Of a stretch of DNA of 64,000 nucleotides, positions 1-64,000 are shown one piece after another (positions within the stretch are counted from its first letter, which is position 1; each line of letters begins with the position of its first letter). Origin of the DNA: Firmicutes bacterium CAG:194 (GTDB lineage Bacteria; Bacillota; Clostridia; Lachnospirales; Lachnospiraceae); contig HF995233.1 of assembly GCA_000432915.1 (NCBI GenBank), positions 100,637-164,636 on the forward strand. Reading direction: 5' to 3'. The notes under the pieces are model-generated. The model saw nothing but the letters and a program-made list of their open reading frames with translations, searched no databases and was not told the DNA's origin. Both the position numbers and the translations under genes were made by a program.

Positions 1-825
1 CATTATTCCAAAAAAATCACGGAACAGCAAAAACAGATTCTTTGGCAAATGCTCGATAAGATCATGCCAATGTTATTTGGCAATCTGGCGGTCTTTCTGG
101 ACCGCTATGGCCTGATCGTCCGGACAAATGCCGTGCTTGCAGAGGAAACGATACTGTTTCAGGAGCTGCATGATCTGTTCCATAAAGCCTCCAAGGTATT
201 GCAGACCGCAGATAAGCGAACTGTTTATTCCTGTATCTACAGAGAAGCGGATCTGTTTGAACAGGCGATCCGTAATCAGTATGATCTGGAGGATACAGAG
301 ATTATCACCGATCAGGCAAAAATCGCTGCCAAAATACAGGAAAGCATGGGACTTACGATCAGACTGTATGAAGATAAACAGCTTTCTCTGTTTGCCCTGT
401 ATGGACTGAAAGGGCAGATTGAAAACGCACTCAGCAGACGTGTATGGCTGAAAAGCGGCGGTTATCTGATCATCGATCCGACAGAAGCACTGACGGTCAT
501 CGATGTCAATACAGGCAAAGCCCCCGGCAAAAAGAAAGAACGGGAAGCTTTTTATTTTCAGACAAATAAAGAAGCTGCCATAGAAGCTGCCAGACAGCTC
601 CGTGTGCGTAATATTTCAGGTATGATACTCATTGATTTTATCAATATGGAAAGCAAAGCCGATCAGGAAACGCTGCTTACCCTATTAAAAGAGCAGCTTC
701 GGAAGGATCCGATCCAAACCGTTTTTGTCGATCTGACAAAGCTTGGTCTTATAGAGATTACCCGCAAGAAAACAGCGGCCTCTCTGGCAGAAAAACTTGG
801 GCGCAGCAGAAAGGAAACTCTATAA
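1..825 (+). CDS. rng: Ribonuclease E/G family (RNase G-like). Only the C-terminal part is present; the 5' end lies upstream of the window.
   Basis: The reading frame is open from nt 1. The catalytic-region motif GGYLIIDPTEALTVIDVNTGK is present. Its position upstream of rplU-prp-rpmA is typical of Clostridia. Confidence 0.75.
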   Translation, partial: HYSKKITEQQKQILWQMLDKIMPMLFGNLAVFLDRYGLIVRTNAVLAEETILFQELHDLFHKASKVLQTADKRTVYSCIYREADLFEQAIRNQYDLEDTEIITDQAKIAAKIQESMGLTIRLYEDKQLSLFALYGLKGQIENALSRRVWLKSGGYLIIDPTEALTVIDVNTGKAPGKKKEREAFYFQTNKEAAIEAARQLRVRNISGMILIDFINMESKADQETLLTLLKEQLRKDPIQTVFVDLTKLGLIEITRKKTAASLAEKLGRSRKETL

Positions 826-1376
826 TGAAACTTCTTTCACTGAAAAAGGTACATGATGGCCGATATCTGAAAAATTATGAGCTGACCTATGAAAATAAGG
901 CAGGCAGGAACAAGGTCTACGAGATTGTCAGCCGGAAAGAACTGCATGACACGGCAGATCTTGGCAGAAGTACAAGCGGTGTATCGATCATTGCCTTTCA
1001 GGGCGATAAATTGCTCCTGTTAAAGGAATTCCGTATGGGAATCAACAAATCTGTCTATAATCTCTGTGCGGGCATGCTCAATGAAGGCGAATCCATGGAA
1101 GACTGTATCCGGCGTGAGCTTTATGAAGAAACAGGTCTTTCCGTTAAAAAAATCGTGCAGATCCTTCCGCCATCCTATTCCGCAGTTGCAATATCGGATG
1201 TCAAGACAAATATCGCGATCGTGGAAGCAGAAGGTGAGATCACAGGCGGACATACTTCCGCTAATGAACAGATCCAGGCTGCCTTTTATACAAAGACGCA
1301 GCTTCGGGAAATGCTGCAGACAGAGGAATTTTCTTCCAGAAGCCAGCTTGCCGCGTATTTCTTTGTAAATAAATAA
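825..1376 (+). CDS. NUDIX hydrolase
   Basis: A Nudix box is present (GMLNEGESMEDCIRRELYEETGL), and the start overlaps the rng stop. Confidence 0.7.
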   Translation: MKLLSLKKVHDGRYLKNYELTYENKAGRNKVYEIVSRKELHDTADLGRSTSGVSIIAFQGDKLLLLKEFRMGINKSVYNLCAGMLNEGESMEDCIRRELYEETGLSVKKIVQILPPSYSAVAISDVKTNIAIVEAEGEITGGHTSANEQIQAAFYTKTQLREMLQTEEFSSRSQLAAYFFVNK

Positions 1377-1383
1377 AAAAAGC

Positions 1384-1493
1384 TTGACGCATCAGTCTGC
1401 GAATGCTATTATAATATGCGTATGCCGCATAGCGGGGTAAAAGTATGCCTATGCATCACCGAAGCTAGCGAGTAAATTTACAGGAGGTGTCCT
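1384..1493 (+). promoter_or_regulatory. Putative sigma-A promoter (TTGACG-17-TATAAT) plus a structured leader upstream of rplU, a candidate L21 autoregulatory leader.
   Basis: TTGACG lies at about 1384 and TATAAT at about 1410. Small hairpins (atgccgcatagcgg and others) precede the AGGAGG RBS of rplU. Confidence 0.35.
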
Positions 1494-1799
1494 ATGTACG
1501 CAATTATTGCAACAGGTGGAAAACAGTACAAAGTATCTGAAGGCGATGAAATTTTCGTAGAAAAGCTCGACGCAGAAGAAGGAAGTGCTGTTACATTTGA
1601 TCAGGTTCTTGCAGTAAGTGATAACGCTTTAAAGGTTGGCGCTGATGTTGCATCTGCTTCTGTTTCCGGTACAGTCGTTAAACAGGGTAAAGGCAAAAAA
1701 GTCATCGTTTACAAGTACAAAAGAAAAACAGGTTATCACAAGAAGAACGGTCATAGACAAGCATACACTAAGGTTAAGATTGAAAAGATCAACGCTTAA
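1494..1799 (+). CDS. rplU: 50S ribosomal protein L21
   Basis: N-terminus [18 protein letters not shown]. Confidence 0.95.
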
Positions 1800-1815
1800 T
1801 TGATGCAGGTTAGAT

Positions 1816-2142
1816 ATGACAACAGTTACCATATACCAGACCAAAAACGGAATATACAAAGGGTTTGAATTAAGCGGACACGCCGGCTATGCAAAGAACG
1901 GAGCAGATATCGTCTGTGCTGCAATTTCTATGCTGACAACAAATACGATTAATTCGATCGAGACCTTTACCGATGATTTCTTTTCCTATGAGGAAAATGA
2001 AGAAACCGGATATATGAAGCTCATGCTTGATGAAAATGCTTCTGACAAGTCACAGCTTCTGATCAGTTCCATGGTTCTCGGTTTATCACAACTGGAAAAA
2101 AGTTACAGAAAATATGTACGATTAAAAAACAAGGAGGTGTAA
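1816..2142 (+). CDS. prp: Ribosomal-processing cysteine protease Prp (YsxB)
   Basis: It sits between rplU and rpmA, and has the GHAGYAKNGADIVCAAIS motif. Confidence 0.85.
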   Translation: MTTVTIYQTKNGIYKGFELSGHAGYAKNGADIVCAAISMLTTNTINSIETFTDDFFSYEENEETGYMKLMLDENASDKSQLLISSMVLGLSQLEKSYRKYVRLKNKEV

Positions 2143-2145
2143 CTC

Positions 2146-2430
2146 ATGTTAAACTTAAACCTTCAATTCTTCGCTCATAAAAAGGGAGTAGGTTCTACTA
2201 AGAACGGTCGTGACTCTGAGTCTAAGAGATTAGGTGCTAAGAGAGCAGACGGACAGTTTGTAAAGGCTGGAAATATTTTATACAGACAGCGTGGTACTAA
2301 GATCCATCCGGGTGTTAATGTCGGACTTGGTGGAGATGATACATTATACGCATTAGTAGACGGTGTTGTTAGATTCGAAAGAAAAGGAAGAGATAAAAAA
2401 CAGGCTTCCGTTTATCCGGTAGAAGACTAA
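2146..2430 (+). CDS. rpmA: 50S ribosomal protein L27, with the N-terminal propeptide that Prp cleaves
   Basis: [24 protein letters not shown]. Confidence 0.95.
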
Positions 2431-2436
2431 TTACGA

Positions 2437-2478
2437 AATTGCGTGGAGCCTCAAACTAACGTTTGAGGCTCTTTGTTG
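2437..2478 (+). terminator. Intrinsic terminator after rpmA
   Basis: Hairpin GAGCCTCAAAC-taa-GTTTGAGGCTC followed by TTTGTTGTT. Confidence 0.7.
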
Positions 2479-2497
2479 TTGAATGTGAAAATTTTGA

Positions 2498-3817
<1,320 letters not shown>

Positions 3818-3830
3818 TGAGGAGCTACAG

Positions 3831-4121
3831 ATGACAAGCAAACAAAGAGCATATTTAAAAGGACTTGCCATGAATCTGGAACCGATCTTCCAGATTGGAA
3901 AATCAAGTCTGACACCGGAAGTAACGGAAGCGATCGGAGAAGCATTTAACACAAAAGAACTGATCAAGATCACCGTTCTGAAAAACTGTATGGATGATCC
4001 GAATGAGATCGCACGTATGCTTGCAGAACGAACACATGCACAGGTTGTACAGGTGATCGGCAAGAAGATCGTTCTGTATAAAGAATCAAAGGAGCATAAG
4101 AAAATTGAGCTGCCAAAATAA
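3831..4121 (+). CDS. yhbY: YhbY/CRS1 (CRM domain) RNA-binding protein
   Basis: MTSKQRAYLKGLAMNLEPIFQIGKSSLT. A GAGGAG RBS precedes the ATG at 3831. Confidence 0.8.
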   Translation: MTSKQRAYLKGLAMNLEPIFQIGKSSLTPEVTEAIGEAFNTKELIKITVLKNCMDDPNEIARMLAERTHAQVVQVIGKKIVLYKESKEHKKIELPK

Positions 4122-4740
4122 AAAAGTGGGTATTATGGGTGGGACTTTTGATCCAATCCATTATGGGCATCTGATACTCGCCCAAAATGCACTGGATACC
4201 TTTTCTCTGGATGAGATTTTGTTTGTTCCGAGCGGAACACCATGGCTGAAGGAGTCTACAAAGGTATTATCCAAAAACAAGCGTGTTTCCATGACGGGCA
4301 TGGCAATCGAGGATAATCCTGATTTTGCATTATCTACCATCGAGATTGACCGGGAGGGAAATTCCTATTCCTACGAAACGGTGGAAGAACTTAAAAGAAT
4401 GCAGCCAAAGACAGATTTTTATTTTATCATGGGAGCTGATTCTCTTCTGGAAATTGAACGCTGGAAGCACCCTGACCGTCTGATGACAGAATGCACATTA
4501 CTTGTTGCAGTGCGGGATGATTGCGACAGAGAAGGACTTGAAAAGCAAATTATTTATCTGACAGACAAATATCAGGCAGATATCAAAATCCTGCCTGCAA
4601 ACAGAATAGATATTTCTTCTACGAAAATCCGTCGGATGATCCGGGAAGGGAAATCTGTCCGCTATATGCTGCCTGATCAGGTCATCCGTTTTATACAGAA
4701 GAATCATTTATACCGGCAGGAAACCTCATCTGAAAAATAA
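4105..4740 (+). CDS. nadD: Nicotinate-nucleotide adenylyltransferase
   Basis: GIMGGTFDPIHYGHL motif. The start is TTG at 4105 with an AAAGGAG RBS 9 nt upstream, and it overlaps the yhbY stop. Confidence 0.88.
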   Translation: MSCQNKKVGIMGGTFDPIHYGHLILAQNALDTFSLDEILFVPSGTPWLKESTKVLSKNKRVSMTGMAIEDNPDFALSTIEIDREGNSYSYETVEELKRMQPKTDFYFIMGADSLLEIERWKHPDRLMTECTLLVAVRDDCDREGLEKQIIYLTDKYQADIKILPANRIDISSTKIRRMIREGKSVRYMLPDQVIRFIQKNHLYRQETSSEK

Positions 4741-5387
4741 TGTATGAAGAACAAACAACAAAGGATACAATATATATGAGTACATTTCAGAAGATCAGCA
4801 AAGATTTAAAGAACAGACTGGATAAAAAGCGATATACCCATACACTTTCCGTGGCTGATACCGCAGCCTGTATGGCAATGCGCTTTGATGAGGATCCTTA
4901 CAGGGCTTATCTGGCAGGACTTCTTCACGATAATGCAAAATGTATCGAGGATAAAAAGAAACTGGCTCTATGCGGGAAATATAAGCTTGAAATAAATACA
5001 GCAGAACAGAAAAATCCCGATCTGTTGCATGCCAAGCTGGGCAGTTTTCTGGCAAAAGAAAGATATCAGGTAGAAGATCCGGAGATTCTTTCCTCTATTC
5101 TGTATCACACGACAGGCAAACCTGCCATGACAACGCTGGAACAGATTATTTATATTGCTGATTACATTGAGATCAACCGGAAAAAGCTGCCGGACATGGA
5201 AGTGACCAGAAAACTGGCTTTTACAGATCTTGATGCCTGTATGCTTCATATTCTGGAAAGCACCCTTGCATTTTTAGAAAAAAAAGGCGCAGCGATCGAT
5301 CAGATCACAATGGAAACATACACGTATTATAAAGAACGTGTGCAGCATGATAACGAAGCACAAAAAGGAGATACCCATGACGAATAG
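4740..5387 (+). CDS. yqeK: HD-domain bis(5'-nucleosyl)-tetraphosphatase YqeK. An alternative start at 4776 (MSTFQK) is possible.
   Basis: HTLSVADTAA...LLHDNAKC HD motif, in the conserved nadD-yqeK-rsfS order. Confidence 0.8.
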   Translation: MYEEQTTKDTIYMSTFQKISKDLKNRLDKKRYTHTLSVADTAACMAMRFDEDPYRAYLAGLLHDNAKCIEDKKKLALCGKYKLEINTAEQKNPDLLHAKLGSFLAKERYQVEDPEILSSILYHTTGKPAMTTLEQIIYIADYIEINRKKLPDMEVTRKLAFTDLDACMLHILESTLAFLEKKGAAIDQITMETYTYYKERVQHDNEAQKGDTHDE

Positions 5388-5745
5388 TATATCAAAGAAA
5401 ATGGCGCTTGCAGCGATCGACGCACTGGAAGATAAAAAAGCAGAAGATATCCGTGTGATCGATATCAGCGAAGTTTCCCCGTTAGCCGATTATTTTATCA
5501 TCGCAAACGGAACAAACCGCAATCAGGTACAGGCACTTGCTGACAATGTGGAAGAACTTTTAGGCAGACTCGGATATGAAAGAAGACCAATTGAGGGCTA
5601 TGACAGTGCAAACTGGATTCTGCTTGACTTTAAAGATATTATTATCCATGTTTTTGATAAGGAAAGCAGAAGCTTTTATGATCTGGAACGCATCTGGAGA
5701 GATGGAAAAGAAGTTACGGAAGAAGACTTAAAGAGCGCAGAATAA
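5377..5745 (+). CDS. rsfS: Ribosome silencing factor RsfS
   Basis: ADYFIIANGTNRNQVQALADNV. AAAGGAG RBS upstream, with the start at 5377. Confidence 0.9.
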   Translation: MTNSISKKMALAAIDALEDKKAEDIRVIDISEVSPLADYFIIANGTNRNQVQALADNVEELLGRLGYERRPIEGYDSANWILLDFKDIIIHVFDKESRSFYDLERIWRDGKEVTEEDLKSAE

Positions 5746-5751
5746 TATGAA

Positions 5752-5792
5752 ATCCCGGCAGTATATGAACTGTCGGGATTTTTATGCACGAT
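5752..5792. terminator. Bidirectional hairpin terminator between rsfS and lexA
   Basis: AAATCCCGGCAG-tatatgaa-CTGTCGGGATTTTT. Confidence 0.6.
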
Positions 5793-5825
5793 AATATATT
5801 TGATGTTGGGATCATATATTCTTTA

Positions 5826-6443
5826 TTAGCGATATAACCGGAATACACCGAATACTTTACCAAGAATATCACAATCATCTACAATGATCGGATCCATGGT
5901 ATCATTTTCCGGCTGCAGACGGACATGTCCCTGTTCTTTATAAAATGTCTTAACCGTTGCGGAATCATCCACAAGTGCAACGACCATATCTCCGTTTCTG
6001 GCTACATTGGTACGCTCTACAAAGATCTGATCCCCACTGAAGATACCTGCATTGATCATACTGTCGCCCTTTACCTTTAAAATAAAAGTCTCTGCATTTG
6101 GCACCATATCGACCGGAACCGGAAAATATCCTTCTATATTCTCTGCAGCAAGTATAGGCTGACCGGCAGCAACAGTGCCAATAATCGGAATGCTTGTCAT
6201 TTCATTTCTGACAAGCTGAAAGCTGTCATCGCAGATCTCAATCGCACGCGGCTTAGTCGGATCACGGCGGATATAACCGTTCTTCTCGAGCGTTTCCAGA
6301 TGCGCATGCACGGAAGAAGTGGATTTCAGATGCACTGCCTCGCAGATTTCACGAACAGCCGGCGGATAACCTTTCTCTAAAATCTGTTCCTTTATATATT
6401 CCAAAATTTCTGACTGTTTCTTACTGATCTTTCCGTTAGCCAT
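5826..6443 (-). CDS. lexA: LexA repressor (SOS regulator)
   Basis: N-terminal wHTH ([26 protein letters not shown]), the VAAGQP cleavage site and the S24 peptidase domain. Confidence 0.95.
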
Positions 6444-6554
6444 ATTCTATATCCTCCCTGTTCTCATTCACGGACATCAAAGTTGGGGCTTTTGACCCCG
6501 GCATCATTTAAATTAAGTATAACAGATATCTGTTGCAAAAGCAAACGTATATTC

Positions 6555-6568
6555 CGAAAATTTGTTCG
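6555..6568. promoter_or_regulatory. Putative LexA (Cheo-type) operator, CGAAAATTTGTTCG (one mismatch)
   Basis: GAAc-N4-GTTC palindrome about 110 nt upstream of the lexA ATG. Confidence 0.4.
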
Positions 6569-6576
6569 TTTTTTGC

Positions 6577-6603
6577 TTGACACCAGAATGCCTGTTCGGT
6601 ATA
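6577..6603 (+). promoter_or_regulatory. Putative sigma-A promoter, TTGACA-17-TATAAT, for the yneA-like gene
   Basis: TTGACA at 6577-6582 and TATAAT at 6598-6603. Confidence 0.5.
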
Positions 6604-6614
6604 ATGCAGGTATA

Positions 6615-6628
6615 AGAACGAGTGTTCG
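6615..6628. promoter_or_regulatory. LexA (Cheo box) operator, AGAACGAGTGTTCG
   Basis: A perfect GAAC-N4-GTTC immediately downstream of the -10 of the yneA-like promoter. Confidence 0.6.
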
Positions 6629-6662
6629 TATCGTACGTTCGATAAATCGGAGGATAGCAAGT

Positions 6663-7100
6663 ATGGAAACAACAGGAAGAGAACTACAGATCATGCATTT
6701 TATACAGCCGGAGGATTCTATGAAGAGAATACCTGCTCGCATTAAGAATAGAAGAGCAGCACAGCGCCGCAGACAGGTCATGCGGATGAAATGCCTGATC
6801 AGAAACAGCATTTTCACACTTTGTGCAGTCATTCTCCTTGCTGTATCCATTAATGCGATCAGCGCACAGGCTACCACAAAGGAAGAAGCTCTGACACATA
6901 CCTATAAATATTATAAAAGCATAGAGATTTCCAAAGGAGACAGCTTATGGACGATCGCAGCAGTTTATACAGACGGCTCTGCAGCAGCCATACAGGATTG
7001 TGTAAAAGAAATGCGTTCGATCAATTCCTTAAAAAATGACACGATTAAAGCCGGAGACCGGATCATCGTGCCATATTATTCCAATGAATTTATCAAGTAA
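6663..7100 (+). CDS. yneA: SOS-induced cell-division inhibitor YneA-like protein (one TM segment plus a C-terminal LysM). An alternative start at 6720 is possible.
   Basis: Divergent from lexA with Cheo boxes in the shared region. TM segment IFTLCAVILLAVSINAI, then a LysM-like stretch YKSIEISKGDSLWTIAAVY...IKAGDRIIVPYY. Confidence 0.6.
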   Translation: METTGRELQIMHFIQPEDSMKRIPARIKNRRAAQRRRQVMRMKCLIRNSIFTLCAVILLAVSINAISAQATTKEEALTHTYKYYKSIEISKGDSLWTIAAVYTDGSAAAIQDCVKEMRSINSLKNDTIKAGDRIIVPYYSNEFIK

Positions 7101-7105
7101 TTATG

Positions 7106-8155
7106 TTAAGGCTCCCTGAGTTTTACTGCCTTTGCCGCCCGTCTGCGGTTTTCTTCCTGCTGGGCAGCATAGTGCTTCCTCGTTGTATTGACATCCTTAT
7201 GACCGAGTACATCTGCCACCAGATAGATATCACCTGTTTCACGGTACAGATTCGTACCATAGGTACTGCGCAGCTTATGTGGTGTGATCTTTTTTAAAGA
7301 GGTTACTTTTGAGGCATATTTCTTGACCAGCTTTTCTACAGCACGGACGCTGATCCGCTTATTCTGCATGGATAGAAACAGTGCATCTTCATGCCCCGTA
7401 GCAGCTGCCTTATGGGTGCGTTCATCCCAGTAGTCGAGGAGCGCATCCTCTACCTCTTCTCCAAAATATACAACCGCTTCATAACCGCCTTTTCGCACGA
7501 TCCGGATCCCTCCGTTTTTGAAATCTACATCATTCAGATTCAGCCCTACGCATTCCGAAACACGGATTCCCGTACCAAGCAGAAGAGTAAGAAGTGCCAG
7601 ATCCCTTGTTTTGGTAACTCTGTGATACCTTTTTTCTGTCTCGGTCAGTTCTTCCCCGTTTTCCACCAGCTCTAAGAGCGTAGCAACTTCATCGGGATCT
7701 AACCGGATAATTTCTTTTTCATGCAGCTTAGGCATAGGAACAAGTGCTGCCACATCCTTTTCGATCAGTTCGCTTGTATAGAAATAGTGATACATACTAC
7801 GCAGACTTGCCAGCTTTCTGGACTTTCCGCGTTCATCATTGCGATATTCTTTGTCATCCTTATAATATAACTCCAGATAATCCAGATATTCCTCGATATC
7901 CTCCCTGCCAAGCTGATCGAGCAGGCTGAGCGGATACTCTTGAATCGGCGTTCTTCTCAGGGCATTGTTATTTTGCTGGATAAATTCAAAAAAGATACGA
8001 AGATCCAGTGCATAGCCCAATCTTGTCCGTGTGGAAGTCGTATTTTCAATCCCGCGGAAAAACTGCTTGCAGAACTTCGGAAGCTCCTGCAGGACTGCCC
8101 GCATCTTTTCGATATTTTCTTTATTCACCTGATCATGATAACTGTGTTCGCTCAT
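7106..8155 (-). CDS. Tyrosine site-specific recombinase (XerC/XerD / phage integrase family)
   Basis: C-terminal catalytic R-H-R-Y region: HKLRSTYGTNL...LGHKDVNTTRKHY. Confidence 0.8.
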   Translation of the reverse strand: MSEHSYHDQVNKENIEKMRAVLQELPKFCKQFFRGIENTTSTRTRLGYALDLRIFFEFIQQNNNALRRTPIQEYPLSLLDQLGREDIEEYLDYLELYYKDDKEYRNDERGKSRKLASLRSMYHYFYTSELIEKDVAALVPMPKLHEKEIIRLDPDEVATLLELVENGEELTETEKRYHRVTKTRDLALLTLLLGTGIRVSECVGLNLNDVDFKNGGIRIVRKGGYEAVVYFGEEVEDALLDYWDERTHKAAATGHEDALFLSMQNKRISVRAVEKLVKKYASKVTSLKKITPHKLRSTYGTNLYRETGDIYLVADVLGHKDVNTTRKHYAAQQEENRRRAAKAVKLREP

Positions 8156-8271
8156 ATTTAACCTTCATAGTTATGTTTTGCTTTTCTTCCTTTACTATTT
8201 TAATAGGAGAAAAATAGTTTGTAAAGTCTGCTTTACATTGCCCATAAAATACCTTATGCTACTTTAGATCA

Positions 8272-9006
8272 TCATTTCGGCATAAACGTGCCTTTCTGCC
8301 AGCCTTCTATATTTCCATTTTCTATGGCAGAAAATAACCGTTCCTTTACCCCTTTGTTTTCGCGGATCAACTGCTTCAACAGCTGATCCGCGTACTCTCT
8401 TTTGGTACTTCCGTCTACCGGGCATGGACTTTTGGCTACCGGCAGATTATATTTATGCACAAAGCCGATCACATCTGCTTCATCCACATAAATAAGCGGC
8501 CGGATCACGGTCAACTGTACACGATCCAAATATGTTTTCGGTAAAAATGACGTAAATTTCCCTTCAAACAGGAGAGAAAGCAGCATCGTATCAATGACAT
8601 CATCCTTATGGTGCGCATAAGCCACCTTATTGCAGCCCAAACGCTTCATTTCATCATTCAAAGCACCTTTCCGCAGCTTTGCGCATAGTGAGCACGGATT
8701 GGATTCCTTGCGCGTCTGGAACACAATTTCAGCGATCTGTGTTTTGATGATCGTATAAGGCACCTGCAGTTTCTCACAAAAAGCCTTTATCTGTGTCAGA
8801 TCCAGATTTTCAAAGCCAAGATCCACCGTAACCGCATATATTTCAAAATGCTTTGGATAAAATTTACTTAACATTTGCAGCGCATATAAAAGTGTCAACG
8901 AATCCTTGCCGCCGGATATTCCGACCGCAATTCTGTCGCCTTCCTCGATCATATCATATGTATCTATTGCCTGCCTTGTCAGGCTTAATAAGCGTTGTAA
9001 TTTCAT
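8272..9006 (-). CDS. ttcA: PP-loop ATPase, TtcA-like tRNA 2-thiocytidine synthetase
   Basis: SGGKDS PP-loop, a CSLC motif and a C-terminal Cys. Start chosen at MKLQRLL, 6 nt after GGGAGG. Confidence 0.6.
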   Translation of the reverse strand: MKLQRLLSLTRQAIDTYDMIEEGDRIAVGISGGKDSLTLLYALQMLSKFYPKHFEIYAVTVDLGFENLDLTQIKAFCEKLQVPYTIIKTQIAEIVFQTRKESNPCSLCAKLRKGALNDEMKRLGCNKVAYAHHKDDVIDTMLLSLLFEGKFTSFLPKTYLDRVQLTVIRPLIYVDEADVIGFVHKYNLPVAKSPCPVDGSTKREYADQLLKQLIRENKGVKERLFSAIENGNIEGWQKGTFMPK

Positions 9007-9264
9007 AAACATCCTCCCGGCAGATATTTCTTCGTCAACATTGTAGCACGAATTTAGCAATCACTCCTAAACTATTTTGTAAAAGTGAGTTTGTTGTAAA
9101 ATTTCTTGTATCTGCTGAAAATTAAATTGTACTTGCTTAATCCCCTGTAATATGAAATACTGATATTGATAAAAAAGAACCCTTTATAACAGATATTTAT
9201 TATGTATACGAATAACAAAAAATTTATTGAATATTTCATAGGAATTAGCAGGAGGTAACCATAC

Positions 9265-10320
9265 ATGAACGTACAGCATTCTATCCATATTCCATCTTTT
9301 TTAAAGGTCTATGACAATGCACTGGATGATCTTGGCTCCATTTTACAAAATCAGGGCATCAACCGTGTTGTCTTATATTTTGGAAATGATCTGATCGAGA
9401 TGTTTGGTTCCAAAGTGATGAATTCTTTGAAAGATGCACAGGTAGATGTTCTCGAATATAAAGAAATCGACACCATTGCCTTAAATGATATTACGCAGAT
9501 GGCATTTTCTATATCCCCAAAGGCGCAGGCAGTGATCGGTATCGGCGGCGGTAAAGTTATCGATGCCGCAAAATATATGGGATTTTTAAAAAAATTACCG
9601 TTTATCAGCATTCCTACCTCTACATCCAGTGATGGTTTTGCAAGCTCCAGTGCTTCTTTAAAGATAGAAGAGAGAAGAGTATCTGTTCCTGCAAGACTCG
9701 CCTATGGCATAGTTGTCGATACGCAGATCATCAAAACCGCACCTGTGAAGTTTATCTATTCCGGAATCGGCGATATGATCTCGAAGATCACATCTATTTA
9801 CGACTGGCAATATGAAGAAAAATGCGGATTTACAAAGGTGGATGATTTTGCCATGATGATTGCTAAAAAAGCCGTTAACAGCTTTGTCAGAACACCTTAT
9901 CAGGATATCCATGAAAATCTGTTCTTAAAAGAACTCGTGGATTCCCTTGCCATGAGTGGAATTGCCAATGAAATTGCCGGAAGCAGCGCACCTGTATCCG
10001 GTAGCGAACATCTGATTTCCCATGCACTTGACAAGCTGCTTGAACATCCGCAGCTCCATGGGGTCCAGGTTGGTATTGCAACCTATATTATGAGCAAGGT
10101 ACAGGATCATCGTTATGTGCGTGTGGAAACTGTTTTAAATGATACGGGATTCTTTGACTATGTGGCAACACTTGATATGAAAAAACAGGATTTTTTAGAT
10201 GCCATCGATCTGGCACCAACACTGAAAAACAGACATACCTATTTACATGAACAGAAATATCGGGATATGGCAAAAGATCTCGTCAAAAACGATGCCAGAC
10301 TGCAGACGATCCTGCATTAA
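9265..10320 (+). CDS. Iron-containing alcohol dehydrogenase family; glycerol-1-phosphate dehydrogenase (AraM/EgsA)-like
   Basis: GIGGGKVIDAAKY nucleotide-binding motif and a length of 351 aa. AGGAGG RBS. Confidence 0.5.
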   Translation: MNVQHSIHIPSFLKVYDNALDDLGSILQNQGINRVVLYFGNDLIEMFGSKVMNSLKDAQVDVLEYKEIDTIALNDITQMAFSISPKAQAVIGIGGGKVIDAAKYMGFLKKLPFISIPTSTSSDGFASSSASLKIEERRVSVPARLAYGIVVDTQIIKTAPVKFIYSGIGDMISKITSIYDWQYEEKCGFTKVDDFAMMIAKKAVNSFVRTPYQDIHENLFLKELVDSLAMSGIANEIAGSSAPVSGSEHLISHALDKLLEHPQLHGVQVGIATYIMSKVQDHRYVRVETVLNDTGFFDYVATLDMKKQDFLDAIDLAPTLKNRHTYLHEQKYRDMAKDLVKNDARLQTILH

Positions 10321-10488
10321 GGAACACTGGATACGATCCAGTAAATTACAAGCTGCCAGCTGTAGATAGAGCCAATTTGCAGCCGCAACTATTCGATAAA
10401 CTATTCTTTTGCGAATAGTTCTATTTACCTCAATACACACTCTCTTATGCGTCAAGCTGCTATATTTTATCAACGGAGGGACTTATTT

Positions 10489-10713
10489 ATGACTGCAGAT
10501 ACATTTGCAATTTTATGTACAATTGCACCTTTTGCAATACTTCTCATTGGTGTTACCCATCCAGGGCTCCCAAAAAAACACCTTCGGAAAAAATTTACCA
10601 TAATTCGAAACAGTTCTGTAAAATCAAAGCACAAAAAGCGAGTTAAAAAATCTGCCAAACCAAAATATAAATTAAAAGATCTGAATAATGTTGATCTGAC
10701 AAAGGCTATGTAG
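10489..10713 (+). CDS. Small putative membrane protein (TM helix plus a lysine-rich tail)
   Basis: GGAGGG RBS 9 nt upstream of the ATG. Hairpins flank it at about 10381-10416 and 10741-10769. Confidence 0.25.
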   Translation: MTADTFAILCTIAPFAILLIGVTHPGLPKKHLRKKFTIIRNSSVKSKHKKRVKKSAKPKYKLKDLNNVDLTKAM

Positions 10714-10784
10714 ACGCATGTTGGGAAGAACTTTCGTCAAAGAAATAAGCTCTGCTATACACAGAGCTTATTCTCTTACCTTAT

Positions 10785-12134
10785 TTATTTTATTTCTGTT
10801 TTCTCAGACTCTTTTGAATCAGCTTCTTTTTCTTCCGGATTTGATACTTTTTCTCTGCCTTTGCGTTCTTTTTGCTTCGGTGGAGACAATTCTACAAAAT
10901 GATTATCCTTTATTTCCGACAAGAACATATAATCCTGGGTATTGGTTGAAAAGCCTCGCTTTACAAGCTGCTGATTGATAAGTGCTTTTATGCCGGCATA
11001 AATCACTGCAAATACTGGGACACCGATTGCCATACCAAGAATCCCCCAGTAACCACCAAATAATGTGATAGAAAAGATAACCCAGAAGCTGGATAAACCG
11101 GTTTTGTTTCCAAGAATCTTCGGTCCTAAGAAATTGCCGTCAAACTGCTGCAGAATCAAAACAAATATAGCAAAATACAATGCCTGTTTTGGATTTACCA
11201 TTAAAATCAGAACGATACTTGGAATCGCTCCAAGATATGGTCCGAAAAATGGAATAATATTTGTAATTCCTACAATCACACTGATCAGAACCGGATATGG
11301 CAATTGTAATAATGTCATGCCAATGAAGCATATTAAACCAATGATCAGGGAATCTACCAGCTTACCATTAATAAAACCACCAAATGTAGCATTGACAAAA
11401 CGGATATTGGAAATCAACTTATTAGCTGTCTCCTCTTCCCAGATTGCATAAATAATCTTCTTGGACTGTCCTGCAAAGCTTTCCTTGCTGAACAGTAAGT
11501 ATACGGAAATAATAAGACCGATCAGCAGATTCCACGCTGTCACAAGCAATCCCAGCATACTGGAAAAAATACTGCTCGAAAACTGCGTCAGTATTACGTT
11601 AAGCTGCGGAACCAGCTTGCTGTTCAGATAATCTTCCAGTTCATTGGAATACTGGTTGATCAGGGATGTTACAATTCCTGCCAGATCATCATTGTTCTCC
11701 AAAAGCTTTTGTATCCAGTCCTGCAGATTTGTTGCATATACAGGAAGCTGCAAAGCAATATTCTGGATACTGACAATAAGCTGCGGAATAATAGATGCAC
11801 AAAGCAGATAGATCAGTACAAATACAAATATAACCGTAATCAGTGCAGACAGCAGGCGCATCCTCTTCTTTGCCTTTGCACTTTCTGTATTCAGATTCAC
11901 CCTTTTACACAGCGGTATAAAGAAATCTCTTTCCATATGATTGACAAGCGGTGTCATCAGATATGCCAGAACAAGACCATCAATGATAGGCATACATGTT
12001 TTTGTAAATGTCCGGAAACCCGCCCGTACATTATTCATATGGAATAAAAAGTAATAAAAGATCAAAGAGGCTGCTATGACCAGAAAAGCAGTCACTCCCC
12101 AGTATACATATTTTTTTTCAAAACGAAATTTCAT
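10785..12134 (-). CDS. AI-2E family transporter (UPF0118 / PerM-like) with a charged C-terminal tail
   Basis: Multi-TM protein with the IIPFFGPYLGAIP core typical of AI-2E. Confidence 0.8.
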   Translation of the reverse strand: MKFRFEKKYVYWGVTAFLVIAASLIFYYFLFHMNNVRAGFRTFTKTCMPIIDGLVLAYLMTPLVNHMERDFFIPLCKRVNLNTESAKAKKRMRLLSALITVIFVFVLIYLLCASIIPQLIVSIQNIALQLPVYATNLQDWIQKLLENNDDLAGIVTSLINQYSNELEDYLNSKLVPQLNVILTQFSSSIFSSMLGLLVTAWNLLIGLIISVYLLFSKESFAGQSKKIIYAIWEEETANKLISNIRFVNATFGGFINGKLVDSLIIGLICFIGMTLLQLPYPVLISVIVGITNIIPFFGPYLGAIPSIVLILMVNPKQALYFAIFVLILQQFDGNFLGPKILGNKTGLSSFWVIFSITLFGGYWGILGMAIGVPVFAVIYAGIKALINQQLVKRGFSTNTQDYMFLSEIKDNHFVELSPPKQKERKGREKVSNPEEKEADSKESEKTEIK

Positions 12135-12178
12135 TTTACAGTTTCCTTCTATTGCTGATTTTGTTTCTTATATCCTGT

Positions 12179-12805
12179 TTATTTCTCGCGATTTTCAAAA
12201 TCCAGAATAAACTGCTTTAATAAATTTACCGTTCCTTCAATTCCTAAAACACTGCTGTTAACAGAGAGATCATAGGAATCACTGAAGCCCCATCGCTTGG
12301 AAGAATAATAATTATAATAGCTCTGACGCTGCTTATCCTTTTTCAGGATCATTTCTTTGGCTTTAGATTCTGTCAGATCATATTTTTTCATAATACGTTT
12401 GATCTTGACATCCATATCGCCATGGATAAAAACACTGATACAATTTGGATTGTCAGCCAGTGCATAATCCGCACAACGACCTACAATGATACAAGGTCCT
12501 TCAGCCGCGATCTTCTTAATCGCATCAAATTGTGCCAGAAATACTTTCTGACTGATTGGCATGTCTACAAGTCCTGCGGCATTGTACCCAAAGGAATAAG
12601 TATCCATAACCAGATTATACAAAAAACTGTTGGTTGGCCTTTCATCATGTGTATGGATCAATTCCTCACAGAATCCACTCTCCTTTGCCGCTCTTGTCAA
12701 AAGCTCTTTGTCATAGCATTTGATACCAAGCTCCTCTGCAAGTTTTTCGCCGATTTCACGTCCGGCCGAACCAAATTGACGTCCGATTGTAATAATTGTA
12801 TTCAT
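12179..12805 (-). CDS. Cytidylate kinase-like family P-loop protein
   Basis: ITIGRQFGSAGREIGEKLAEELG N-terminal Walker A-like region, about 208 aa. Confidence 0.6.
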   Translation of the reverse strand: MNTIITIGRQFGSAGREIGEKLAEELGIKCYDKELLTRAAKESGFCEELIHTHDERPTNSFLYNLVMDTYSFGYNAAGLVDMPISQKVFLAQFDAIKKIAAEGPCIIVGRCADYALADNPNCISVFIHGDMDVKIKRIMKKYDLTESKAKEMILKKDKQRQSYYNYYSSKRWGFSDSYDLSVNSSVLGIEGTVNLLKQFILDFENREK

Positions 12806-12914
12806 ATGAAAAACCTCCTTGCCTGAATTATACGTATTTGTTTTTATATGTCAAATTATAACAAATTCCCTCTACAATTACAATTTCTTTTTGTATATAA
12901 TATATAATTCTCAA

Positions 12915-13910
12915 CTACAATTTTACCCATTTTTGAGAACGCAGCCTGACTGTTTTCCCGAGTTTCAGTTTATTGTTTTTCTTCTGAAAGCTTTTTACCT
13001 TATAATAATATTTTTTTCCGGTCTTCACTTTTTTATCGGTATATCCTGTGATCCTGCCCTTTTGGATCGTTTTTATTTTTTGATATTTTCCATTTTTGGA
13101 TGTTGCACGATAAATCACATATCCATCTGCATTTGCCACTTTCTTCCATTTCAGGCAGACTGCTTTTTTCTGTGTATTCTGATCAGATGTTGTTTCGCCT
13201 GTTCCGGTAACTGTCACTGTAAATGTAGTCGTCAGCTTTTGATAAGATACCGTTACAGTCTGTTTTCCGGTCTTGTTTTTATTGTATCCGCTGCACATTT
13301 TATCACTGATCGGAACATAACTGTTTCCGTGCCATTTACAGTCTGCAACCAGATACAAGTCCATATCGGATATGGTGCTGCCTTTTTTGACACTGAGATC
13401 CGTACCGCCCTTTACGGAAAGAGATTCGAACTGACATCCTCCCACAAAAAGCTGTACCCAGTAATGTCTGAAATAACCATTTGTATCCTGACTGTAACCG
13501 ACGCCTAAATGTGTCAGCGATGCATTCATCATATTCTGCTTATGCCCCGGGCTGTTCCACCAACTGTTTATCACCTGTTCTGCCGATGACTGACCGGCTG
13601 CTATATTTTCGGCAACACTCCGGTAAAAGATATCCTGCTCAGCTAAAACAGAAAAACAGGTTGTTCCGTCCGGACGCGTATGCGAAAAATAGCTTTCTGT
13701 TTCTGCCACACGGATACCTGCCGCTTTCTGCAGCTTCTTCGTCGTGGATAAAGGTTCTAACCCCAGATTTAGTCTTTTTTGATTGGTCAGCTTTAAAACC
13801 TCCCACTCTTCTTTGGAACAAACAGATGGCTTCTGTGCCATAACCGGTGTTACAACAACTGTTGTAAACAATAAAAGCAAGCTCATAATCTGCAGAATTC
13901 GTTTCTTCAT
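12915..13910 (-). CDS. Secreted CAP/SCP (PR-1-like) domain protein with a C-terminal beta-rich repeat region
   Basis: Signal peptide MKKRILQIMSLLLLFTTVVVTPVMA. CAP motifs HYWVQLF and NSWWNSPGHKQNM. Confidence 0.65.
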   Translation of the reverse strand: MKKRILQIMSLLLLFTTVVVTPVMAQKPSVCSKEEWEVLKLTNQKRLNLGLEPLSTTKKLQKAAGIRVAETESYFSHTRPDGTTCFSVLAEQDIFYRSVAENIAAGQSSAEQVINSWWNSPGHKQNMMNASLTHLGVGYSQDTNGYFRHYWVQLFVGGCQFESLSVKGGTDLSVKKGSTISDMDLYLVADCKWHGNSYVPISDKMCSGYNKNKTGKQTVTVSYQKLTTTFTVTVTGTGETTSDQNTQKKAVCLKWKKVANADGYVIYRATSKNGKYQKIKTIQKGRITGYTDKKVKTGKKYYYKVKSFQKKNNKLKLGKTVRLRSQKWVKL

Positions 13911-13945
13911 TGCATCCTCCCTCATTCATATTACAATAACATTCG

Positions 13946-15561
13946 TTAGAAATGGATCTCTATTAACTGTACTTTAGCCTGTCCTTTATAAACAAGATAT
14001 AAAGCATGGACACCATCCGGTATTCCTATCTGTACAGTTACTTTTTTCCAGTCTTCCGCCTTTTCATCCAGTAAAAGCGTTCCTATTTCATTTTCTGCTG
14101 TATCAATGCATATCCCGAATTGCGGCGCATTTTCTGTTGACTGTCTCGGTTTGACTATATCGGTCAAAGTATCTTTTTCAGCATATGTATTCGCAAAATT
14201 CTCATCATCCTGACTACGGATATCCGTACGATATCTTCCATCAAAGATCACGCGATTCTTCTCGGTTTCCATCCGATAGGTAATCCCAAATTGCTTTACA
14301 GACCTGCATTCGAAATATTTATAACCGATCAGGGTGTGATCTTCTATTTCCGCAATAAATCGCTCCTGCCCCTTATGTGTAACATTTGGAAACGAGATCT
14401 GAAACACACTGTTAGACCCGTGTGGCATATGTCCGTTTGTCAGATTGCAGGCGATCACTGCCGGATAGGTGCCTTCTGCTGACAGCGGTCCATCATTCAA
14501 TCCGCAGCTTGTCATTTCTGCCTGTGGAATGCTGCCATCTTCCAAAATACGTATTTTCTCCGCACATGCCTGTCTGCTATAATCAGATTTATGTGTCAGA
14601 CGATGGTAAAAAACATACCATTGCCCATTAATTTCAATGATGCTGCCATGTGTAGTTCCTGTCATATTCAGCTTATGCTGTGCATCTCTGCCGCGATAAC
14701 CGATATCACCATTGGATACGATCGTTCCGCCGAAAACAAAGTCCCGATCAGGCTGATCACTCGTTGCATAACAGAGCTCATGATTCTGCCAGGAAGAATA
14801 GATAAAATAATACTTCTTTCCGACCTTATGCATGGATGAACCTTCAAAAAACGGGTGTGCTTCAAAGCTTGTGCCTTTTACCCGATACGGAATAATATGC
14901 TTTGCTTCTTCCTTTACCGTCAGCATATCATCGGAAAGAACTGCCATGACCGGTCCCATGATACTGTCCGGATAACTGAAAATTTCTTCCCGGCTCCGTC
15001 CGAACATTTCTATCTCATCCTGCAGGTAAAAATCATTTGTCAAAAAATCGTTGCGTTCCTCATAGTCATACTGTGTTCCGTAATAAAGCCGGATCGTTCC
15101 GTCGTCATTGAGCACCGCCGGATCAAAACAAATATATTTCAGCATGGGACTGCCATCCGGATTTTTCACAACGCCGAGGTATTCATACTGCCCGGCCGGC
15201 GTATCACAGACAGCCACACTGACAGGGCCCTGATAACCACCCTGTCCATAATCTCCGCCCATGCAGTAATACAGATAAAAACGACCATCATTGCCCTGTA
15301 CCACATCCGGTGCATACATATACTGCGGAGCGGGATAACGCGGATCCTGTTTTGCCTGATAAATTACGCCCTCATACCGCCAGTCCGTCAGATCATCTAC
15401 CGGTGCGGAATAACAGACATAATCGAGCATACAGAAAGTGTCGCCGCCTTCCTTGTCATGTGAACCATAATGATATACCCTGTCACCGAACACATGCGGT
15501 TCTCCATCCGGAATATATTCATAAAGCGGTAAAAATGGATTATATATTTGATTTTCTTCAT
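13946..15561 (-). CDS. Glycoside hydrolase family 43-type (beta-propeller plus C-terminal beta-sandwich). The N-terminus is disrupted by an apparent 1-nt frameshift in the first ~20 nt of the gene (short A/T run, A4 not A5).
   Basis: Conserved residues NPFLPLYEYIPDGEPHVFGDRVYHYGSHD are in frame upstream of the first in-frame start (GTG at 15493). The RBS-associated ATG at 15561 is in a different frame. Confidence 0.55.
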
Positions 15562-15738
15562 AAGTCTTTCCTTTCTACTTTTCACTCTGTCGATAAATAG
15601 AATTGTATTTTTGTAAATAAGACTTATTTATAGTCTTATTATAAATGTGATTCCTATAGTTTGTAAAGAAAAAATATGTTACAATCAATATGATACCGCT
15701 AAATCATGTATGCATCAACACAAAAAGGGGAATTAACT

Positions 15739-16104
15739 ATGTCAGAAGTAATAACCATGAAACGAAACAATAGTGATGAGAATACAACGCTCGCAATGCT
15801 GGCGAATGATTTCATCCGCAAAATGTCTATTCACAAGATCTGCCGGGTACAGAAAGCCGGGGGAAAAGCAATTCTTATCTGTTTTGAAGAATATTATTAC
15901 AGAGTTGAAAGCGCTGTATCACTGACCGTTATGCTTACACAGGAAGATAACTCACAGGATGCTTTTATCATTGGTTTTGGTGGTGGACATGGTCTTTTGA
16001 ATATTTCCTGGGGTGCAAATGAATCGATTGCCAAGAAAGCGTATAACGCATTAGCAGAACTGGGATTTGAAAAAGATGACAGTGTGACGGGGATGTATTT
16101 ATAA
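15739..16104 (+). CDS. Hypothetical protein (122 aa)
   Basis: GGGGA RBS upstream. No recognisable motif. Confidence 0.3.
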   Translation: MSEVITMKRNNSDENTTLAMLANDFIRKMSIHKICRVQKAGGKAILICFEEYYYRVESAVSLTVMLTQEDNSQDAFIIGFGGGHGLLNISWGANESIAKKAYNALAELGFEKDDSVTGMYL

Positions 16105-16200
16105 ACAATTATAACTTTTGCAAATAATTTTCAAGCTGGTGAAAAATACCTACCACATTTGTTCTTCAATTCTTTTATTGGAATAATTTGTGGCATATCA

Positions 16201-16250
16201 TCTAAAATAGGGCTATTCAAACATATACTCTGTTTGAATAGCCCTAAAAT
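16201..16250. terminator. Bidirectional terminator, 15-bp stem
   Basis: TAGGGCTATTCAAAC-atatactct-GTTTGAATAGCCCTA, flanked by A and T runs. Confidence 0.65.
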
Positions 16251-16269
16251 TTACATTTTAAATCTATAT

Positions 16270-17289
16270 TTAGAATTTACCAGCCTTTGCAGCTTCTTCG
16301 ATAGAAACGGCTGTAGAAACAGTCATACCTACCATTGGGTTATTACCAGCGCCGATCAGACCCATCATTTCTACGTGAGCAGGAACTGATGAAGAACCAG
16401 CGAACTGTGCATCTGAATGCATACGGCCCATTGTATCTGTCATACCATAAGATGCAGGACCTGCAGCCATGTTATCCGGATGAAGTGTACGTCCTGTACC
16501 ACCGCCTGATGCTACTGAGAAGTACTTCTTACCGGCTTCAAGTCTTTCTTTCTTATAAGTACCGGCTACCGGATGCTGGAAACGAGTCGGGTTTGTAGAG
16601 TTACCTGTGATAGATACGTCTACATTTTCTTTCCACATGATTGCAACGCCTTCCGGAACAGAGTTTGCACCGTAGCAGTTAACCTTGGCACGTGGAGAAT
16701 CAGCGTCTTTAGAGTAGCACTTGCGTGATACTTCTTTTACTGTATTTGTATATGGATCATATTCTGTCTCAACAAATGTAAATCCGTTGATACGGGAAAT
16801 GATCTGAGCTGCGTCTTTTCCAAGACCGTTTAAGATAACACGGAGAGGTTTCTGACGAACCTTGTTAGCCTTTTCTGCGATACCGATAGCACCTTCAGCA
16901 GCTGCGAATGATTCATGACCGGCTAAGAAAGCGAAACACTCTGTATCCTCTTCCAGAAGCATTTTACCAAGGTTACCATGTCCAAGACCTACCTTACGTG
17001 TATCAGCAACAGAACCAGGAATACAGAAAGCCTGAAGTCCTTCGCCGATTGCTGCAGCAGCATCAGCAGCCTTGCGGCAGTTTTTCTTGATTGCGATTGC
17101 TGCACCTACTGTGTAAGCCCATTTTGCGTTTTCAAAACAGATTGGCTGAATGCCTTCGATCAGACTGTAAACATCGATTCCAGCAGCCATTGTAATATCT
17201 TTACATTCCTCAATTGAATTAATGCCATACTCTTTTAATACAGCAAGAATCTGAGGCTCTCTTCTTTCATATGATTCAAATAATGCCAT
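16270..17289 (-). CDS. GGGtGRT family protein (uncharacterised conserved family)
   Basis: Contains the literal GGGTGRT motif (SGGGTGRTLHPD), about 339 aa. Confidence 0.65.
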   Translation of the reverse strand: MALFESYERREPQILAVLKEYGINSIEECKDITMAAGIDVYSLIEGIQPICFENAKWAYTVGAAIAIKKNCRKAADAAAAIGEGLQAFCIPGSVADTRKVGLGHGNLGKMLLEEDTECFAFLAGHESFAAAEGAIGIAEKANKVRQKPLRVILNGLGKDAAQIISRINGFTFVETEYDPYTNTVKEVSRKCYSKDADSPRAKVNCYGANSVPEGVAIMWKENVDVSITGNSTNPTRFQHPVAGTYKKERLEAGKKYFSVASGGGTGRTLHPDNMAAGPASYGMTDTMGRMHSDAQFAGSSSVPAHVEMMGLIGAGNNPMVGMTVSTAVSIEEAAKAGKF

Positions 17290-17308
17290 CTATTTATCCT
17301 CCTATTCC

Positions 17309-18001
17309 TTACTCTTTTCTAGGGTCAATTACACGTACAGCATCCTGTACACGACCATACTGACCTGAAGCTTTTTCATATGCTGTAGCAGCATCATCGC
17401 CGGCTTTGATGAAGTCCATCATCTTACCGAAGTTTACATATTTGTAACCGATGATCTCATCAGCTTCGTCAAGGGCAATACCTGTAATATAACCATCTGT
17501 AAGTTCAAGGTATCTAGGTCCTTTGGAAAGAGTTCCGTATGTAGTACCAACCATAGAACGGGTTCCTTTACCAAGATCTTCCAGACCAGCACCGATTGCA
17601 AGACCGTCTTCAGAGAAGGCAGACTGTGAACGACCGTAAACGATCTGTAAGAACAACTCTCTCATAGCAGTGTTGATTGCATCACATACAAGGTCTGTAT
17701 TTAATGCTTCCATAACTGTTAAGCCCGGAAGGATTTCTGCTGCCATAGCTGCTGAATGAGTCATACCGGAACATCCGATTGTCTCAACTAAAGCTTCCTG
17801 GATAATACCTTCCTTAACGTTTAAGGATAATTTACAAGCACCCTGCTGTGGTGCACACCAGCCAATACCGTGTGTATAGCCAGAAATATCCTTCACTTCT
17901 TTTGCCTGAACCCATTTTGCTTCTTCTGGGATTGGTGCACAGCCATGATGAACGCCCTGTGCAACTGGACACATTTCTTCCACTTCTTTTGAATAAATCA
18001 T
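17309..18001 (-). CDS. Uncharacterised Cys/His-rich protein co-transcribed with the GGGtGRT gene
   Basis: MCPVAQGVHHGCAP, GWCAPQQGAC and TIGCSGMTH motifs. The gap to the downstream gene is 19 nt. Confidence 0.35.
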   Translation of the reverse strand: MIYSKEVEEMCPVAQGVHHGCAPIPEEAKWVQAKEVKDISGYTHGIGWCAPQQGACKLSLNVKEGIIQEALVETIGCSGMTHSAAMAAEILPGLTVMEALNTDLVCDAINTAMRELFLQIVYGRSQSAFSEDGLAIGAGLEDLGKGTRSMVGTTYGTLSKGPRYLELTDGYITGIALDEADEIIGYKYVNFGKMMDFIKAGDDAATAYEKASGQYGRVQDAVRVIDPRKE

Positions 18002-18172
18002 GTGAAAACTCCTTTCAAAATGTACTTTATTTTATCAACAAAATATCACATGTATATTTTGTCAAAATCACCGTTATCATTTTCGCATATTTCCACAAAA
18101 AAATCCAGTCATTTTTATGTTTTTTTCCATATACACGCTGCATGGTTTTCTGCAGAAAACAGCCATTTTTAC

Positions 18173-18874
18173 TTATTTGGGATCCTTCTTGAGTTTTACC
18201 TTCTGTACAACCTTGCCCGGTGCCTTATAAATGGAGTTTTCATTTACAAGTCCTCTGACATTGGAAAGCGGATAAATGCTGCAGTTTCTGCCGATGATCG
18301 TACCGGGATTCAAAACGCTGTTACAGCCGATCTGGGAAAAATCTCCGACAATCGCACCAAACTTGCGCAGCTTGGTATCCATTTTGCCGAGTGCAAAATT
18401 CACTTCTACATTGCTCTTGTCGTTTTTGACGTTAGATGTAATTGCACCTGCTCCGAGATGGGAACGGAAGCCTAAAATACTGTCACCGACATAATTGTAA
18501 TGCGGGATCTGTACCTCATCAAAGATGATACTGTTCTTAACCTCTGTGGAATTACCAATCACGCAGTTTTTGCCAATGATCGCACTGCCACGGATAAATG
18601 CGCAGTGACGGACTTCCGTGCCTGCATCGATGATACACGGACCGCCGATATAAGCGGTCGGTGCAATGACTGCTGATTTTGAGATCCATACATTACTGCC
18701 GCGCTGCTCAAATTCCTCACTTGGCAGCATCGGCCCCAACTGTTCAATAAAAATGCTGATCGATGGCAGAACCTCCCAAGGATTCTCCACCGGATCAAAC
18801 ATGTATTTTGCGATGGTGTGTTCAACATCAAGATACTTTGATACCTGAAATAATTCCATTTGCTTTCCCTCCAT
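18173..18874 (-). CDS. Left-handed beta-helix (hexapeptide-repeat) acyltransferase, similar to the GlmU C-terminal domain
   Basis: Repeated [LIV]G-x-x-x-x hexapeptides: IGKNCVIGNSTEV, LGAGAITSNV, IGCNSVLNPGTIIGRNCSI. Confidence 0.6.
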   Translation of the reverse strand: MEGKQMELFQVSKYLDVEHTIAKYMFDPVENPWEVLPSISIFIEQLGPMLPSEEFEQRGSNVWISKSAVIAPTAYIGGPCIIDAGTEVRHCAFIRGSAIIGKNCVIGNSTEVKNSIIFDEVQIPHYNYVGDSILGFRSHLGAGAITSNVKNDKSNVEVNFALGKMDTKLRKFGAIVGDFSQIGCNSVLNPGTIIGRNCSIYPLSNVRGLVNENSIYKAPGKVVQKVKLKKDPK

Positions 18875-18877
18875 AAG

Positions 18878-20914
18878 TTATGATTTTTTATTTTTGACAG
18901 CAGGATAATATTTTGCTGCTTCGCAGAATCTGTGCTCCAGCAGACTGCGCTGGTTTGTCTGTTTGACATATTCCGTTCTGCGGACGATAAAACCTTCCAG
19001 CTTTTCCAAATATTCATCCTGACTGATCACGCCGTCTGCGACCTGTGTCAGCCCCTTCTCCCAGCTCGCGGTAAGCTTTGGATCAAGAAGTGACCGGATA
19101 GAACAGTTAACGACTTCATAAATACTCTCACCAAGCAGCGTCGGCGTAATGATCTGCGTCTTTTTATTCAGTGCCAGATACTTGTTATTGACCAGTTTTT
19201 TCAGGATCTCCGCTCTTGTTGCAGAAGTACCGATCCCGCTTCCTTTGATCTGTGCCCTGAGTTCTTCATCTTCGATCAGCTGCCCTGCGTTTTCCATGGC
19301 AAGGATCATCGATCCTGAATTGTATCGTTTTGGCGGTGAAGTCTCTCCTTCCTTTATTGAGAAACCGTTCCCGTCTATTATATCATTTTTTTTCAGAGAA
19401 GACAGTATTTTTAACAAATTCTCATCACAAGCGGTATCTGTTTCTTCCTCCTGCTCTTTTTCCTTTGTTTTTTCCGCTTCTTCTGTCTTTTTACCAAAGC
19501 TGTACTGCATCAGTTCCAGATACCCTGCGCTCGAAAGTACTTTAAAGTTGGCAAAAAACTGTTCGCTGCCACGCTGCACGCAAAGTGCGATCTTCTGGTA
19601 AACAGCCGGCGGGCAGAAAATGGAAAGGAATCGTCTGACAATGACCTCATATACCTTTGCAGACGTTGCATGCAATGAAGAAAGTGCCGCAAGTCCCTGA
19701 CCGGTCGGAATAATCGCATAGTGATCCGTGATCTGCTTGTCATTGACATATTTTGTCTTTGCCAGATTCTGATAAGTTTTCTTTTCCAGAATATATTTCA
19801 CATACGGTCCGACGCCCGGATACGATGCAAGACCGCTGATATTTTTTGTGATTTCCTTGGAAACCGCTGTGGAAAGCACACGTGCATCCGTACGCGGATA
19901 GGTTGTCAGCTTCTTTTCATACAGCTCCTGCACAATCTGCAGTGTCTGATCCGGGCTGATCTTAAACAGCTTGGTGCATTCGTTCTGCAGCTCCGCCAGA
20001 TTAAACAAAAGCGGTGGATTTTTCGTTTCTTTCTTTTTCTCTGCTTTTACCACCTGAAACTGCAACGGCTGTGGCTGCATTAGTGCGTCAATCAGTTTCT
20101 GTGCATCTTCCTGCTTTTTGAATCCGTTTTCTTTATACAGAAGCGGTGATTCAAAGTAAGCAGATCCCTTGACAGCTCTCCATTCTGCATCCACTGCCTT
20201 ATCGCCGATCTGCAGGCTGGCAAGGACACGGTAAAACGGTGTTTTGACAAAATTACGGATCTCCCGTTCTCTGTCCACTACCATGCCAAGCACACAGGTC
20301 ATGACACGGCCGACCGAGATCACTACCCGGTCCTGATCCAGAAATTTTTTGACGTTATACCCATATTTCAAGGTCAGCACGCGTGAAAAATTAATGCCCA
20401 TCAGATAATCTTCTTTTGCCCGCAGATAAGCGGAAGAACACAGATTGTCATACGCGGACAGATCTTTCGCTTCCCGGATGCCACGCAGGATTTCTTCTTC
20501 CGTCTGGGAATCGATCCAGACACGTCTTCTTTCCTTGCCTGTCACATGTGCCTGCATTTCCACAAGCCTGTATATGTATTCTCCTTCCCGCCCCGAGTCG
20601 GTACAGACGTAAATAATATCCACATCCGACCGGTTCAATATACCGCTGACGATCTGAAACTGTTTTTTAACGCCGTCGATCACTTCGTATTTGAATTCCT
20701 TTGGAATGAAAGGAAGCGGTTCGATCGTCCATCTTTTCCATTTTTCATCATATGCTTCCGGATAGCTCATAGTAACCAGATGTCCGACACACCATGTGAC
20801 AATTGCTTCCTCAGACTCCATATAGCCATCTCGCGATTTCATATTATATTTTAATGCTTTCGCAAATTCTCTTGCTACACTCGGTTTTTCTGCTATAAAA
20901 ACCTGTTTTCCCAT
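18878..20914 (-). CDS. topB: DNA topoisomerase III
   Basis: TOPRIM N-terminus MGKQVFIAEKPSVAREFAKAL, TWCVGHLV, and a length of 678 aa. Confidence 0.9.
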   Translation of the reverse strand: MGKQVFIAEKPSVAREFAKALKYNMKSRDGYMESEEAIVTWCVGHLVTMSYPEAYDEKWKRWTIEPLPFIPKEFKYEVIDGVKKQFQIVSGILNRSDVDIIYVCTDSGREGEYIYRLVEMQAHVTGKERRRVWIDSQTEEEILRGIREAKDLSAYDNLCSSAYLRAKEDYLMGINFSRVLTLKYGYNVKKFLDQDRVVISVGRVMTCVLGMVVDREREIRNFVKTPFYRVLASLQIGDKAVDAEWRAVKGSAYFESPLLYKENGFKKQEDAQKLIDALMQPQPLQFQVVKAEKKKETKNPPLLFNLAELQNECTKLFKISPDQTLQIVQELYEKKLTTYPRTDARVLSTAVSKEITKNISGLASYPGVGPYVKYILEKKTYQNLAKTKYVNDKQITDHYAIIPTGQGLAALSSLHATSAKVYEVIVRRFLSIFCPPAVYQKIALCVQRGSEQFFANFKVLSSAGYLELMQYSFGKKTEEAEKTKEKEQEEETDTACDENLLKILSSLKKNDIIDGNGFSIKEGETSPPKRYNSGSMILAMENAGQLIEDEELRAQIKGSGIGTSATRAEILKKLVNNKYLALNKKTQIITPTLLGESIYEVVNCSIRSLLDPKLTASWEKGLTQVADGVISQDEYLEKLEGFIVRRTEYVKQTNQRSLLEHRFCEAAKYYPAVKNKKS

Positions 20915-20916
20915 AT

Positions 20917-22266
20917 TTATAAATCATCCATTCTAATCAATATCAGCGTATCCAGCTCTTTTTCCAGTGCTTCCAGCTTTGCATCAAAACTGTGCCCGGA
21001 AAACAGATACATATAATCCGGCCGGATCCCCGCCTGCCCTGTCAGAGCCTTTGCCTGCAAGTATTTTTCATACAAAAAGACCGGATCCTTATAATCCGCA
21101 AATGCCACAATATATCGTCCGGATTCATTATGCCCGATATAGTCGATCGATCCTGCTTTTCCTGCAAAACTGCCAAACTCTGTGATTTCAATCGGAAGCG
21201 AATGCCTTGCGTTTTCCCTCTGCATATATTCCTGACATACTTTAGAAAAGCAGCTTTCACAATAAATCGTCAATGCCGGCTCTACCAGCTGTTCATAATA
21301 TGCCAGGGGTGTCATCCGCAAAAGCAGACTGCTGTCCGCATACAGAAAACAAAACCAGAAACGTACCAGAGGATGCGAAATACGATAAACAGCCTTACGT
21401 TGATTATCGCGGCCGGGTGTATCCAGGGAAAACACCTTTTCCACCAGCTCCAGCTCCATAAGATTTTTCAAATATACACTGATCTTCGCCCTTGAAAATC
21501 CTGTGTGCTGATATAATTCATTTAATTTATTTTTGCCCTGTGCCAAGGCACCTAAAATCGAAAAGTAGACACCGCATTCCCGAAGCTGTCTGCTGACAAT
21601 ATGCGCTCCTTCTTCCCGTAGTCTTCCACCTGGGGAAAGAAGAACCCTGCAAATATTTTCCGAAACAGAAACAGTAGGATCAAACGCCTGCCATAGTCCG
21701 GGCAGACCACCTAAAATGGCGTAAACCTTCACACAGTCTTCCCGGGAATAGTCCGGGAAATATGCTGCAACATCCCAAAGCTGCAATTCCTTCAATTTTA
21801 AGAAGCCGGTCAGCTTATGTGCCAGTTTTCCCAGTTTTGCAACCATATGATTTTCCACAAAAGAAATAGAGGAACTGCATAATAGCACCATACAGGGGTC
21901 TGTTTTATTCTGAAGAAATGAATCAAGAGCCTGTACAAAACCATTTCCGGTCTTGAGCAGATACTGAAACTCATCTATTACCAGCAGTTTCCGATCCAGA
22001 CACTGAAAAACTTCCTCATAAGTCGGATATAATGGCAGTGAAAAGCCAATCCGCTGCAGCTGTCTGCCAAGCAGATAAAGCTGTTGTCTCTCACTGCCTT
22101 CTTCAGCCTGATAGTAAAAGGCCTTTTTGTCTTCCGTAAAAGCAGCCAGAAGTGCAGTTTTCCCAACATCCTTCTGTCCATACAAAACAAGCAGCCTGTC
22201 AGAACCGCTTTGGTATTCTTTATTCAGATATGCAAGTTCGCGTTCTCTTCCTTTCAGCATATGCAT
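20917..22266 (-). CDS. AAA+/archaeal-type ATPase with a DUF234-like C-terminal region
   Basis: LVLYGQKDVGKTALLAAF Walker A and LLVIDEFQYL Walker B. It sits 2 nt upstream of topB. Confidence 0.6.
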   Translation of the reverse strand: MHMLKGRERELAYLNKEYQSGSDRLLVLYGQKDVGKTALLAAFTEDKKAFYYQAEEGSERQQLYLLGRQLQRIGFSLPLYPTYEEVFQCLDRKLLVIDEFQYLLKTGNGFVQALDSFLQNKTDPCMVLLCSSSISFVENHMVAKLGKLAHKLTGFLKLKELQLWDVAAYFPDYSREDCVKVYAILGGLPGLWQAFDPTVSVSENICRVLLSPGGRLREEGAHIVSRQLRECGVYFSILGALAQGKNKLNELYQHTGFSRAKISVYLKNLMELELVEKVFSLDTPGRDNQRKAVYRISHPLVRFWFCFLYADSSLLLRMTPLAYYEQLVEPALTIYCESCFSKVCQEYMQRENARHSLPIEITEFGSFAGKAGSIDYIGHNESGRYIVAFADYKDPVFLYEKYLQAKALTGQAGIRPDYMYLFSGHSFDAKLEALEKELDTLILIRMDDL

Positions 22267-22270
22267 CCTC

Positions 22271-24007
22271 TCATTTTTTTATGGAAGAAAGTATTTTTTC
22301 AACGCCTTCTGCTGGCATAGGCTTGCCAAGCAGAAATCCCTGTATGTTATCACAGTTGACTGCCTTCAGATAATCATACTGCTCCTGTGTCTCCACACCT
22401 TCCGCCACTGTTTCACAGCCAAGCTTCTTTACCATCGCAATAATGGATTCTGTAATTACACGCGTCGGGTGATCATTGATAACTGTATCAATAAAAGACT
22501 TATCGATTTTTAATGTATCGATAGGAAGCCCCTTCAGATAAGAAAGAGAAGAAAAGCCGGTTCCAAAGTCATCTAAGGAAATTTTAATTCCATATTCCTT
22601 CAGGGTATTCAGCTTATCCACCACTGAATTAAAATCTTCGATCAGTACGCTTTCCGTTATTTCCAATTCGATCAGAGCAGGATCAACCTGATACTTTTCA
22701 ATCAACACCAGCAGATGATGCACAAAATCCGCTTTTTTATATTGCAGTGCTGAGATATTTAAAGACAATACCATCGGATATCCATATTTCCGATACCAGT
22801 CTGCGTAGACCCGGATACCTTCCTCGAGTACCCAGTTACCGATTTGAACGATCAATCCGTCTTTTTCCGCAAGCGGAATGAAAACTGCCGGGCTGACAAA
22901 TTTGCCATCCTGTCCGCGCCAGCGGATCAATGCCTCTACGCCACGCAGTTTTTTGGAACCTGCATCATACTGCGGCTGATAATACAATTCAAATGCATGA
23001 TCCTCAATTGCTTCTTTCAGTTTATTCTCGATCTGGATGTTTTCAATAAAATCCGTCAGAATGGGAGCTTCAAAATAGGCAATGCTGTTTGTTCCGGACT
23101 CTTTTTTCTGCGACTGTACGATTTCCGCACAATTGATGATCTCCAAAGAATTTCTGGCCGATTCCGGATAATTGGCAACACCGATACTGACTGTGATTTT
23201 CTGTTCAATGTTTCCCATCATCTGAAACGGCTGTTCCGTTCTCTGGCCTATTTTCCTGTATACAGCATCAACATTGTGATTTCCGTACGGATTATAAATA
23301 GCAAGATAATAGATATCATCATTAAAATGGGATACTATGATATCCTCGCTTTGCAGATCCCGTAAAAAAAGCCCAAATGCCTGCAGAATCTCATCCCCTG
23401 CAATCATTCCCATGGAATCATTGATCCGTTTGAAATCATCCATCCGGATGCAGAGCACGTCGATCGTTGCTTTTTCAGTCTGGGCTTTCCGAACCCATTC
23501 ACTGAGTATCCTGACAAAATAATTCCGGTTGTACAAACCTGTCAAAGAATCATAATACGCCATATATTTGAGTTCTTCCGTCTGTTTCTTCCGTTTTGTC
23601 ACATCCCGGATTCTGATGATTTTTTCACTTGGCTCATCCGTTTCGCTGTAAGTGACCGTTACCTCAAATTCAAGCCACTTCTTATCCTGCATCTCACATT
23701 CCACGATCTGCGACTCTTTGTGCTTATTTTCACAGAAAAGAGCTTCTTCCAGTTCAGAAATATACTCTGCCTTTGCGCAGTTGATCAGCTTATGCAGATC
23801 TGAAGCGGAACGGATCGGAAAATCAAAATAATGCTGCCACAATCCAAGCATTTCAAAGCGGTCTTCGGAAAATATGTAATATAAAAAGGCATTGGAAGAT
23901 GTTCCGCAGATCATGCGGAACATCTTTTCATTGCCCATTAGCTTTTGATTCATTGCAGTCAGAAGATCCAACTGATAATGCATCTCATTCATTCTTATAC
24001 ACCCCAA
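22271..24007 (-). CDS. c-di-GMP signalling protein: PAS-like sensor, degenerate GGDEF domain and an EAL phosphodiesterase domain
   Basis: YDSLTGLYNRNYF GGDEF-domain start. The GGDEF motif position reads NDDIY. EAL region AFELYYQPQYD...DDFGTGFSSLSYL. Confidence 0.8.
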   Translation of the reverse strand: MGCIRMNEMHYQLDLLTAMNQKLMGNEKMFRMICGTSSNAFLYYIFSEDRFEMLGLWQHYFDFPIRSASDLHKLINCAKAEYISELEEALFCENKHKESQIVECEMQDKKWLEFEVTVTYSETDEPSEKIIRIRDVTKRKKQTEELKYMAYYDSLTGLYNRNYFVRILSEWVRKAQTEKATIDVLCIRMDDFKRINDSMGMIAGDEILQAFGLFLRDLQSEDIIVSHFNDDIYYLAIYNPYGNHNVDAVYRKIGQRTEQPFQMMGNIEQKITVSIGVANYPESARNSLEIINCAEIVQSQKKESGTNSIAYFEAPILTDFIENIQIENKLKEAIEDHAFELYYQPQYDAGSKKLRGVEALIRWRGQDGKFVSPAVFIPLAEKDGLIVQIGNWVLEEGIRVYADWYRKYGYPMVLSLNISALQYKKADFVHHLLVLIEKYQVDPALIELEITESVLIEDFNSVVDKLNTLKEYGIKISLDDFGTGFSSLSYLKGLPIDTLKIDKSFIDTVINDHPTRVITESIIAMVKKLGCETVAEGVETQEQYDYLKAVNCDNIQGFLLGKPMPAEGVEKILSSIKK

Positions 24008-24024
24008 ATATACTGCAGCGCAGC

Positions 24025-25110
24025 TTATTTTTTCGTGATAAATCCCTTTGCTTTTAACAGCTCAGCGCAAAGCACAGCCCCACCTGCCGCTCCACGTACT
24101 GTGTTATGAGAAAGGCCAACGAATTTGTAATCATAAATGCTGTCTTCACGGATACGTCCGATAGAAATTCCCATTCCGTTTTCATAATTGACATCTTCTG
24201 TTACCTGTGGTCTGTTATCTTCTGTCATGTAACGCATAAACTGCTTTGGAGCGCTTGGCAGCTTGAGTGCCTGCGGAGCACCGCTGTAGCTTTCAAGCTT
24301 TTCGATCAGCTGTTCTTTCGTTGGTTTCTTTTTGAATTTTACAAATACAGCTGCTGTATGACCGTTGAGTACAGGGACACGGATACACTGACATGTGATC
24401 TTTGGCTCTTCTGCCTTTACGATCACACCGTTTTCTACTTTACCGAATACACGAAGCGGTTCCTGTTCACTCTTTTCTTCCTCTCCACCGATGTAAGGGA
24501 TGATATTGCCAACCATTTCAGGCCAGTCTTTAAAGGTCTTACCTGCACCTGAGATTGCCTGGTATGTTGTAGCAACTACTTCATATGGCTCGAACTCTCT
24601 CCATGCATATAAAACCGGAGCGTAGCTCTGGATAGAGCAGTTTGGTTTTACGGCGATGAAGCCCTTTGTTGTACCGAGTCTCTTCTTCTGGAACTCGATC
24701 ACATCTGTATGGTTATCATTGATCTCCGGAATGATCATCGGAACATCCGGTGTCCATCTGTGTGCGGAGTTGTTGGAAACAACAGGTGTTTCTGTCTTGG
24801 CATATGCCTCTTCGATCGCACGGATCTCATCCTTGGACATATCAACTGCGGAAAACACAAAATCAACCTGAGAAGCAACTGCCTCTACTTCATTTACATT
24901 CATAACAACAATATCTTTTACGTTTTCAGGCATTGGTGTATCCATTTTCCATCTGTCACCGACAGCTTCCACATATTTCTTACCTGCAGAACGTGGGCTT
25001 GCTGCAATTGTTGTTACCTCAAACCATGGATGATTCTCGAGCAACGAAATAAAACGCTGTCCTACCATACCTGTTCCACCTAAGATACCGACTTTTAACT
25101 TATCACTCAT
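24025..25110 (-). CDS. asd: Aspartate-semialdehyde dehydrogenase
   Basis: KVGILGGTGMVGQRF Rossmann motif. GAGGAG RBS before the ATG at 25110. Confidence 0.85.
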   Translation of the reverse strand: MSDKLKVGILGGTGMVGQRFISLLENHPWFEVTTIAASPRSAGKKYVEAVGDRWKMDTPMPENVKDIVVMNVNEVEAVASQVDFVFSAVDMSKDEIRAIEEAYAKTETPVVSNNSAHRWTPDVPMIIPEINDNHTDVIEFQKKRLGTTKGFIAVKPNCSIQSYAPVLYAWREFEPYEVVATTYQAISGAGKTFKDWPEMVGNIIPYIGGEEEKSEQEPLRVFGKVENGVIVKAEEPKITCQCIRVPVLNGHTAAVFVKFKKKPTKEQLIEKLESYSGAPQALKLPSAPKQFMRYMTEDNRPQVTEDVNYENGMGISIGRIREDSIYDYKFVGLSHNTVRGAAGGAVLCAELLKAKGFITKK

Positions 25111-25172
25111 TTTTCTTCTCCTCGTATTTTTTATTATCACCGGCCTGTGACCGGGAATTCACTGTTTCGTTT

Positions 25173-26549
25173 CTATTCTTTAAGATATGCCTCATATGCT
25201 GCGATTGCCTGCTCCATGGAAGTCTTGCTCGGTGCACCGATCGTCAGTCTCTTTTCCACACATGTCTTTAAAGAAATCGCATCGTAAATGTCCGGCTCAA
25301 ACACATCACTGATTTCTTTGAGCTCTTCAATGCTCATTTCATCAATGGCTTTTCCCTTTTCGATACAGGTCAGCACAAGATGTCCGATGATCGAATGGGC
25401 ATCACGGAACGGAACTCCGTGTTTTACCAGATAATCAGCTGCATCCGTCGCATTGGTAAAGCCATGCATTGCACTTTTTTCCATAATATCTTTATTGAAT
25501 TTCATTGTACGGATCATGCCTGTGAAAAGTGCCAGACAGCCTTTCACGGTATCAATCGCATCAAAGGTCAGTTCCTTGTCTTCCTGCATATCTTTATTAT
25601 AGGCAAGCGGAATACCTTTCATTGTTGTCAGAAGTGACATCAGTGCGCCATAAACGCGTCCCGTCTTTCCGCGGACCAGCTCGGCAATATCCGGATTCTT
25701 TTTTTGCGGCATAATGCTGCTTCCGGTCGAATAGGCATCATCGATCTCTATAAATTTATATTCATTGGAGTTCCAGATAATAATCTCTTCCGAAAAACGG
25801 CTCAGATGCATCATGATCGTGGAAAGTGCACTTAAAAACTCAATCAGATAATCTCTGTCAGCCACAGAATCCATACTGTTCAGTGTCGGGCCTTCAAAGC
25901 CGAGCAATGAGGCAGTATACTCTCTGTCGAGCGGATAGGTTGTCCCGGCAAGTGCGCCGCTTCCGAGCGGACAATAATTCATTCTTTTATAAATATCTGC
26001 CATACGGCTTCTGTCACGCTTGAACATTTCAAAATAAGCACCCATATGATGTGCCAGTGTGATCGGCTGTGCTTTCTGCAGATGGGTAAAGCCCGGCATA
26101 TAAGTCTCTGTGTTTTCCTTCATAATAATAAGGAGCTCTGCAAGAAGATCTTTTAAAAGATCATCGACATTAGGAATTTCATCTCTCGTATAGAGCTTCA
26201 TATCCAGTGCAACCTGATCGTTTCTGCTTCTGCCTGTATGCAGCTTCTTCCCTGCATCTCCGATCCGGTCGATCAGATTTGCCTCCACAAAGCTGTGGAT
26301 ATCTTCATAGGCACTTGTGATCTGCAGCTTCCCTGCATCCACATCTTCCCGGATCCCGGTCAGCCCCTTTACGATCGCATCCTTTTCTTCTTCTGTCAAT
26401 ATCTTCTGCTTTGCAAGCATTACGGTATGTGCAATGCTGCCCTCTATATCCTGATGAAAAAACTTCTGATCGAATGAGATCGATGCATTAAAATTGTATA
26501 CAAGCTGATCTGTATCCTTTGTAAAGCGACCGCCCCAAAGCTGTGCCAT
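25173..26549 (-). CDS. argH: Argininosuccinate lyase
   Basis: [28 protein letters not shown] and the fumarate-lyase signature. GGAGG RBS. Confidence 0.95.
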
Positions 26550-26572
26550 TTGTCTTACCTCCGTATTTCCTG

Positions 26573-26592
26573 TATGAATGTAAAATTCAAAT
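26573..26592. promoter_or_regulatory. Putative ArgR/AhrC operator (ARG box-like) upstream of argH
   Basis: TATGAATGTAAAATTCAAAT resembles TnTGAATwwwwATTCAnw. It lies 25-45 nt upstream of the argH start. Confidence 0.3.
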
Positions 26593-26724
26593 TTAATTTT
26601 AATCAAAAATGACTTTGTTTGCAATACCTTTCTGTGCTTTTGGGCAGAATAATTCTTTTTCCGCACTCACCTTTCCTGCTTTGCACACATATCCTAATAA
26701 AAAAGAAGTGGCAGGATCTGTGTC

Positions 26725-27483
26725 TTGTTATTATTGGAATGCAACGATCTATCTTTTTCCTATCACACTCATACGGGAGAAATTTCTGTCATAAAGTCTG
26801 TCAGCTTCCGGATCCATAAAGGAGAATTTGTCTCCATTGTAGGTCCAAGCGGTTGTGGAAAATCCACTTTACTTGGTCTGTTAACCGGCATTTTAAGTCC
26901 GGAGGAAGGTAGTATCAAAATTCACTATAAGCAAAAGGGAACTCAGTCCTTTTACGGGTATATGCTGCAGCAGGATCACCTGCTTGAATGGTATGATATC
27001 TGGGATAATGTCTGTCTTGGGCCAAAGATCAATCATTGTCTGGACAATGCATGCAAGGAATATCTTCACACCCTGCTTACACGTTATCAGCTTGATTCCT
27101 TTGCTCATAAAAAACCATCCCAGTTATCCGGCGGTATGCGCCAACGTGCAGCGCTGATCCGCACGATTGCCATGAAACCCGAGCTCTTATATCTGGATGA
27201 ACCATTCAGTGCACTGGATTACCAGAGCCGTCTGAATGCAGCAGACGATATCGGAAAAATCATACAAAAGGAAGGAAAAACAGCTGTTCTTGTTACCCAT
27301 GACATCGGAGAAGCCATCAGTCTGTCCAGCCGTGTCCTCGTTCTGAGCAAGCGGCCGGCAACGATCGTAAAGGAATTTGTTCTGCCATTCCAAAATACAG
27401 GCCTCTCCTCTCTGGAAATACGGAACCTGCCCGAATTTTCCACTTATTTCAATCTTATATGGAAGGAGCTTAATACAACATGA
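26725..27483 (+). CDS. ABC transporter ATP-binding protein (NitT/TauT / SsuB-like)
   Basis: GPSGCGKST Walker A, LSGGMRQRAALIRT signature and LYLDEPFSALD. Confidence 0.85.
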   Translation: MLLLECNDLSFSYHTHTGEISVIKSVSFRIHKGEFVSIVGPSGCGKSTLLGLLTGILSPEEGSIKIHYKQKGTQSFYGYMLQQDHLLEWYDIWDNVCLGPKINHCLDNACKEYLHTLLTRYQLDSFAHKKPSQLSGGMRQRAALIRTIAMKPELLYLDEPFSALDYQSRLNAADDIGKIIQKEGKTAVLVTHDIGEAISLSSRVLVLSKRPATIVKEFVLPFQNTGLSSLEIRNLPEFSTYFNLIWKELNTT

Positions 27484-28268
27484 GCCAAAACCAGCTTCTC
27501 TTTTTACAGGTCGAAAAAAAGAGGAAGCTCCTGATCCGCATTTCGCGTATTCTTGTGTTGCTTGGTTTTCTTGCAATATGGGAAATCACCGCAAGATGTG
27601 GTCTTATCGATGTCTTTTTTTACAGTTGCCCGACAAGGGTCGCAAGGTGCTTTCTGGAAATGACAAAAAATAATCAGTTATTTATGCATATTGGTGTGAG
27701 CTTATATGAAACAATCCTGAGCTTTTTCATTATCATGATCGGATCTGTACTGGTCGCCTCACTGCTCTGGCGTTTTCAGACAATGTCCAGTGTTGTGGAA
27801 CCGGTTTTTGTACTTCTCAATTCCCTGCCAAAGTCAGCACTTGCACCACTCATCATCGTCTGGCTCGGAACAGGGATCCGCACAATCGTGATCGCGGGAA
27901 TTTCCGTTGCAATTTTCGGCTGTATCATCAATTTGTATACCTGCTTTAAAAATACCGATTCTGAAAAACAAAAGTTGATCCGTATTCTGGGTGGAAAAAA
28001 AAGACATATCTTCTTTATGGTCGTTCTGCCAGCCGCCCGCGAAACAATTCTGAGCAACATGAAGGTCAATATCGGGCTTGCGCTTGTAGGTGTTATGATT
28101 GGGGAATTTTTAGCTGCCAGACAGGGACTGGGATATCTGATCATTTATGCCAGCCAGGTTTTTAAGCTCGACTGGCTGATCCTGTGTATTCTGATTCTCT
28201 GTTTCATAGCCGTCTGTCTGTACAGCCTGATCCAGATGATTGAACGCCGGCTCAGTGTGAAGATATAA
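27480..28268 (+). CDS. ABC transporter permease (SsuC/TauC-like, BPD_transp_1)
   Basis: Six TM segments. Translationally coupled to the upstream ATPase by an ATGA overlap. Confidence 0.8.
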   Translation: MSQNQLLFLQVEKKRKLLIRISRILVLLGFLAIWEITARCGLIDVFFYSCPTRVARCFLEMTKNNQLFMHIGVSLYETILSFFIIMIGSVLVASLLWRFQTMSSVVEPVFVLLNSLPKSALAPLIIVWLGTGIRTIVIAGISVAIFGCIINLYTCFKNTDSEKQKLIRILGGKKRHIFFMVVLPAARETILSNMKVNIGLALVGVMIGEFLAARQGLGYLIIYASQVFKLDWLILCILILCFIAVCLYSLIQMIERRLSVKI

Positions 28269-28287
28269 ACAATATCAGCTGTATGAC

Positions 28288-28376
28288 GCAGAGAAGAGCT
28301 ATACTCTGCAAATCCCACTCTGATCAGAGGTTGTCATATGCACCACATAAATGCGTGCATTTTCCTCGTCGCCATA
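28288..28376 (+). ncRNA. Conserved structured ~90-nt 3'-UTR element, copy 1 (candidate sRNA or cis element); function unknown
   Basis: About 80% identical, with no gaps, to 48656-48743. Hairpin CAGAG-N10-CTCTG, the CTCTGATCAGAGG motif, and hairpin AAATGCAC-N11-GTGCATTT. It starts 20 nt after the permease stop. Confidence 0.4.
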
Positions 28377-28420
28377 CAAAAAAACCTCAGACATGCGAAC
28401 ATGACTGAGGCTACATAAAA

Positions 28421-28493
28421 AGCTGAAAATGGGACTCGAACCCACGACCCCTTCATTACGAGTGAAGTGCTCTACCAACTGAGCTATTTCAGC
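28421..28493 (-). tRNA. tRNA-Thr (anticodon CGT)
   Basis: Cloverleaf GCTGAAATAGCTCAGTTGGTAGAGCACTTCACTCGTAATGAAGGGGTCGTGGGTTCGAGTCCCATTTTCAGCT. A terminator hairpin CCTCAG...CTGAGG plus T7 follows on the minus strand (28388-28409). Confidence 0.9.
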
Positions 28494-28567
28494 ATACATC
28501 CTGTAAACTTACGCTTACAAAAATGTATTATATCGAAAACGGAAGCAGAATGCAACTGTTTTCTTTT

Positions 28568-29497
28568 TTATTTCTCCAATTCCCGATCAACATGCACATC
28601 CAGCTGATTAAACGGTATTTCAATGCCGTTCGCATCATAAGCAAGCTTCACTTTTTCCAACAGCCTGCCACGCGCCGGCCAGTAATCCTCATTTTTAACA
28701 TAGCAGCGCACGATCAGCTCTACTGCTGAATCACCGAGGTTATTGACAAAGACATCTTTTTCCTTCTCTTTCAGACAGGCAGTATCCGCTGTAAGCTCCT
28801 GCATGGCGATCTCTTTTGCTTTTTTCAGATCTGCCGTATAGGAAATACCGACCGAAAGATCCAGGCGGCGGATATCTGTTGCAGTCACATTGGTCAGGGA
28901 TGTATTGGCAAGTGTGCCATTCGGCAGAATGATCACTTTATCATCCGGTGTCAACAGCTTCGTGTAAAAAAGCTGGATTTCCTTAACGGTTCCTTCATTT
29001 CCTTTATTGTCTTCAATGATGTAATCCCCAACGCGGAATGGTTTTAATAACAGGATCAGCACACCACCTGCAAAGTTGGAAAGACTTCCCTGCAGGGCAA
29101 GACCAAGTGCCACACCGGCAGAACCGACCACTGCCACAACACTGGTTGCATCCAGTCCAAAACCCGATGCGATCAAAAACAAAAGAATCATATACAGGAT
29201 TGCCTTGATCAGCGAATCCAGAAACTGGATCACACCAAGATCAGCATTTGCACGTTTCAGGGACTTCTTGACAATACGGCGGATCAGTTTGATCACCTGC
29301 ACACCAACGAAGAAAAAAACAAGCGCAAGTACTACACGGATTCCCAGGTTCAATGCTTTCTGCGGCAGTTCATTCAAATACCGCTCAACAAAACCGATCT
29401 TTTCCGTTACATCTGTCGGAACAGCATCACCTACGGCATTTGTCACATCTGCAACCGCATTGTCCATCACTTCTGTTACTGCATCATTCATTTTCAT
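28568..29497 (-). CDS. mscS: Mechanosensitive channel, MscS family
   Basis: TM segments followed by the MscS beta domain: ANTSLTNVTATD...IPFNQL. Confidence 0.85.
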   Translation of the reverse strand: MKMNDAVTEVMDNAVADVTNAVGDAVPTDVTEKIGFVERYLNELPQKALNLGIRVVLALVFFFVGVQVIKLIRRIVKKSLKRANADLGVIQFLDSLIKAILYMILLFLIASGFGLDATSVVAVVGSAGVALGLALQGSLSNFAGGVLILLLKPFRVGDYIIEDNKGNEGTVKEIQLFYTKLLTPDDKVIILPNGTLANTSLTNVTATDIRRLDLSVGISYTADLKKAKEIAMQELTADTACLKEKEKDVFVNNLGDSAVELIVRCYVKNEDYWPARGRLLEKVKLAYDANGIEIPFNQLDVHVDRELEK

Positions 29498-29525
29498 TAC
29501 CTCTGTTATTTTCTACCATGGCATT

Positions 29526-32018
29526 TTACAGGAATTTTGCTTCTTCTTTTACCTTTTCACTTTCCTGTTTCCGTTTTAATGCCTCTTCTTCCAGCTCGCG
29601 TGCTTCTTTTTCCAGTTCTTCCGCATATTTGGCTTCTTCCATGGCACGTTTCAGGGCTTCCTTGGCTTCTTCCTGTGCACGTTTCGCCTGTTCCTTGGCT
29701 TCATCTGCCAGTTTTCGTGCTTCTGTCTCCGCTGCCTTTGCCTGCTCCAGTTTTTCCTGCTCCAGTTTTCTCTGTCTTTCTTCTTCCTTCAGGCGTTCAA
29801 TCTCTGCCTTTTCCTTTGCTGTAAAAGGTGTATAGCTGAATATCTGCATGCTTAACGCCGGCATTTTGATACGGATACTGTCTTCTCTGTCGTCACATTC
29901 ATCTTCTTTTGATGCAATGGCTCTTACATTGATATCATTTTCGCCGCCAAACTTACGCGCATCGGAATTCAGAATTTCCTTATATTTGCCCGGATACGGA
30001 ACACCGATCTTGTAATCTGTCCGTTTTTCATTGGCAAAGTTGCAGACAACCAGCAGGGTATCCTTATCCTTTCCTGTTTTCCGCAAAAATACAATAACAT
30101 TTTCATTTGCGGAAATATTATTGATCCATTCAAAGCCTTCCGGATCGTTATCCTCCGCATATAACGCAGGGTATTCCCTGTACATGCTGTTCAGTTTCTT
30201 AACATATTCCTGCATCTGTTTATGCTGGTCATACTGCAAAAGCTCCCATTCCACGCTTCTGTTCTCATTCCATTCATCAAACTCTGCAATGTCCTGACCC
30301 ATGAACAGCAGCTTTTTGCCCGGATGTGCCATCATAAAGCCGTAGGCTGCACGCAGGTTTTTAAACTTATCCGGAATCTCGCCCGGCATTTTGCCGATCA
30401 TGGAAGATTTGCCGTGCACAACCTCATCATGGGAAAGTACCAGCATGAATTTTTCACTGTATGCGTAGATCATACTGAAGGTCAGCTCACCATGGTGCTG
30501 GCCTCTGAAATAAGGATCCAGATGCATATAGCCCGTAAAATCATTCATCCAGCCCATATTCCATTTCAGATCAAAACCAAGTCCGTCCTTTTCAACAGGC
30601 TCTGTTACCTTCGGCCATGCAGTCGATTCTTCTGCGATCGTGATAACGCCGTCCTTCTGCTTATGGATCACACTGTTCAGATGCTTTAAAAATTCGATTG
30701 CTTCCAGATTTTCCTTTCCACCGTAAATATTCGGGATCCATTCGCCTTCGTTCTTGCCGTAATCCAGATAGAGCATAGATGCCACAGCGTCCATACGGAT
30801 TCCGTCCGCATGGAATACATTGATCCAGAACAATGCATTGGCGATCAGATAGTTCTTCACTTCAGGTCTGCCATAATTGTAAATAAGAGTTCCCCAATGC
30901 GGATGACATCCCTGTCTCCAGTCAGCATGCTCATACAGGCATGTTCCGTCAAAGGTTGCCAGTCCCTGTTCGTCCTTCGGGAAATGCGCCGGAACCCAGT
31001 CGAAGATAACACCAATCCCATGCTTGTGCATCTCATTCATAAAGAACATAAAATCTTCCGGAGAACCATAACGGGAAGTCGGTGCATAGTAACCAATTAC
31101 CTGATAGCCCCAGGAAGCGTCGAGCGGGTGCTCCATAACAGGCATCAGTTCAATGTGTGTATAGCCCATTTCCTTCACATAGGAAATGATCTTCGGTGCC
31201 AGTTCTCTGTAATTTACATACGATCCATTCTCGCCTCTTGCAAAGGAACCGAGATATACTTCGTAAACAGATATTGCTTCCTTTTCCGGTTTGAAATTCT
31301 TTCTATCTGCCAGCCAGTTTTCATCCGACCATTTAAACTTGGAAAGATCTGCCACAACAGAAGCAGTGTTTGGGCGGAGCTGCGCCTGATTTCCGTAAGG
31401 ATCTGCCTTTAAAAAGGTCTTTCCGCCTTTTAATTTGATCTCATACTTATAATTATCTCCGACATTGGCACACGGAATAAAGAGTTCAAAAATACCGCTG
31501 TCCCACAGGCGGCGCATCTGATGAAATCTACCGTCCCATCCGTTGAAATCCCCTACAACACTGACACGCATGGCATTTGGTGCCCAGACTGCAAAGTGAA
31601 CACCGGAAATGCCGTTGATCTTCATCGGGTGTGCGCCCAGAATGTCGTATACATTATAATGGATTCCATGGTTGAATTTTTCTGTATCTTTTTTTGTGAT
31701 CACAGGTCCAAAACAATAGGGATCACATACTTCCTTGATCTGTCCGTCCTGCATCCGTACTTCCACGGTATAACAGTCTGTTTTCTCTGCCTTTGGAACA
31801 AGCGCTGCAAAATACCCCTCTTCATCAGCAAGCTCCATGGCATATCTGTTTTTACCGATCACGATCACAGCACTGACCGCGCCCGGATAAAAGAACTGGA
31901 TCATGGTATTCATGCCTCTTACATGAGGACCGAGCAATCTGTGCGGATCATCCTCCTCCGCATACACAATACCTTCCACATCTGCCCAGTTCATCAGTTT
32001 GTATAATTTCTTTGTCAT
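29526..32018 (-). CDS. glgB: 1,4-alpha-glucan branching enzyme GlgB, with an unusual ~100-aa E/K/A-rich coiled-coil C-terminal tail
   Basis: GH13 catalytic motifs (DGIRMDAV, GYHPHWG), total 830 aa. The tail begins KAEIERLKEEERQRKLEQEKLEQAK.... Confidence 0.9.
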   Translation of the reverse strand: MTKKLYKLMNWADVEGIVYAEEDDPHRLLGPHVRGMNTMIQFFYPGAVSAVIVIGKNRYAMELADEEGYFAALVPKAEKTDCYTVEVRMQDGQIKEVCDPYCFGPVITKKDTEKFNHGIHYNVYDILGAHPMKINGISGVHFAVWAPNAMRVSVVGDFNGWDGRFHQMRRLWDSGIFELFIPCANVGDNYKYEIKLKGGKTFLKADPYGNQAQLRPNTASVVADLSKFKWSDENWLADRKNFKPEKEAISVYEVYLGSFARGENGSYVNYRELAPKIISYVKEMGYTHIELMPVMEHPLDASWGYQVIGYYAPTSRYGSPEDFMFFMNEMHKHGIGVIFDWVPAHFPKDEQGLATFDGTCLYEHADWRQGCHPHWGTLIYNYGRPEVKNYLIANALFWINVFHADGIRMDAVASMLYLDYGKNEGEWIPNIYGGKENLEAIEFLKHLNSVIHKQKDGVITIAEESTAWPKVTEPVEKDGLGFDLKWNMGWMNDFTGYMHLDPYFRGQHHGELTFSMIYAYSEKFMLVLSHDEVVHGKSSMIGKMPGEIPDKFKNLRAAYGFMMAHPGKKLLFMGQDIAEFDEWNENRSVEWELLQYDQHKQMQEYVKKLNSMYREYPALYAEDNDPEGFEWINNISANENVIVFLRKTGKDKDTLLVVCNFANEKRTDYKIGVPYPGKYKEILNSDARKFGGENDINVRAIASKEDECDDREDSIRIKMPALSMQIFSYTPFTAKEKAEIERLKEEERQRKLEQEKLEQAKAAETEARKLADEAKEQAKRAQEEAKEALKRAMEEAKYAEELEKEARELEEEALKRKQESEKVKEEAKFL

Positions 32019-32146
32019 GTAACATCCTCCCATTTCATTGCAGGCATTTCTCTGCTTTTACCTATTTGCAATTATTATATGATGTCGGGGTCAAAAGCCC
32101 CGGCTTTGATGCTCACGTGGTTTTAGACCTTTTGACTCTGGCATCA

Positions 32147-33385
32147 TTATATTTTATGTATAAATAATCCACTTCTCAGCTTTGGTTCAAACCATGTGGA
32201 CTTTGGTGGCATCAGACGGTCTGCGTCTGCTACGGCAAACAGCTCCTCCATGGAAGTCGGATACAGGCAGAAAGCCGCCTGACAGTCTGTGTGACAGCGC
32301 CGCTCCAGCTCTGCCAGCCCACGTATGCCTCCCACAAAGTCAATGCGGTGATCCGTTTTTGGATCCCGGATATTTAAGATCGGTGCCAGAAGGTCATTCT
32401 GCAATACAGAAACATCCAGTGCTTCCACAGGATCTTCGCTTTTCTTCCCGATCTGTGTAAGCACATACCACCGGTTCTCCAGATACATGCCAAACATACC
32501 TTTTCTGTCACAGTGTACAGCCTCTGTCCCATCACCGTTCAGATGCACTGTAAATTTCTCTCTGACTTTTTCCAGAAACGCCTCCGGCGAAAGTCCGTTC
32601 AGATCTTTTACCACTCTGTTATAGTCCATGATATGCAGCTCCGACTCCGCAAATAAAACGGAAAGGAAATAATTGAATTCTTCGTTTCCCGTATAGCCTG
32701 GGTTTTCTTCGCGTCGTTTCAAAGATACTTTTACTGCGGAAGCACAGCGGTGATGCCCATCCGCAATATAGATTTTCTCCATATTTGCAAAGCAATTTTG
32801 AATTTGACTGATTCGGTCAACATCTGTAATCTGCCACATCCGATGTCTAATCCCGTCTTCGGAAGTAAAATCCGCATATGGCATGTTCTGTTTCTCTGTC
32901 TGTTTGATCTGTTCAAGTGCATCATCTGTCCGATATGCCAGAAAGATCGGCCCTGTCTGGGCAGAGAGCGTGTCTACATGACGGATCCTGTCCGCTTCTT
33001 TTTCCGCACGCGTATTTTCATGCTTCATGATCACGCCTGACAGGTAATCATCCACACTTGCACAGGCTACGATACCGGTCTGGCTTCTTCCCTGCATCGT
33101 CAGCTCATATAAGTAATAGCACGGCTTCTCATCCTGTATATAGGTTCCATCCGCGATCTGACCGGTCAAAAGCTGCTGTGCCCGCTCGTACACCTTTGGA
33201 TCATAGGTGTCCACCTCGTCTGCAAGCCCTGTTTCCGCTCTGTCGATATTTAAAAAGGAAAGCGGATTGCCTTTCACAGCTTCTTTGGCTTCCTGTCTGT
33301 TATAGACATCATACGGAAGTGCTGCTACATTCGCTTCCAATCCCTTTCCCGGTCTGATACTGCAAAATGGTTTGATATCTGCCAT
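32147..33385 (-). CDS. DUF1015 family protein
   Basis: N-terminus ADIKPFCSIRPGKGLEANVAALPYDVYNRQEA, characteristic of DUF1015. Confidence 0.55.
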   Translation of the reverse strand: MADIKPFCSIRPGKGLEANVAALPYDVYNRQEAKEAVKGNPLSFLNIDRAETGLADEVDTYDPKVYERAQQLLTGQIADGTYIQDEKPCYYLYELTMQGRSQTGIVACASVDDYLSGVIMKHENTRAEKEADRIRHVDTLSAQTGPIFLAYRTDDALEQIKQTEKQNMPYADFTSEDGIRHRMWQITDVDRISQIQNCFANMEKIYIADGHHRCASAVKVSLKRREENPGYTGNEEFNYFLSVLFAESELHIMDYNRVVKDLNGLSPEAFLEKVREKFTVHLNGDGTEAVHCDRKGMFGMYLENRWYVLTQIGKKSEDPVEALDVSVLQNDLLAPILNIRDPKTDHRIDFVGGIRGLAELERRCHTDCQAAFCLYPTSMEELFAVADADRLMPPKSTWFEPKLRSGLFIHKI

Positions 33386-33515
33386 CATGTTCTCCTGTAA
33401 GTGATAATTTTATATAACATGTATAGTATAGCAAATTTGGCAGGGTAAGTAAACTTTTTTGACAGTGCATGTGAAAAATGATAAGATGTGTTTCACAAAG
33501 AAAGGATGGTTTGTT

Positions 33516-33788
33516 ATGACAAAAGAAGATCAGGCATTTTTAGATCGTATCACTGCCTATATCAACAAGAAATCGATCAACAGTGATCCGAATCAGCGTG
33601 CGACCGCTACTACCTCGCAGCAGATTGATAAATTGAAACCGATATTTATGAAGATTGCCAATGAAGACGGATGTGAGATTTCCGACGTGCTCGTCCGTTA
33701 TATGGATCTTTCCTCGCAGGCTGCGGCAGAGAAAGCTGCCAGAGAGCAGGCGGATACCGTGGATCTCGGCTCGCTACTTAAAATGTAA
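33516..33788 (+). CDS. Hypothetical small protein (90 aa)
   Basis: AAAGGATGG RBS. No recognisable motif. Confidence 0.3.
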   Translation: MTKEDQAFLDRITAYINKKSINSDPNQRATATTSQQIDKLKPIFMKIANEDGCEISDVLVRYMDLSSQAAAEKAAREQADTVDLGSLLKM

Positions 33789-33815
33789 TCATTCCATAAA
33801 GTATCATATACTCTA

Positions 33816-33985
33816 AATGGGTATTTCCTATAACCGCAATCACACTTGACTCCCCTGCGATTTGTCAAAGCACATATTGCACGTGCTCCGGCCGCTAGAA
33901 AGCGTAGCGGTCTCTCCGCACGGCAAGTGCTTTGCAAATCTCGGTCGTCTACGCTATCGATTGCTCATTATAGGAAATACCCATT
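33816..33985 (-). repeat. Palindromic hairpin-forming repeat element, copy A (MITE/REP-like, inverted orientation)
   Basis: Conserved ends (AGCAATCGATAGCGTAGACGACCGAGATTT ... AAATCGCAGGGGAGTCAAGTGTGATTGC on the minus strand). Outer 18-bp inverted repeat AATGGGTATTTCCTATAA. Confidence 0.6.
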
Positions 33986-34066
33986 TTCTGTATATATTTA
34001 ACTGTGTAAAAAAAGATAAAATAATAATGACTGCAATATTTATTATTAATATTGATAGAACAATAA

Positions 34067-34238
34067 AGCAGGAAGCCCTATATAAAAAGCAATCGATAGT
34101 GTAGCCGACCGAGATTTATCGTTCCCTTTACCGGAGCGAGCGATCACAAAGCTTTTACGTGACGGGAGCCCGGTAAAATGGGAACGAGATAAATCGCAGG
34201 GCAGGCAAACGTGATTGCTTTTATATAAGGCTTCCTGC
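34067..34238 (+). repeat. Palindromic hairpin-forming repeat element, copy B
   Basis: AAGCAATCGATAGTGTAGCCGACCGAGATTT ... AAATCGCAGGGCAGGCAAACGTGATTGCTT. Outer 26-bp inverted repeat GCAGGAAGCCCTATATAAAAGCAATC. Confidence 0.6.
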
Positions 34239-34279
34239 GTATTATTTTACACCTTAAATATTACAATTTATAAAAACAT

Positions 34280-35443
34280 CTATTTTACCACACGAACACG
34301 GAACACGCCTTCGATGTTCTTCAACTTCTCGACGATATCCTCTGTCACAGGCTGCTCTAAATCCATCATGGTATAGGCAACTTCACCTCTTGATTTGTTC
34401 ATCATATCGGTGATGTTCATGCCCTGATCTCCAAAAGTTGCTGTAAACTTTGTGATCATGTTGGCAACATTTTTATGGAAAATTGCTACACGGCTTGCCT
34501 GTGCGCAGACGCCCATGTCAAGAGCCGGATAGTTTACACTGTTTTTGATATTGCCGTTTTCCAGATAATCGGAAAGTTCTGCAACAGCCATGACTGCACA
34601 GTTATCTTCTGATTCTTCTGTGGAAGCGCCAAGATGCGGTGTTACGATACAGCCCGGCTGACCTGCAACAGTCGGATTTGCAAAGTCCGTCATATATCTC
34701 TTTACCTTACCGGATTCGATTGCTTTTAATAAAGCAGGCTCATCCACTAAGATGTCACGTGCATAGTTCAGGATCACTACGCCATCCTTCATCATGGAAA
34801 TGGCTTCTGCATTGATCATGCCCTTTGTAGAATCCAGAAGCGGTACGTGAATCGTGATGAAATCACATTCTGCGTAGATCTCTTCTACGTTTAATACATG
34901 CTTTACGCTGCGGTTCAGGTTCCATGCTGCATTAACGGATAAGTATGGATCATAGCCATATACTTCCATACCCAAATGGATCGCTGCATTTGCAACCTTG
35001 ACACCGATCGCACCAAGACCGATGATACCAAGCTTTTTGCCTGCGATCTCAGTACCTGCGAATTTCTTCTTTTCCTTTTCCTGTGCTTTTGCAATGCCTT
35101 CGTCATCTTTATCGGATTTTACCCATTCGATACCACCAACGATATCACGGCTTGCAAGCAGCATACCTGCCAGCACAAGCTCCTTTACACCATTGGCATT
35201 TGCACCGGGTGTATTGAATACGACGATACCTTTTTCCGCACATTTATCAAGCGGGATATTATTGACACCTGCACCGGCCCTTGCAACAGCAAGCAGCTTT
35301 TCAGGTAACTCCATATCATGCATGGCTGCACTTCTGACTAAAACACCATCCGCTTCCTTGATATCTTCTGTTTTTTTATAATCTGCACCGAAACCGTCCA
35401 GTCCAACCTGCGCGATCGGGTTTAAACAATAATACTGAAACAT
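34280..35443 (-). CDS. serA: D-3-phosphoglycerate dehydrogenase
   Basis: D-2-hydroxyacid dehydrogenase motifs (GLGAIGVKVA) plus a C-terminal ACT domain, 387 aa. Confidence 0.85.
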   Translation of the reverse strand: MFQYYCLNPIAQVGLDGFGADYKKTEDIKEADGVLVRSAAMHDMELPEKLLAVARAGAGVNNIPLDKCAEKGIVVFNTPGANANGVKELVLAGMLLASRDIVGGIEWVKSDKDDEGIAKAQEKEKKKFAGTEIAGKKLGIIGLGAIGVKVANAAIHLGMEVYGYDPYLSVNAAWNLNRSVKHVLNVEEIYAECDFITIHVPLLDSTKGMINAEAISMMKDGVVILNYARDILVDEPALLKAIESGKVKRYMTDFANPTVAGQPGCIVTPHLGASTEESEDNCAVMAVAELSDYLENGNIKNSVNYPALDMGVCAQASRVAIFHKNVANMITKFTATFGDQGMNITDMMNKSRGEVAYTMMDLEQPVTEDIVEKLKNIEGVFRVRVVK

Positions 35444-35466
35444 AAAAATCCCTCTTTTCTACACCT

Positions 35467-36552
35467 TTATTTTAAGTTCTCTGCCTCGAATTTTTTCATA
35501 AACTCTACCAGCTTTACAACACCTTCGTATGGCATTGCGTTGTAGATAGATGCACGCATACCACCGACTGTTCTGTGCCCCTTCAGATTTTCAAAACCGG
35601 CTTCTTTTGCTTCTTTTACAAATTTGGCATCCAGATCTGCATCACCTGTTACGAACGGTACGTTCATCAGGGATCTGTCTTCCTTTACAACAGTTCCTTT
35701 GAATAACTTGCTCTCGTCAAGGAAATCATACAGCACTTCTGCCTTCTTCTCGTTGCGCTCCTTCATCACTTCCAGACCGCCCATCTTCTTAAGCCACTTA
35801 AATACCTTACCGCAGATATAAATGCCGTAAGCCGGTGGTGTATTGTACAGAGACTGCGCATCTGCATGGATCTTATACTTTAACATGGTTGGTGTGCCCG
35901 GCAGAACATCTTCTGTGATCAGGTCTTCTCTGATGATCACGATAACAACACCTGCAGGACCGATGTTCTTCTGTACGCCGCCGTAGATCACGCCGTATTT
36001 TGTTACATCAACAGGCTCTGATAAGAAGCAGGATGAAACATCCGCTACGAGTGTATGTCCCTTTGTATTCGGGAGTTTTTTGTATTTTGTACCGTAAATG
36101 GTATTGTTCTCACAAATATAAACATAATCAAGATCTTCCGGAATATCCAGATCGGAGCAGTCCGGTATGTAAGAAAATGTCTTGTCTGCGGAAGAAGCAA
36201 GCTCGATCGCATCACCGTAGATCTTAGCTTCCTGATAAGCTTTCTTTGCCCACTGACCTGTTACGATATAACCTGCTTTTTTATTCTTCATCAGGTTCAT
36301 CGGGATCATGGCAAACTGCTGGCTTGCACCGCCCTGCAGGAATAATACTTTATAGTTGTCAGGAATGTTCATAAGCTCTCTCAGATCCGATTCGGCTTCC
36401 TTGATAATGGTATCGTAGGCTTTGGATCTGTGGCTCATCTCCATAACCGACATACCGGTTCCTCTGTAATCTAACATTTCATCTGCAGCTTCTTTTAATA
36501 CTTCTTCAGGTAAAACTGCCGGACCTGCCGAAAAGTTATAAACTCTAGACAC
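35467..36552 (-). CDS. serC: Phosphoserine aminotransferase
   Basis: MSRVYNFSAGPAVLPEEVL and class V aminotransferase motifs. Confidence 0.9.
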   Translation of the reverse strand: MSRVYNFSAGPAVLPEEVLKEAADEMLDYRGTGMSVMEMSHRSKAYDTIIKEAESDLRELMNIPDNYKVLFLQGGASQQFAMIPMNLMKNKKAGYIVTGQWAKKAYQEAKIYGDAIELASSADKTFSYIPDCSDLDIPEDLDYVYICENNTIYGTKYKKLPNTKGHTLVADVSSCFLSEPVDVTKYGVIYGGVQKNIGPAGVVIVIIREDLITEDVLPGTPTMLKYKIHADAQSLYNTPPAYGIYICGKVFKWLKKMGGLEVMKERNEKKAEVLYDFLDESKLFKGTVVKEDRSLMNVPFVTGDADLDAKFVKEAKEAGFENLKGHRTVGGMRASIYNAMPYEGVVKLVEFMKKFEAENLK

Positions 36553-36634
36553 TTTTTTCTCCTCCTGTTTCTGCCAGATATGGCAGATTATTTTATCAAC
36601 ATCTTAATTATTCTACCTTTTTCGCTTCACCGCG

Positions 36635-38053
36635 TCAATAGAAAATAATGACCGGGGTTCCGACCTCCGCCATATCATATAGTTTACTGACCTCATCAAA
36701 CGGCGTATTGATACAGCCGTGAGAGCCGCCTGTTTTATATATACTGCCGCCGAATTTGCGCCGCCATGTCGCATCATGGATGCCAATATTTCCATAGACC
36801 GCCATCCAGTAGCTGACCGGTGTTGCATAATCCTCCCCGCGCAGCACACGGTTTCTCTGCTTAAAATAAATATAACATACCTTCTGCGGCGTTCCACGAC
36901 CCAGACTTGTATTTCCCGTTACAACAGGCGTGGAAAGCTCCTGCCTGCCATTCACGTAATAATACATCATCTGGTCGGTCATATCGACTTCTATGTAGGT
37001 GGAACCGATATCATCCAGTCCATCGATCCCCGTATAGCTGACCTGCTTGTAAACCGGCGTTCTTGTCTCCACTCTGCCACTTGGCACCGCAGCATAAAGA
37101 TGCGCAAGCTCTTCATCTTCATCAATCTTACAGCCATATGTGCCTGTTTCGACCGTAACGGTCACGCCACGCGTTGCCCGGAAAGATCTTGGCTTTCCGA
37201 CTGTATTTAAGTGTTCCGCAAGCTCCTCTACCATCTCCTGCATCAGTTTTTCATCCAGGTACGGCTTTCCCACATCATCTAAAAGCAGCTTTCCATCTTC
37301 CTGTGCCAGAAGATTGCTTACCTTTTTACGGTCGATCACATAATCACCCTGACTGCTCTCATACGTGATCTCCGTATTCATATACGGGGACAACGCATCC
37401 CAGAGCGCAAGCGTCTGTTTCATCTGACTCGTATAGGCAAAGGTTTCATAGCAGTCTGCTTTTGCCAGATCGATCTCATATTCCTGTGCATCGAGTGCTT
37501 TTTCGATCGCCTGTACGGCTTTTTCATGATTGAGCAGATTCTGTGTTTCATCGTACAGATAATAGCCATCCGTATTTCTGCGGATCTCGATCACTCTGTT
37601 TTTATCTTCTGAGTTGTCCTTCAGATAACTGCAGCCGTCCAGATAAGCGGTCAGCTTGTTATGGTCATAAGAAATATCCGGCAGAAGCTGTTTCTCCTGA
37701 TAAGAAACATTGCCGTTTTCTAAAAACCAGTTCACAAATTTCAGTACAGACTGGGTTTCGTGCAGATTCTGCAGTTCTGCCAGATAATCTTCCCGAAATC
37801 CCGCTTCCTCCATCGAAAAAGAATGCTCTTCTCCTTCTGCATCCGTAATGATGCAGGTCGGAAGCAGCGCATTCTCTTTCAGCTTGTCATTCATCTGCTG
37901 CGGAGTCATATCCGCTGCGTAGACACCATTCACAAACAGCCCGGGCATAAATGTCTCCCGGTACTGAAAGCGGATCGCACCATAGCAGCCCCCAATGAGC
38001 GCCGCAGGCAATACAATCAGAATGACAAATAAGATCATAAGAATTCTTTTCAT
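36635..38053 (-). CDS. L,D-transpeptidase (YkuD-type catalytic domain) with an N-terminal signal/TM anchor
   Basis: C-terminal HDATWRRKFGG...SHGCINTP catalytic motif. Confidence 0.7.
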   Translation of the reverse strand: MKRILMILFVILIVLPAALIGGCYGAIRFQYRETFMPGLFVNGVYAADMTPQQMNDKLKENALLPTCIITDAEGEEHSFSMEEAGFREDYLAELQNLHETQSVLKFVNWFLENGNVSYQEKQLLPDISYDHNKLTAYLDGCSYLKDNSEDKNRVIEIRRNTDGYYLYDETQNLLNHEKAVQAIEKALDAQEYEIDLAKADCYETFAYTSQMKQTLALWDALSPYMNTEITYESSQGDYVIDRKKVSNLLAQEDGKLLLDDVGKPYLDEKLMQEMVEELAEHLNTVGKPRSFRATRGVTVTVETGTYGCKIDEDEELAHLYAAVPSGRVETRTPVYKQVSYTGIDGLDDIGSTYIEVDMTDQMMYYYVNGRQELSTPVVTGNTSLGRGTPQKVCYIYFKQRNRVLRGEDYATPVSYWMAVYGNIGIHDATWRRKFGGSIYKTGGSHGCINTPFDEVSKLYDMAEVGTPVIIFY

Positions 38054-38058
38054 AGAAT

Positions 38059-39738
38059 TTATTTTTCCATATCCTTTTCGTCGAATACTTCATCAATCGG
38101 TTTCCCCGCCGGAACCATTGGGAATACTTTATCATCAGGATCTATCACGCACTCGATCAGAACCGGTGCATTTGCTGCAATTGCCTTTTTGATCGTCGGA
38201 AGTACTTCTTCTTTTCTGGTTACACGATATGCCTGACAGCCGAGTGCCTCAGCCACCTTACAGTAATCTACTTTATCCTTCAGAACAGTCTGGGAATATC
38301 TCTGTCCGTAGAACAATGTCTGCCACTGACGTACCATTCCGAGCACGGCATTATTGATCACAACCTGAATGATCGGGATGTTGTAACGGCTTGCTGTTGC
38401 CAGCTCATTCATGTTCATACGGAAACAGCCGTCACCTGCAATATTGATGCAGATCTTATCCGGGCGTCCCACTTTGGCACCGATGCAGGCACCCAGACCA
38501 TAGCCCATTGTACCAAGTCCGCCGGAGCTTAAGAAGGTGCGCGGCTTTGTATAATGATAATACTGGGCAGCCCACATCTGATGCTGTCCGACATCCGTGG
38601 AAATGATCGCTTCTCCCTTTGTTGCCTGATCGATCTGCTCGATCACATAAGGACAGGTCAGTACATCATGATTGTAATCCAGCGGATATTTTTTCTTCAG
38701 ATCCAGTATATGCGCTTTCCACTCCGGATGAGACTTCTGGGAAAGCTTCTGGTTTACTTCTGCCAGAACATCCTTCAGATCACCGACAAGCGAAGCATCC
38801 GTTCTGATATTTTTATTGACTTCAGCCGCATCAATATCAATATGTACGATTTTTGCATTTGCCGCGAAGGTCTTCGGATCTCCGATCACGCGGTCGGAAA
38901 AGCGGGCACCGAGCGCTATCAGAAGATCACACTCGGAAACACCGAGATTGGATGTCTTTGTACCGTGCATACCGATCATGCCTGTGTACATATCATCATA
39001 GCCGTCAAATGCGCCCTTGCCCATCAGCGTATCACATACCGGGCAATCCAGCTTCTTAGCAAGCTCTCTGACCTGCTCGCTGGCTCCTGACAGGATCACA
39101 CCGCCGCCAATATACATATACGGCTTTTCTGCCTGCTCCATCAGTTTCACAACTTCGTCCAGCTGTTCTTCCGTGTATTTATTCTCATAAACCGGTTTTA
39201 CTGCCGGCTGATACGTATATTCACATGTATTTGCCGTAACATCCTTTGTGATATCGACAAGGACAGGTCCCGGTCTGCCGCTCTGCGCGATCTGGAACGC
39301 CTTGCGGATCGTATCTGCCAGCACATTGATATCCTTTACGATATAACCGTGCTTTGTGATAGGCATTGTCACACCGGCGATATCCACCTCCTGGAAGGAA
39401 TCCTTTCCAAGTGCCGGTAAATTAACATTTGCAGTGATCGCAACGATCGGAATACTGTCCATATAAGCAGTTGCGATTCCGGTAACCAGATTGGTCGCAC
39501 CCGGTCCGCTTGTTGCCATGCAGACACCGACCTTTCCGGTTGCTCGTGCATAACCGTCCGCAGCGTGTGCAGCTCCCTGCTCATGCGACGTCAGAATATG
39601 ATTGATCTCATCTGCGTGTTTATAAAGTGCATCATATACATTTAAGATCGTACCGCCCGGATAACCAAAGACAGTATCAACCCCCTGTTCCTTCAAACAT
39701 TCAATTACGATTTCAGCCCCTGTTAACTGCATCATCAT
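38059..39738 (-). CDS. ilvB: Acetolactate synthase large subunit (biosynthetic type)
   Basis: Thiamine-diphosphate-enzyme motifs. N-terminus GAEIVIECLKEQGVDTVFGYPGG. Confidence 0.85.
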   Translation of the reverse strand: MMMQLTGAEIVIECLKEQGVDTVFGYPGGTILNVYDALYKHADEINHILTSHEQGAAHAADGYARATGKVGVCMATSGPGATNLVTGIATAYMDSIPIVAITANVNLPALGKDSFQEVDIAGVTMPITKHGYIVKDINVLADTIRKAFQIAQSGRPGPVLVDITKDVTANTCEYTYQPAVKPVYENKYTEEQLDEVVKLMEQAEKPYMYIGGGVILSGASEQVRELAKKLDCPVCDTLMGKGAFDGYDDMYTGMIGMHGTKTSNLGVSECDLLIALGARFSDRVIGDPKTFAANAKIVHIDIDAAEVNKNIRTDASLVGDLKDVLAEVNQKLSQKSHPEWKAHILDLKKKYPLDYNHDVLTCPYVIEQIDQATKGEAIISTDVGQHQMWAAQYYHYTKPRTFLSSGGLGTMGYGLGACIGAKVGRPDKICINIAGDGCFRMNMNELATASRYNIPIIQVVINNAVLGMVRQWQTLFYGQRYSQTVLKDKVDYCKVAEALGCQAYRVTRKEEVLPTIKKAIAANAPVLIECVIDPDDKVFPMVPAGKPIDEVFDEKDMEK

Positions 39739-39753
39739 ACCTCCAAGTGTAGC

Positions 39754-41427
39754 TTATTTATTCTTTGGCACCTCTAAGATCGCGCCTCTGTTACCGCTTG
39801 TTACCAGCTCTCTGTATCTGGAAAGATAGCCTGTAGTAACCTTTGGCTCTCTCGGAACCCATTCTTTTCTTCTCTGTTCCATTTCTTCATCGGATACATC
39901 CACATCCAGTGTCATGGCAGGAATGTTGATCTTGATAATATCGCCTTCTTTGACAAGTGCGATCGGACCGCCGACAGCAGCTTCCGGAGAAACATGGCCG
40001 ATGGAAGCACCTCTGGAAGCACCTGAGAAACGACCGTCTGTGATCAGCGCAACACTGGAACCAAGACCCATTCCCGCAATGGCAGAAGTCGGGTTCAGCA
40101 TTTCTCTCATGCCAGGACCACCTTTCGGACCTTCATAACGGATCACAACCACATCACCCTTCACGATCTTACCGCTCTTGATCGCATCAATCGCATCTTC
40201 CTCGCAGTCAAAGACACGCGCCGGACCTTCATGTACCATCATTTCCTCTACTACAGCGGAGCGTTTTACAACACTGCCGTCCGGTGCAAGATTACCCTTC
40301 AGGACTGCAAGACCGCCTGTTTTACTGTATGGATTGGAAACAGGTCTGATGACCTCTTCGTTTTTATTGACCGCATCCTTGATGTTTTCACCGACTGTCT
40401 TTCCTGTAACTGTCATGCAGTCAAGGTTCAAAAGCCCGATATCAGCCAGCTCTTTCATTACCGCATAAACACCGCCTGCTTCATTCAGATCTTCCATGTA
40501 AGTAGGGCCTGCCGGTGCAAGGTGGCAGAGGTTCGGTGTTTTCTCGCTGATCGGGTTTGCAAAGGAAATATCAAAATCAAATCCGATCTCATGTGCGATC
40601 GCCGGCAGATGCAGCATAGAGTTTGTAGAGCATCCGAGAGCCATATCGACTGTCAGTGCATTTAAGATTGCATCCTTTGTCATGATATCTCTCGGTCTGA
40701 TATCTTTTTTGAGCATTTCCATAACTGCCATACCTGCATGCTTTGCAAGCTTGATCCTTTCGGAATAAACAGCCGGAATTGTTCCGTTTCCGCGAAGTCC
40801 CATACCAAGTGCTTCTGTCAGACAGTTCATGGAGTTTGCCGTGTACATACCGGAGCAGGAACCACAGGTCGGGCATACCTTTTCCTCAAATTCTCTGACT
40901 TCCTCTTCCGTCATTGTACCTGCTGCATTTGCACCGACTGCTTCAAACATGGAAGATAAGCTTCTTTTCTGCCCTTTGACATGACCCGCAAGCATCGGAC
41001 CGCCTGAAACAAATACAGTCGGTACATTGATACGGGCAGCAGCCATCAGAAGACCCGGTACGTTTTTATCACAGTTCGGTACCATGACAAGAGCATCAAA
41101 CTGATGTGCCAGTGCCATACATTCTGTGGAATCTGCGATCAGATCTCTTGTAACAAGCGAATATTTCATACCGATATGTCCCATTGCGATACCATCACAG
41201 ACTGCGATTGCCGGAAATACGACCGGAACACCGCCTGCTTCCGCTACGCCAAGTTTTACGGCGTTTACGATCTTATCCAGATTCATATGCCCCGGAACGA
41301 TCTCATTGTAAGAGCTTACGATACCGACCATCGGCTTTTTCATTTCTTCTTCGGTAAATCCCAATGCATTGAACAGACTTCTGTGTGGAGCCTGCTGCAT
41401 TCCCTTTTTTACATTATCACTTCTCAT
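39754..41427 (-). CDS. ilvD: Dihydroxy-acid dehydratase
   Basis: ILVD_EDD signatures ([15 protein letters not shown]). Confidence 0.95.
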
Positions 41428-41441
41428 AGCTTTCTCTCCTT

Positions 41442-42542
41442 TTATATTCTCTCACAGATCAGGTCGCCCATTTCCTTTGTCCCTACCTGAGTTACCTTCT
41501 GCTTACCAGCTTCATCCTGTGGCATGATATCGATCGTACGATAGCCGTCCTCCAGTACCTTCTTGACTGCCTTCTCGATCGCAGATGCTTCTTCATCGAG
41601 ATCAAACGTATAGCGCAGCATCATGGCAGCACTCAGGATCGTAGCGATCGGATTGGCAATGCCTTTTCCCGCGATGTCCGGTGCAGAACCGCCGCTCGGC
41701 TCATACAGTCCGAATTTTGTATCATTTAAGCTTGCGGAGGAAAGCATTCCGATGGAACCTGTTACCATACTTGCTTCATCCGATAAAATATCACCGAACA
41801 TATTTTCTGTCAGGATCACATCGAACTGTCCCGGATCTTTGACAAGCTGCATTGCACAGTTATCCACCAGCATATGTTCAAGAGTTACCTCCGGGTAATC
41901 TTTGGCAACCTCTTCCACAACCTTTCTCCACAGTCTGGAAGAGTCCAGTACATTTGCTTTATCTACACTTGTAACTTTTTTGCGTCTCTTCATGGCGATC
42001 TCAAAGCCCTTGATGGCAATTCTTCTGATCTCGCCTTCGGAATAAGTCAGCGTATCAATTGCTTTCAGCTCACCGTTTTCTTCTACAGTCTTGCGCTCTC
42101 CGAAATAAAGACCTCCGGTCAGCTCACGCATGATCATCATATCAAACCCTTTTTCACTGATCTCCTGCTTCAGCGGGCAGGCAGCAGCCAGCTCTTCATA
42201 TAAAACAGCCGGGCGCAGATTGGCGAACAGATTCAGTGCCTTCCTGATCTTTAACAGACCTGCTTCCGGTCTCTTGGACGGCTCTAACTTGTACCACGGA
42301 GAAGTCTGCGTGTTGCCGCCGATGGAACCCATCAGTACAGCGTCTGCAGCCTTTGCGGTCGCGATTGCTTCGTCTGTCAGCGGAACACCATGTACATCAA
42401 TGGATGCACCGCCCATTAAGATATCCTCAAACTGCATTTCATGTCCGTAGACTGCTTCTATTTTCTTTAATACTTTCTTTGCTTCTGTTACAATTTCCGG
42501 TCCGATCCCATCTCCCGGAATACATACAATATTTAATTTCAT
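41442..42542 (-). CDS. leuB: 3-isopropylmalate dehydrogenase
   Basis: [27 protein letters not shown] before the ATG at 42542. Confidence 0.9.
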
Positions 42543-42699
42543 ATTGTTTCCTCCAGTTTCTCCATACATTGATTTCTGCCGCTTTCTCGCGCGTACATAA
42601 ACCTATGTTCTATCTTACATGATATCTTTGTATACATCAATGAATTTCATAACAAAAGAGCATAATATAACTATTTGATATAGGCTTCATGCACTCCGG

Positions 42700-44007
42700 T
42701 TATTCTGCCATACCTGCCAGATAGTTGACAAACTGCTGTGCTGTTCTGCCGGAAATCCCCCCATGGGAAAGTTCCCATTTATTGGCTTCTTTCTTAAGGT
42801 CTTCATCAGACATTGCAATGCCCTGTTTTCTTGCCAGTGTGATCACGATCTCCATAAATTCCTTCGGGGTCGGCTTTGTATAACTGATCGTGACACCAAA
42901 GCGATTGACTAAAGAAAGCTTCTCTTCCATTGTATCACTGCGGTGCATATCCTGCGTATGCTCCATATCGTTTCTGTCATTCCAGTTTTCCTTGATCAGA
43001 TGACGACGGTTGGATGTTGCGTAGATCAATATATTTTCCGGTTTTGTTTCCACGCCGCCCTCAATAACAGCCTTCAAGAATTTGTATTCAATTTCAAATT
43101 CCTCAAAAGAAAGATCATCCATATAGATAATAAAGCGATAATTTCTGTTTTTGATCCGGGCGATCACACCGGACAGATCCTTAAACTGATGCTTGTAGAT
43201 CTCGATCATACGGAGTCCCTGATCATAGTACTGGTTGACGATTGCCTTAATGCTCGTCGATTTACCTGTTCCGCTATCACCGAACAGCAGTACATTATTG
43301 GCTTTTCTGCCCTGTACAAACGCTTCTGTATTATCAACCAGCTTCTTTTTCTGAATCTCATAGCCGACAAGATCATCAAGCATGACCTTATCCAGATTAT
43401 TGATCGGGTAAAAGTCAGGCTCGCCCTGCCCCTTATCGATCAGACGGAAGGCTTTGTTCAGACCGAACATACCGACACCGTAAGCCTTGTAAAAATCGGT
43501 GACCGCTTCAAAGAATTCATTCTCATCCTTTGTCTGCTCCAGCTTTTCACTGAGTGCCTGTACCTTTTCACTGACATTTTTATTGTACATCAGCTCTTTT
43601 TTGCCGATTGCCTTGTAATCGGACAGAATACTGAAGCACTGGATACCGAGTGCTTCCTCGATCGGTTTAAAATCAAAGAAAAACAGGTTGCGGAACACTC
43701 TGAAATCATTCTTTGCGAAAATATTGACGCTGCCATCATTTGCACCGACCTTTTCACAGGTCAGACTGAACGGATTTTCGTTTGTGATGAGCAGATATGT
43801 CAGATAGTTGTGCCACAGATTATGGTCAAAGCCGTAATCCGTTGCCACCTCCAAAAGGCGCTTGAGCTGCGTATAAATATCCCGGATAAGCTGTGCATTG
43901 TCCTCTGTCTTTTCATCAAATGCGCGGAAGATCTCTCCCAGCTTTACCAGGATCGTATCCTCCTTCATATTACCGTACATGATCAATTTTGCGATTTCTT
44001 TATACAT
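42700..44007 (-). CDS. DUF815-type P-loop ATPase (AAA-like), function unknown
   Basis: LLFGDSGTGKSTSIKAIV Walker A and IIYMDDLSFEE Walker B. Confidence 0.5.
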   Translation of the reverse strand: MYKEIAKLIMYGNMKEDTILVKLGEIFRAFDEKTEDNAQLIRDIYTQLKRLLEVATDYGFDHNLWHNYLTYLLITNENPFSLTCEKVGANDGSVNIFAKNDFRVFRNLFFFDFKPIEEALGIQCFSILSDYKAIGKKELMYNKNVSEKVQALSEKLEQTKDENEFFEAVTDFYKAYGVGMFGLNKAFRLIDKGQGEPDFYPINNLDKVMLDDLVGYEIQKKKLVDNTEAFVQGRKANNVLLFGDSGTGKSTSIKAIVNQYYDQGLRMIEIYKHQFKDLSGVIARIKNRNYRFIIYMDDLSFEEFEIEYKFLKAVIEGGVETKPENILIYATSNRRHLIKENWNDRNDMEHTQDMHRSDTMEEKLSLVNRFGVTISYTKPTPKEFMEIVITLARKQGIAMSDEDLKKEANKWELSHGGISGRTAQQFVNYLAGMAE

Positions 44008-44137
44008 ATTCTACCTCCATAACATATCCCGCTTCATAAGTTACAGGAGCGTTTTATGTAATAGAAACGAAGTTTCCCATTACATAAAAAGGGCAAATAA
44101 ATGCATTCATTTATCTGCCCCGGTTCTATTTTCGTTT

Positions 44138-44458
44138 TTATTCTGCGTCAGGCTTTTCTACCTGTACGATTGCTGTCTTATTCATTGGGATACGACAGTT
44201 TTTGTTATTACCGAACTCAACGATCACAGTACCCTGGTCATCATTGATATCAATTACCATTCCGTAAAAACCACTTGTTGTTAAAATGCTGTCGCCGATC
44301 GCAAGCTGGGAAAGCATAGCGTTCATTTTCTTCTGTTCCTTCTTCTGCGGACGGATCATTAAGAAATAGATAAAACCGACGATAAATACAAGATATACAA
44401 CCAGGACCACACCTGACATTGAATTTGCTGCTGCTGTTTCAGATAATAAAATACCCAT
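44138..44458 (-). CDS. yajC: Preprotein translocase subunit YajC
   Basis: Single TM then VIDINDDQGTVIVEFGNNK. A terminator hairpin plus T5 follows at about 44085-44125. Confidence 0.85.
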   Translation of the reverse strand: MGILLSETAAANSMSGVVLVVYLVFIVGFIYFLMIRPQKKEQKKMNAMLSQLAIGDSILTTSGFYGMVIDINDDQGTVIVEFGNNKNCRIPMNKTAIVQVEKPDAE

Positions 44459-44544
44459 GTTTCTTCCTCCAGATTAAAATGTACATAAAATATGCTAACA
44501 GTTATCATACACAAATTAGACGAATCTTGCAAGACTATTTTTGC

Positions 44545-45681
44545 CTATTGCTGCTCACCGGCCGCCATGCTTTCCAGCATTTCTTTCTTGTATGCAGCAA
44601 ATCTGCCTTCATCAAGTGCATTTCTGATCTCTTCCATCAGATGATTATAGAAATACAGATTGTGCAGCACGCAAAGCCGCATACCCAGCATTTCCTTTGC
44701 CTTTAACAGATGGCGGATATAAGCCCTTGAATATCTTCTGCAGGCAGGACACTGGCAGCCTTCCTCGATCGGTCTTTCATCCAGCTCATATTTTGCATTG
44801 AACAGATTGATCTTACCGGATTTTGTATATAAATGTCCGTGACGTCCGTTCCGGGATGGATATACACAGTCAAAGAAATCAATACCTCGCTCTACGCCTT
44901 CCAGAATATTTGCCGGTGTTCCGACGCCCATCAGATAAGTCGGCTTATCCTTTGGCAGATAGGGAACTGTTTCCTCTATAATATGATACATTTCTTCATG
45001 TGTCTCACCAACAGCAAGTCCTCCGATCGCGTAACCGTCCAGATTCATTTCCGCAATGCGCTTTGCATGATCGATGCGGATATCCTCATAAATTGCGCCC
45101 TGATTGATACCAAACAGAAGCTGCTCTTTATTGATCGTACGATCAAGCTGATTCAGGCGCTGCATTTCTGCTTTACAGCGGGCAAGCCAGCGCGTCGTAC
45201 GTTCCACGGAGTTTTGCACATAGCTGCGTTCTGCTTTCGCTGGTGCACATTCATCAAATGCCATGGCAATCGTTGAAGCAAGATTAGACTGGATCTGCAT
45301 ACTTTCTTCCGGTCCCATGAAAATCTTACGTCCGTCAATATGAGAATGGAAATAAACGCCCTCTTCCTTGATCTTGCGCAGTCCTGCCAGCGAAAACACC
45401 TGAAATCCGCCGGAATCTGTCAGGATTGGTCTATCCCATACCATAAATTTATGAAGTCCGCCCAGCTCATGCACGATCTCGTCTCCCGGACGCACATGCA
45501 GATGATACGTATTGGAAAGCTGGATCTGTGTTCCGATCTGCTCCAGATCCTCCGTTCCGACGGCACCCTTGATTGCCGCGATTGTACCGACATTCATAAA
45601 TACCGGTGTTTGTACGGTTCCGTGAACGGTCTGAAATTCTGCCCGTTTGGCAGTCCCTTCCTGCTTTAAAATCTTATACAT
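44545..45681 (-). CDS. tgt: Queuine tRNA-ribosyltransferase
   Basis: TPVFMNVGT and the zinc site CxCxxC...H (CQCPACRRYSRAYIRH). Confidence 0.95.
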   Translation of the reverse strand: MYKILKQEGTAKRAEFQTVHGTVQTPVFMNVGTIAAIKGAVGTEDLEQIGTQIQLSNTYHLHVRPGDEIVHELGGLHKFMVWDRPILTDSGGFQVFSLAGLRKIKEEGVYFHSHIDGRKIFMGPEESMQIQSNLASTIAMAFDECAPAKAERSYVQNSVERTTRWLARCKAEMQRLNQLDRTINKEQLLFGINQGAIYEDIRIDHAKRIAEMNLDGYAIGGLAVGETHEEMYHIIEETVPYLPKDKPTYLMGVGTPANILEGVERGIDFFDCVYPSRNGRHGHLYTKSGKINLFNAKYELDERPIEEGCQCPACRRYSRAYIRHLLKAKEMLGMRLCVLHNLYFYNHLMEEIRNALDEGRFAAYKKEMLESMAAGEQQ

Positions 45682-45735
45682 CTGTATCTCCTTATTTTCT
45701 TGCCATTATAGTCGCTCAGAATTTATATGATAGCT

Positions 45736-46509
45736 TTAAACAGCAGCCATGTCAACTGCATTTAAATCCAGCTCGATTGGGCAGTGATCCGATCCCATAA
45801 CCTGTGTGTGGATCGCCGCGCCTGCGAGACGGTCCTTCAGATCTTCCGATACTACAAAATAGTCGATACGCCAGCCTGCGTTCTTCTCTCTTGCCTTAAA
45901 CCGGTATGACCACCAGGAATAAACGCCCTCCGTATCCGGATAAAAATAGCGGTAAGTGTCAATATAGCCGGATGCCAGAACCTTGTCAAAACAGCTTCTT
46001 TCCTCATCCGTAAAGCCTGCATTGTGGCGGTTTGTCTTCGGATTTTTCAGATCGATCTCCTGATGTGCCACATTCAGATCTCCGCAGAATACAACGGATT
46101 TTCTGCTTTTCAGTCCGTTGATATAGTCTAAAAGTGCCTTTTCCCACGTCATGCGATAGGAAAGTCTGGCAAGCTCCTGCTGGGAATTCGGTGTATAGAC
46201 CGTAACCACATACAGATCTTCATATTCGGCTGTGATCACGCGGCCTTCCCTGTCATACTCCTCAATCCCAATTCCATATGTTACCTGCAGTGGCTCTTTC
46301 TTTGTAAAAAGAGCCGTTCCGGAATAACCCTTCTTTTCCGCATAGTTCCAGTATTGATGATAGCCCTCAAGCGGCAGCTCGATCTGTCTCTCCTGCAGCT
46401 TGGATTCCTGAATGCAGAAGATATCCGCATCCGCCTCCCGGAAAAAATCCATAAATCCTTTGCCCACACAGGCTCGTAACCCGTTTACATTCCATGATAT
46501 CAGTTTCAT
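45736..46509 (-). CDS. xth: Exodeoxyribonuclease III
   Basis: MKLISWNVNGLRA and the EEP family. A GTG start at 46530 is an alternative. Confidence 0.9.
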   Translation of the reverse strand: MKLISWNVNGLRACVGKGFMDFFREADADIFCIQESKLQERQIELPLEGYHQYWNYAEKKGYSGTALFTKKEPLQVTYGIGIEEYDREGRVITAEYEDLYVVTVYTPNSQQELARLSYRMTWEKALLDYINGLKSRKSVVFCGDLNVAHQEIDLKNPKTNRHNAGFTDEERSCFDKVLASGYIDTYRYFYPDTEGVYSWWSYRFKAREKNAGWRIDYFVVSEDLKDRLAGAAIHTQVMGSDHCPIELDLNAVDMAAV

Positions 46510-46564
46510 TTTGCATATCGCATCCAACACTTTTATTTATTGGATACACCCTTTCTTATCTATC

Positions 46565-47437
46565 CTATTGTTGTCTGACTCTCTGGACAAATTCTTCAAG
46601 TGTCAGATTTTTTTTCATAATGATCGTTGCCGCATCCTTTCCGACATAGCGGAAATGCCATGGTTCAAATTCAATTCCCGTAATTTCTTCTTTTCCCTTT
46701 GGATAACGCAGGATAAAGCCATAATCCTGACAATGTGCTGCCAGCCATTTGCCTGCGGCTGTGTCTGCAAAGCCTTCCTCCAGCGCCGTATACGTATTTG
46801 ATATGATATCAAGCGCCAGTCCGATCTGATGCTCACTTGCGCCGGGGATCGTGACCGCCTGTGCGGTCTTCTTATAAGCCTCCAGAAAAGATACATTTTT
46901 CCTCATATAATTTTTGATTTTACGGTTAAACAGCATATCCTGTCTGCTCATATCCCGATAAGGCGAACAGACTACCAGCGTAATGCCATCCTTTTTGGCA
47001 TCCTGCATCATTTCGGTAAGCTCCGGAATGATCCGCTCATCACACTTCATGCTTCCCTTGATCACACCCAGCTTCACTTCATAATCCTCCGGGATCGGGT
47101 GTTGCTTGTTGACAAGGAGCAGATTCCATGCATCCAGGTCAAAGGACGATTCCCAGTTCTCTCCTGTTTCCGCCTCTGCGGTATCTATTGTATTTTCCGA
47201 TAATGTAAGCCCGTCATTTGCTGCCAGCACATCCGTCAGGCTGTAGGTCTGATTGACCGACTGCCCGTCCTCCTGCACCTGATCCATAAAAAAAGCTGCA
47301 TTTTCCTGATACAGCATACTGTTTCCGATCAGAAAGAAAAAGGCCGCCGCCACAAGCAGCAAAAGCTTTCTGATCACTGTCATTTCCTTCATTTTATCAC
47401 CAGTAATTTTGTATTTTTCACATATTTTATGGTGCAA
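46565..47437 (-). CDS. D-alanyl-D-alanine carboxypeptidase, VanY/M15B family (membrane anchored). The start is uncertain (47392 or 47383).
   Basis: SEHQIGLALDI and EPWHFRYVG zinc-peptidase motifs. Confidence 0.75.
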   Translation of the reverse strand: MHHKICEKYKITGDKMKEMTVIRKLLLLVAAAFFFLIGNSMLYQENAAFFMDQVQEDGQSVNQTYSLTDVLAANDGLTLSENTIDTAEAETGENWESSFDLDAWNLLLVNKQHPIPEDYEVKLGVIKGSMKCDERIIPELTEMMQDAKKDGITLVVCSPYRDMSRQDMLFNRKIKNYMRKNVSFLEAYKKTAQAVTIPGASEHQIGLALDIISNTYTALEEGFADTAAGKWLAAHCQDYGFILRYPKGKEEITGIEFEPWHFRYVGKDAATIIMKKNLTLEEFVQRVRQQ

Positions 47438-47530
47438 TTATAGCATTTATTTTTTTCATTGTCATTAAAAAGAAACTTCGATATAATGGAAAGGCAGATG
47501 ATACGAACAAAAGCAGAAAGGATACTTATT

Positions 47531-48634
47531 ATGGCTGGTTCAATATTTGGAACACATTTCAGAATAGGAACATTCGGCGAATCGCATGGAGAAGGGCTCG
47601 GCGTTGTGATCGACGGTTGTCCCGCAGGACTTTCTCTTTGTGCAGAGGATATACAGCTTTATTTAAACCGTCGTAAACCCGGTCAGTCAAAATTTGCCAC
47701 ACCGCGTAAAGAGGCGGATGCGATTGAAATCCTGTCCGGTGTATTTGAAGGAAAAACAACCGGAACGCCGATCGCACTTCTGGTCAGAAATACATCCCAG
47801 CGGTCTTCCGATTATTCCGAAATCGCCTCTTATTACAGACCGGGGCATGCGGATTTCACTTTTGATGCCAAATACGGCTTCCGCGACTATCGCGGCGGTG
47901 GTCGTTCCTCCGGACGTGAAACGATCGGTCGTGTGGCAGCAGGTGCGATTGCCTGTAAAATATTGCAGGAGCTTGGTATTACGGTCTGCGCCTATACAAA
48001 AGCGATCGGTCCCGTCGAGGCTTCCATGGAACAATTTGACCCGGATGCTATTTTAACGACTCCTACTGCTATGCCTGATCGAAAGGCTTCCGAGGAAGCT
48101 GAGGCTTACCTCTCAGGCTGTATGGAGCAGAAGGATTCCTGTGGTGGTGTGATCGAATGCAGGATAGACGGTGTTCCCGCCGGCATTGGAGAACCTGTCT
48201 TTGACAAGCTGGATGCCTCCCTTGCCAAAGCCGTGATGTCGATCGGTGCTGTCAAGGCATTTGAGATCGGTGATGGCACGAAAGTGGCTCATATGCATGG
48301 CAGCGAAAATAATGACTGCTTCTGCATAAAAGACGGCCGGGTTATCAAGGAAACAAATCACAGCGGCGGTATTTTAGGCGGTATTTCCGATGGCAGCCAG
48401 ATCATGCTCCGCGCCTATGTGAAGCCGACCCCATCCATCTTCCAATCGCAGCACACGGTCAACAAAGCCGGGGAAGAAATTGACATCCAGATCAAAGGGC
48501 GTCACGATCCGGTCATCATGCCAAGAGCCGTTGTTGTGGTAGAAGCCATGACTGCTTTAACCGTTCTGGATCTGATGATGGACAATATGACCGCAAGAGT
48601 TGATTATCTGAAACAGATTTATACTCCAAAATAA
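47531..48634 (+). CDS. aroC: Chorismate synthase
   Basis: [24 protein letters not shown]. Confidence 0.95.
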
Positions 48635-48655
48635 AGTGTGCACATCTTTGCAAAC

Positions 48656-48743
48656 AGAGACGAGATACGCTCTGCGAATCTCGCTCTGATTAGCGGTCGT
48701 CAAATGCACCGCATAAATGCGTGCATTTTCCTCGTCGCCATAA
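48656..48743 (+). ncRNA. Conserved structured ~90-nt 3'-UTR element, copy 2
   Basis: Starts 22 nt after the aroC stop. Same architecture as 28288-28376. Followed by two hairpins (48751-48773 and 48778-48813, the latter followed by TTTT). Confidence 0.4.
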
Positions 48744-48850
48744 CACAAAAACAGCCCTACATGCAGAGGGCTGTTCTCTGCCTCAGCCATCTCCCCGGGA
48801 GCTGGCTGAGGCTTTTAAATAAAATGAAGTATGAAAAAATATGTGGTAGC

Positions 48851-50164
<1,314 letters not shown>

Positions 50165-50368
50165 TTAAGGACTGCGGAAATCCTCCCGGAAGCCGGTGAC
50201 GCTTCCGGTTTTGTACATAATGTCATGTATCTATGATGCATGACAAGTTCAGCAGTGATACAAACTGAGGGTTCCACATGATTTATTCTATGTTAGTTAA
50301 TTCTAACCGATATAATAATATACAAACTGCCTATTAATAATAAGGCTAATTTATAGGATATCCTTTCT

Positions 50369-50797
50369 CTAAGAGGCGAGCTGCTTACCAAGTTCTCTAC
50401 ACTCTTCCAAAGCTTCTTCGTCCGGTGTTTCATTACAGATCAGTCCTTCCCCGCCTACGATCTCGGCGCCGGCGCTCTGCATACGTTCTGTCCAGTCACG
50501 CATCCACTGTCCGTCTCCCCATCCGTAGGATCCAAATAATGCGATTTTCTTTCCTTTTGCAAATGTTTCAACAGCCATTACAAACGGCTCCATTTCGCTT
50601 TCTTCCAGCACTTCCGCGCCCATTGCGGGACATCCGAGTGCAAATGCTGCTTCATCTTTTAATGCATCTGCCGGAATTTCACTGACAAATACAAGTTCAG
50701 GCGTTTTTCCTGCTGCTGTAATGCCTTCCGCAACTGCCTGTGCCATTGCCTGTGTGTTGCCACTCTGTGTCCAGAATACTACGTAAATCTTATCCAT
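50369..50797 (-). CDS. Flavodoxin (short-chain)
   Basis: MDKIYVVFWTQSGNTQAMAQAV FMN-binding loop. AAAGGA RBS. Confidence 0.85.
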   Translation of the reverse strand: MDKIYVVFWTQSGNTQAMAQAVAEGITAAGKTPELVFVSEIPADALKDEAAFALGCPAMGAEVLEESEMEPFVMAVETFAKGKKIALFGSYGWGDGQWMRDWTERMQSAGAEIVGGEGLICNETPDEEALEECRELGKQLAS

Positions 50798-50836
50798 TTT
50801 ATTTCCTTTCCGGGTCAAGCCCTGTCAAACTTTTGA

Positions 50837-51439
50837 TTAACTACAAACACTTATGATCTCTTTCATCCCGATCCCGCAGGATAAGAGATGGATGAGGCTT
50901 TCTTTTGCATATTCGAATCGGTCAAATAGTGCTTTCTTTGCTTCCGGATCTTTGTAAACCTTCCAGTAGCCTGTGTATAAGCTGTTTTTTCCCTGCTGTG
51001 ACACAAATCCTTCCACGTCCTCCGGTGGATATCCGAGGATCAGTCCCAGTTCATGCGGAAAATCCTTCTTCTCCAGCATGTATTTCTGATATCGTCTGCA
51101 ACAGGTATCTAAAATGCAATCAGGTGTGACATTGTCATAACCGAATCTGGTAAGAAGCTCTGCTACGTCTTTCCGGCTCAGATAGCTTGTAAGCTGATTT
51201 TCCTGATATAGCAGAAAAAGCACTCTGCCGTCCAAAAGTCCCATCTGATAAACGGATATGCCACTGTTTTCCAAAATATCATACATCGCCTTGTAAGCAT
51301 CCAGTCCGATACTGAACAGATTGGAAATCTTCATTCCGGTGATCAGTGGTGCACATTGCATTGCCAGCTCAACTTCTACCTGATTGATACTTTCTTCCAT
51401 CGACATCTGCTTCAGAATTTTCCAGGTATCCCGACTCAA
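50837..51439 (-). CDS. Hypothetical protein (possibly DUF3793 family), TTG start
   Basis: 200 aa, co-oriented and 39 nt upstream of the flavodoxin gene. GAGGAGG RBS. Confidence 0.3.
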   Translation of the reverse strand: MSRDTWKILKQMSMEESINQVEVELAMQCAPLITGMKISNLFSIGLDAYKAMYDILENSGISVYQMGLLDGRVLFLLYQENQLTSYLSRKDVAELLTRFGYDNVTPDCILDTCCRRYQKYMLEKKDFPHELGLILGYPPEDVEGFVSQQGKNSLYTGYWKVYKDPEAKKALFDRFEYAKESLIHLLSCGIGMKEIISVCS

Positions 51440-51671
51440 ATCACAGCCTCCTCTCTTATTGGTTAGTTGTTTCTAACCTACTAAAATGATATAGAATGAT
51501 TTACGTTTCGTCAAGGGTTTGAACTGATAATATTTTTCACTTATAAAAGGGAAATTATACACAGCGGATGGGCTGTGTTTTGAATTACAGACAGGAAAAT
51601 TTACTGTTTTAACAAAAAAACATGAAAAATATATAAGGGATATGGGCATATATGTAATACAAGATATAAAA

Positions 51672-51926
51672 AAGCAGGATTCACCTATAATAAGCAATCG
51701 ATAGTGTAGCCGACCGAGATTTGCAAAGCCCTTGCCGTGCTCCGGCCACCACGCTTTTTGGTATATGTAACGGATTTACACAGTAAATCCGTTATGTAGC
51801 CTCTGTGCATCGGCGAAGCCGATTTCACATGCACAGAGGTTCGAGTGGCTGGAGCACATGCAATAGGTGCTTTTCGCAAATCGCAGGGTAGGCAAACGTG
51901 ATTGCGTTTATAGATGGATCCTGCTT
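51672..51926 (+). repeat. Palindromic hairpin-forming repeat element, copy C (longest, with nested internal hairpins)
   Basis: Same conserved ends as copies A and B (AAGCAATCGATAGTGTAGCCGACCGAGATTT ... CAAATCGCAGGGTAGGCAAACGTGATTGC) with outer inverted repeats. Confidence 0.6.
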
Positions 51927-51936
51927 TTATAAAATT

Positions 51937-52446
51937 TTATGCATAATTCCCGCAATGTAAAACCGGGGTTTTGTGATCTGTCTGCTGGAGGGATTTCTGC
52001 ACATCGATCACGCGCTGGTTGCTGCTTCCCTTCCAGCGAAGCTTTGTATCGCGCAGCTCTTCCACATATTCGCCGTCTACCAGTACATTGACATATTTCA
52101 TGACCGGATCATGCATCACGTTTTCCCAGACATCACCGGTGTAAAGCCAGATTGTCTTATTTGGAAATTTCTCGTGGATCTCTGTCATAAGAGTACGGAC
52201 TCCTACACGGTTTGCTGCATGCAGTGGGTCTCCGCCGGAAAATGTAATTCCGGAAATATACGGTTTGGAAAGCTGGTCAAAGATCTCTTCCTTTGCCGCA
52301 TCATCAAATTCCAGTCCGCCATTCGGATCCCATGTCACAGGATTCTGACAGCCCTTGCAGCAATGGCTGCAGCCTGCCACCCATAATACAACTCGCAGAC
52401 CATCGCCATTCAGCATATCATCTTTGGTAATATTATGATATCTCAT
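51937..52446 (-). CDS. nrdG: Anaerobic ribonucleoside-triphosphate reductase activating protein (radical SAM)
   Basis: GCSHCCKGCQNP cluster motif. Confidence 0.9.
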   Translation of the reverse strand: MRYHNITKDDMLNGDGLRVVLWVAGCSHCCKGCQNPVTWDPNGGLEFDDAAKEEIFDQLSKPYISGITFSGGDPLHAANRVGVRTLMTEIHEKFPNKTIWLYTGDVWENVMHDPVMKYVNVLVDGEYVEELRDTKLRWKGSSNQRVIDVQKSLQQTDHKTPVLHCGNYA

Positions 52447-54635
52447 TACATACTCTTCCTTTCTGCGATCTCTGCCATTTTAGCATCAGATAATCTGGTA
52501 TCTCCATGTACACGGGAATATGCCAGATAGCCGTTCATACGGTCGATCTTTGTCAGATTCCGACTGCCGCATTTCGGGCATACGTCCATTTCCAGTTCCT
52601 GATGTCCACAGTCATCACAGTAAGCAAGTGACATATTGACGCCTTCATAAAAGCCCATATCCATCGCACGGTGGATCAGCGACTTGATCGCTTCCAGATT
52701 GTAATCGATCGGATATTTGACATACTGGATCTTGCCACCGTTGCAAAGCTCCCAGAAACGATATTCCTTATCCTGCTTTTCGATCGGTGTGATATTCTCC
52801 GTTACATGGCAGTGGAAGCTGTTGGATACATATTCCCTGTCGGAAACACCTTCCACAATACCATATTTGGCACGGAACTGTTTTACCTGCAGACCGCAGA
52901 GGTTTTCAGCCGGTGTTCCGTAGATCGCATACAGATTGCCATCTTCTTTTTTGAACTCATTTACTTTGTCATTGATATGCTCCAGTACTTCCAGTGCAAA
53001 TTCACCGTCTTCCACAAGAGATTTTCCGTTATACAGCTCCTGCAGCTCGTTAAATGCCGTAATACCAAAGGATGCGGTTGCACTCTTTAAGATCGGTTTG
53101 ATCTTATCATGCAGCTGCAGATGTCCGCCTAAAAAGCCTCCTTCACAATAGGCAAGCGGATTGGTGGATGCACGCATCTCACCCAGGTATGCATAGGTTC
53201 TGATATGCAGGTTACGGATCAGATTCAGATAATAATCCAGTACTTCATAGAAGTCCTTGTTTTCCTGTCTGGATTTTGCAAGGATCATAGGTAAGTGCAG
53301 GGAAACCGCACCAATATTAAAACGACCAACGAATACAGGTTCATCCTGATCATCTGCCGGATACATACCGCCTCTTTCATACCATGGAGAAAGGAATGCA
53401 CGACAACCCATCGGGGAAATGACCTTGCCATACTGCTTATACATGCTTGCAATATAGCCCTTGCCGGTCAGAGACAGCCAGTCCGGATACATGGTCTTGG
53501 CAGAACATTTCACGCCTGCTTCAAACACATCTTCCAGCGGCTTGCCCGGTCCATGCAGGTTCTCATCATATAAAAATACGATCTTCGGGAATAATACCGG
53601 CTTCTTACATTCTTTCTTGCCCTGTCCACGTCTTCTGACATTCAAAAGGGAAATCGTTGCAAGCTTTGCAAATCTGCCTGTTCCGATACCTGCTGTTACC
53701 GTGATGAACGGATAATCGCCACGGCTTGAAGCTACGGTATTGAATTTATATTCCCAGCCCTGAAAGCCCTGTTCAAATTCGCGCACAACGTCTGCGTAGG
53801 CTTCTGACTCTGCTGTTTCCCGGTCGATGCCGAGACGTACATATTTATCAATATCTCTCTGGTAGGATTTTTCCGCATACGGCTCTAAAATCTTATCTAC
53901 CTCGGGTACGGTAAAACCACCATACTGCTGGGAGGCTGCGGAAAGCACGATATCACCGATGACATCAAATGCCACATCCAGTGTCTTCGGCTCGTTATAC
54001 CAGATATTACCCATTTCAAAGCCGCCCTTTAAGACGCTTGCCACATCAAACAGACAGCAGTTCATCGTATCACGTCTTGCGGACATATCATGTACATAAA
54101 TATAACCGTCACGACATGCCTGGATTTCTTCCGTTGTCATGAAGAATTTCTGATACAGCTCTTTGTTGAACTGGTTGAAGATCAGACTTCTCTTTGTGGA
54201 TACCAAAGCGGAGTCCGTATTGGCATTTTCTTTATCTCCCACATACATGATGGACTGACTCTTTTTATATACATCGTCCATCATCTTAACAAAATCCTGC
54301 TTATAATTGCGGTAATCACGGTAGGATTTGGCTACGATCGGCTTTACATCCTCCAGTGCACTTTCCACAATATTGTGCATGATCGGGATTGGGATCTCAT
54401 CTGTCTCCAGCTCATCCACTTTATTCACAACATACTGGCAGATATGCTTCTTTTCATCCTCTGTAAACTTTGTCAGCGCACGATATGCAGACTTTCCGAC
54501 TGCATCAATGACCTTCTGGACATTAAATCTTTCCAGACTGCCATCCTTTTTGATAACCTTTACATCCTTCTGCGGATGATAAAGCTTTCCATATTCAACC
54601 TCGTCTCTGCTCTGTTCCATTACCTCGTTTGTCAT
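52446..54635 (-). CDS. nrdD: Anaerobic ribonucleoside-triphosphate reductase (class III). The start is uncertain (ATG at 54635 or TTG at 54665).
   Basis: ATP-cone at the N-terminus, a C-terminal Zn ribbon (CDDCGH...CPKCGS) and the glycyl-radical region. Confidence 0.9.
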   Translation of the reverse strand: MTNEVMEQSRDEVEYGKLYHPQKDVKVIKKDGSLERFNVQKVIDAVGKSAYRALTKFTEDEKKHICQYVVNKVDELETDEIPIPIMHNIVESALEDVKPIVAKSYRDYRNYKQDFVKMMDDVYKKSQSIMYVGDKENANTDSALVSTKRSLIFNQFNKELYQKFFMTTEEIQACRDGYIYVHDMSARRDTMNCCLFDVASVLKGGFEMGNIWYNEPKTLDVAFDVIGDIVLSAASQQYGGFTVPEVDKILEPYAEKSYQRDIDKYVRLGIDRETAESEAYADVVREFEQGFQGWEYKFNTVASSRGDYPFITVTAGIGTGRFAKLATISLLNVRRRGQGKKECKKPVLFPKIVFLYDENLHGPGKPLEDVFEAGVKCSAKTMYPDWLSLTGKGYIASMYKQYGKVISPMGCRAFLSPWYERGGMYPADDQDEPVFVGRFNIGAVSLHLPMILAKSRQENKDFYEVLDYYLNLIRNLHIRTYAYLGEMRASTNPLAYCEGGFLGGHLQLHDKIKPILKSATASFGITAFNELQELYNGKSLVEDGEFALEVLEHINDKVNEFKKEDGNLYAIYGTPAENLCGLQVKQFRAKYGIVEGVSDREYVSNSFHCHVTENITPIEKQDKEYRFWELCNGGKIQYVKYPIDYNLEAIKSLIHRAMDMGFYEGVNMSLAYCDDCGHQELEMDVCPKCGSRNLTKIDRMNGYLAYSRVHGDTRLSDAKMAEIAERKSM

Positions 54636-54867
54636 TATAAAACTCAACCTCTCTTTAAAAAACAAGCGGCCAGCTTTGACCGTCTATCTACATAATATAG
54701 CATTTTGATACATCCGCAAAAGCTATATCTTGTGGTGTACAGTTACTAAGTATAAAAGAAACCGCCCTGCCTGTCAACGAATCCATATCAATAATAATGC
54801 ACAAAATTAAAAGCATTATTTTAGCAGGATTACCACTTGTCAGATCGAACGGTTTCTGCTAGCTGCA

Positions 54868-55875
54868 CTATTTGCTTCTTTCCTTTTCCTGATATACATG
54901 CAGAATGCCCTGTATATAGGCTTTGTATTCTTCTCTTACATAGGCAGGTGCAACGATCTCTATCTCTGCACCCAGACCTGTCAGCCATCCATAAAACTGC
55001 TGGGACAATGATAGCCGGACACGCATGGTATAGTTGCCGTCTGCCAGCTTTCTGACACTGACATCCTGACCAAACCGGTCAAAAAGAACACCTGCGATCG
55101 ACTGGTCATAACGCAGCGTAACAATTTCCTCGTTTCCTGCAAACATACCGAATTTCTCTTCCGTATAAACAGCCGGATTGACCCTGGCTGCCACCTCTGT
55201 TCCTTCCCTGTTATGCTCTGAAACAGATAATGCCTGTATCTTATCCACACGGTAATGCTTCATGATCTGTGCTTTCGCATCATAAGCAACCAGATAATAA
55301 TTTTCATCCCGCCAGATCAGAAAATACGGACTGACTTCATAAAATGCTCCACTATGTCTGCACTTCTTTTTGCCATCTGCCGTCCATTCCAGATACTGAA
55401 ATCTGACCTGTCTGTTTTTCTGCATTGACTCGTGCAGTCGATCGATCGTTTCATAAATTGTTTCATTATCCGTTTTGTTCCGGTCTGACACATAAACCTG
55501 TCTGTTGAGCTGCTTCGCCTCAAACGGACTAGCCAGTGTTTCCAGCTTACTGATCAGCTGCCTTGATTTCTTTACCGTGATCAGGCGGGAAGCCTGCACC
55601 GCATCTGTCAAAAGTTTCAGCTCTGGCAGTTCAAAGCTGCGGTTTTTCAGATAATAACCGCCGTTTGCTCTTGCCCGGACACAGACGATCTCGTAGCCAA
55701 GCTCTTTCAGGGCACTGATATCCGCATATACACTTTTCCGCTCTGCAGGGATTCCGTAGCCTTCCAGCCTGTCTATGATCTGCTGTGTCTTCAGCAGATG
55801 CTTTTCATCTGAATTTTCCTGCAGGATTTTCAATATATAAAGTGCTTTTAATCTCTGTCCGTTTCCTTTTGCCAT
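54868..55875 (-). CDS. HTH plus WYL-domain transcriptional regulator (YafY/PafBC-like)
   Basis: N-terminal wHTH pattern (RLKALYILKILQ...TQQIIDRLEGYGIPAERKSVYADISALKELGYEI) and a central WYL-like region (YYLVAYDAKAQIMKHYRVDKI). Confidence 0.6.
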   Translation of the reverse strand: MAKGNGQRLKALYILKILQENSDEKHLLKTQQIIDRLEGYGIPAERKSVYADISALKELGYEIVCVRARANGGYYLKNRSFELPELKLLTDAVQASRLITVKKSRQLISKLETLASPFEAKQLNRQVYVSDRNKTDNETIYETIDRLHESMQKNRQVRFQYLEWTADGKKKCRHSGAFYEVSPYFLIWRDENYYLVAYDAKAQIMKHYRVDKIQALSVSEHNREGTEVAARVNPAVYTEEKFGMFAGNEEIVTLRYDQSIAGVLFDRFGQDVSVRKLADGNYTMRVRLSLSQQFYGWLTGLGAEIEIVAPAYVREEYKAYIQGILHVYQEKERSK

Positions 55876-56618
55876 AAAAAAGCCTCCAACTGGGAAAGAT
55901 GATCGATCACATAGGTACTTGCACCTGCTTTTCGTTCCGTTTTCGCCGGATCATACAGGCAGCAGTCCACGCCTGCATTTTTGGCAAGCTGCATATCCGA
56001 TGTCATGGAATCACCGATCACAAGGATCCTGTCTTTTGGCACATCCACACCTTCTGCCCGGATCTTTTCCATGCACGTCTCAAAAAAACGGATATCAGGC
56101 TTATTATAACCGATTTCCTCTGAAATAAAGATCTGCCGCATAACCTTGTCAAAGCCTGCCAGCTTCAGCTTATTTGTCTGCGTCCACGTCACACCGTTTG
56201 TAATGATATACTGATAAAAGCCTTCTTCTTTCAGCTTTTGGCAAAGTGTCAGGGAATCCTCCTGATAAAAATAGACACTGCCCAGTCCATGCTGGTATTT
56301 TGCCCGGAAATCCTCTATATCGATGTCTGCAAGTGTTTCATAGGCTATCCCTTTCTCCGCAAACCGTTCTCCCGGCGCAAACAGCGCAAATAACTGGGTA
56401 AAACGGTTACGCAATACTTCAAGCCTTGTCACTTCTCCTTTTTCCAGTTTCTTCCAGAGTGCCAGATTGATCTCGGAATAGGTCTGGTAGATCTCCTCAT
56501 CGATTGTGATATCATAGGCTGCAAATGCCTGAAATAAGGCTTCCCGCTCGGAAGCCAGAAAATTTAATAAGGTTCCGTCTACATCCCATAGCAGGATGTC
56601 ATATTTTTTCTGCCGCAT
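55848..56618 (-). CDS. HAD-IA family hydrolase (YjjG-like nucleotidase)
   Basis: DVDGTL motif I, and the ITNG and IGDS motifs. Confidence 0.75.
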   Translation of the reverse strand: MRQKKYDILLWDVDGTLLNFLASEREALFQAFAAYDITIDEEIYQTYSEINLALWKKLEKGEVTRLEVLRNRFTQLFALFAPGERFAEKGIAYETLADIDIEDFRAKYQHGLGSVYFYQEDSLTLCQKLKEEGFYQYIITNGVTWTQTNKLKLAGFDKVMRQIFISEEIGYNKPDIRFFETCMEKIRAEGVDVPKDRILVIGDSMTSDMQLAKNAGVDCCLYDPAKTERKAGASTYVIDHLSQLEAFLWQKETDRD

Positions 56619-56649
56619 AGTTACCTCTTTCAGCGTCGTTTGATTTCCT

Positions 56650-56690
56650 TCCTCACTACAAAATGAGGTGCTCTGTAAAGAGCACCTCTC
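56650..56690 (-). terminator. Intrinsic terminator ending the long minus-strand operon
   Basis: On the minus strand: GAGGTGCTCTTTACAGAGCACCTC followed by ATTTTGT. Confidence 0.6.
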
Positions 56691-56694
56691 TCAT

Positions 56695-56871
56695 TTAAAC
56701 CTCTGCTGTATCTGTTTTTCCCTCCGCAGCCTCCTGCGTTTCTTCTTTGGCGTCTTTTGTCTTCCAGCATTTGATTCCTACGAACATGCCCGCCGCTGCA
56801 ACACATACGATTACTGCCATCAGTACAATATAAGAAAAAAACGAATTTAAAAACAAGATCAGATTATTCAA
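56695..56871 (-). CDS. Putative small membrane protein (58 aa, TTG start)
   Basis: AGGAG sits 9 nt before the TTG. One TM helix. Lies between rnhA and the terminator. Confidence 0.25.
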   Translation of the reverse strand: MNNLILFLNSFFSYIVLMAVIVCVAAAGMFVGIKCWKTKDAKEETQEAAEGKTDTAEV

Positions 56872-56917
56872 AATAACTACCTCCTATGAGTGCCAGTCTA
56901 TGGACATATCTTACCAC

Positions 56918-57391
56918 TTATTCATAAACATCGTCAAGTAAGTTTGTGCCGTCCGCCGCAGTTGTTGCCAGCTTATCGCAGCGTTCGTTTTCCGGATGTC
57001 CCGCATGTCCCTTAACCCATATAAAATGTACCTGATGCTGCGCCTTCGCAGCCAGAAGTCTCTTCCACAGATCCACGTTTTTTACCGCTTTTTTTTGGGA
57101 ATTCTTCCAGTTGTTTTTCAGCCAGCCATCGATCCAGTGATCGTTAAACGCCTTTACCAGATACTGGGAATCGGAATACAGATCCACCTCACAGGGGCGG
57201 TTCAACGCCTCCAGCCCGATAATGGCTGCCATCAGCTCCATTCGGTTATTGGTTGTCTTTTTATATCCTGCGCTGTATTCGCGTTCATGCAATGTCCCAC
57301 TCTGATCGATATACTGCAGGACTGTTCCGTATCCGCCCGGTCCATCCGGGTTTCCGCGTGCAGCTCCGTCTGTATAAATCGTTACTTTCAT
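56918..57391 (-). CDS. rnhA: Ribonuclease HI
   Basis: [22 protein letters not shown], and the DEDD catalytic residues. Confidence 0.9.
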
Positions 57392-59058
57392 TTACTCCAT
57401 TCTCCCTGTTCTATAAAATCGGATGCCCGCTTTTCGGCTCTTTGTATCAGTGCTTCTTCATAACCGAGCATCTGCAGAAGTCTGATCGCATTTCTGCTGT
57501 TTGCCCTGCCCTGACAGAGCTGATACGGGAAGCTGATCTCATTATTTTCGATCCGTTCCTCAAAATGATAATTCTCATATGCATCTTCCAAAAGCTTCGT
57601 CAGTTCGACATCATGTGTGGCTGCAAAGCTGAAAATATGATCTTCTGCCAGACTCTTTAAGATCTCGGTCGATGCGGCGATCCGCTCTACCGTATTGGTA
57701 CCGCGCAGTACCTCATCCACAAAACACATGACAGGATGCTTCTTTTCCTTTCCTGCATCAATGATGCGCTTTAAGGATTTGATCTCCACCATAAAATAGC
57801 TGCTGCTTGTTGCCAGATCATCCCGCAGTGCCATAGAAGTATACACGGCATAAAAATCCGTCTGATAGCTGTCAGCCGGAACTGTATAGATCGTCTGTGC
57901 CAGAATCTGGGAAAGTGCCACCGTCTTTAAGAAAGTAGATTTACCGGATGCATTGGAACCGGTCAGCAGCATACCTTTTGTAAGCGTTACGGAATTGGCG
58001 ACAGGATCTTTGATCAGCGGATGATACAGTTTTCTTGCACATAAGCCCTTCTGTCCAAATTCCGGAAGAGTATAATCAGGCAGGCTGCTCCGGTAAGCAC
58101 CGATCGAGATCATTGCTTCAATATAACCCATTGTCTCGATGATCCGAATCATGTCCTGCTTATATTTTTTTGCTTCCCGCAGCATCGTATTAAATTTGAT
58201 CAGGTTCACATGCAGTCCCATCCGCAGATAATCCATTACCACATCAATCGGATTCCCCGACATACTGTTCTGCTGCATCAGCACAGAAGAAAAGCGGCGG
58301 AATTTTTTAAATTTTGCCCGTCCTGCAGCGATCTGTTCCATCCATGGCTTTAATATCTCGATCGGATGCGCAGAAAACTCCTCTGTCACTTTTAAAATCC
58401 GGATAAAATAAGCAAAAGTCGTGATATACGGATCTATTTCCTTTTTCTGTTTAAAATATGTGACCATATTGATGCATAACAGCACACAAAGAACTAAAAG
58501 CCCATAGCCCGAATTGAAAAAGCAAAGGATCACTGCCATTGCAATCAGTCCCAGCATCAGATAATGTGACCGGTTACTGCCCTGCTCTACATCATCCAGA
58601 TAGGCAATATAATCATAAATAGAATATTTGCCTGTTCTTCCGATTTTGGCAAAGAGCATCTGCATTGTCACTCTGTCATCCGGATGCAGCATAAAATACC
58701 TGATCAGCGTTTCGCGTTCCTTAAGTGTATCTTCTTCAAATACCGGACAGCGCAGCATCGTATAAAGAGATTCTTCCCCTGCTGCAGACAAGGTAAAATC
58801 CATGCTTTGAAATACCCGGTCCAGATCCAGATCGTTCCAGGTGATGGCATCGATCGCATCTTCCGTCTTTTTATTTTGAAAATGTCCGGCGATCGTTTTC
58901 AGCCTGCCTTCCTGGTATTTTTTCGTAGAAGGCTTTCCGTAATTTTCTGTCAGGCTTTTTTTCAGATTGCGCCATAATTTCTTTTCTTCCAGACTGCATC
59001 TGATCAGATAGATCACAAATAAGATCAGAAGTGCTGCTGCGAGTATCAGATATTCCAT
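57388..59058 (-). CDS. MutS-related ABC-type ATPase (MutS domain V only) with N-terminal transmembrane helices
   Basis: [12 protein letters not shown] Walker A and the MutS domain-V region. Three predicted TM helices in the first ~200 aa. The stop overlaps the rnhA start (ATGA). Confidence 0.65.
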
Positions 59059-59069
59059 AGTGTCTCCAT

Positions 59070-60374
59070 TTATTCCTGTCTAAGTCTGTCTGCGATTTCG
59101 TTAGCCTTTGCATACAGCTTTTCGGGATCTTCCCCGATGAAGAACTTTCCATCCTCATACAGGATCTTTCCATCGATCATCGTCATTTTTACATTCTGCT
59201 TACTGCCGCTGTAGACAATATTCTTTGCTATATTGTTGATCGGCTGCATATTCGGCTGGTGCATATCGATCATGATCAGATCCGCATATTTCCCCGGTGC
59301 CAGCACATCACTGTCTGTAAGTCCCATTGCCTTTGCGCCGTTGACTGTAGCCATCTTCAAAACTTCAATGGCATCCGTACTTGCCGCATCCATATCCCGG
59401 TATTTGGCAAGTCCCGTGACAAGGAACATTTCCCGGAACATATCCAGACAGTTATTGGAGCCTGCACCGTCTGTACCGATTGCAACCGGAATGCCTTCTT
59501 TTAAAAAGCGGCTGACCGGTGCGATGCCGCTTGCCAGCTTCAGATTGGAAGCCGGATTTGTCACTGCTGTCAGCTTCTTTTCTTTAAAGATCTCAATGTC
59601 TTTATCGTCCATATAAACGCAATGATATCCACCGCCACCGTAGTCAAACAGCCCCAGATCATTTAACAGCTGTGTTGGTGTCATACCGTATCTTTCTTTG
59701 CATTCCTCTACCTCCCGCTTTGTTTCGGCAAGATGAGTAAAGAATGGCGCCTTATGTCTTTTGACGATCTCAGCAACCTGCAAAAGCAGTTCCTTCGGGC
59801 AGGTATATTCTGCATGGATGCCCAGCATATAAGAAGAAAGGCTGTTCACTCCGTTCAGCTTCAGGAAACGCTCTTCCATGACCTCCGGTGTAGGACCGAA
59901 CATATTCAGTCCGCTGACCTGCACATTACGCATCCCACATTCCGTATACGCATTGATGATCGTTTCCGGTGTCAGATACATATCAAACACAGCCGTAATA
60001 CCGCTTGTCAGATATTCCAGTACAGACATTTTTGTCAGCTCATATACATCTTCCCCCGTCATTTTGGCTTCTACCGGGAAAATCCGTTTTTCCAGCCAGC
60101 CCTGCAGCGGCTCATCATCCGCGATCGAACGAAACAGTACCATCGCAGAATGGGCATGGGCATCCTTAAAACCGGGCATTAACAGATTACCCTCACAGTC
60201 GATCTCCCGATCCCACAGGATTGTCTGCAGCCCGCTCTTTTCATAAACAGTTTCGATTTCTTCATCCGGTCCGACATAAACGATTTTCTGTCCGCTGACC
60301 CAAAGCTGTCCTTCCGTTACCTGCACAGGCTCTTCCATGGTCAGGATCTTTGCATTATAAAATCTGATATTCAT
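59070..60374 (-). CDS. Amidohydrolase, MtaD-like 5-methylthioadenosine/S-adenosylhomocysteine deaminase family
   Basis: LMPGFKDAHAHS metal-binding motif. Confidence 0.75.
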   Translation of the reverse strand: MNIRFYNAKILTMEEPVQVTEGQLWVSGQKIVYVGPDEEIETVYEKSGLQTILWDREIDCEGNLLMPGFKDAHAHSAMVLFRSIADDEPLQGWLEKRIFPVEAKMTGEDVYELTKMSVLEYLTSGITAVFDMYLTPETIINAYTECGMRNVQVSGLNMFGPTPEVMEERFLKLNGVNSLSSYMLGIHAEYTCPKELLLQVAEIVKRHKAPFFTHLAETKREVEECKERYGMTPTQLLNDLGLFDYGGGGYHCVYMDDKDIEIFKEKKLTAVTNPASNLKLASGIAPVSRFLKEGIPVAIGTDGAGSNNCLDMFREMFLVTGLAKYRDMDAASTDAIEVLKMATVNGAKAMGLTDSDVLAPGKYADLIMIDMHQPNMQPINNIAKNIVYSGSKQNVKMTMIDGKILYEDGKFFIGEDPEKLYAKANEIADRLRQE

Positions 60375-60399
60375 TCTTCTCTGTTTCTCACTTTCCTTG

Positions 60400-60816
60400 T
60401 CATTGTAAATTTGCTCTTCCGAATCCCTCCGGCAAAAGCTCTTTTAATGTATATACCTTATATTCTGTCTCACTTTTTGCCACGATGATCTCAAAATCAG
60501 GCTCACAGAATTCCATCATAACCTGCCTGCAGACACCGCATGGCGCAGCATAATCATGCTCGCCTTCTTTACCGCCCGTGATCGCGATCGCGGCAAATTC
60601 CAGTTGTCCTTCGCTAACTGCTTTGAAGATCGCTGTCCGCTCCGCGCAGTTGCTCGGTCCATACGCCGCATTTTCGATATTACAGCCACTGTAAATCTTT
60701 CCATCCTTTGTCAAAAGGGCTGCGCCGACCTGAAAATGTGAATACGGCGAATAGGAAAAAGTCCGCGCGGTTAACGCCTGTGCAATCAGCTGTCTGATTT
60801 TTTCTGTTTCTAACAT
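60400..60816 (-). CDS. cdd: Cytidine deaminase
   Basis: CAERTAIF and PCGVCRQ zinc motifs. Confidence 0.9.
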   Translation of the reverse strand: MLETEKIRQLIAQALTARTFSYSPYSHFQVGAALLTKDGKIYSGCNIENAAYGPSNCAERTAIFKAVSEGQLEFAAIAITGGKEGEHDYAAPCGVCRQVMMEFCEPDFEIIVAKSETEYKVYTLKELLPEGFGRANLQ

Positions 60817-60817
60817 A

Positions 60818-61669
60818 TTATACCTCACCAAACCGGATCACACTCTCCGTTACCAGCTTTTTGAATTTCGGTGCTGCTTCATTTGCCGCTTCCTGTACTT
60901 CCTTATGGGAAAGCGGCACTTTGGAAATACCCGCCGCCGGATTGCAGACACAGGAAATGCCGCATACACGCATTCCAAAGTGGACTGCGGCGATCGCTTC
61001 CACAGCGGTGGACATACCGACTGCATCCGCGCCCAGAATACCTGCCATCTTTACCTCTGCAGGTGTTTCATAGGAAGGACCTGTAAACTGGATATAAACA
61101 CCCTCCTGCAGCAGGATCTGTTGTTCTTTTGCCACGCTGCGGATCACATCGGAAAGCGCCGGATCATATACATGACTCATATCCGGGAATCTGACACCCG
61201 GCTCTAAATTTGGTCCGATCAGCGGATTCGGTACAAAAGTCGCGATATGATCTGTGATCAGCATCAGATCTCCTGCATGAAATGCCGGATTGATCCCACC
61301 GGATGCATTGGTCAGAAACAGGATCTTCGCGCCCAGAAGCTGCATCAGCCGTGTTGGCAGCACAACATCCGAGATCGGATAGCCTTCATAATAATGGACA
61401 CGTCCTTTCATACAGACAACCGGAACCGTTCCGACATATCCAAAGATAAATTTGCCTGCATGCCCCGGAACCGTCGATACCGGAAATCCCTCGATCTCCT
61501 TATAGTCGATCTCCGCTTCCACCTGAATGCCATCTGCATAATCCCCCAGACCGGAACCAAGTACGATCGCTACCTGTGGCACAAAATCTGTCTTTTCCCT
61601 GACAGAGCAAAGACATTTCTGTAATTTTTCAGATACCTCATTCCTCATAGCCTTCCTCCTGTTCTTCAT
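60818..61669 (-). CDS. punA: Purine nucleoside phosphorylase (PNP family, PunA-like)
   Basis: VAIVLGSGLG and the PNP_UDP fold. Confidence 0.85.
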   Translation of the reverse strand: MKNRRKAMRNEVSEKLQKCLCSVREKTDFVPQVAIVLGSGLGDYADGIQVEAEIDYKEIEGFPVSTVPGHAGKFIFGYVGTVPVVCMKGRVHYYEGYPISDVVLPTRLMQLLGAKILFLTNASGGINPAFHAGDLMLITDHIATFVPNPLIGPNLEPGVRFPDMSHVYDPALSDVIRSVAKEQQILLQEGVYIQFTGPSYETPAEVKMAGILGADAVGMSTAVEAIAAVHFGMRVCGISCVCNPAAGISKVPLSHKEVQEAANEAAPKFKKLVTESVIRFGEV

Positions 61670-63071
61670 AAGCCTTTACATATACATAGTTTTCATTACT
61701 TCGTTTCATCGTTTCGTGGAATAACATGGCACGCAGCAGATCTTCTCCGCCCGTATCCGCCACGATCACATGCATGGAAAGTGCCTGCTCCACATCTGTG
61801 ATCGTCAGATCATCGAGGAATACTTCTTCTCCTGTCCGCAGCATATTGGACGGGATCAGCAGATAACTGCCCAGCTCTCTTCCGTTTTTCCGTTCTTCCT
61901 GTAATTGTGCGATCAGATCCTGCGCTGTGATCAGCCCGGAAACCGTGATCGTTTCCCCAAAGAAATCATTGCGGATCTGCTTCACATAGATCCGAAGTCC
62001 CGGAAATGCTTCCATTGTCTGCGCTGCAATTTTGGAAAGCATCGGTGCTGCCAATTTCCCCGTTGCGATCGTGATCGTCTGCAAAAGTGACTGTTTCAGT
62101 TGCTCATAGGTATCTTCCGCAATCTGCCTGTGCAGTGCTTCTTCAAACTCCGTCCATAAAAGGCGCATCATACCGACACCGTTTTCCAGCTGGATATAGC
62201 CATCGTAGCGTTCCTCCTCCGGGAAATCACGCTCCGCTAAAATATACCATTCATCACTGGCATGGATAAAATGCAGTCCGTATTTTTCATAAAAGCCCTG
62301 CTGATAGCTTTCGATCAGATCAATGACTGCTCCCGCCTCTTCCTTTGTATACAGATCCAGCTTCGGCAGATCATCACGGTACTTTGTAATTCCCGCCGGA
62401 ACCGCGGAAACGCTGCGCATAAAAGGCAGATATTTACTTAAATCTTCGATCGTACGACGCAGATGCTCCCCATCATTGATATTTTTACAGCAGACGATCT
62501 GTCCGTTCATTTCCACATGTCCTTCATACAGCTTGTCAATGAACTTCAGCTTGTCCCCCGCAAACCGGTTATGGAGCAGCTTACAGCGCAGCTCCGGTTC
62601 CGTAGACTGGACAGAAATATTGATTGGCGCAAGCTGCATCTTGATGATCCTGTCAATGTCCTTTTCCGTCATATTGGTCAGCGTGATATAATTGCCCTGT
62701 AAGAAAGAAAGACGGGAATCGTCATCCTTAAAATACAGTGTATCACGCATGCCCGGCGGCATCTGGTCGATAAAGCAGAACAGACATTTATTGCTGCAGC
62801 TTTTGTACTCGCTCATCAGATCATTTTCAAATTCCAGCCCCAGATCGTCATCATAGTCTTTTTCTATTTCAAGCTCCCATTCCTCGCCGTAGGGCTTGCG
62901 GATCAGTACGACCACATATTCGTCTTTGATCATATAGCGGTAATCAAAAACATCCTCGATCGGTTCGTCATTAATGGAAAGCAGTACATCCCCCGGCTCA
63001 ATCTCCATTTCTTCGGCAATAGAACCCGGCTGTACTTTACTGATTATATGTTCACATTTGTTTTTCTTCAT
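61638..63071 (-). CDS. PDZ plus DUF512 domain protein
   Basis: N-terminal PDZ-like region (GSIAEEMEIEPGDVLLSIND) and a long DUF512-like body. Confidence 0.55.
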   Translation of the reverse strand: MKKNKCEHIISKVQPGSIAEEMEIEPGDVLLSINDEPIEDVFDYRYMIKDEYVVVLIRKPYGEEWELEIEKDYDDDLGLEFENDLMSEYKSCSNKCLFCFIDQMPPGMRDTLYFKDDDSRLSFLQGNYITLTNMTEKDIDRIIKMQLAPINISVQSTEPELRCKLLHNRFAGDKLKFIDKLYEGHVEMNGQIVCCKNINDGEHLRRTIEDLSKYLPFMRSVSAVPAGITKYRDDLPKLDLYTKEEAGAVIDLIESYQQGFYEKYGLHFIHASDEWYILAERDFPEEERYDGYIQLENGVGMMRLLWTEFEEALHRQIAEDTYEQLKQSLLQTITIATGKLAAPMLSKIAAQTMEAFPGLRIYVKQIRNDFFGETITVSGLITAQDLIAQLQEERKNGRELGSYLLIPSNMLRTGEEVFLDDLTITDVEQALSMHVIVADTGGEDLLRAMLFHETMKRSNENYVYVKAYEEQEEGYEE

Positions 63072-63192
63072 TCTGACTGTCTTTCATATTGCTTATTTTC
63101 CTGTTGCAGAATTTATCTGCTCTGCGCTGATTATAACAAGAAACAGGGTATGATTCAAGTGCAGAGCACTCGCCTTCATACCCTATCCCGTG

Positions 63193-64000
63193 TTAAATAA
63201 TAATGCAAACCAGTCCGCCGTTTGTGTCATTGACGATCTTCTGCATGCTGTCCTGTAATTTCAACTGGCTTTCTTCTCCGATCATTGCAATTTTGGTTGT
63301 AATACCGTCCTGTACCATCTGTTCCACTGTTTTGCCAAAAATATTCGTATCCCAGATACCGTCAGATGTTTCATTCTGTCCGATATACCCGATCAGATCC
63401 TCTGCCTGTTCCTTGGTACCGACGATCGGTGCGATTTCCGTCTCGATATTGGCACGGATCATATGGATCGATGGGCTCTTTGCCTTGATCTTGACACCAT
63501 ATTTGCTGCCATGACGGATAACCTCCGGTGCTTCCAGCTCAATCTCGCTGCGTTCCGGTGTTACCACACCATATCCCTTCTGTCTTACCTGATCGATCGC
63601 CTGCAATACCTTCTTATATTCCTTCTGCATTTTAGAGGCTTCTTCGAGATAGTCCAAAAGCTCATATTCGCTTTCCACCGGCTGTCCGAGCAGGTCACTC
63701 AGCATTTCATAATAGTAGCTTTCATCAATATCCAGATAGCATTTGACACTACCATCTGCCAGATTGATCCCATCCATCCTCGTCTTTTTCACATAAGTGT
63801 CAGAAAGCATGATCGGATGCTCCATGATATCCCGCATATAGGAATAAGCCGGCATAAACTGGCGGATCTCCTGCAGTACACTTTCTTTCAGCGGATGCTC
63901 TGCAGGCAGCATTTCCACCCATTTTGGCATATAAAATTCCATACAGCTGATCGGAAATTCCAGCAGGATATTTTCCATGATCCTATTGATATCTTCTTTT
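63193..64000 (-). CDS. spoIVA: Stage IV sporulation protein A (SpoIVA), C-terminal ~270 aa. The N-terminus lies beyond the window end.
   Basis: The frame is open to nt 64000. Middle and C-terminal regions end in NDTNGGLVCIII. Confidence 0.5.
   Translation of the reverse strand, partial: KEDINRIMENILLEFPISCMEFYMPKWVEMLPAEHPLKESVLQEIRQFMPAYSYMRDIMEHPIMLSDTYVKKTRMDGINLADGSVKCYLDIDESYYYEMLSDLLGQPVESEYELLDYLEEASKMQKEYKKVLQAIDQVRQKGYGVVTPERSEIELEAPEVIRHGSKYGVKIKAKSPSIHMIRANIETEIAPIVGTKEQAEDLIGYIGQNETSDGIWDTNIFGKTVEQMVQDGITTKIAMIGEESQLKLQDSMQKIVNDTNGGLVCIII

Follow-up and report, generated by a model that had tools for sequence, protein, structure and literature searches.

A repeat search of the window, by which we mean the whole 64-kb stretch of DNA that was analysed, revealed a 96-nt ungapped direct repeat at positions 28289-28384 and 48655-48750 with 84% identity, and a MAFFT alignment of both copies was likewise gap-free. 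This bears out an earlier note on this DNA, which had described two look-alike stretches of about 90 nt aligning without gaps at about 80% identity. A 39-mer common to both copies (ATGCACCNCATAAATGCGTGCATTTTCCTCGTCGCCATA) occurs exactly twice in the window, with zero occurrences expected from 100 shuffles. A search of the 64 kb with covariance model R1 and filters off found these two copies only, at 117.8 bits (copy 2) and 81.7 bits (copy 1), and the next-best match in the window reached 14 bits. Copy 1 begins 20 nt past the stop codon of an ABC permease gene (27480-28268, PF00528), as noted before, and copy 2 begins 20 nt, not the 22 nt given previously, past the stop codon of the chorismate synthase gene aroC (47531-48634, PF01264). 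The features of the two sites are as follows.

28289..28377, minus strand: copy 1 of the repeat unit, decayed (81.7 bits)
28289..28322, no strand assigned: H1 of copy 1, a long variable hairpin with outer CAGAG/CTCTG arms, partly broken
28336..28362, no strand assigned: H2 of copy 1, ATATGCA...TGCATTT
28378..28410, minus strand: tRNA-Thr terminator, an A7 run plus the hairpin CCTCAGACATG-CGAA-CATGACTGAGG
28421..28493, minus strand: tRNA-Thr(CGT), owner of the terminator adjoining copy 1
48655..48744, minus strand: copy 2 of the repeat unit, intact (117.8 bits)
48655..48688, no strand assigned: H1 of copy 2, CAGAG-A-CGAGAT-A-CGC-TCT-GCG-A-ATCTCG-CTCTG
48689..48701, no strand assigned: linker of copy 2, near-invariant, ATTAGCGGTCGTC
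48702..48728, no strand assigned: H2 of copy 2, base AAATGCA/TGCATTT invariant, tip covarying
48729..48744, no strand assigned: tail of copy 2, invariant, TCCTCGTCGCCATAAC, its end always abutting the terminator T-run
48745..48774, minus strand: enolase terminator, ACAAAAA plus the hairpin ACAGCCCT...AGGGCTGT; on the minus strand, the hairpin followed by TTTTTGT
48780..48816, plus strand: second hairpin, GCCTCAGCCA...TGGCTGAGGC, followed by TTTT, read from the sequence
48851-50152, minus strand: enolase gene

Copy 2 equals the family consensus, and identical copies exist in Kineothrix sp. MSJ-39 as well as in other genomes. Copy 1 carries five substitutions in a linker that is otherwise more than 95% conserved, and the mid-stem pairs of its H1 are broken. 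The perfect 8-bp hairpin previously assigned to both copies exists in copy 2 (AAATGCAC/GTGCATTT) but not in copy 1, which reads ATATGCAC. In family orientation, copy 1 is read on the minus strand as 5'-GTATGGCGACGAGGAAAATGCA...CTCTG and starts directly past the T7 run of the tRNA-Thr terminator, which on that strand is built of a stem of 11 bp with a TTCG loop, followed by T7. The A7 run and hairpin at 28378..28410 are thus host DNA and lie outside the repeat.

The hairpins 3' of both window copies have an A-run in front, which identifies them as the terminators of the minus-strand genes for tRNA-Thr and enolase. The "terminator-like hairpins" of the earlier note are therefore indeed terminators, but their owners are these two minus-strand genes. 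Since both window sites are convergent, the repeat also lies within the 3' untranslated regions (UTRs) of aroC and the permease gene, as a by-product; neither gene has a terminator ahead of the repeat, so that their mRNAs must include it. Judging from its sequence, the hairpin at 48780..48816 is likely to terminate, on the plus strand, those aroC transcripts that have passed through copy 2. A local 3'-UTR effect at the two window sites is possible, but it is not the defining trait of the repeat.

Across the family, the unit of about 91 nt comprises a long variable hairpin (H1) joined by a near-invariant linker to a second hairpin (H2), and then an invariant tail whose last letters are ATAAC. 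On the window plus strand, the consensus reads (A)CAGAG-A-CGAGAT-A-CGC-TCT-GCG-A-ATCTCG-CTCTG for H1, ATTAGCGGTCGTC for the linker, AAATGCA-C-CGCAT-AA-ATGCG-TGCATTT for H2 and TCCTCGTCGCCATAAC for the tail. H1 varies in both sequence and length while the hairpin is kept, as seen in the variants GATAAAAC/GTTTTATC and CAAGATGCGC/GCGCATCTTG and in the short form CAGAGCGA/TCGCTCTG. The tip of H2 also covaries (e.g., ATTGTGC-AA-GCACAT), and linker, H2 base and tail are nearly invariant across the family alignments. A core of about 60 nt is more than 95% conserved across genera, and about 45 nt of conserved unpaired sequence lie beside the two unlike hairpins.

In an alignment of 67 sequences, 94.7% of the cells are paired and 13 of the 27 pairs show compensatory changes, values reached by none of 500 shuffles; among the mid and apical pairs of H1, 8/9 covary across the family. 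In the conserved fold, the first CAGAG pairs with the last CTCTG to form one long hairpin. The CAGAG-N10-CTCTG hairpin proposed earlier is present in the sequence but does not represent this fold, with 77% of its cells paired and 28 of 500 shuffles matching it. The more general claim of a conserved, structured and repeated element is supported by this covariation and by more than 150 copies beyond the window. The RNAalifold consensus fold reached -24.5 kcal/mol on the minus (family) strand versus -13.1 kcal/mol on the other. Counts of G-U versus A-C gave 34 and 29 G-U wobbles on the two strands; with neither strand enriched, nothing here points to selection for an RNA of a single polarity. In the fold backed by covariation, the C/U-rich tail UUUUCCUCGUCGCC stays unpaired, and its sequence would allow pairing with a ribosome-binding site (RBS) of the GGAGG type. 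H2 has the make-up of an A-tract/hairpin/T-tract module.

The further copies were collected in two scans and belong almost exclusively to Lachnospiraceae of many genera. The first scan used an 18-mer from the conserved tail (TGCATTTTCCTCGTCGCC) against one genome per species and yielded at least 101 loci; 81 of the 103 matches listed carry the rest of the repeat, for which nhmmer was also used. At least 11 loci were found in Kineothrix sp. MSJ-39 and at least about 10 in a Muricoprocola metagenome-assembled genome, and further hosts include Fusicatenibacter, Coprococcus hominis, Dorea hominis, Jingyaoa, Anaerosacchariphilus, Acetatifactor, Roseburia and others. A few matches labelled as non-Lachnospiraceae share their flanks with Lachnospiraceae loci and thus look like binning errors. 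The second scan, in which a central 21-mer was run against metagenome contigs, added at least 120 loci, many of them labelled human gut. Several contigs look chimeric across the repeat, where real recombination is also possible.

Genomes carry several copies each, and some units are arranged in head-to-tail arrays with a period of 91 to 92 nt. The number of tandem units differs at one orthologous site represented by four loci (L100, L035, L036 and L088). Decayed and truncated copies are common; with the central probe, either end was found to be lost at similar frequency. The family is apparently undescribed and specific to Lachnospiraceae. No match to the core sequences was found in the literature that was searched, nor did keyword searches turn up any account of such a repeat in Lachnospiraceae. 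Among mobile-DNA collections, there was no match in plasmids or IMG/VR and one partial match in a fecal phage-like contig.

We then analysed the gene layout around 88 copies from the first (tail-seeded) scan using a crude ORF caller, and compared it with an independent, mid-element-seeded sample. The gene on the tail side lies on the opposite strand in 73/80 sites of the first sample and in 55/60 of the second, and at least five A's within no more than 8 nt precede the core of the downstream hairpin in 54 of 60 sites. Together, the opposite-strand gene and the A-run define the layout of the family, as read on that opposite strand: gene A, its intrinsic terminator, T5-7, GTTATGGCGACGAGGAAAATGCA... 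and then anything. Read on the terminator strand, the order is gene, hairpin, T5-7 and GTTATGGCGACGAGG..., with variable sequence beyond; in nearly all sites the T5-7 run abuts the GTTATGG end of the repeat. The terminator hairpins differ at every site and their owners are unrelated (enolase, tRNA-Thr, pyruvate phosphate dikinase [PPDK], PEP carboxykinase [PEPCK], L28, Tex, RNase H and CheV), although often they are the terminators of highly expressed genes. Most terminators are without a repeat, as illustrated by the presence of only two copies in the 64-kb window.

On the H1 side, the neighbouring gene is also on the opposite strand in most cases (61/80 and 47/65), and its RBS and start codon are often just 5 to 30 nt from the repeat when it is divergent. 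The commonest layout has both flanking genes opposite to the unit (50/80 and 35/60). In the first sample, the convergent layout of the window was found 16 times and the one that the earlier note had assumed to be general was found twice. A position about 20 nt past a stop codon, which the earlier note had proposed to look for in other copies, is a trait of the two convergent window sites and not of the family. The terminator-side strand of the repeat is the G-rich strand in 129 of 138 loci. Such a bias is expected for insertion into the lagging-strand template, but it is inseparable from gene direction, as replication and transcription orientation are too strongly correlated in short loci. In sum, the repeat family is real, structured and widely distributed, and it has an unusual and sharply defined genomic address.

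Comparison of related genomes revealed insertion polymorphism. Five contigs with identical AroC (L102 to L106) carry copy 2 unchanged. Two relatives with 94 to 95% identical AroC are without the repeat; one of them (L111) keeps the same enolase terminator and the other (L118) has a different one. The enolase terminator without a repeat was also found in L109 and L115 to L117. Relatives with 96 to 98% identical AroC contain a different filler of about 150 nt at this place that may hold a remnant. The filled aroC/eno site differs from the empty one by about 18 extra nucleotides and an altered T-run, and the A-run is already there at the empty site. As this single filled/empty pair comes from diverged lineages, the extra nucleotides and the changed T-run mean that the exact junction is not readable from it. 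Elsewhere in the window, one terminator is empty whose orthologous terminator in another genome (L083) has a remnant.

Copy 1 is present in all contigs of the same species, and the locus is rearranged in more distant relatives. One of these (L249, with a permease 69% identical) carries the tRNA-Thr gene in inverted direction with respect to the permease gene. An intact repeat in family orientation is still found behind the tRNA-Thr terminator, and a decayed copy stays beside the permease stop codon. This inversion links the repeat to the tRNA-Thr terminator and not to the permease stop codon.

Two other pairs of orthologous sites were compared. In one pair (L019 and L072), the flanks are almost identical while H1 differs by compensatory changes, and these paired changes point to replacement or conversion between copies. 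In a second pair (L002 and L099), there are 0/90 differences within the repeat versus about 8/75 in the flanks. Copy 2 is 100% identical to the Kineothrix copies, yet the one protein that a Kineothrix locus shares with the window has an identity of about 55%; this points to either recent common ancestry of the repeats or very strong constraint.

At gathering threshold, Rfam 15 gave only the tRNA in the whole window, and at E ≤ 10 both copies showed only sub-threshold chance matches (MIR535 with 17.7 bits and istR with 14 bits), in agreement with the previous statement that no RNA family fits. The unit has no terminal inverted repeats; its ends read (A)CAGAG... (the variable H1) and ...TCGCCATAAC, and share only a 6-nt GACGAG/CTCGTC match in one subfamily. 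No target-site duplication was found in 58 unique full-length sites, where the tail end is constant and the other flank variable, and the same comparison led us to reject a duplication of "AC" at the target. No sigma-70-like -35/-10 pair is conserved among 118 unique copies, and no promoter was called in the window copies. A small minus-strand ORF of eight codons after GAGGA, MHAFM(W/R)CI, is common to both window copies, but its frame and stop codon are lost in other subfamilies.

Among the 5,136 ORFs of the fetched loci, there was no motif match to a Y1/HUH transposase or RAYT. The fetched loci also contained no group II reverse transcriptase (RT) ORF and no longer TnpA/TnpB-bearing element with the same ends. 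A group II intron remnant with H1 as domain V/VI was rejected, as loop and bulge misfit by reasoning and no covariance model matched, including Intron_gpII and D1-D4. A likeness to Xer/dif or attC sites sits in the variable H2 tip and is not conserved in the alignments. An apparent truncation bias in the first scan resulted from seeding in the tail, and SINE-like 5' truncation was discarded because both ends are lost at similar frequency with the central probe. A classical MITE does not fit given the lack of terminal inverted repeats and target-site duplications, though insertion polymorphism does hold, and a REP/REPIN does not fit a 91-nt unit with two different hairpins and head-to-tail arrays.

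REPs are single palindromes of 20 to 40 nt, often in inverted pairs (REPINs), with each family confined to one or a few close species, and RAYT (Y1 HUH) genes are usually flanked by them. REP/BIME sequences are short structured extragenic repeats that often lie 3' of transcription units, sometimes form arrays and act as recombination substrates. Our repeat is likewise short, structured, extragenic, multicopy and sometimes arranged in arrays, but its 91 nt comprise two unlike hairpins, it occurs in many genera at more than 95% core identity, and the fetched loci hold no RAYT. With classical MITEs (Correia, RUP, ERIC and bcr1) it shares the size range, the intergenic place, insertion polymorphism and co-transcription with neighbours, and its variation in tandem copy number resembles MIRU-type intergenic minisatellites. 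In contrast to the MITEs, its ends are not mutual inverted repeats and there is no TA or other target duplication, the tail staying ATAAC; unlike both MITEs and MIRU, its position is fixed relative to terminators.

The closest parallels are found in two types of mobile elements. IS200/IS605 elements and their ORF-less derivatives (PATEs) lack terminal inverted repeats and target-site duplications, carry a hairpin close to each end and use a short target of fixed sequence at one of them; their orientation is strand-specific and follows the lagging-strand template. The repeat agrees with the PATEs in lacking terminal inverted repeats and target-site duplications, in having a hairpin near each end, and in being strictly oriented with a T-run on one side only. 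Its active-strand orientation falls on the G-rich/leading-sequence strand, with gene direction as a confounder. It differs in that H1 reaches the very end of the unit whereas PATE hairpins are subterminal, and in that no TnpA/TnpB master copy with its ends was present in the fetched loci; a folded terminator hairpin beside the target is not known to be required by the IS200/IS605 family. Mechanistically, the repeat may resemble members of this family such as IS608 and ISDra2. Group IIC introns start with GUGYG, fold into ribozyme domains I-VI and in many cases contain an RT ORF. They are placed in a single orientation, directly 3' of terminator stem-loops with T's behind them (PMC1702495). The repeat shares this insertion site, but it is only 91 nt long, carries neither ribozyme domains nor an RT ORF, and starts with GUUAUGG instead of GUGYG.

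The fixed orientation right behind terminators makes the repeat most likely a small mobile DNA and not a small RNA (sRNA) from a neighbour's tail, and we would class it with the small interspersed repeats of bacteria and not as a new regulatory RNA. With somewhat better than even confidence, we regard it as a dispersed Lachnospiraceae repeat that represents non-autonomous mobile or recombining DNA, targets terminators, is mobilised in trans and is recognised through its hairpins. Copies would arrive by orientation-specific insertion beside a hairpin and T-run. By analogy with the "peel-and-paste" elements of the IS200/IS605 type, an enzyme provided in trans would probably act on single-stranded DNA, where it would read both hairpins together with the conserved unpaired core; this single-strand transposase version of the mechanism is no more than an inference from the comparison with known elements. 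Inserted copies would then persist, decay or duplicate in tandem; arrays may expand and contract by re-insertion or slippage, and copies may homogenise or recombine with one another. For the window, the best explanation is that copy 2 is an intact insertion behind the enolase terminator and copy 1 an older, decayed one behind the tRNA-Thr terminator. Against a mobile element, core conservation of more than 95% across genera could mean a host function rather than selfish spread, and part of the link to terminators could be due to the loss, by selection, of insertions at other places. The truncated copies, which may be without either end, bear no signature of a particular mechanism.

An RNA made from either strand would explain the data less well. 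In the original proposal, the repeat was a 3'-UTR-derived RNA of the gene preceding it on the plus strand, namely a cis-acting element or an sRNA of roughly 100 nt whose 3' end is the downstream hairpin. The upstream genes of both window sites, which have no terminator before the repeat, the covariation-backed fold and the unpaired C/U-rich tail, which would complement a GGAGG-type RBS, are consistent with this proposal. It did not hold for the family, however, since the preceding gene is on the opposite strand in 61/80 and 47/65 sites and a co-oriented one is found in just 19/80 and 18/65 (about a quarter). In many sites a divergent start codon 5 to 30 nt away leaves no room for a plus-strand promoter, and a good plus-strand T-run (at least five T's) follows the downstream hairpin in 24/60 sites only. 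Together with the equal G-U wobbles, the missing covariation in the proposed CAGAG-N10-CTCTG hairpin and the L249 locus, which ties the repeat to the tRNA terminator and not to the permease, this makes such an RNA quite improbable. Transcription of the minus (family) strand, with the repeat acting as an RNA leader or mobile promoter for the gene beyond it, would fit the commonest layout of gene A, terminator, repeat and gene B in the same direction (50/80 and 35/60) and the better RNAalifold fold on that strand. In at least 12 loci the RBS of gene B lies 5 to 30 nt past the repeat, so that a transcript must start in the repeat or cross it, and a conserved TTGACG resembles a -35 box. We nevertheless consider this improbable, as the 118 unique copies share no sigma-70-like promoter pair, the genes that follow are diverse and begin anywhere from about 5 to more than 1,000 nt away, Rfam gave no cis-regulatory match, and on the minus (family) strand a downstream gene is missing in about a quarter of the sites, both window copies among them.

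Two further possibilities accept the link to terminators. The repeat may be a host-domesticated, REP/BIME-like terminator accessory that is kept behind strong terminators and spreads mainly by gene conversion or recombination; in this role it might stop or trim transcripts from the opposite direction, protect 3' ends or bind a conserved host protein. The make-up of H2 as an A-tract/hairpin/T-tract module, its resemblance to a weak terminator when followed by UUUUCC in plus orientation, the extreme conservation of linker, H2 base and tail across genera, the unchanged repeat within diverged flanks at L002 and L099, the fact that the occupied terminators are often those of highly expressed genes and the tolerance of the repeat in 5' leaders as well as 3' UTRs all argue for such an accessory. 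On the other hand, most terminators do without it, including the one in the window whose L083 counterpart has a remnant; many copies are decayed or truncated, close relatives lack the repeat with no replacement, strand-specific G-U enrichment is absent, and such a function would not readily account for tandem arrays of variable length. On balance, we think a host accessory unlikely, though it is the main rival of the mobile-DNA reading. Alternatively, an RNA copy ending in the A-run could have been reverse-transcribed at the terminator T-run in a SINE-like manner, e.g., by a group IIC RT or another RT. This retro-mobilisation would account for the target shared with group IIC introns (PMC1702495), for the A-run that always lies behind the plus-strand 3' end, for the roughly 18 extra nucleotides that the filled aroC/eno site has at the opposite end and for the existence of tandem arrays. 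It is very improbable, however, because truncation affects both ends without 5' polarity when the central probe is used, and because the A-run pre-exists at the empty site and is missing between tandem units. Moreover, there are no RT ORFs near any copy in the fetched loci and no ribozyme or intron similarity.

Going beyond the reading as mobile or recombining DNA, we tentatively suggest that the repeat could stand for a new class of elements, though we would rather doubt than expect this. Its members would be 91-nt non-autonomous elements that home 3' of intrinsic terminators with a group IIC-like target logic, without ribozyme, terminal inverted repeats or target-site duplications. They would be served in trans by an HUH single-strand transposase, an intron-type RT or a new enzyme and would move horizontally among Lachnospiraceae genera, rewiring the 5' as well as the 3' UTRs of strongly expressed genes and seeding rearrangements.

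The intergenic repeats of Lachnospiraceae, which are dominant gut commensals of poor tractability, are practically uncharted. The repeat marks the downstream edge of terminators and can hence serve as a landmark for transcript 3' ends; it would also cause misassembly in metagenomes. It joins the UTRs of central-metabolism genes, such as those for enolase, PPDK and PEPCK, and probably acts as a substrate for inversions and deletions, of the kind seen at the tRNA-Thr locus. If the mobilising enzyme were identified, it would represent a second, independent "safe-harbour" solution for insertion behind terminators and possibly a useful targeting activity.

A 106-aa gene shared by the window and a relative has a terminator that carries no element in the window (44040-44137). 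At the corresponding position in L083, a locus from the relative closest to the window within the genome set, the terminator of the orthologous gene (3146-3240) is followed by a 28-nt remnant that corresponds to the terminator-side end of the ~91-nt element.

The spacer between the convergent genes aroC (chorismate synthase) and eno (enolase) also varies among relatives. At four loci whose AroC proteins are 96-98% identical (L109 and L115-L117), it is occupied by a ~150-nt filler that includes a separate terminator for aroC. Within this filler, the blocks GCAAACAGA and CATTTTTTCC may represent the two ends of an element that has lost its interior. In L107 (3589-3650), a contig of the window species, the element is missing, as are both hairpins and the final ~27 enolase codons. 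The sequence breaks off precisely where the H1 end of the element is located, immediately after CAAACAG. Either the repeat was the site of a true deletion, or the loss was introduced during assembly.

On several metagenome contigs, each flank of the element matches a different locus (L198, L226, L191 and L208, as well as L201 compared with L004, which comes from an isolate genome). These mixed flanks reflect either contigs wrongly joined across the 91-nt repeat during assembly or real recombination between loci at copies of it.

The window also harbors a further set of repeats:

33806-33995, 34081-34230 and 51684-51917: second repeat family, unrelated to the 91-nt element.

The copies of this family in the window share the blocks TATAAnAAGCAATCGATAGTGTAGCCGACCGAGATTT and AAATCGCAGGGnAGGCAAACGTGATTGC and occur in both direct and inverted orientation in two intergenic regions separated by 17.6 kb. 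A comparison with Rfam gave no family match, the sole matches being spurious ones to long-hairpin miRNAs.

Elsewhere in the window, the GC skew switches sign at ~5700-7100, from +0.05 before 8 kb to -0.12 to -0.17 after it. Since the genes on either side of this point are also oriented towards each other, the window appears to contain a replication-terminus-like switch there.

Beside the tRNA-Thr locus, one strain of the window species carries an inserted IS30-like transposase gene (HTH_38 and rve domains; L245, ~2300-3189). In a relative (L249, 2296-2625), the tRNA-Thr(CGT) segment is inverted with respect to the window and is flanked by a decayed element copy on one side and an intact copy on the other, mutually inverted. 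This arrangement suggests either inversion via recombination between element copies or repeated targeting of the tRNA-Thr terminator.

Follow-up and report, generated by a model that had tools for sequence, protein, structure and literature searches.

A palindromic DNA repeat family of about 130 or 210 bases in a narrow group of gut Lachnospiraceae

Much is known of small palindromic repeats in Proteobacteria and in a few pathogens; from the dominant gut Clostridia, descriptions are scarce. Correia/NEMIS elements from Neisseria, RUP and BOX from Streptococcus pneumoniae, and ERIC from enterobacteria are non-autonomous elements of 100-200 bp with inverted-repeat ends. They are intergenic and co-transcribed with their neighbors into long RNA hairpins that can be processed by RNases, and the Correia elements fall into two size classes. 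Folded recombination sites form another kind of system, of which the integron attC sites, with R''/R' boxes (RYYYAAC ... GTTRRRY), a cassette array, and a nearby intI, are an example. Palindrome-associated elements derived from IS200/IS605 bear subterminal hairpins at their two ends, on one strand, insert 3′ of a fixed tetra- or pentanucleotide, and go with a TnpA(Y1) encoded in the genome. The RAYT (TnpA-REP) transposase of REP/REPIN systems is encoded by a cognate single-copy gene with the repeats on its flanks, an arrangement called a REPtron. In REPs, a 5′ GT[AG]G is followed by a short imperfect palindrome of their own (PMC6006769). A survey of Y1 enzymes mentions Clostridia only for their strong representation of the IS200-type subclass 1.1 (PMC6006769).

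The repeats reported here, three copies of which are found in the window (the whole 64-kb stretch of DNA that was analyzed), are a previously undescribed palindromic DNA repeat family of about 130 or 210 bases, present in a narrow group of gut Lachnospiraceae. Literature searches on Lachnospiraceae repeats, terminator MITEs, and invertons found nothing specific. In the conserved core of the element, a variable hairpin stands between a 5′ box and a 3′ box, and it may carry a two-hairpin tip of 82-84 nt. The family is probably, although we hold this with modest confidence, lineage-specific and non-autonomous, and belongs with REP/REPIN, Correia, ERIC, and other MITE-like repeats of bacteria.

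As in REPs, BIMEs, and REPINs, these are short extragenic palindromes located at the 3′ ends of genes and forming long hairpin doublets, and as in REPs and REPINs they exist in tens of copies, are non-coding, and are vertically inherited at orthologous sites. The GTAG found in both boxes of most copies echoes the 5′ GT[AG]G of REPs, but it is not invariant in the present family, GCCG, GCAG, or GACG being found instead in some 5′ boxes. While a REPIN is made of two inverted REPs, the present boxes are direct repeats carried by opposite arms of a hairpin. Unlike the REP/REPIN-RAYT systems of Gammaproteobacteria, the family has a Firmicute as host and is nested in a terminator-like stem, and the weak test that was applied revealed no RAYT around the copies. 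By analogy, a likeness to bacterial MITEs can be proposed regarding the size range, the inverted-repeat ends, the long and short variants, the intergenic position, and the long hairpins. In contrast to MITEs, no recognizable target-site duplication or parent IS accompanies these repeats, their conserved part is an asymmetric internal loop rather than perfect terminal repeats, and they are consistently found at the tip of terminator-like stems.

In the window, copies A and B are placed head-to-head between a 109-aa ORF and serA, and copy C is found 17.6 kb away, with 32 nt between nrdG and its 3′ box (Table 1). The 29-nt 5′ box, GCAATCGATAG[T/C]GTAG[C/A]CGACCGAGATTT, occurs three times in the window, and the 28-nt 3′ box, AAATCGCAGGGnAG[G/T]CAA..GTGATTGC, has two matches at up to three mismatches; the 3′ box of copy A, which is more diverged, was taken by direct reading of the sequence. 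Neither box was matched in 100 dinucleotide-preserving shuffles of the window. The three copies fold into one long hairpin each, at energies of -84, -90, and -133 kcal/mol and with z-scores of -10.9 to -13.0 against shuffles. The outer inverted repeats extend over 28/28 nt with 89% complementarity in copy A and over 20/20 nt with 95% complementarity in copy B. Copy C is a long form, harboring an additional 82-nt two-hairpin module at its tip.

Table 1. Positions in the window of the three copies, of their parts, and of the genes discussed.
Feature	Position	Strand	Remark
Copy A, whole hairpin, short form	33817-33984	-	immediately 3′ of the 109-aa ORF
Copy A, outer stem ATGGGTATTTCCTATAA / TTATAGGAAATACCCAT	33817-33833 and 33968-33984		two arms
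Copy A, 5′ box GCAATCGATAGCGTAGACGACCGAGATTT	33936-33964	-	
Copy A, variable inner hairpin	33864-33935	-	type GCAAAGCAC...
Copy A, 3′ box AAATCGCAGGGGAGTCAAGTGTGATTGC	33836-33863	-	
Copy B, whole hairpin, short form	34068-34238	+	immediately 3′ of serA
Copy B, outer stem GCAGGAAGCCCTATATAAAA / TTTTATATAAGGCTTCCTGC	34068-34087 and 34219-34238		two arms
Copy B, 5′ box GCAATCGATAGTGTAGCCGACCGAGATTT	34089-34117	+	
Copy B, variable inner hairpin	34118-34190	+	type ATCGTTCCC...
Copy B, 3′ box AAATCGCAGGGCAGGCAAACGTGATTGC	34191-34218	+	
Copy C, whole hairpin, long form	51674-51924	+	immediately 3′ of nrdG
Copy C, outer stem	51674-51690 and 51908-51924		two arms, then T-run 51925-51928
Copy C, 5′ box	51694-51722	+	
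Copy C, optional apical module	51763-51844	+	two hairpins, three-way junction
Copy C, 3′ box	51878-51905	+	
serA, D-3-phosphoglycerate dehydrogenase	34280-35443	-	copy B is the sole terminator-like structure
Conserved hypothetical ORF, convergent with serA	33459-33788	+	copy A is the sole terminator-like structure
nrdG, anaerobic ribonucleotide reductase activase	51937-52446	-	copy C outer stem 12 nt downstream
Xer-like tyrosine recombinase	7106-8155		beside lexA

An exact-pattern scan for the 5′ box across 185,579 species, with one genome per species, gave 21 matches in only three genomes, namely those of Kineothrix sp. MSJ-39, Lachnospiraceae bacterium UBA6452, and one uncultured Roseburia MAG. 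Metagenomes were scanned with a degenerate pattern fitting both boxes, and more than 120 stretches matched; all those examined were gut contigs, except for one non-gut contig (L113) that is an evident chance hit. Additional loci were obtained by looking up strains encoding an identical SerA or NrdG. Taken together, the genome, metagenome, and strain sets hold at least 158 paired copies and 32 orphan boxes, all coming from MSJ-39, UBA6452, the Roseburia MAG, and gut metagenomes. Among the copies collected, 112 distinct full hairpins and about 21 non-orthologous sites can be recognized, and the copy number per genome is low (about 12 or more). MSJ-39 is assigned to the genus Kineothrix of the family Lachnospiraceae; since the locus flanks in UBA6452 and MSJ-39 are 88-94% identical to those of the window, the window organism is a sister species from the same clade. 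Several sites are common to different species, at about 90% nucleotide identity, and such sharing is as consistent with an old set, inherited vertically and possibly functional, as with a selfish one. In viral contigs, two scans with box patterns recovered a single true copy (L006), the remainder being chance matches, and a scan with the apical-module pattern gave no matches; the contig with the true copy also carries leuS, so it is probably bacterial. The family is a compact and well-defined case in a very abundant lineage of the human gut, the flanking SerA and NrdG proteins being indexed in about 3,000-3,600 assembly blocks.

The cores belong to two size classes, of 127-131 nt and 207-217 nt. 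Because identity between non-orthologous sites falls to background about 8-10 nt beyond the core, the repeated unit can be defined as cTATAATAA[GCAATC ... GATTGC]GTTTATAg, i.e., the core with about 8 nt per side. Its ends (TAAGCAATC... and ...GATTGCGTT) are complementary and conserved, so that terminal inverted repeats are present, and TA steps are placed symmetrically on both flanks of the conserved unit. The outer stem that follows is site-specific, comprises 9-25 bp, and is GC-rich at its base. The flanks of the element are inverted and not direct repeats, and a palindromic TA duplication is inseparable from the stem.

The 5′ box reads AATCG-AT-AGtGTAGcCgAcCGaGATT and the 3′ box AATCG-C-AGgGTAGgCaAaCGtGATT; the two are direct repeats of each other (about 22/28 positions), in addition to being partial inverted repeats. 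A single box can fold on itself into a stem of at most 6 bp with a 17-18-nt loop. In the folded element the boxes are antiparallel strands and generate an internal region with an approximate two-fold symmetry, which is built, in order, from an AAUC/GAUU stem, a small bulge, a helix of 2 bp, a 3x2 loop with GNA opposite RA, and, at the center, a helix of 3 bp (G[C/A]C : G[G/U]C), beyond which the arrangement is mirrored. Regarding a classification of the 3x2 loops as K-turn or loop-E, their sizes presumably do not fit a K-turn. The inner hairpin exhibits several unrelated sequence types, and the long form has two extra hairpins at its tip, making a three-way junction. This apical module is only ever found inside elements, and strains with a short form at the site in question lack it. 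No conserved coding capacity was found between core types.

The earlier note had placed three copies in the window and expected each of them to fold as a single hairpin; their coordinates are accurate and the folding is borne out, as is the description of a multi-copy non-coding element with conserved ends and a variable core. The termini are found in far more than these three copies and their variation keeps the structure, which is the opposite of the refuting case that the note had named. The outer inverted repeats of 18-26 bp that it described are real, but rather than being the termini of the element they are site-specific, terminator-like stems with A/T tracts. Likewise, it was partly right that the conserved ends are imperfect inverted repeats, while their direct-repeat, pseudo-symmetric nature had been missed. 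The interior, which it held to be fully self-complementary, contains conserved internal loops.

With 54 distinct short forms as input, RNAalifold gave 49 consensus pairs, 33 of which show compensatory changes. Standard pairs account for 93.9% of the cells, as against 74.5% in shuffled alignments and 30-43% when the partners are slid, and the covariation score is 0.515 vs. 0.155 after shuffling. Three pairs inside the boxes can be given as examples: 26:158 is CG in 45 forms, GC in 8, and UA in 1; 36:150 is UA in 43 and CG in 10; and 41:146 is CG in 29 and AU in 24. The apical module covaries too, at seven pairs. In a DNA palindrome, templated repair between the arms can yield compensatory changes without selection; the persistence of the same mismatched loops across all copies does need selection. 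On the box-forward strand, G:T wobbles outnumber A:C mismatches (24 vs. 13 distinct events), an excess which hints at selection on one folded strand, possibly RNA. A box region that is conserved, mismatched, and symmetric with such precision implies recognition of the folded strand by a specific protein partner, putatively dimeric, whose identification would reveal how repeats propagate in Firmicutes or a new function in RNA- or DNA-hairpin binding.

The stem is followed by at least five T within 9 nt in 44 of 50 site variants, and in 40 of the 50 at least five of nine positions are A upstream and at least five of nine are T downstream. With an A-run before it and a T-run after it, the outer stem resembles an intrinsic terminator of the bidirectional kind. 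As in bidirectional Rho-independent terminators, the GC-rich stem base comes right after stop codons, but the "loop" is here a conserved, structured insert of 130-215 nt that recurs at about 21 sites. Considering the site variants for which both neighbor genes were resolved, the element is downstream of at least one gene in 39 of 40 sites: 18 are between convergent genes, 12 are between tandem genes with the element reversed, 9 are between tandem genes with the element forward, and 1 is between divergent genes. The annotated neighbors (serA, nrdG, tktB, a Na/Pi transporter gene, leuS, and ilvA) are mostly housekeeping genes.

Relatives whose SerA proteins have 88, 84, and 81% identity retain the gene order ykuD-serC-serA / ORF90-DUF1015-glgB. 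Their serA-ORF90 spacers have 133-190 nt and contain an ordinary bidirectional terminator, e.g., AAAAATCCTTCCC-loop-GGGAAGGATTTTTT or AAAAATATCCCCGGTTC-AAG-GAACCGGGGATATTTTT, and no element. The convergent ORF, which has 109 aa in the window, is called with 90 aa elsewhere. In the window species, serA and this ORF are separated by about 490 nt, a spacer in which no terminator-like structure other than the two element hairpins is present. The elements therefore hold the position of the terminator and were gained within the clade. They replace ordinary terminators after housekeeping genes. At the ilvA site, as at the serA site, relatives have unrelated terminators. No pristine empty site with a matching stem was found in the SerA relatives or at the ilvA site, and when the element sites of other genomes were sought in the window as empty sites, only two occupied sites matched. 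As neither an insertion event nor a pristine empty stem was caught, it is from the distribution only that mobility is deduced.

Cores at different sites exchange or homogenize, and inversion of a core inside its outer stem is observed as well. The window and many strains have one core orientation at the nrdG site; MSJ-39, UBA6452, and some strains with flanks 98-99% identical to those of the window have the opposite one. Flips are likewise observed at the tktB site and at the site of a gene for 252 aa. Since the TAA/GT loop flips along with the core, the inversion breakpoints are within the outer stem. A larger inversion behind the two nrdG-site haplotypes was considered and rejected, their spacers not being homologous. 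A single site can display, in different strains, different types of inner hairpin as well as short or long forms; an identical 130-nt core is found at three different sites in two species, and reciprocal chimeras between two sites are present.

Copies also decay, through deletions that run from one direct-repeat box to the other or span the hairpin. The junctions of solo boxes are at GATT or other microhomologies (L051, L089, L103, L114, L122, L137, L079), and 5′-truncated copies (L058, L093, L095) as well as 3′ remnants (L130, L139) can be found. At the ilvA site of a second strain of the MSJ-39 species, the outer stem is kept with a loop containing only 15 nt of the 3′ box. At the serA locus, a whole block of about 440 bp with both copies is inverted in three loci (L037, L041, and L045) compared with the window. 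Locally, the elements drive inversions, deletions, and rearrangements between copies, and these vary from strain to strain; in practice the elements mark strains, and in metagenomes they give rise to assembly breaks and inversions.

If the repeats are a non-autonomous DNA family, as we favor, the outer stem with its T-tract would be the terminator of the adjacent gene and the core would ride at the tip of the hairpin. This role of the stem is supported by the terminator-like setting and by the plain terminators of the relatives. An outer stem that terminates the gene would explain why the element is tolerated, or even useful, as a very stable 3′ hairpin. The spread of cores, and their likeness between sites, could proceed by recombination or gene conversion anchored in the boxes of about 28 nt, with possible involvement of a structure-specific enzyme as well. 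The symmetric box loop may be the binding site of a dimeric protein on the folded strand, and the form acted on would be a cruciform or single-stranded DNA, RNA being less likely.

The alternative that fares best is a structured RNA motif in terminators or 3′ UTRs, with a pseudo-symmetric loop that RNase III or a dimeric RNA-binding protein would bind, thereby setting mRNA 3′-end processing, stability, or termination efficiency; we consider it possible, if rather unlikely. Extremely stable folds, extensive covariation including that of the nested hairpins, the three-way junction of the long form, and the location at the 3′ ends of genes would all be expected of such a motif, as would the excess of G:U over A:C on one strand and a purine-rich internal loop in which unpaired nucleotides are conserved. 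Moreover, the 18 convergent sites mean that both strands are transcribed into many copies. However, tandem contexts include more reverse than forward elements (12 vs. 9), the same site flips between strains, and the reverse-complement RNA would show different, pyrimidine-rich loops. In most copies the G:U-rich strand is also opposite to the transcript strand of the nearest gene. At gathering thresholds, Rfam models matched only tRNA in the whole window, and a permissive scan of 33700-34350 gave only long-hairpin miRNA models far below threshold (e.g., 41 vs. 200 bits). A decent -35/-10 pair, considered as an internal promoter reading into the core, was found in copy A only, and this candidate was rejected. 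With many copies decayed, cores exchanged, a narrow host range, and an orientation that is not fixed, a repeat acting at the level of DNA is favored over a sequence-specific RNA. The structured ncRNA that the earlier note offered as an alternative is accordingly weakened, although not removed, by an orientation that is not conserved relative to transcription.

That note had also suggested a MITE. A classical cut-and-paste MITE (e.g., TA-targeting and IS630/Tc1-like) or a palindrome-associated element of the IS200/IS605 type would have its transposase elsewhere in the genome and a preference for insertion in the loops of terminator hairpins. This we regard as unlikely. It is consistent with the imperfect inverted repeats at the ends, the symmetric TA steps, distal stems that are unrelated between sites, the recurrence of identical cores at different sites, and the two size classes, as in Correia elements. 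On the other hand, no target-site duplication was identified, and no empty site with an intact matching stem or parent IS with matching ends was found. No copy encloses a gene, all 190 boxes being paired with a partner at less than 600 nt, located at a contig end, or decayed, and the plasmid and phage collections contained no match. A tblastn search for Y1 HUH enzymes (RAYT/IS200) in 1.45 Mb around the copies, which is a weak test, gave no significant match; one match at E = 0.05 was discarded, there being no ORF behind it. A classical TA-target MITE stays in consideration because a TA duplication cannot be distinguished from the palindromic stem and would be invisible.

It may further be proposed that the repeats are the substrate of a new structure-specific system, in which a dimeric protein would recognize the two-fold symmetric internal loop of folded DNA at terminator hairpins and then move, invert, or exchange the variable tip. 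This proposal is improbable in our estimation; if true, gut Firmicutes would have either mobile elements of a new class, at home in terminator loops, or a new system of site-specific recombination based on hairpins. As the earlier note had stated, no transposase is present in the window, and its sole recombinase is an Xer-like tyrosine recombinase encoded beside lexA, among housekeeping genes, at a distance of 26 kb from the closest copy. None of the copies has a recombinase linked to it.

Some analogy can be drawn with integron attC and the CTX-phage attP(+) hairpin, where the two strands of a hairpin together restore a protein-binding region that is pseudo-symmetric, has conserved mismatches, and carries a variable cap, and as with attC the present element is found 3′ of genes. 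In contrast to attC, there is no R-box consensus, cassette array, or adjacent integrase, and the copies lie scattered behind housekeeping genes. A recombination site of this sort, in which the boxes on single-stranded or cruciform DNA would come together as a two-fold symmetric core site, mismatched at its center, for a dimeric recombinase to invert, exchange, or delete the tip, is very improbable. In its favor, the same 5′-to-3′ sequence pairs antiparallel as in folded core-type sites, the box helices covary, the tip is a variable terminal structure (short, long, or branched), and the window does encode a tyrosine recombinase; inversions, cassette-like swaps, deletions from box to box that leave solo boxes, and chimeras between copies have been observed as well. 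All these rearrangements, however, would equally be produced at repeats and palindromes by ordinary recombination or by replication slippage. The inversion breakpoints are in the site-specific outer stems and not in the boxes, and the solo-box junctions are at short microhomologies.

One protein, named X here, is encoded between two copies in two loci (L025 and L050) and was considered as a mobilizer. It had no sequence match in Pfam, NCBIfam, or PDB, and its AlphaFold model (pLDDT 48) was too poor for a structure search. The candidate was rejected, other X loci being without the element; the repeat flanking these other loci is the terminator of tandem paralogues.

In the intergenic region between serA and the convergent 109-aa ORF, a block of approximately 440 bp lies in opposite orientations in different strains with identical SerA, as seen when the collected genome and metagenome stretches L037, L041, and L045 are compared with L036. 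The inverted block comprises both palindromic elements together with the spacer between them, and its breakpoints are found near both stop codons, external to the hairpins, at an inverted repeat that is short and imperfect (AAATTGTAATAT / ATGATTACATTT). The spacer between nrdG and the DUF3793 gene exists as two haplotypes in one species. In haplotype 1, the hairpin immediately follows the nrdG stop codon and precedes a unique spacer of roughly 90 nt; in haplotype 2, a unique spacer of 66 nt comes first and the hairpin second, with its core in the orientation opposite to that of haplotype 1. No homology was found between the spacers of the two haplotypes when both orientations were compared.

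Chimeric elements are found in L147, L105, L055, and L018: the left outer arm is that of one genomic site and the right outer arm that of another, with both reciprocal products represented. Arms from two sites, together with these reciprocal products, point either to recombination between copies, by inversion or translocation, or to misassembly induced by the repeat.

Two element copies can also flank a gene, here termed X, which encodes a hypothetical protein of 312 amino acids and is preceded by a leader of about 330 nt. At this locus the hairpin and a further 113 nt, about 300 bp in all, form a direct duplication in which the core alone is inverted. The arrangement tktB, element, Na/Pi transporter occurs without X in the Lachnospiraceae genome UBA6452 and in other contigs. 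Searches of Pfam, NCBIfam, and PDB with the protein X sequence gave no match. Over 2,600 proteins make up its family, and many are encoded on contigs of 1.2–1.6 kb; at other loci X forms tandem arrays adjoining PDDEXK_2 genes, without the element.

Within the outer arm of copy A, a promoter-like sequence (TATACA-16 nt-TATAAT, 10 of 12 matches) points into the core. At most sites the left-junction consensus is TATAAT, and the -35 element is usually missing. A second short intergenic repeat, GATGTCGGGGTCAAAAGCCCCGGCTTTGATGC, unrelated to the element, is a piece of a palindrome of about 65 nt and is found again in the same clade at loci that are not orthologous. Three long stretches of the window harbor neither an ORF of at least 110 amino acids nor an Rfam match at gathering thresholds. 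The sole recombinase in the window is a Xer-type tyrosine recombinase adjoining lexA, whose best NCBIfam match is XerS (199 bits, under the cut-off).

Coordinates of the features described, in the window and in the collected stretches
Feature	Stretch	Position	Strand
serA-ORF block	window	33789-34279	
serA-ORF block	L036 vs L037, L041, L045	4165-4660	
nrdG-DUF3793 spacer	L026-L035	3511-4010	
Chimeric element	L018	5530-5707	
X and leader between two elements	L025 (Kineothrix sp. MSJ-39)	2294-4187	
X and leader between two elements	L050	5532-7232	
Promoter-like sequence	window	33967-33994	-
Second repeat, between glgB and DUF1015	window	32081-32112	
Second repeat	L127	~2455-2490	
Second repeat	L161		
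Long stretches	window	1377-2524, 10321-10784, 44008-44544	
lexA	window	5826-6443	
Xer-type tyrosine recombinase	window	7106-8155	-

Follow-up and report, generated by a model that had tools for sequence, protein, structure and literature searches.

What is the long hairpin that lies between nrdG and a DUF3793 gene in this Lachnospiraceae genome, and what might it do there? A sequence-only reading of the window (the whole stretch of DNA that we analysed, 64 kb in length) described it as the third and longest copy of a palindromic repeat. We will refer to this copy as copy C and to the two shorter ones as copies A and B. The relevant features are:

33815-33986, - strand: copy A, short form, after a 109-aa ORF (BLAST within the window, alignment, HMM)
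34065-34239, + strand: copy B, short form (BLAST within the window, alignment, HMM)
34280-35443, - strand: serA-like dehydrogenase gene, whose stop codon is 41 nt from copy B (ORF, domain match)
50837-51439, - strand: DUF3793 gene, the downstream neighbour of copy C (ORF list, domain match)
51667-51931, + strand: copy C, whole hairpin, long form (polarity set by the core motif of the 5' arm)
51667-51690, no strand: left outer stem arm, site-specific sequence, with an A-run at 51668-51673 (repeat finder, sequence)
51691-51722, + strand: conserved 5' core arm TAAGCAATCGATAGTGTAGCCGACCGAGATTT, invariant except at two covarying positions
51723-51761, + strand: 5' strand of the variable interior stem (a cassette of the GCAAAGC-type subfamily) and the apical loop remnant ACGCTTTTTGG (alignment)
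51762-51845, + strand: optional apical module of 84 nt, with sub-hairpin 1 (51768-51794) and sub-hairpin 2 (51800-51839) (alignment, folding)
51846-51877, + strand: 3' strand of the variable interior stem (alignment)
51878-51907, + strand: conserved 3' core arm AAATCGCAGGGTAGGCAAACGTGATTGCGT (alignment)
51908-51931, no strand: right outer stem arm, with a T-run at 51925-51928 (repeat finder, sequence)
51937-52446, - strand: nrdG (anaerobic ribonucleotide reductase activase, Fer4_12), with its stop codon at 51937-51939

Copy C is a near-perfect hairpin of 265 nt. When a 281-nt stretch was folded as RNA, the minimum free energy was -133.5 kcal/mol for the + strand and -122.0 kcal/mol for the - strand, as compared to -72 and -68 kcal/mol for shuffled sequences (z = -12.9 and about -13, respectively; 0 of 200 shuffles were as good). 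The outer inverted repeats and the two sub-hairpins that had been noticed in the sequence-only reading are borne out. According to a repeat finder, the outer arms (51667-51690 and 51908-51931) are 24 nt long and 88% complementary, and AAAGCAGGAT is found exactly at both ends (51671-51680 on the + strand and 51918-51927 on the - strand). The arms of both sub-hairpins are 100% complementary (51768-51779 with 51783-51794, 12 nt; 51800-51810 with 51829-51839, 11 nt), and sub-hairpin 2 contains an inner ATCGGC-GAA-GCCGAT hairpin. BLAST, alignment, and an HMM all agree that copies A, B, and C share a conserved scaffold: the HMM, which was built from short copies, has exactly three matches in the 64-kb window, and these are A, B, and C. 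Copies A and B are arranged head-to-head between the 109-aa ORF and the serA-like dehydrogenase gene. In a three-way alignment, one 84-column insertion sets C apart from A and B.

Additional copies are not lacking. Our census, which drew on 16 loci in three Lachnospiraceae genomes and on at least 120 metagenome contigs, found 116 complete copies, with 88-90 distinct sequences at about 29 site clusters (as defined by the flanking sequence). We scanned one genome from each of 185,579 species for exact matches to the 5' arm and found them in just three genomes, all from Lachnospiraceae: Kineothrix sp. MSJ-39 (11 matches), the metagenome-assembled genome UBA6452 (9 matches), and the "uncultured Roseburia" UMGS1351 (1 match). 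There are at least 8-11 copies with an exact core per genome. The metagenome scan gave at least 120 contigs, and those with a stated source are from the human gut; scans of viral contigs matched a single contig (L017). As far as these scans show, the family is confined to a small clade of human-gut Lachnospiraceae that comprises Kineothrix sp. MSJ-39, UBA6452, UMGS1351, and the organism of the window. Both Kineothrix sp. MSJ-39 and UBA6452 are collinear with the window (89-96% identity), and the window is identical to neither. We also note that many of the metagenome contigs terminate within the element. We did not find a description of this palindromic repeat family in the literature.

The element has four layers: an outer stem, two core arms, an interior stem, and an optional apical module. 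The outer stem (17-25 bp) has a different sequence at each genomic site, is almost perfectly paired, and is usually bracketed by an A-run at its start and a T-run at its end. The core arms are TAAGCAATCGATAGYGTAGMCGACCGAGATTT (51691-51722 in copy C) and AAATCGCAGGGKAGKCAARCGTGATTGCGT (51878-51907), or about 30 nt each; they pair with each other via short helices that are separated by invariant asymmetric internal loops. Both arms contain a GTAG motif, with both motifs on the same strand. The interior stem is specific to a subfamily, with at least three sequence types. The apical module, of 83-84 nt, consists of two hairpins placed on the 3' side of the apical loop. The conservation profile is inverse, with the least conserved sequence at the termini of the element and the most conserved in its interior core.

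Across the 116 copies, the core-to-core length is bimodal: it is 126-130 nt in 73 copies and 208-214 nt in 43 copies, with none in between. It had been proposed that the length varies by insertion of complete hairpins, and this is correct; however, the two sub-hairpins are not separate insertions, as the 83-84 nt module is present or absent as a unit. The motif of the module was found 48 times, always within the element and always in one polarity. As it was never seen outside the element in these 48 occurrences, we rejected the idea that the module is an independently mobile unit.

Are the stems maintained as stems? The interior differences between copies are compensatory. Among 44 representatives of the short copies, 32 of the 51 consensus pairs have two-sided changes, and 95.4% of the cells are paired, as compared to 76.7% in column shuffles and 32-41% if the partners are slid; the covariation score is 0.494 versus 0.151. 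Among 24 long copies, two-sided changes affect 39 of 78 pairs and include both hairpins of the module. (For example, one pair is G:C in 14 copies and A:U in 10, and another is A:U in 14 copies and U:A in 10.) Every stem contains two-sided changes. Even within the core, one C:G pair is replaced by A:T in 13 of the 44 short copies, and is never broken, and a U:A pair is replaced by C:G in 8 of the 44. Similarly, in one subfamily, helix P1 has changed from GCAATC/GATTGC to GCGATC/GATCGC.

The sequence-only reading took the intact scaffold as a sign of selection on secondary structure rather than on sequence. The first half of this statement is supported. The second half is wrong for the core: about 60 nt of the core arms, including all of the unpaired positions, are invariant in 44 of 44 short and 24 of 24 long representatives. 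Because the pairing covaries and about 60 nt of the core do not vary, both structure and sequence are constrained. We also considered whether the element might be protein-coding. The ORFs that run across it (such as 51685-51879 on the - strand) share only the peptide that is imposed by the core; they have no conserved start, and their variable parts covary as stems. So, we rejected coding potential.

The location of the element gives a hint about its role. Convergent ORFs flank 17 of the 26 site clusters whose neighbours could be called, and the other 9 follow a gene of a co-directional pair; no cluster is consistently found between divergent genes. The distance from the stop codon to the outer stem is typically 10-50 nt, and several of the convergent gaps are filled entirely by the element (for example, leaving 27 and 17 nt, 19 and 23 nt, or 24 and 12 nt to the two stop codons). 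Among 41 distinct outer stems, 30 have both the A-run before and the T-run after, and 32 have the T-run; about a quarter lack a good T-run. At the co-directional sites, the element is in the sense orientation at some and antisense at others, and tandem sites hold both orientations. The distribution of the element is the same as that reported for the SPRITE repeat of pneumococcus (PMC3049150).

The genes that flank the element include a HSP90/Dak1 ORF, a SpoU methylase, AraC and LysR regulators, an RNase T-like exonuclease, AICARFT (PurH-type), an acetate-kinase-like protein, LeuRS, GatB, a histidine kinase, a release factor, a transketolase, PRPP synthetase, a SerA-like dehydrogenase, and NrdG. 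We rejected the idea of a regulon, as these are unrelated housekeeping genes with no common functional theme.

Copy C fits this pattern. The stop codon of nrdG is just 5 nt from its stem. The nrdG transcript would contain the reverse complement of copy C, and on that strand there is a GCAGGA...TCCTGC stem followed by TTTTTT (the A-run at 51668-51673 becomes a U-run after the hairpin when read on the minus strand). It was previously emphasized that copy C is upstream of a putative promoter for the DUF3793 gene. The promoter-like site (TTGACG-17-TATCAT, 51514-51486) is about 150 nt beyond copy C, so the promoter is not the relevant context; the nearby nrdG stop codon and the run of six T are, and they place copy C where a terminator would be. 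A small conventional hairpin lies about 90 nt past copy C, at 51559-51578, so copy C may not be the only stop signal after nrdG.

Given the placement after stop codons and a stable hairpin that is followed by a U-run on either strand, the most likely function is termination, and the element probably supplies or occupies bidirectional terminators. As in an intrinsic terminator, there is a stable G+C-containing stem with a U-run after it and an A-run upstream, and the element is positioned directly after coding sequences. Unlike an intrinsic terminator, the element is not a compact hairpin with a short loop: its structured "loop" is 130-215 nt, which is far outside of the canonical 3-8 nt and is evidence against this function. 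A simple scan for the terminator consensus does not call the element.

The element also varies between close relatives, and the locus of copy C illustrates this. The flanks of the nrdG-DUF3793 locus are collinear between the window, Kineothrix sp. MSJ-39 (locus L003), and UBA6452 (locus L011), with 93-96% identity. At these orthologous loci, we found filled sites that differ in orientation, module, and interior. In the window, the element is of + polarity and combines a GCAAAGC-type interior with the module. In Kineothrix sp. MSJ-39 the polarity is reversed, and the interior, again of the GCAAAGC type, comes without the module. In UBA6452 the polarity is likewise reversed, and the interior is different and like that of copy B. 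Among the metagenome contigs that have the same outer stem as the window, the module is present in seven and absent in one. To reach more distant orthologous loci, we searched for homologues of the DUF3793 protein. These were 98-100% identical, and then 80%, 75%, and around 50% identical, and none gave an informative empty site. The contig with the 80% identical protein (L138) has a copy-B-type interior with the module, and the contig starts exactly at the element.

More broadly, the orientation flips at five site clusters and the presence of the module varies at five. The junctions of the module have microhomology of only 1-3 nt. Internal deletions between GATT(T)GC, GCAA, or TAGG microhomologies have recurred independently at several sites, and their products are plain hairpins in which the outer stem closes a short remnant of the element. 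Such deletion derivatives are frequent, which argues that individual copies are dispensable and counts against the terminator reading. Identical interiors are found with different outer stems, and vice versa. There are also chimeric copies whose outer arms do not match, which shows that the copies recombine with each other.

In our best explanation, which we think is probably correct, copy C represents the long form of an interspersed palindromic repeat of low copy number, akin to SPRITE, BOX, and ERIC, that acts as a bidirectional intrinsic terminator and is maintained largely at the level of DNA. Judging from its position and shape, the outer stem with its U-run would be a factor-independent bidirectional terminator and would also protect the 3' ends of transcripts, and the long double-stranded stems are candidate substrates for RNase III. 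It would mainly be processes acting on DNA that keep and reshape the palindrome. The candidates are recombination or template switching between the element's own arms; gene conversion between copies via the conserved cores; and microhomology-based or hairpin-stimulated deletion. Such processes would account for the orientation flips and cassette swaps, for a module that is lost or gained, for "compensation" that goes from one Watson-Crick pair to another, and for the products of decay. The flips, cassette swaps, module losses, and decay are differences between strains that we observe directly; we infer the mechanisms that cause them.

A pure terminator does not account for internal loops that are asymmetric and invariant, for a module with only one polarity, or for the invariant G.U pairs. 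The invariant loops and the fixed polarity imply that a candidate sequence-specific, strand-polar partner, such as a protein, may read the core. In an extension of this idea, which we consider to be unlikely, the element is a strand-polar, self-palindromising "mobile terminator": a protein would read the loops and the module on folded single-stranded DNA or RNA, and the outer stem would be made or extended by templated inverted copying of the flank and not by direct duplication of the target. If true, this would be a way for small repeats to spread, and for terminators to arise, that has not been described in bacteria.

We considered four rival explanations, which in order of weight are a classical MITE, a strand-specific non-coding RNA, a recombination site that acts as folded single-stranded DNA, and an inverton. 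If the element were a classical MITE, then the transposase of an insertion sequence would act on it in trans, the core arms would be its imperfect terminal inverted repeats, and the outer stems would be its targets, that is, terminator hairpins that existed before it inserted into them. The core arms are indeed imperfect inverted repeats of about 30 bp, as expected for terminal inverted repeats, although the outermost ends of the element are its least conserved part. The combinations of one interior with different outer stems, and the reverse, are also as expected. Size dimorphism is known from the Correia elements and would fit as well. Copies at gene ends are seen for the small repeats of pneumococcus too (PMC3049150).

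Several results make a MITE unlikely. First, in 65 distinct pairs of flanks, we did not find any consistent direct target-site duplication beyond the palindrome. Second, a search with pairs of flanks across 138 sequences (137 loci and the window) did not find a clean empty site, although this sampling favours filled sites. There were four candidates for empty sites, and all of them proved to be internal microhomology deletions that retain remnants of the core; every short allele does so. Third, the flanking stems are complementary as far as the conserved TAA/GT junction itself and leave no remnant of a loop, which is not what we would expect had the element simply inserted into the hairpin loops of terminators that were already there. 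Fourth, none of the ORFs that flank the sites is a transposase, and we did not find a 5' arm and a distant 3' arm that together enclose one. Finally, a "distant" BLAST search of phage and plasmid collections had no match. At one locus (L016), two inverted copies flank an ORF of 312 amino acids. This ORF recurs only at the orthologous site (L022) and does not match any family in Pfam or NCBIfam, so we rejected it as a general mobilising partner.

Alternatively, the element might be a strand-specific structured non-coding RNA, or a cis-acting element of 3' untranslated regions, in which the invariant loops bind a protein or RNA partner and the stems are covarying helices. Very strong covariation is what such an RNA would show, as are asymmetric loops that do not vary and a module with just one polarity. 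Also, three or four invariant G.U pairs close helices; because of these few pairs, the + strand has the more stable fold in 86 of the 88 distinct copies (the mean difference is 8.0 kcal/mol). Many copies have a TATAAT-like box immediately 5' of the core; however, we did not find a conserved -35 box or promoter in the element. At the gathering score, the whole window has no match to an Rfam family except for a tRNA elsewhere, and at E ≤ 10 both loci have only chance-level matches to microRNAs and snoRNAs.

The pattern of substitutions is also not what we would expect from an RNA gene. The changes are overwhelmingly from one Watson-Crick pair to another, including transversions, and these two-sided changes far outnumber the one-sided G.U states that would be intermediates. 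Isolated mismatches show no strand bias, as G.T and A.C are about equally common (18 and 16 distinct events). The evidence as to the strand of function is thus ambiguous: the mismatch counts are unbiased but the + fold is more stable. The orientation relative to the flanking transcription is arbitrary, and it flips between strains at the same locus. Furthermore, the copies are often deleted and their neighbours share no functional theme. It had been left open whether the structure acts as RNA or as a cruciform-forming DNA site. Given the Watson-Crick changes and the arbitrary orientation, we favour a DNA-level palindrome, or a hairpin that is independent of orientation, over a classical RNA gene that is specific to one strand, and we conclude that the hairpin itself would work in either orientation. 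We therefore doubt that the element is a strand-specific RNA.

A related idea is that the element is a recombination site of the attC, CTX-phage attP, or REP/RAYT type, in which a tyrosine recombinase or an HUH/Y1 enzyme would choose the strand of folded single-stranded DNA by its asymmetric loops and extrahelical bases. The attC sites of integrons are hairpin recombination sites with conserved proximal arms, unpaired bases that define the strand, and a terminal structure that is variable. The element resembles them in its conserved proximal arms with asymmetric unpaired bases and in its terminal structure of variable length. The fixed polarity, the GTAG in both arms, the orientation flips, and the cassette swaps would fit too. 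However, the copies are not in cassette arrays but are dispersed behind ordinary housekeeping genes; inspection of the ends did not identify an R-box-like GTTRRRY consensus; the two GTAG motifs are on one strand, unlike in a REPIN; and the flanks that we examined do not contain a gene for an integrase, another recombinase, or a Y1 transposase. This makes a folded recombination site quite improbable. Least probable is an inverton, or phase-variable switch, with the outer inverted repeats as recombination sites and a promoter in the interior: both orientations of the interior do occur at the same locus in close strains or metagenomes (at five site clusters), but the outer repeats differ at every site and so cannot be a common recombinase site, the conserved interior has no promoter-like site, the interior is itself nearly palindromic and would be changed little by inversion, and there is no invertase gene nearby.

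The family matters for several reasons. Catalogues of small structured repeats are good for Proteobacteria and streptococci but hardly cover the dominant Firmicutes of the gut; here, a lineage of Lachnospiraceae bears a BOX/SPRITE-like element where its terminators should be. The element breaks assemblies, and it generates strain-level inversions, 84-nt indels, and chimeric copies within DNA that is otherwise 93-96% identical; its variants could serve as markers for strain typing. Site-specific, perfectly paired outer stems around an invariant asymmetric core are unusual, and since Kineothrix sp. MSJ-39 has been isolated, they offer a tractable system for studying the birth and remodelling of terminator hairpins.

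How does the element compare to known repeats? It is of the same broad kind as SPRITE, BOX, ERIC, Correia, and REP/BIME, and it is a member of none of those families. REP, BIME, and REPIN sequences are stabilisers of mRNA or terminators, and are hot spots for recombination. Like them, the element is an extragenic palindrome at gene ends, it can occur as an inverted pair (copies A and B), and it contains GTAG. In contrast to the 20-40 nt of a REP unit, with a 5' GTAG and hundreds of copies, the element is 180-265 nt long, and where a REPIN has conserved REPs at its tips and belongs with a flanking RAYT gene, the element has both GTAG motifs on one strand and we saw no RAYT gene in the flanks.

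SPRITE, from Streptococcus pneumoniae, is close in behaviour. There are 30 SPRITEs per genome, each with a long stem duplex followed by a T-rich tract and with AAAA/TTTT ends; they are enriched between convergent genes and near the 3' ends of coding sequences, they have been proposed to be co-opted as terminators, and neither a target-site duplication, an empty site, nor a matching insertion sequence has been established for them (PMC3049150). In all of these respects (low copy number, long stem and T-tract, convergent gene ends, no duplication, empty site, or insertion sequence established, and a proposed role as terminator) our element is alike. By description, the two are distinct: SPRITE is a simple AT-rich duplex of 18 bp with a tail and is found in another phylogroup of hosts, whereas our element is a multi-helix hairpin of 180 or 265 nt, in which the asymmetric internal loops are invariant, the outer stems differ by site, and the module is optional.

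The modular structure is more reminiscent of BOX from S. pneumoniae, in which boxB can be present or absent without disturbing the rest of the fold and extended stem-loops are predicted for the transcripts (PMC3049150). But BOX has terminal inverted repeats, target-site duplications, and a variable number of boxB copies (PMC3049150), whereas our element has at most one module and lacks conserved ends, and we did not find a duplication. ERIC (or IRU) and Correia elements (CREE) likewise form imperfect palindromes, 100-170 bp long, within intergenic regions that are transcribed; their size classes arise from internal insertions or deletions, and their RNA hairpins affect the stability of mRNA (via RNase E for ERIC and RNase III for Correia), according to a review of prokaryotic MITEs (PMC10969869). 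They differ in having conserved terminal inverted repeats, a TA duplication in the case of Correia, and hosts from the Proteobacteria (PMC10969869); their ends are conserved, while in our element it is the core. What is unusual about the element is the combination of variable ends with an invariant core, outer stems that are site-specific and perfectly paired, and a module that is polymorphic and yet fixed in its polarity.

In the window, copies A and B of the element (33815-34239) lie head-to-head with a spacing of 78 nt. A head-to-head A/B pair is also present in UBA6452, with the module (the optional 83-84-nt two-hairpin apical insert) in its copy B. In Kineothrix sp. MSJ-39, the copy adjacent to serA bears the outer stem of copy A but is reversed, and it is at this point that the locus is cut. 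Given these differing states in UBA6452 and Kineothrix sp. MSJ-39, the arrangement at the A/B site varies between species.

Some copies are chimeric, combining one site's left outer arm with the right outer arm of another site (the loci L075, L091 and L107, and positions 5522-5719 of L009). Because the outer arms of two different sites are joined in one copy, this implies that recombination between element copies produced rearrangements (deletions, inversions or duplications).

The element also breaks short-read assemblies. Metagenome contigs frequently begin or end within it (for example, at position 1 of L138, whose DUF3793 protein is 80% identical), and at many loci from the metagenome scan, the element motif lies no more than 150 nt from the contig end. 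Since contigs end inside the element, assembled long and short alleles need confirmation from reads.

One copy is on a contig that is classed as viral:

L017 (IMGVR_UViG_3300029623_000200), 817-1001: element copy

It adjoins an ORF of 805 amino acids, versus 811 for the leucyl-tRNA synthetase gene identified beside the element at locus L109. Judging by length and the shared site, this appears to be the same gene. L017 probably represents host DNA that was misclassified or that lies next to a prophage.

Two kinds of smaller feature accompany the element in the window:

51559-51578: small conventional hairpin (ACACAGC-GGATGG-GCTGTGT) between copy C and the DUF3793 promoter-like site
51685-51690: -10-like hexamer directly 5' of the conserved core of copy C
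33967-33972 (- strand): -10-like hexamer directly 5' of the conserved core of copy A

Read on the + strand, the hairpin has a T-rich tail; on the - strand, ATAATTT comes after it. Variants of the hairpin occur at the equivalent position in L003 (Kineothrix sp. MSJ-39) and L011 (UBA6452). It could be an older terminator of nrdG, or it could have a regulatory role for the DUF3793-flavodoxin operon. The hexamer (TATAAT, TAGAAT, TGTAAT, GATACT and similar) is found in most copies, with its mirror image on the 3' side of the core; only in copy A is it accompanied by a plausible -35 box. It could be the remnant of an inward promoter, a protein site, or no more than the place where the stem ends on its inner side, which is AT-rich.

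Finally, two inverted copies with identical outer stems flank an ORF:

L016, 2928-3866 (inside the span 2301-4074); also in L022: ORF of 312 amino acids

This ORF was found again only at its own orthologous site (L022), and searches of Pfam and NCBIfam gave no match. It contains a "YEHQS" motif, which is reminiscent of PD-(D/E)XK nucleases of the Rpn type.
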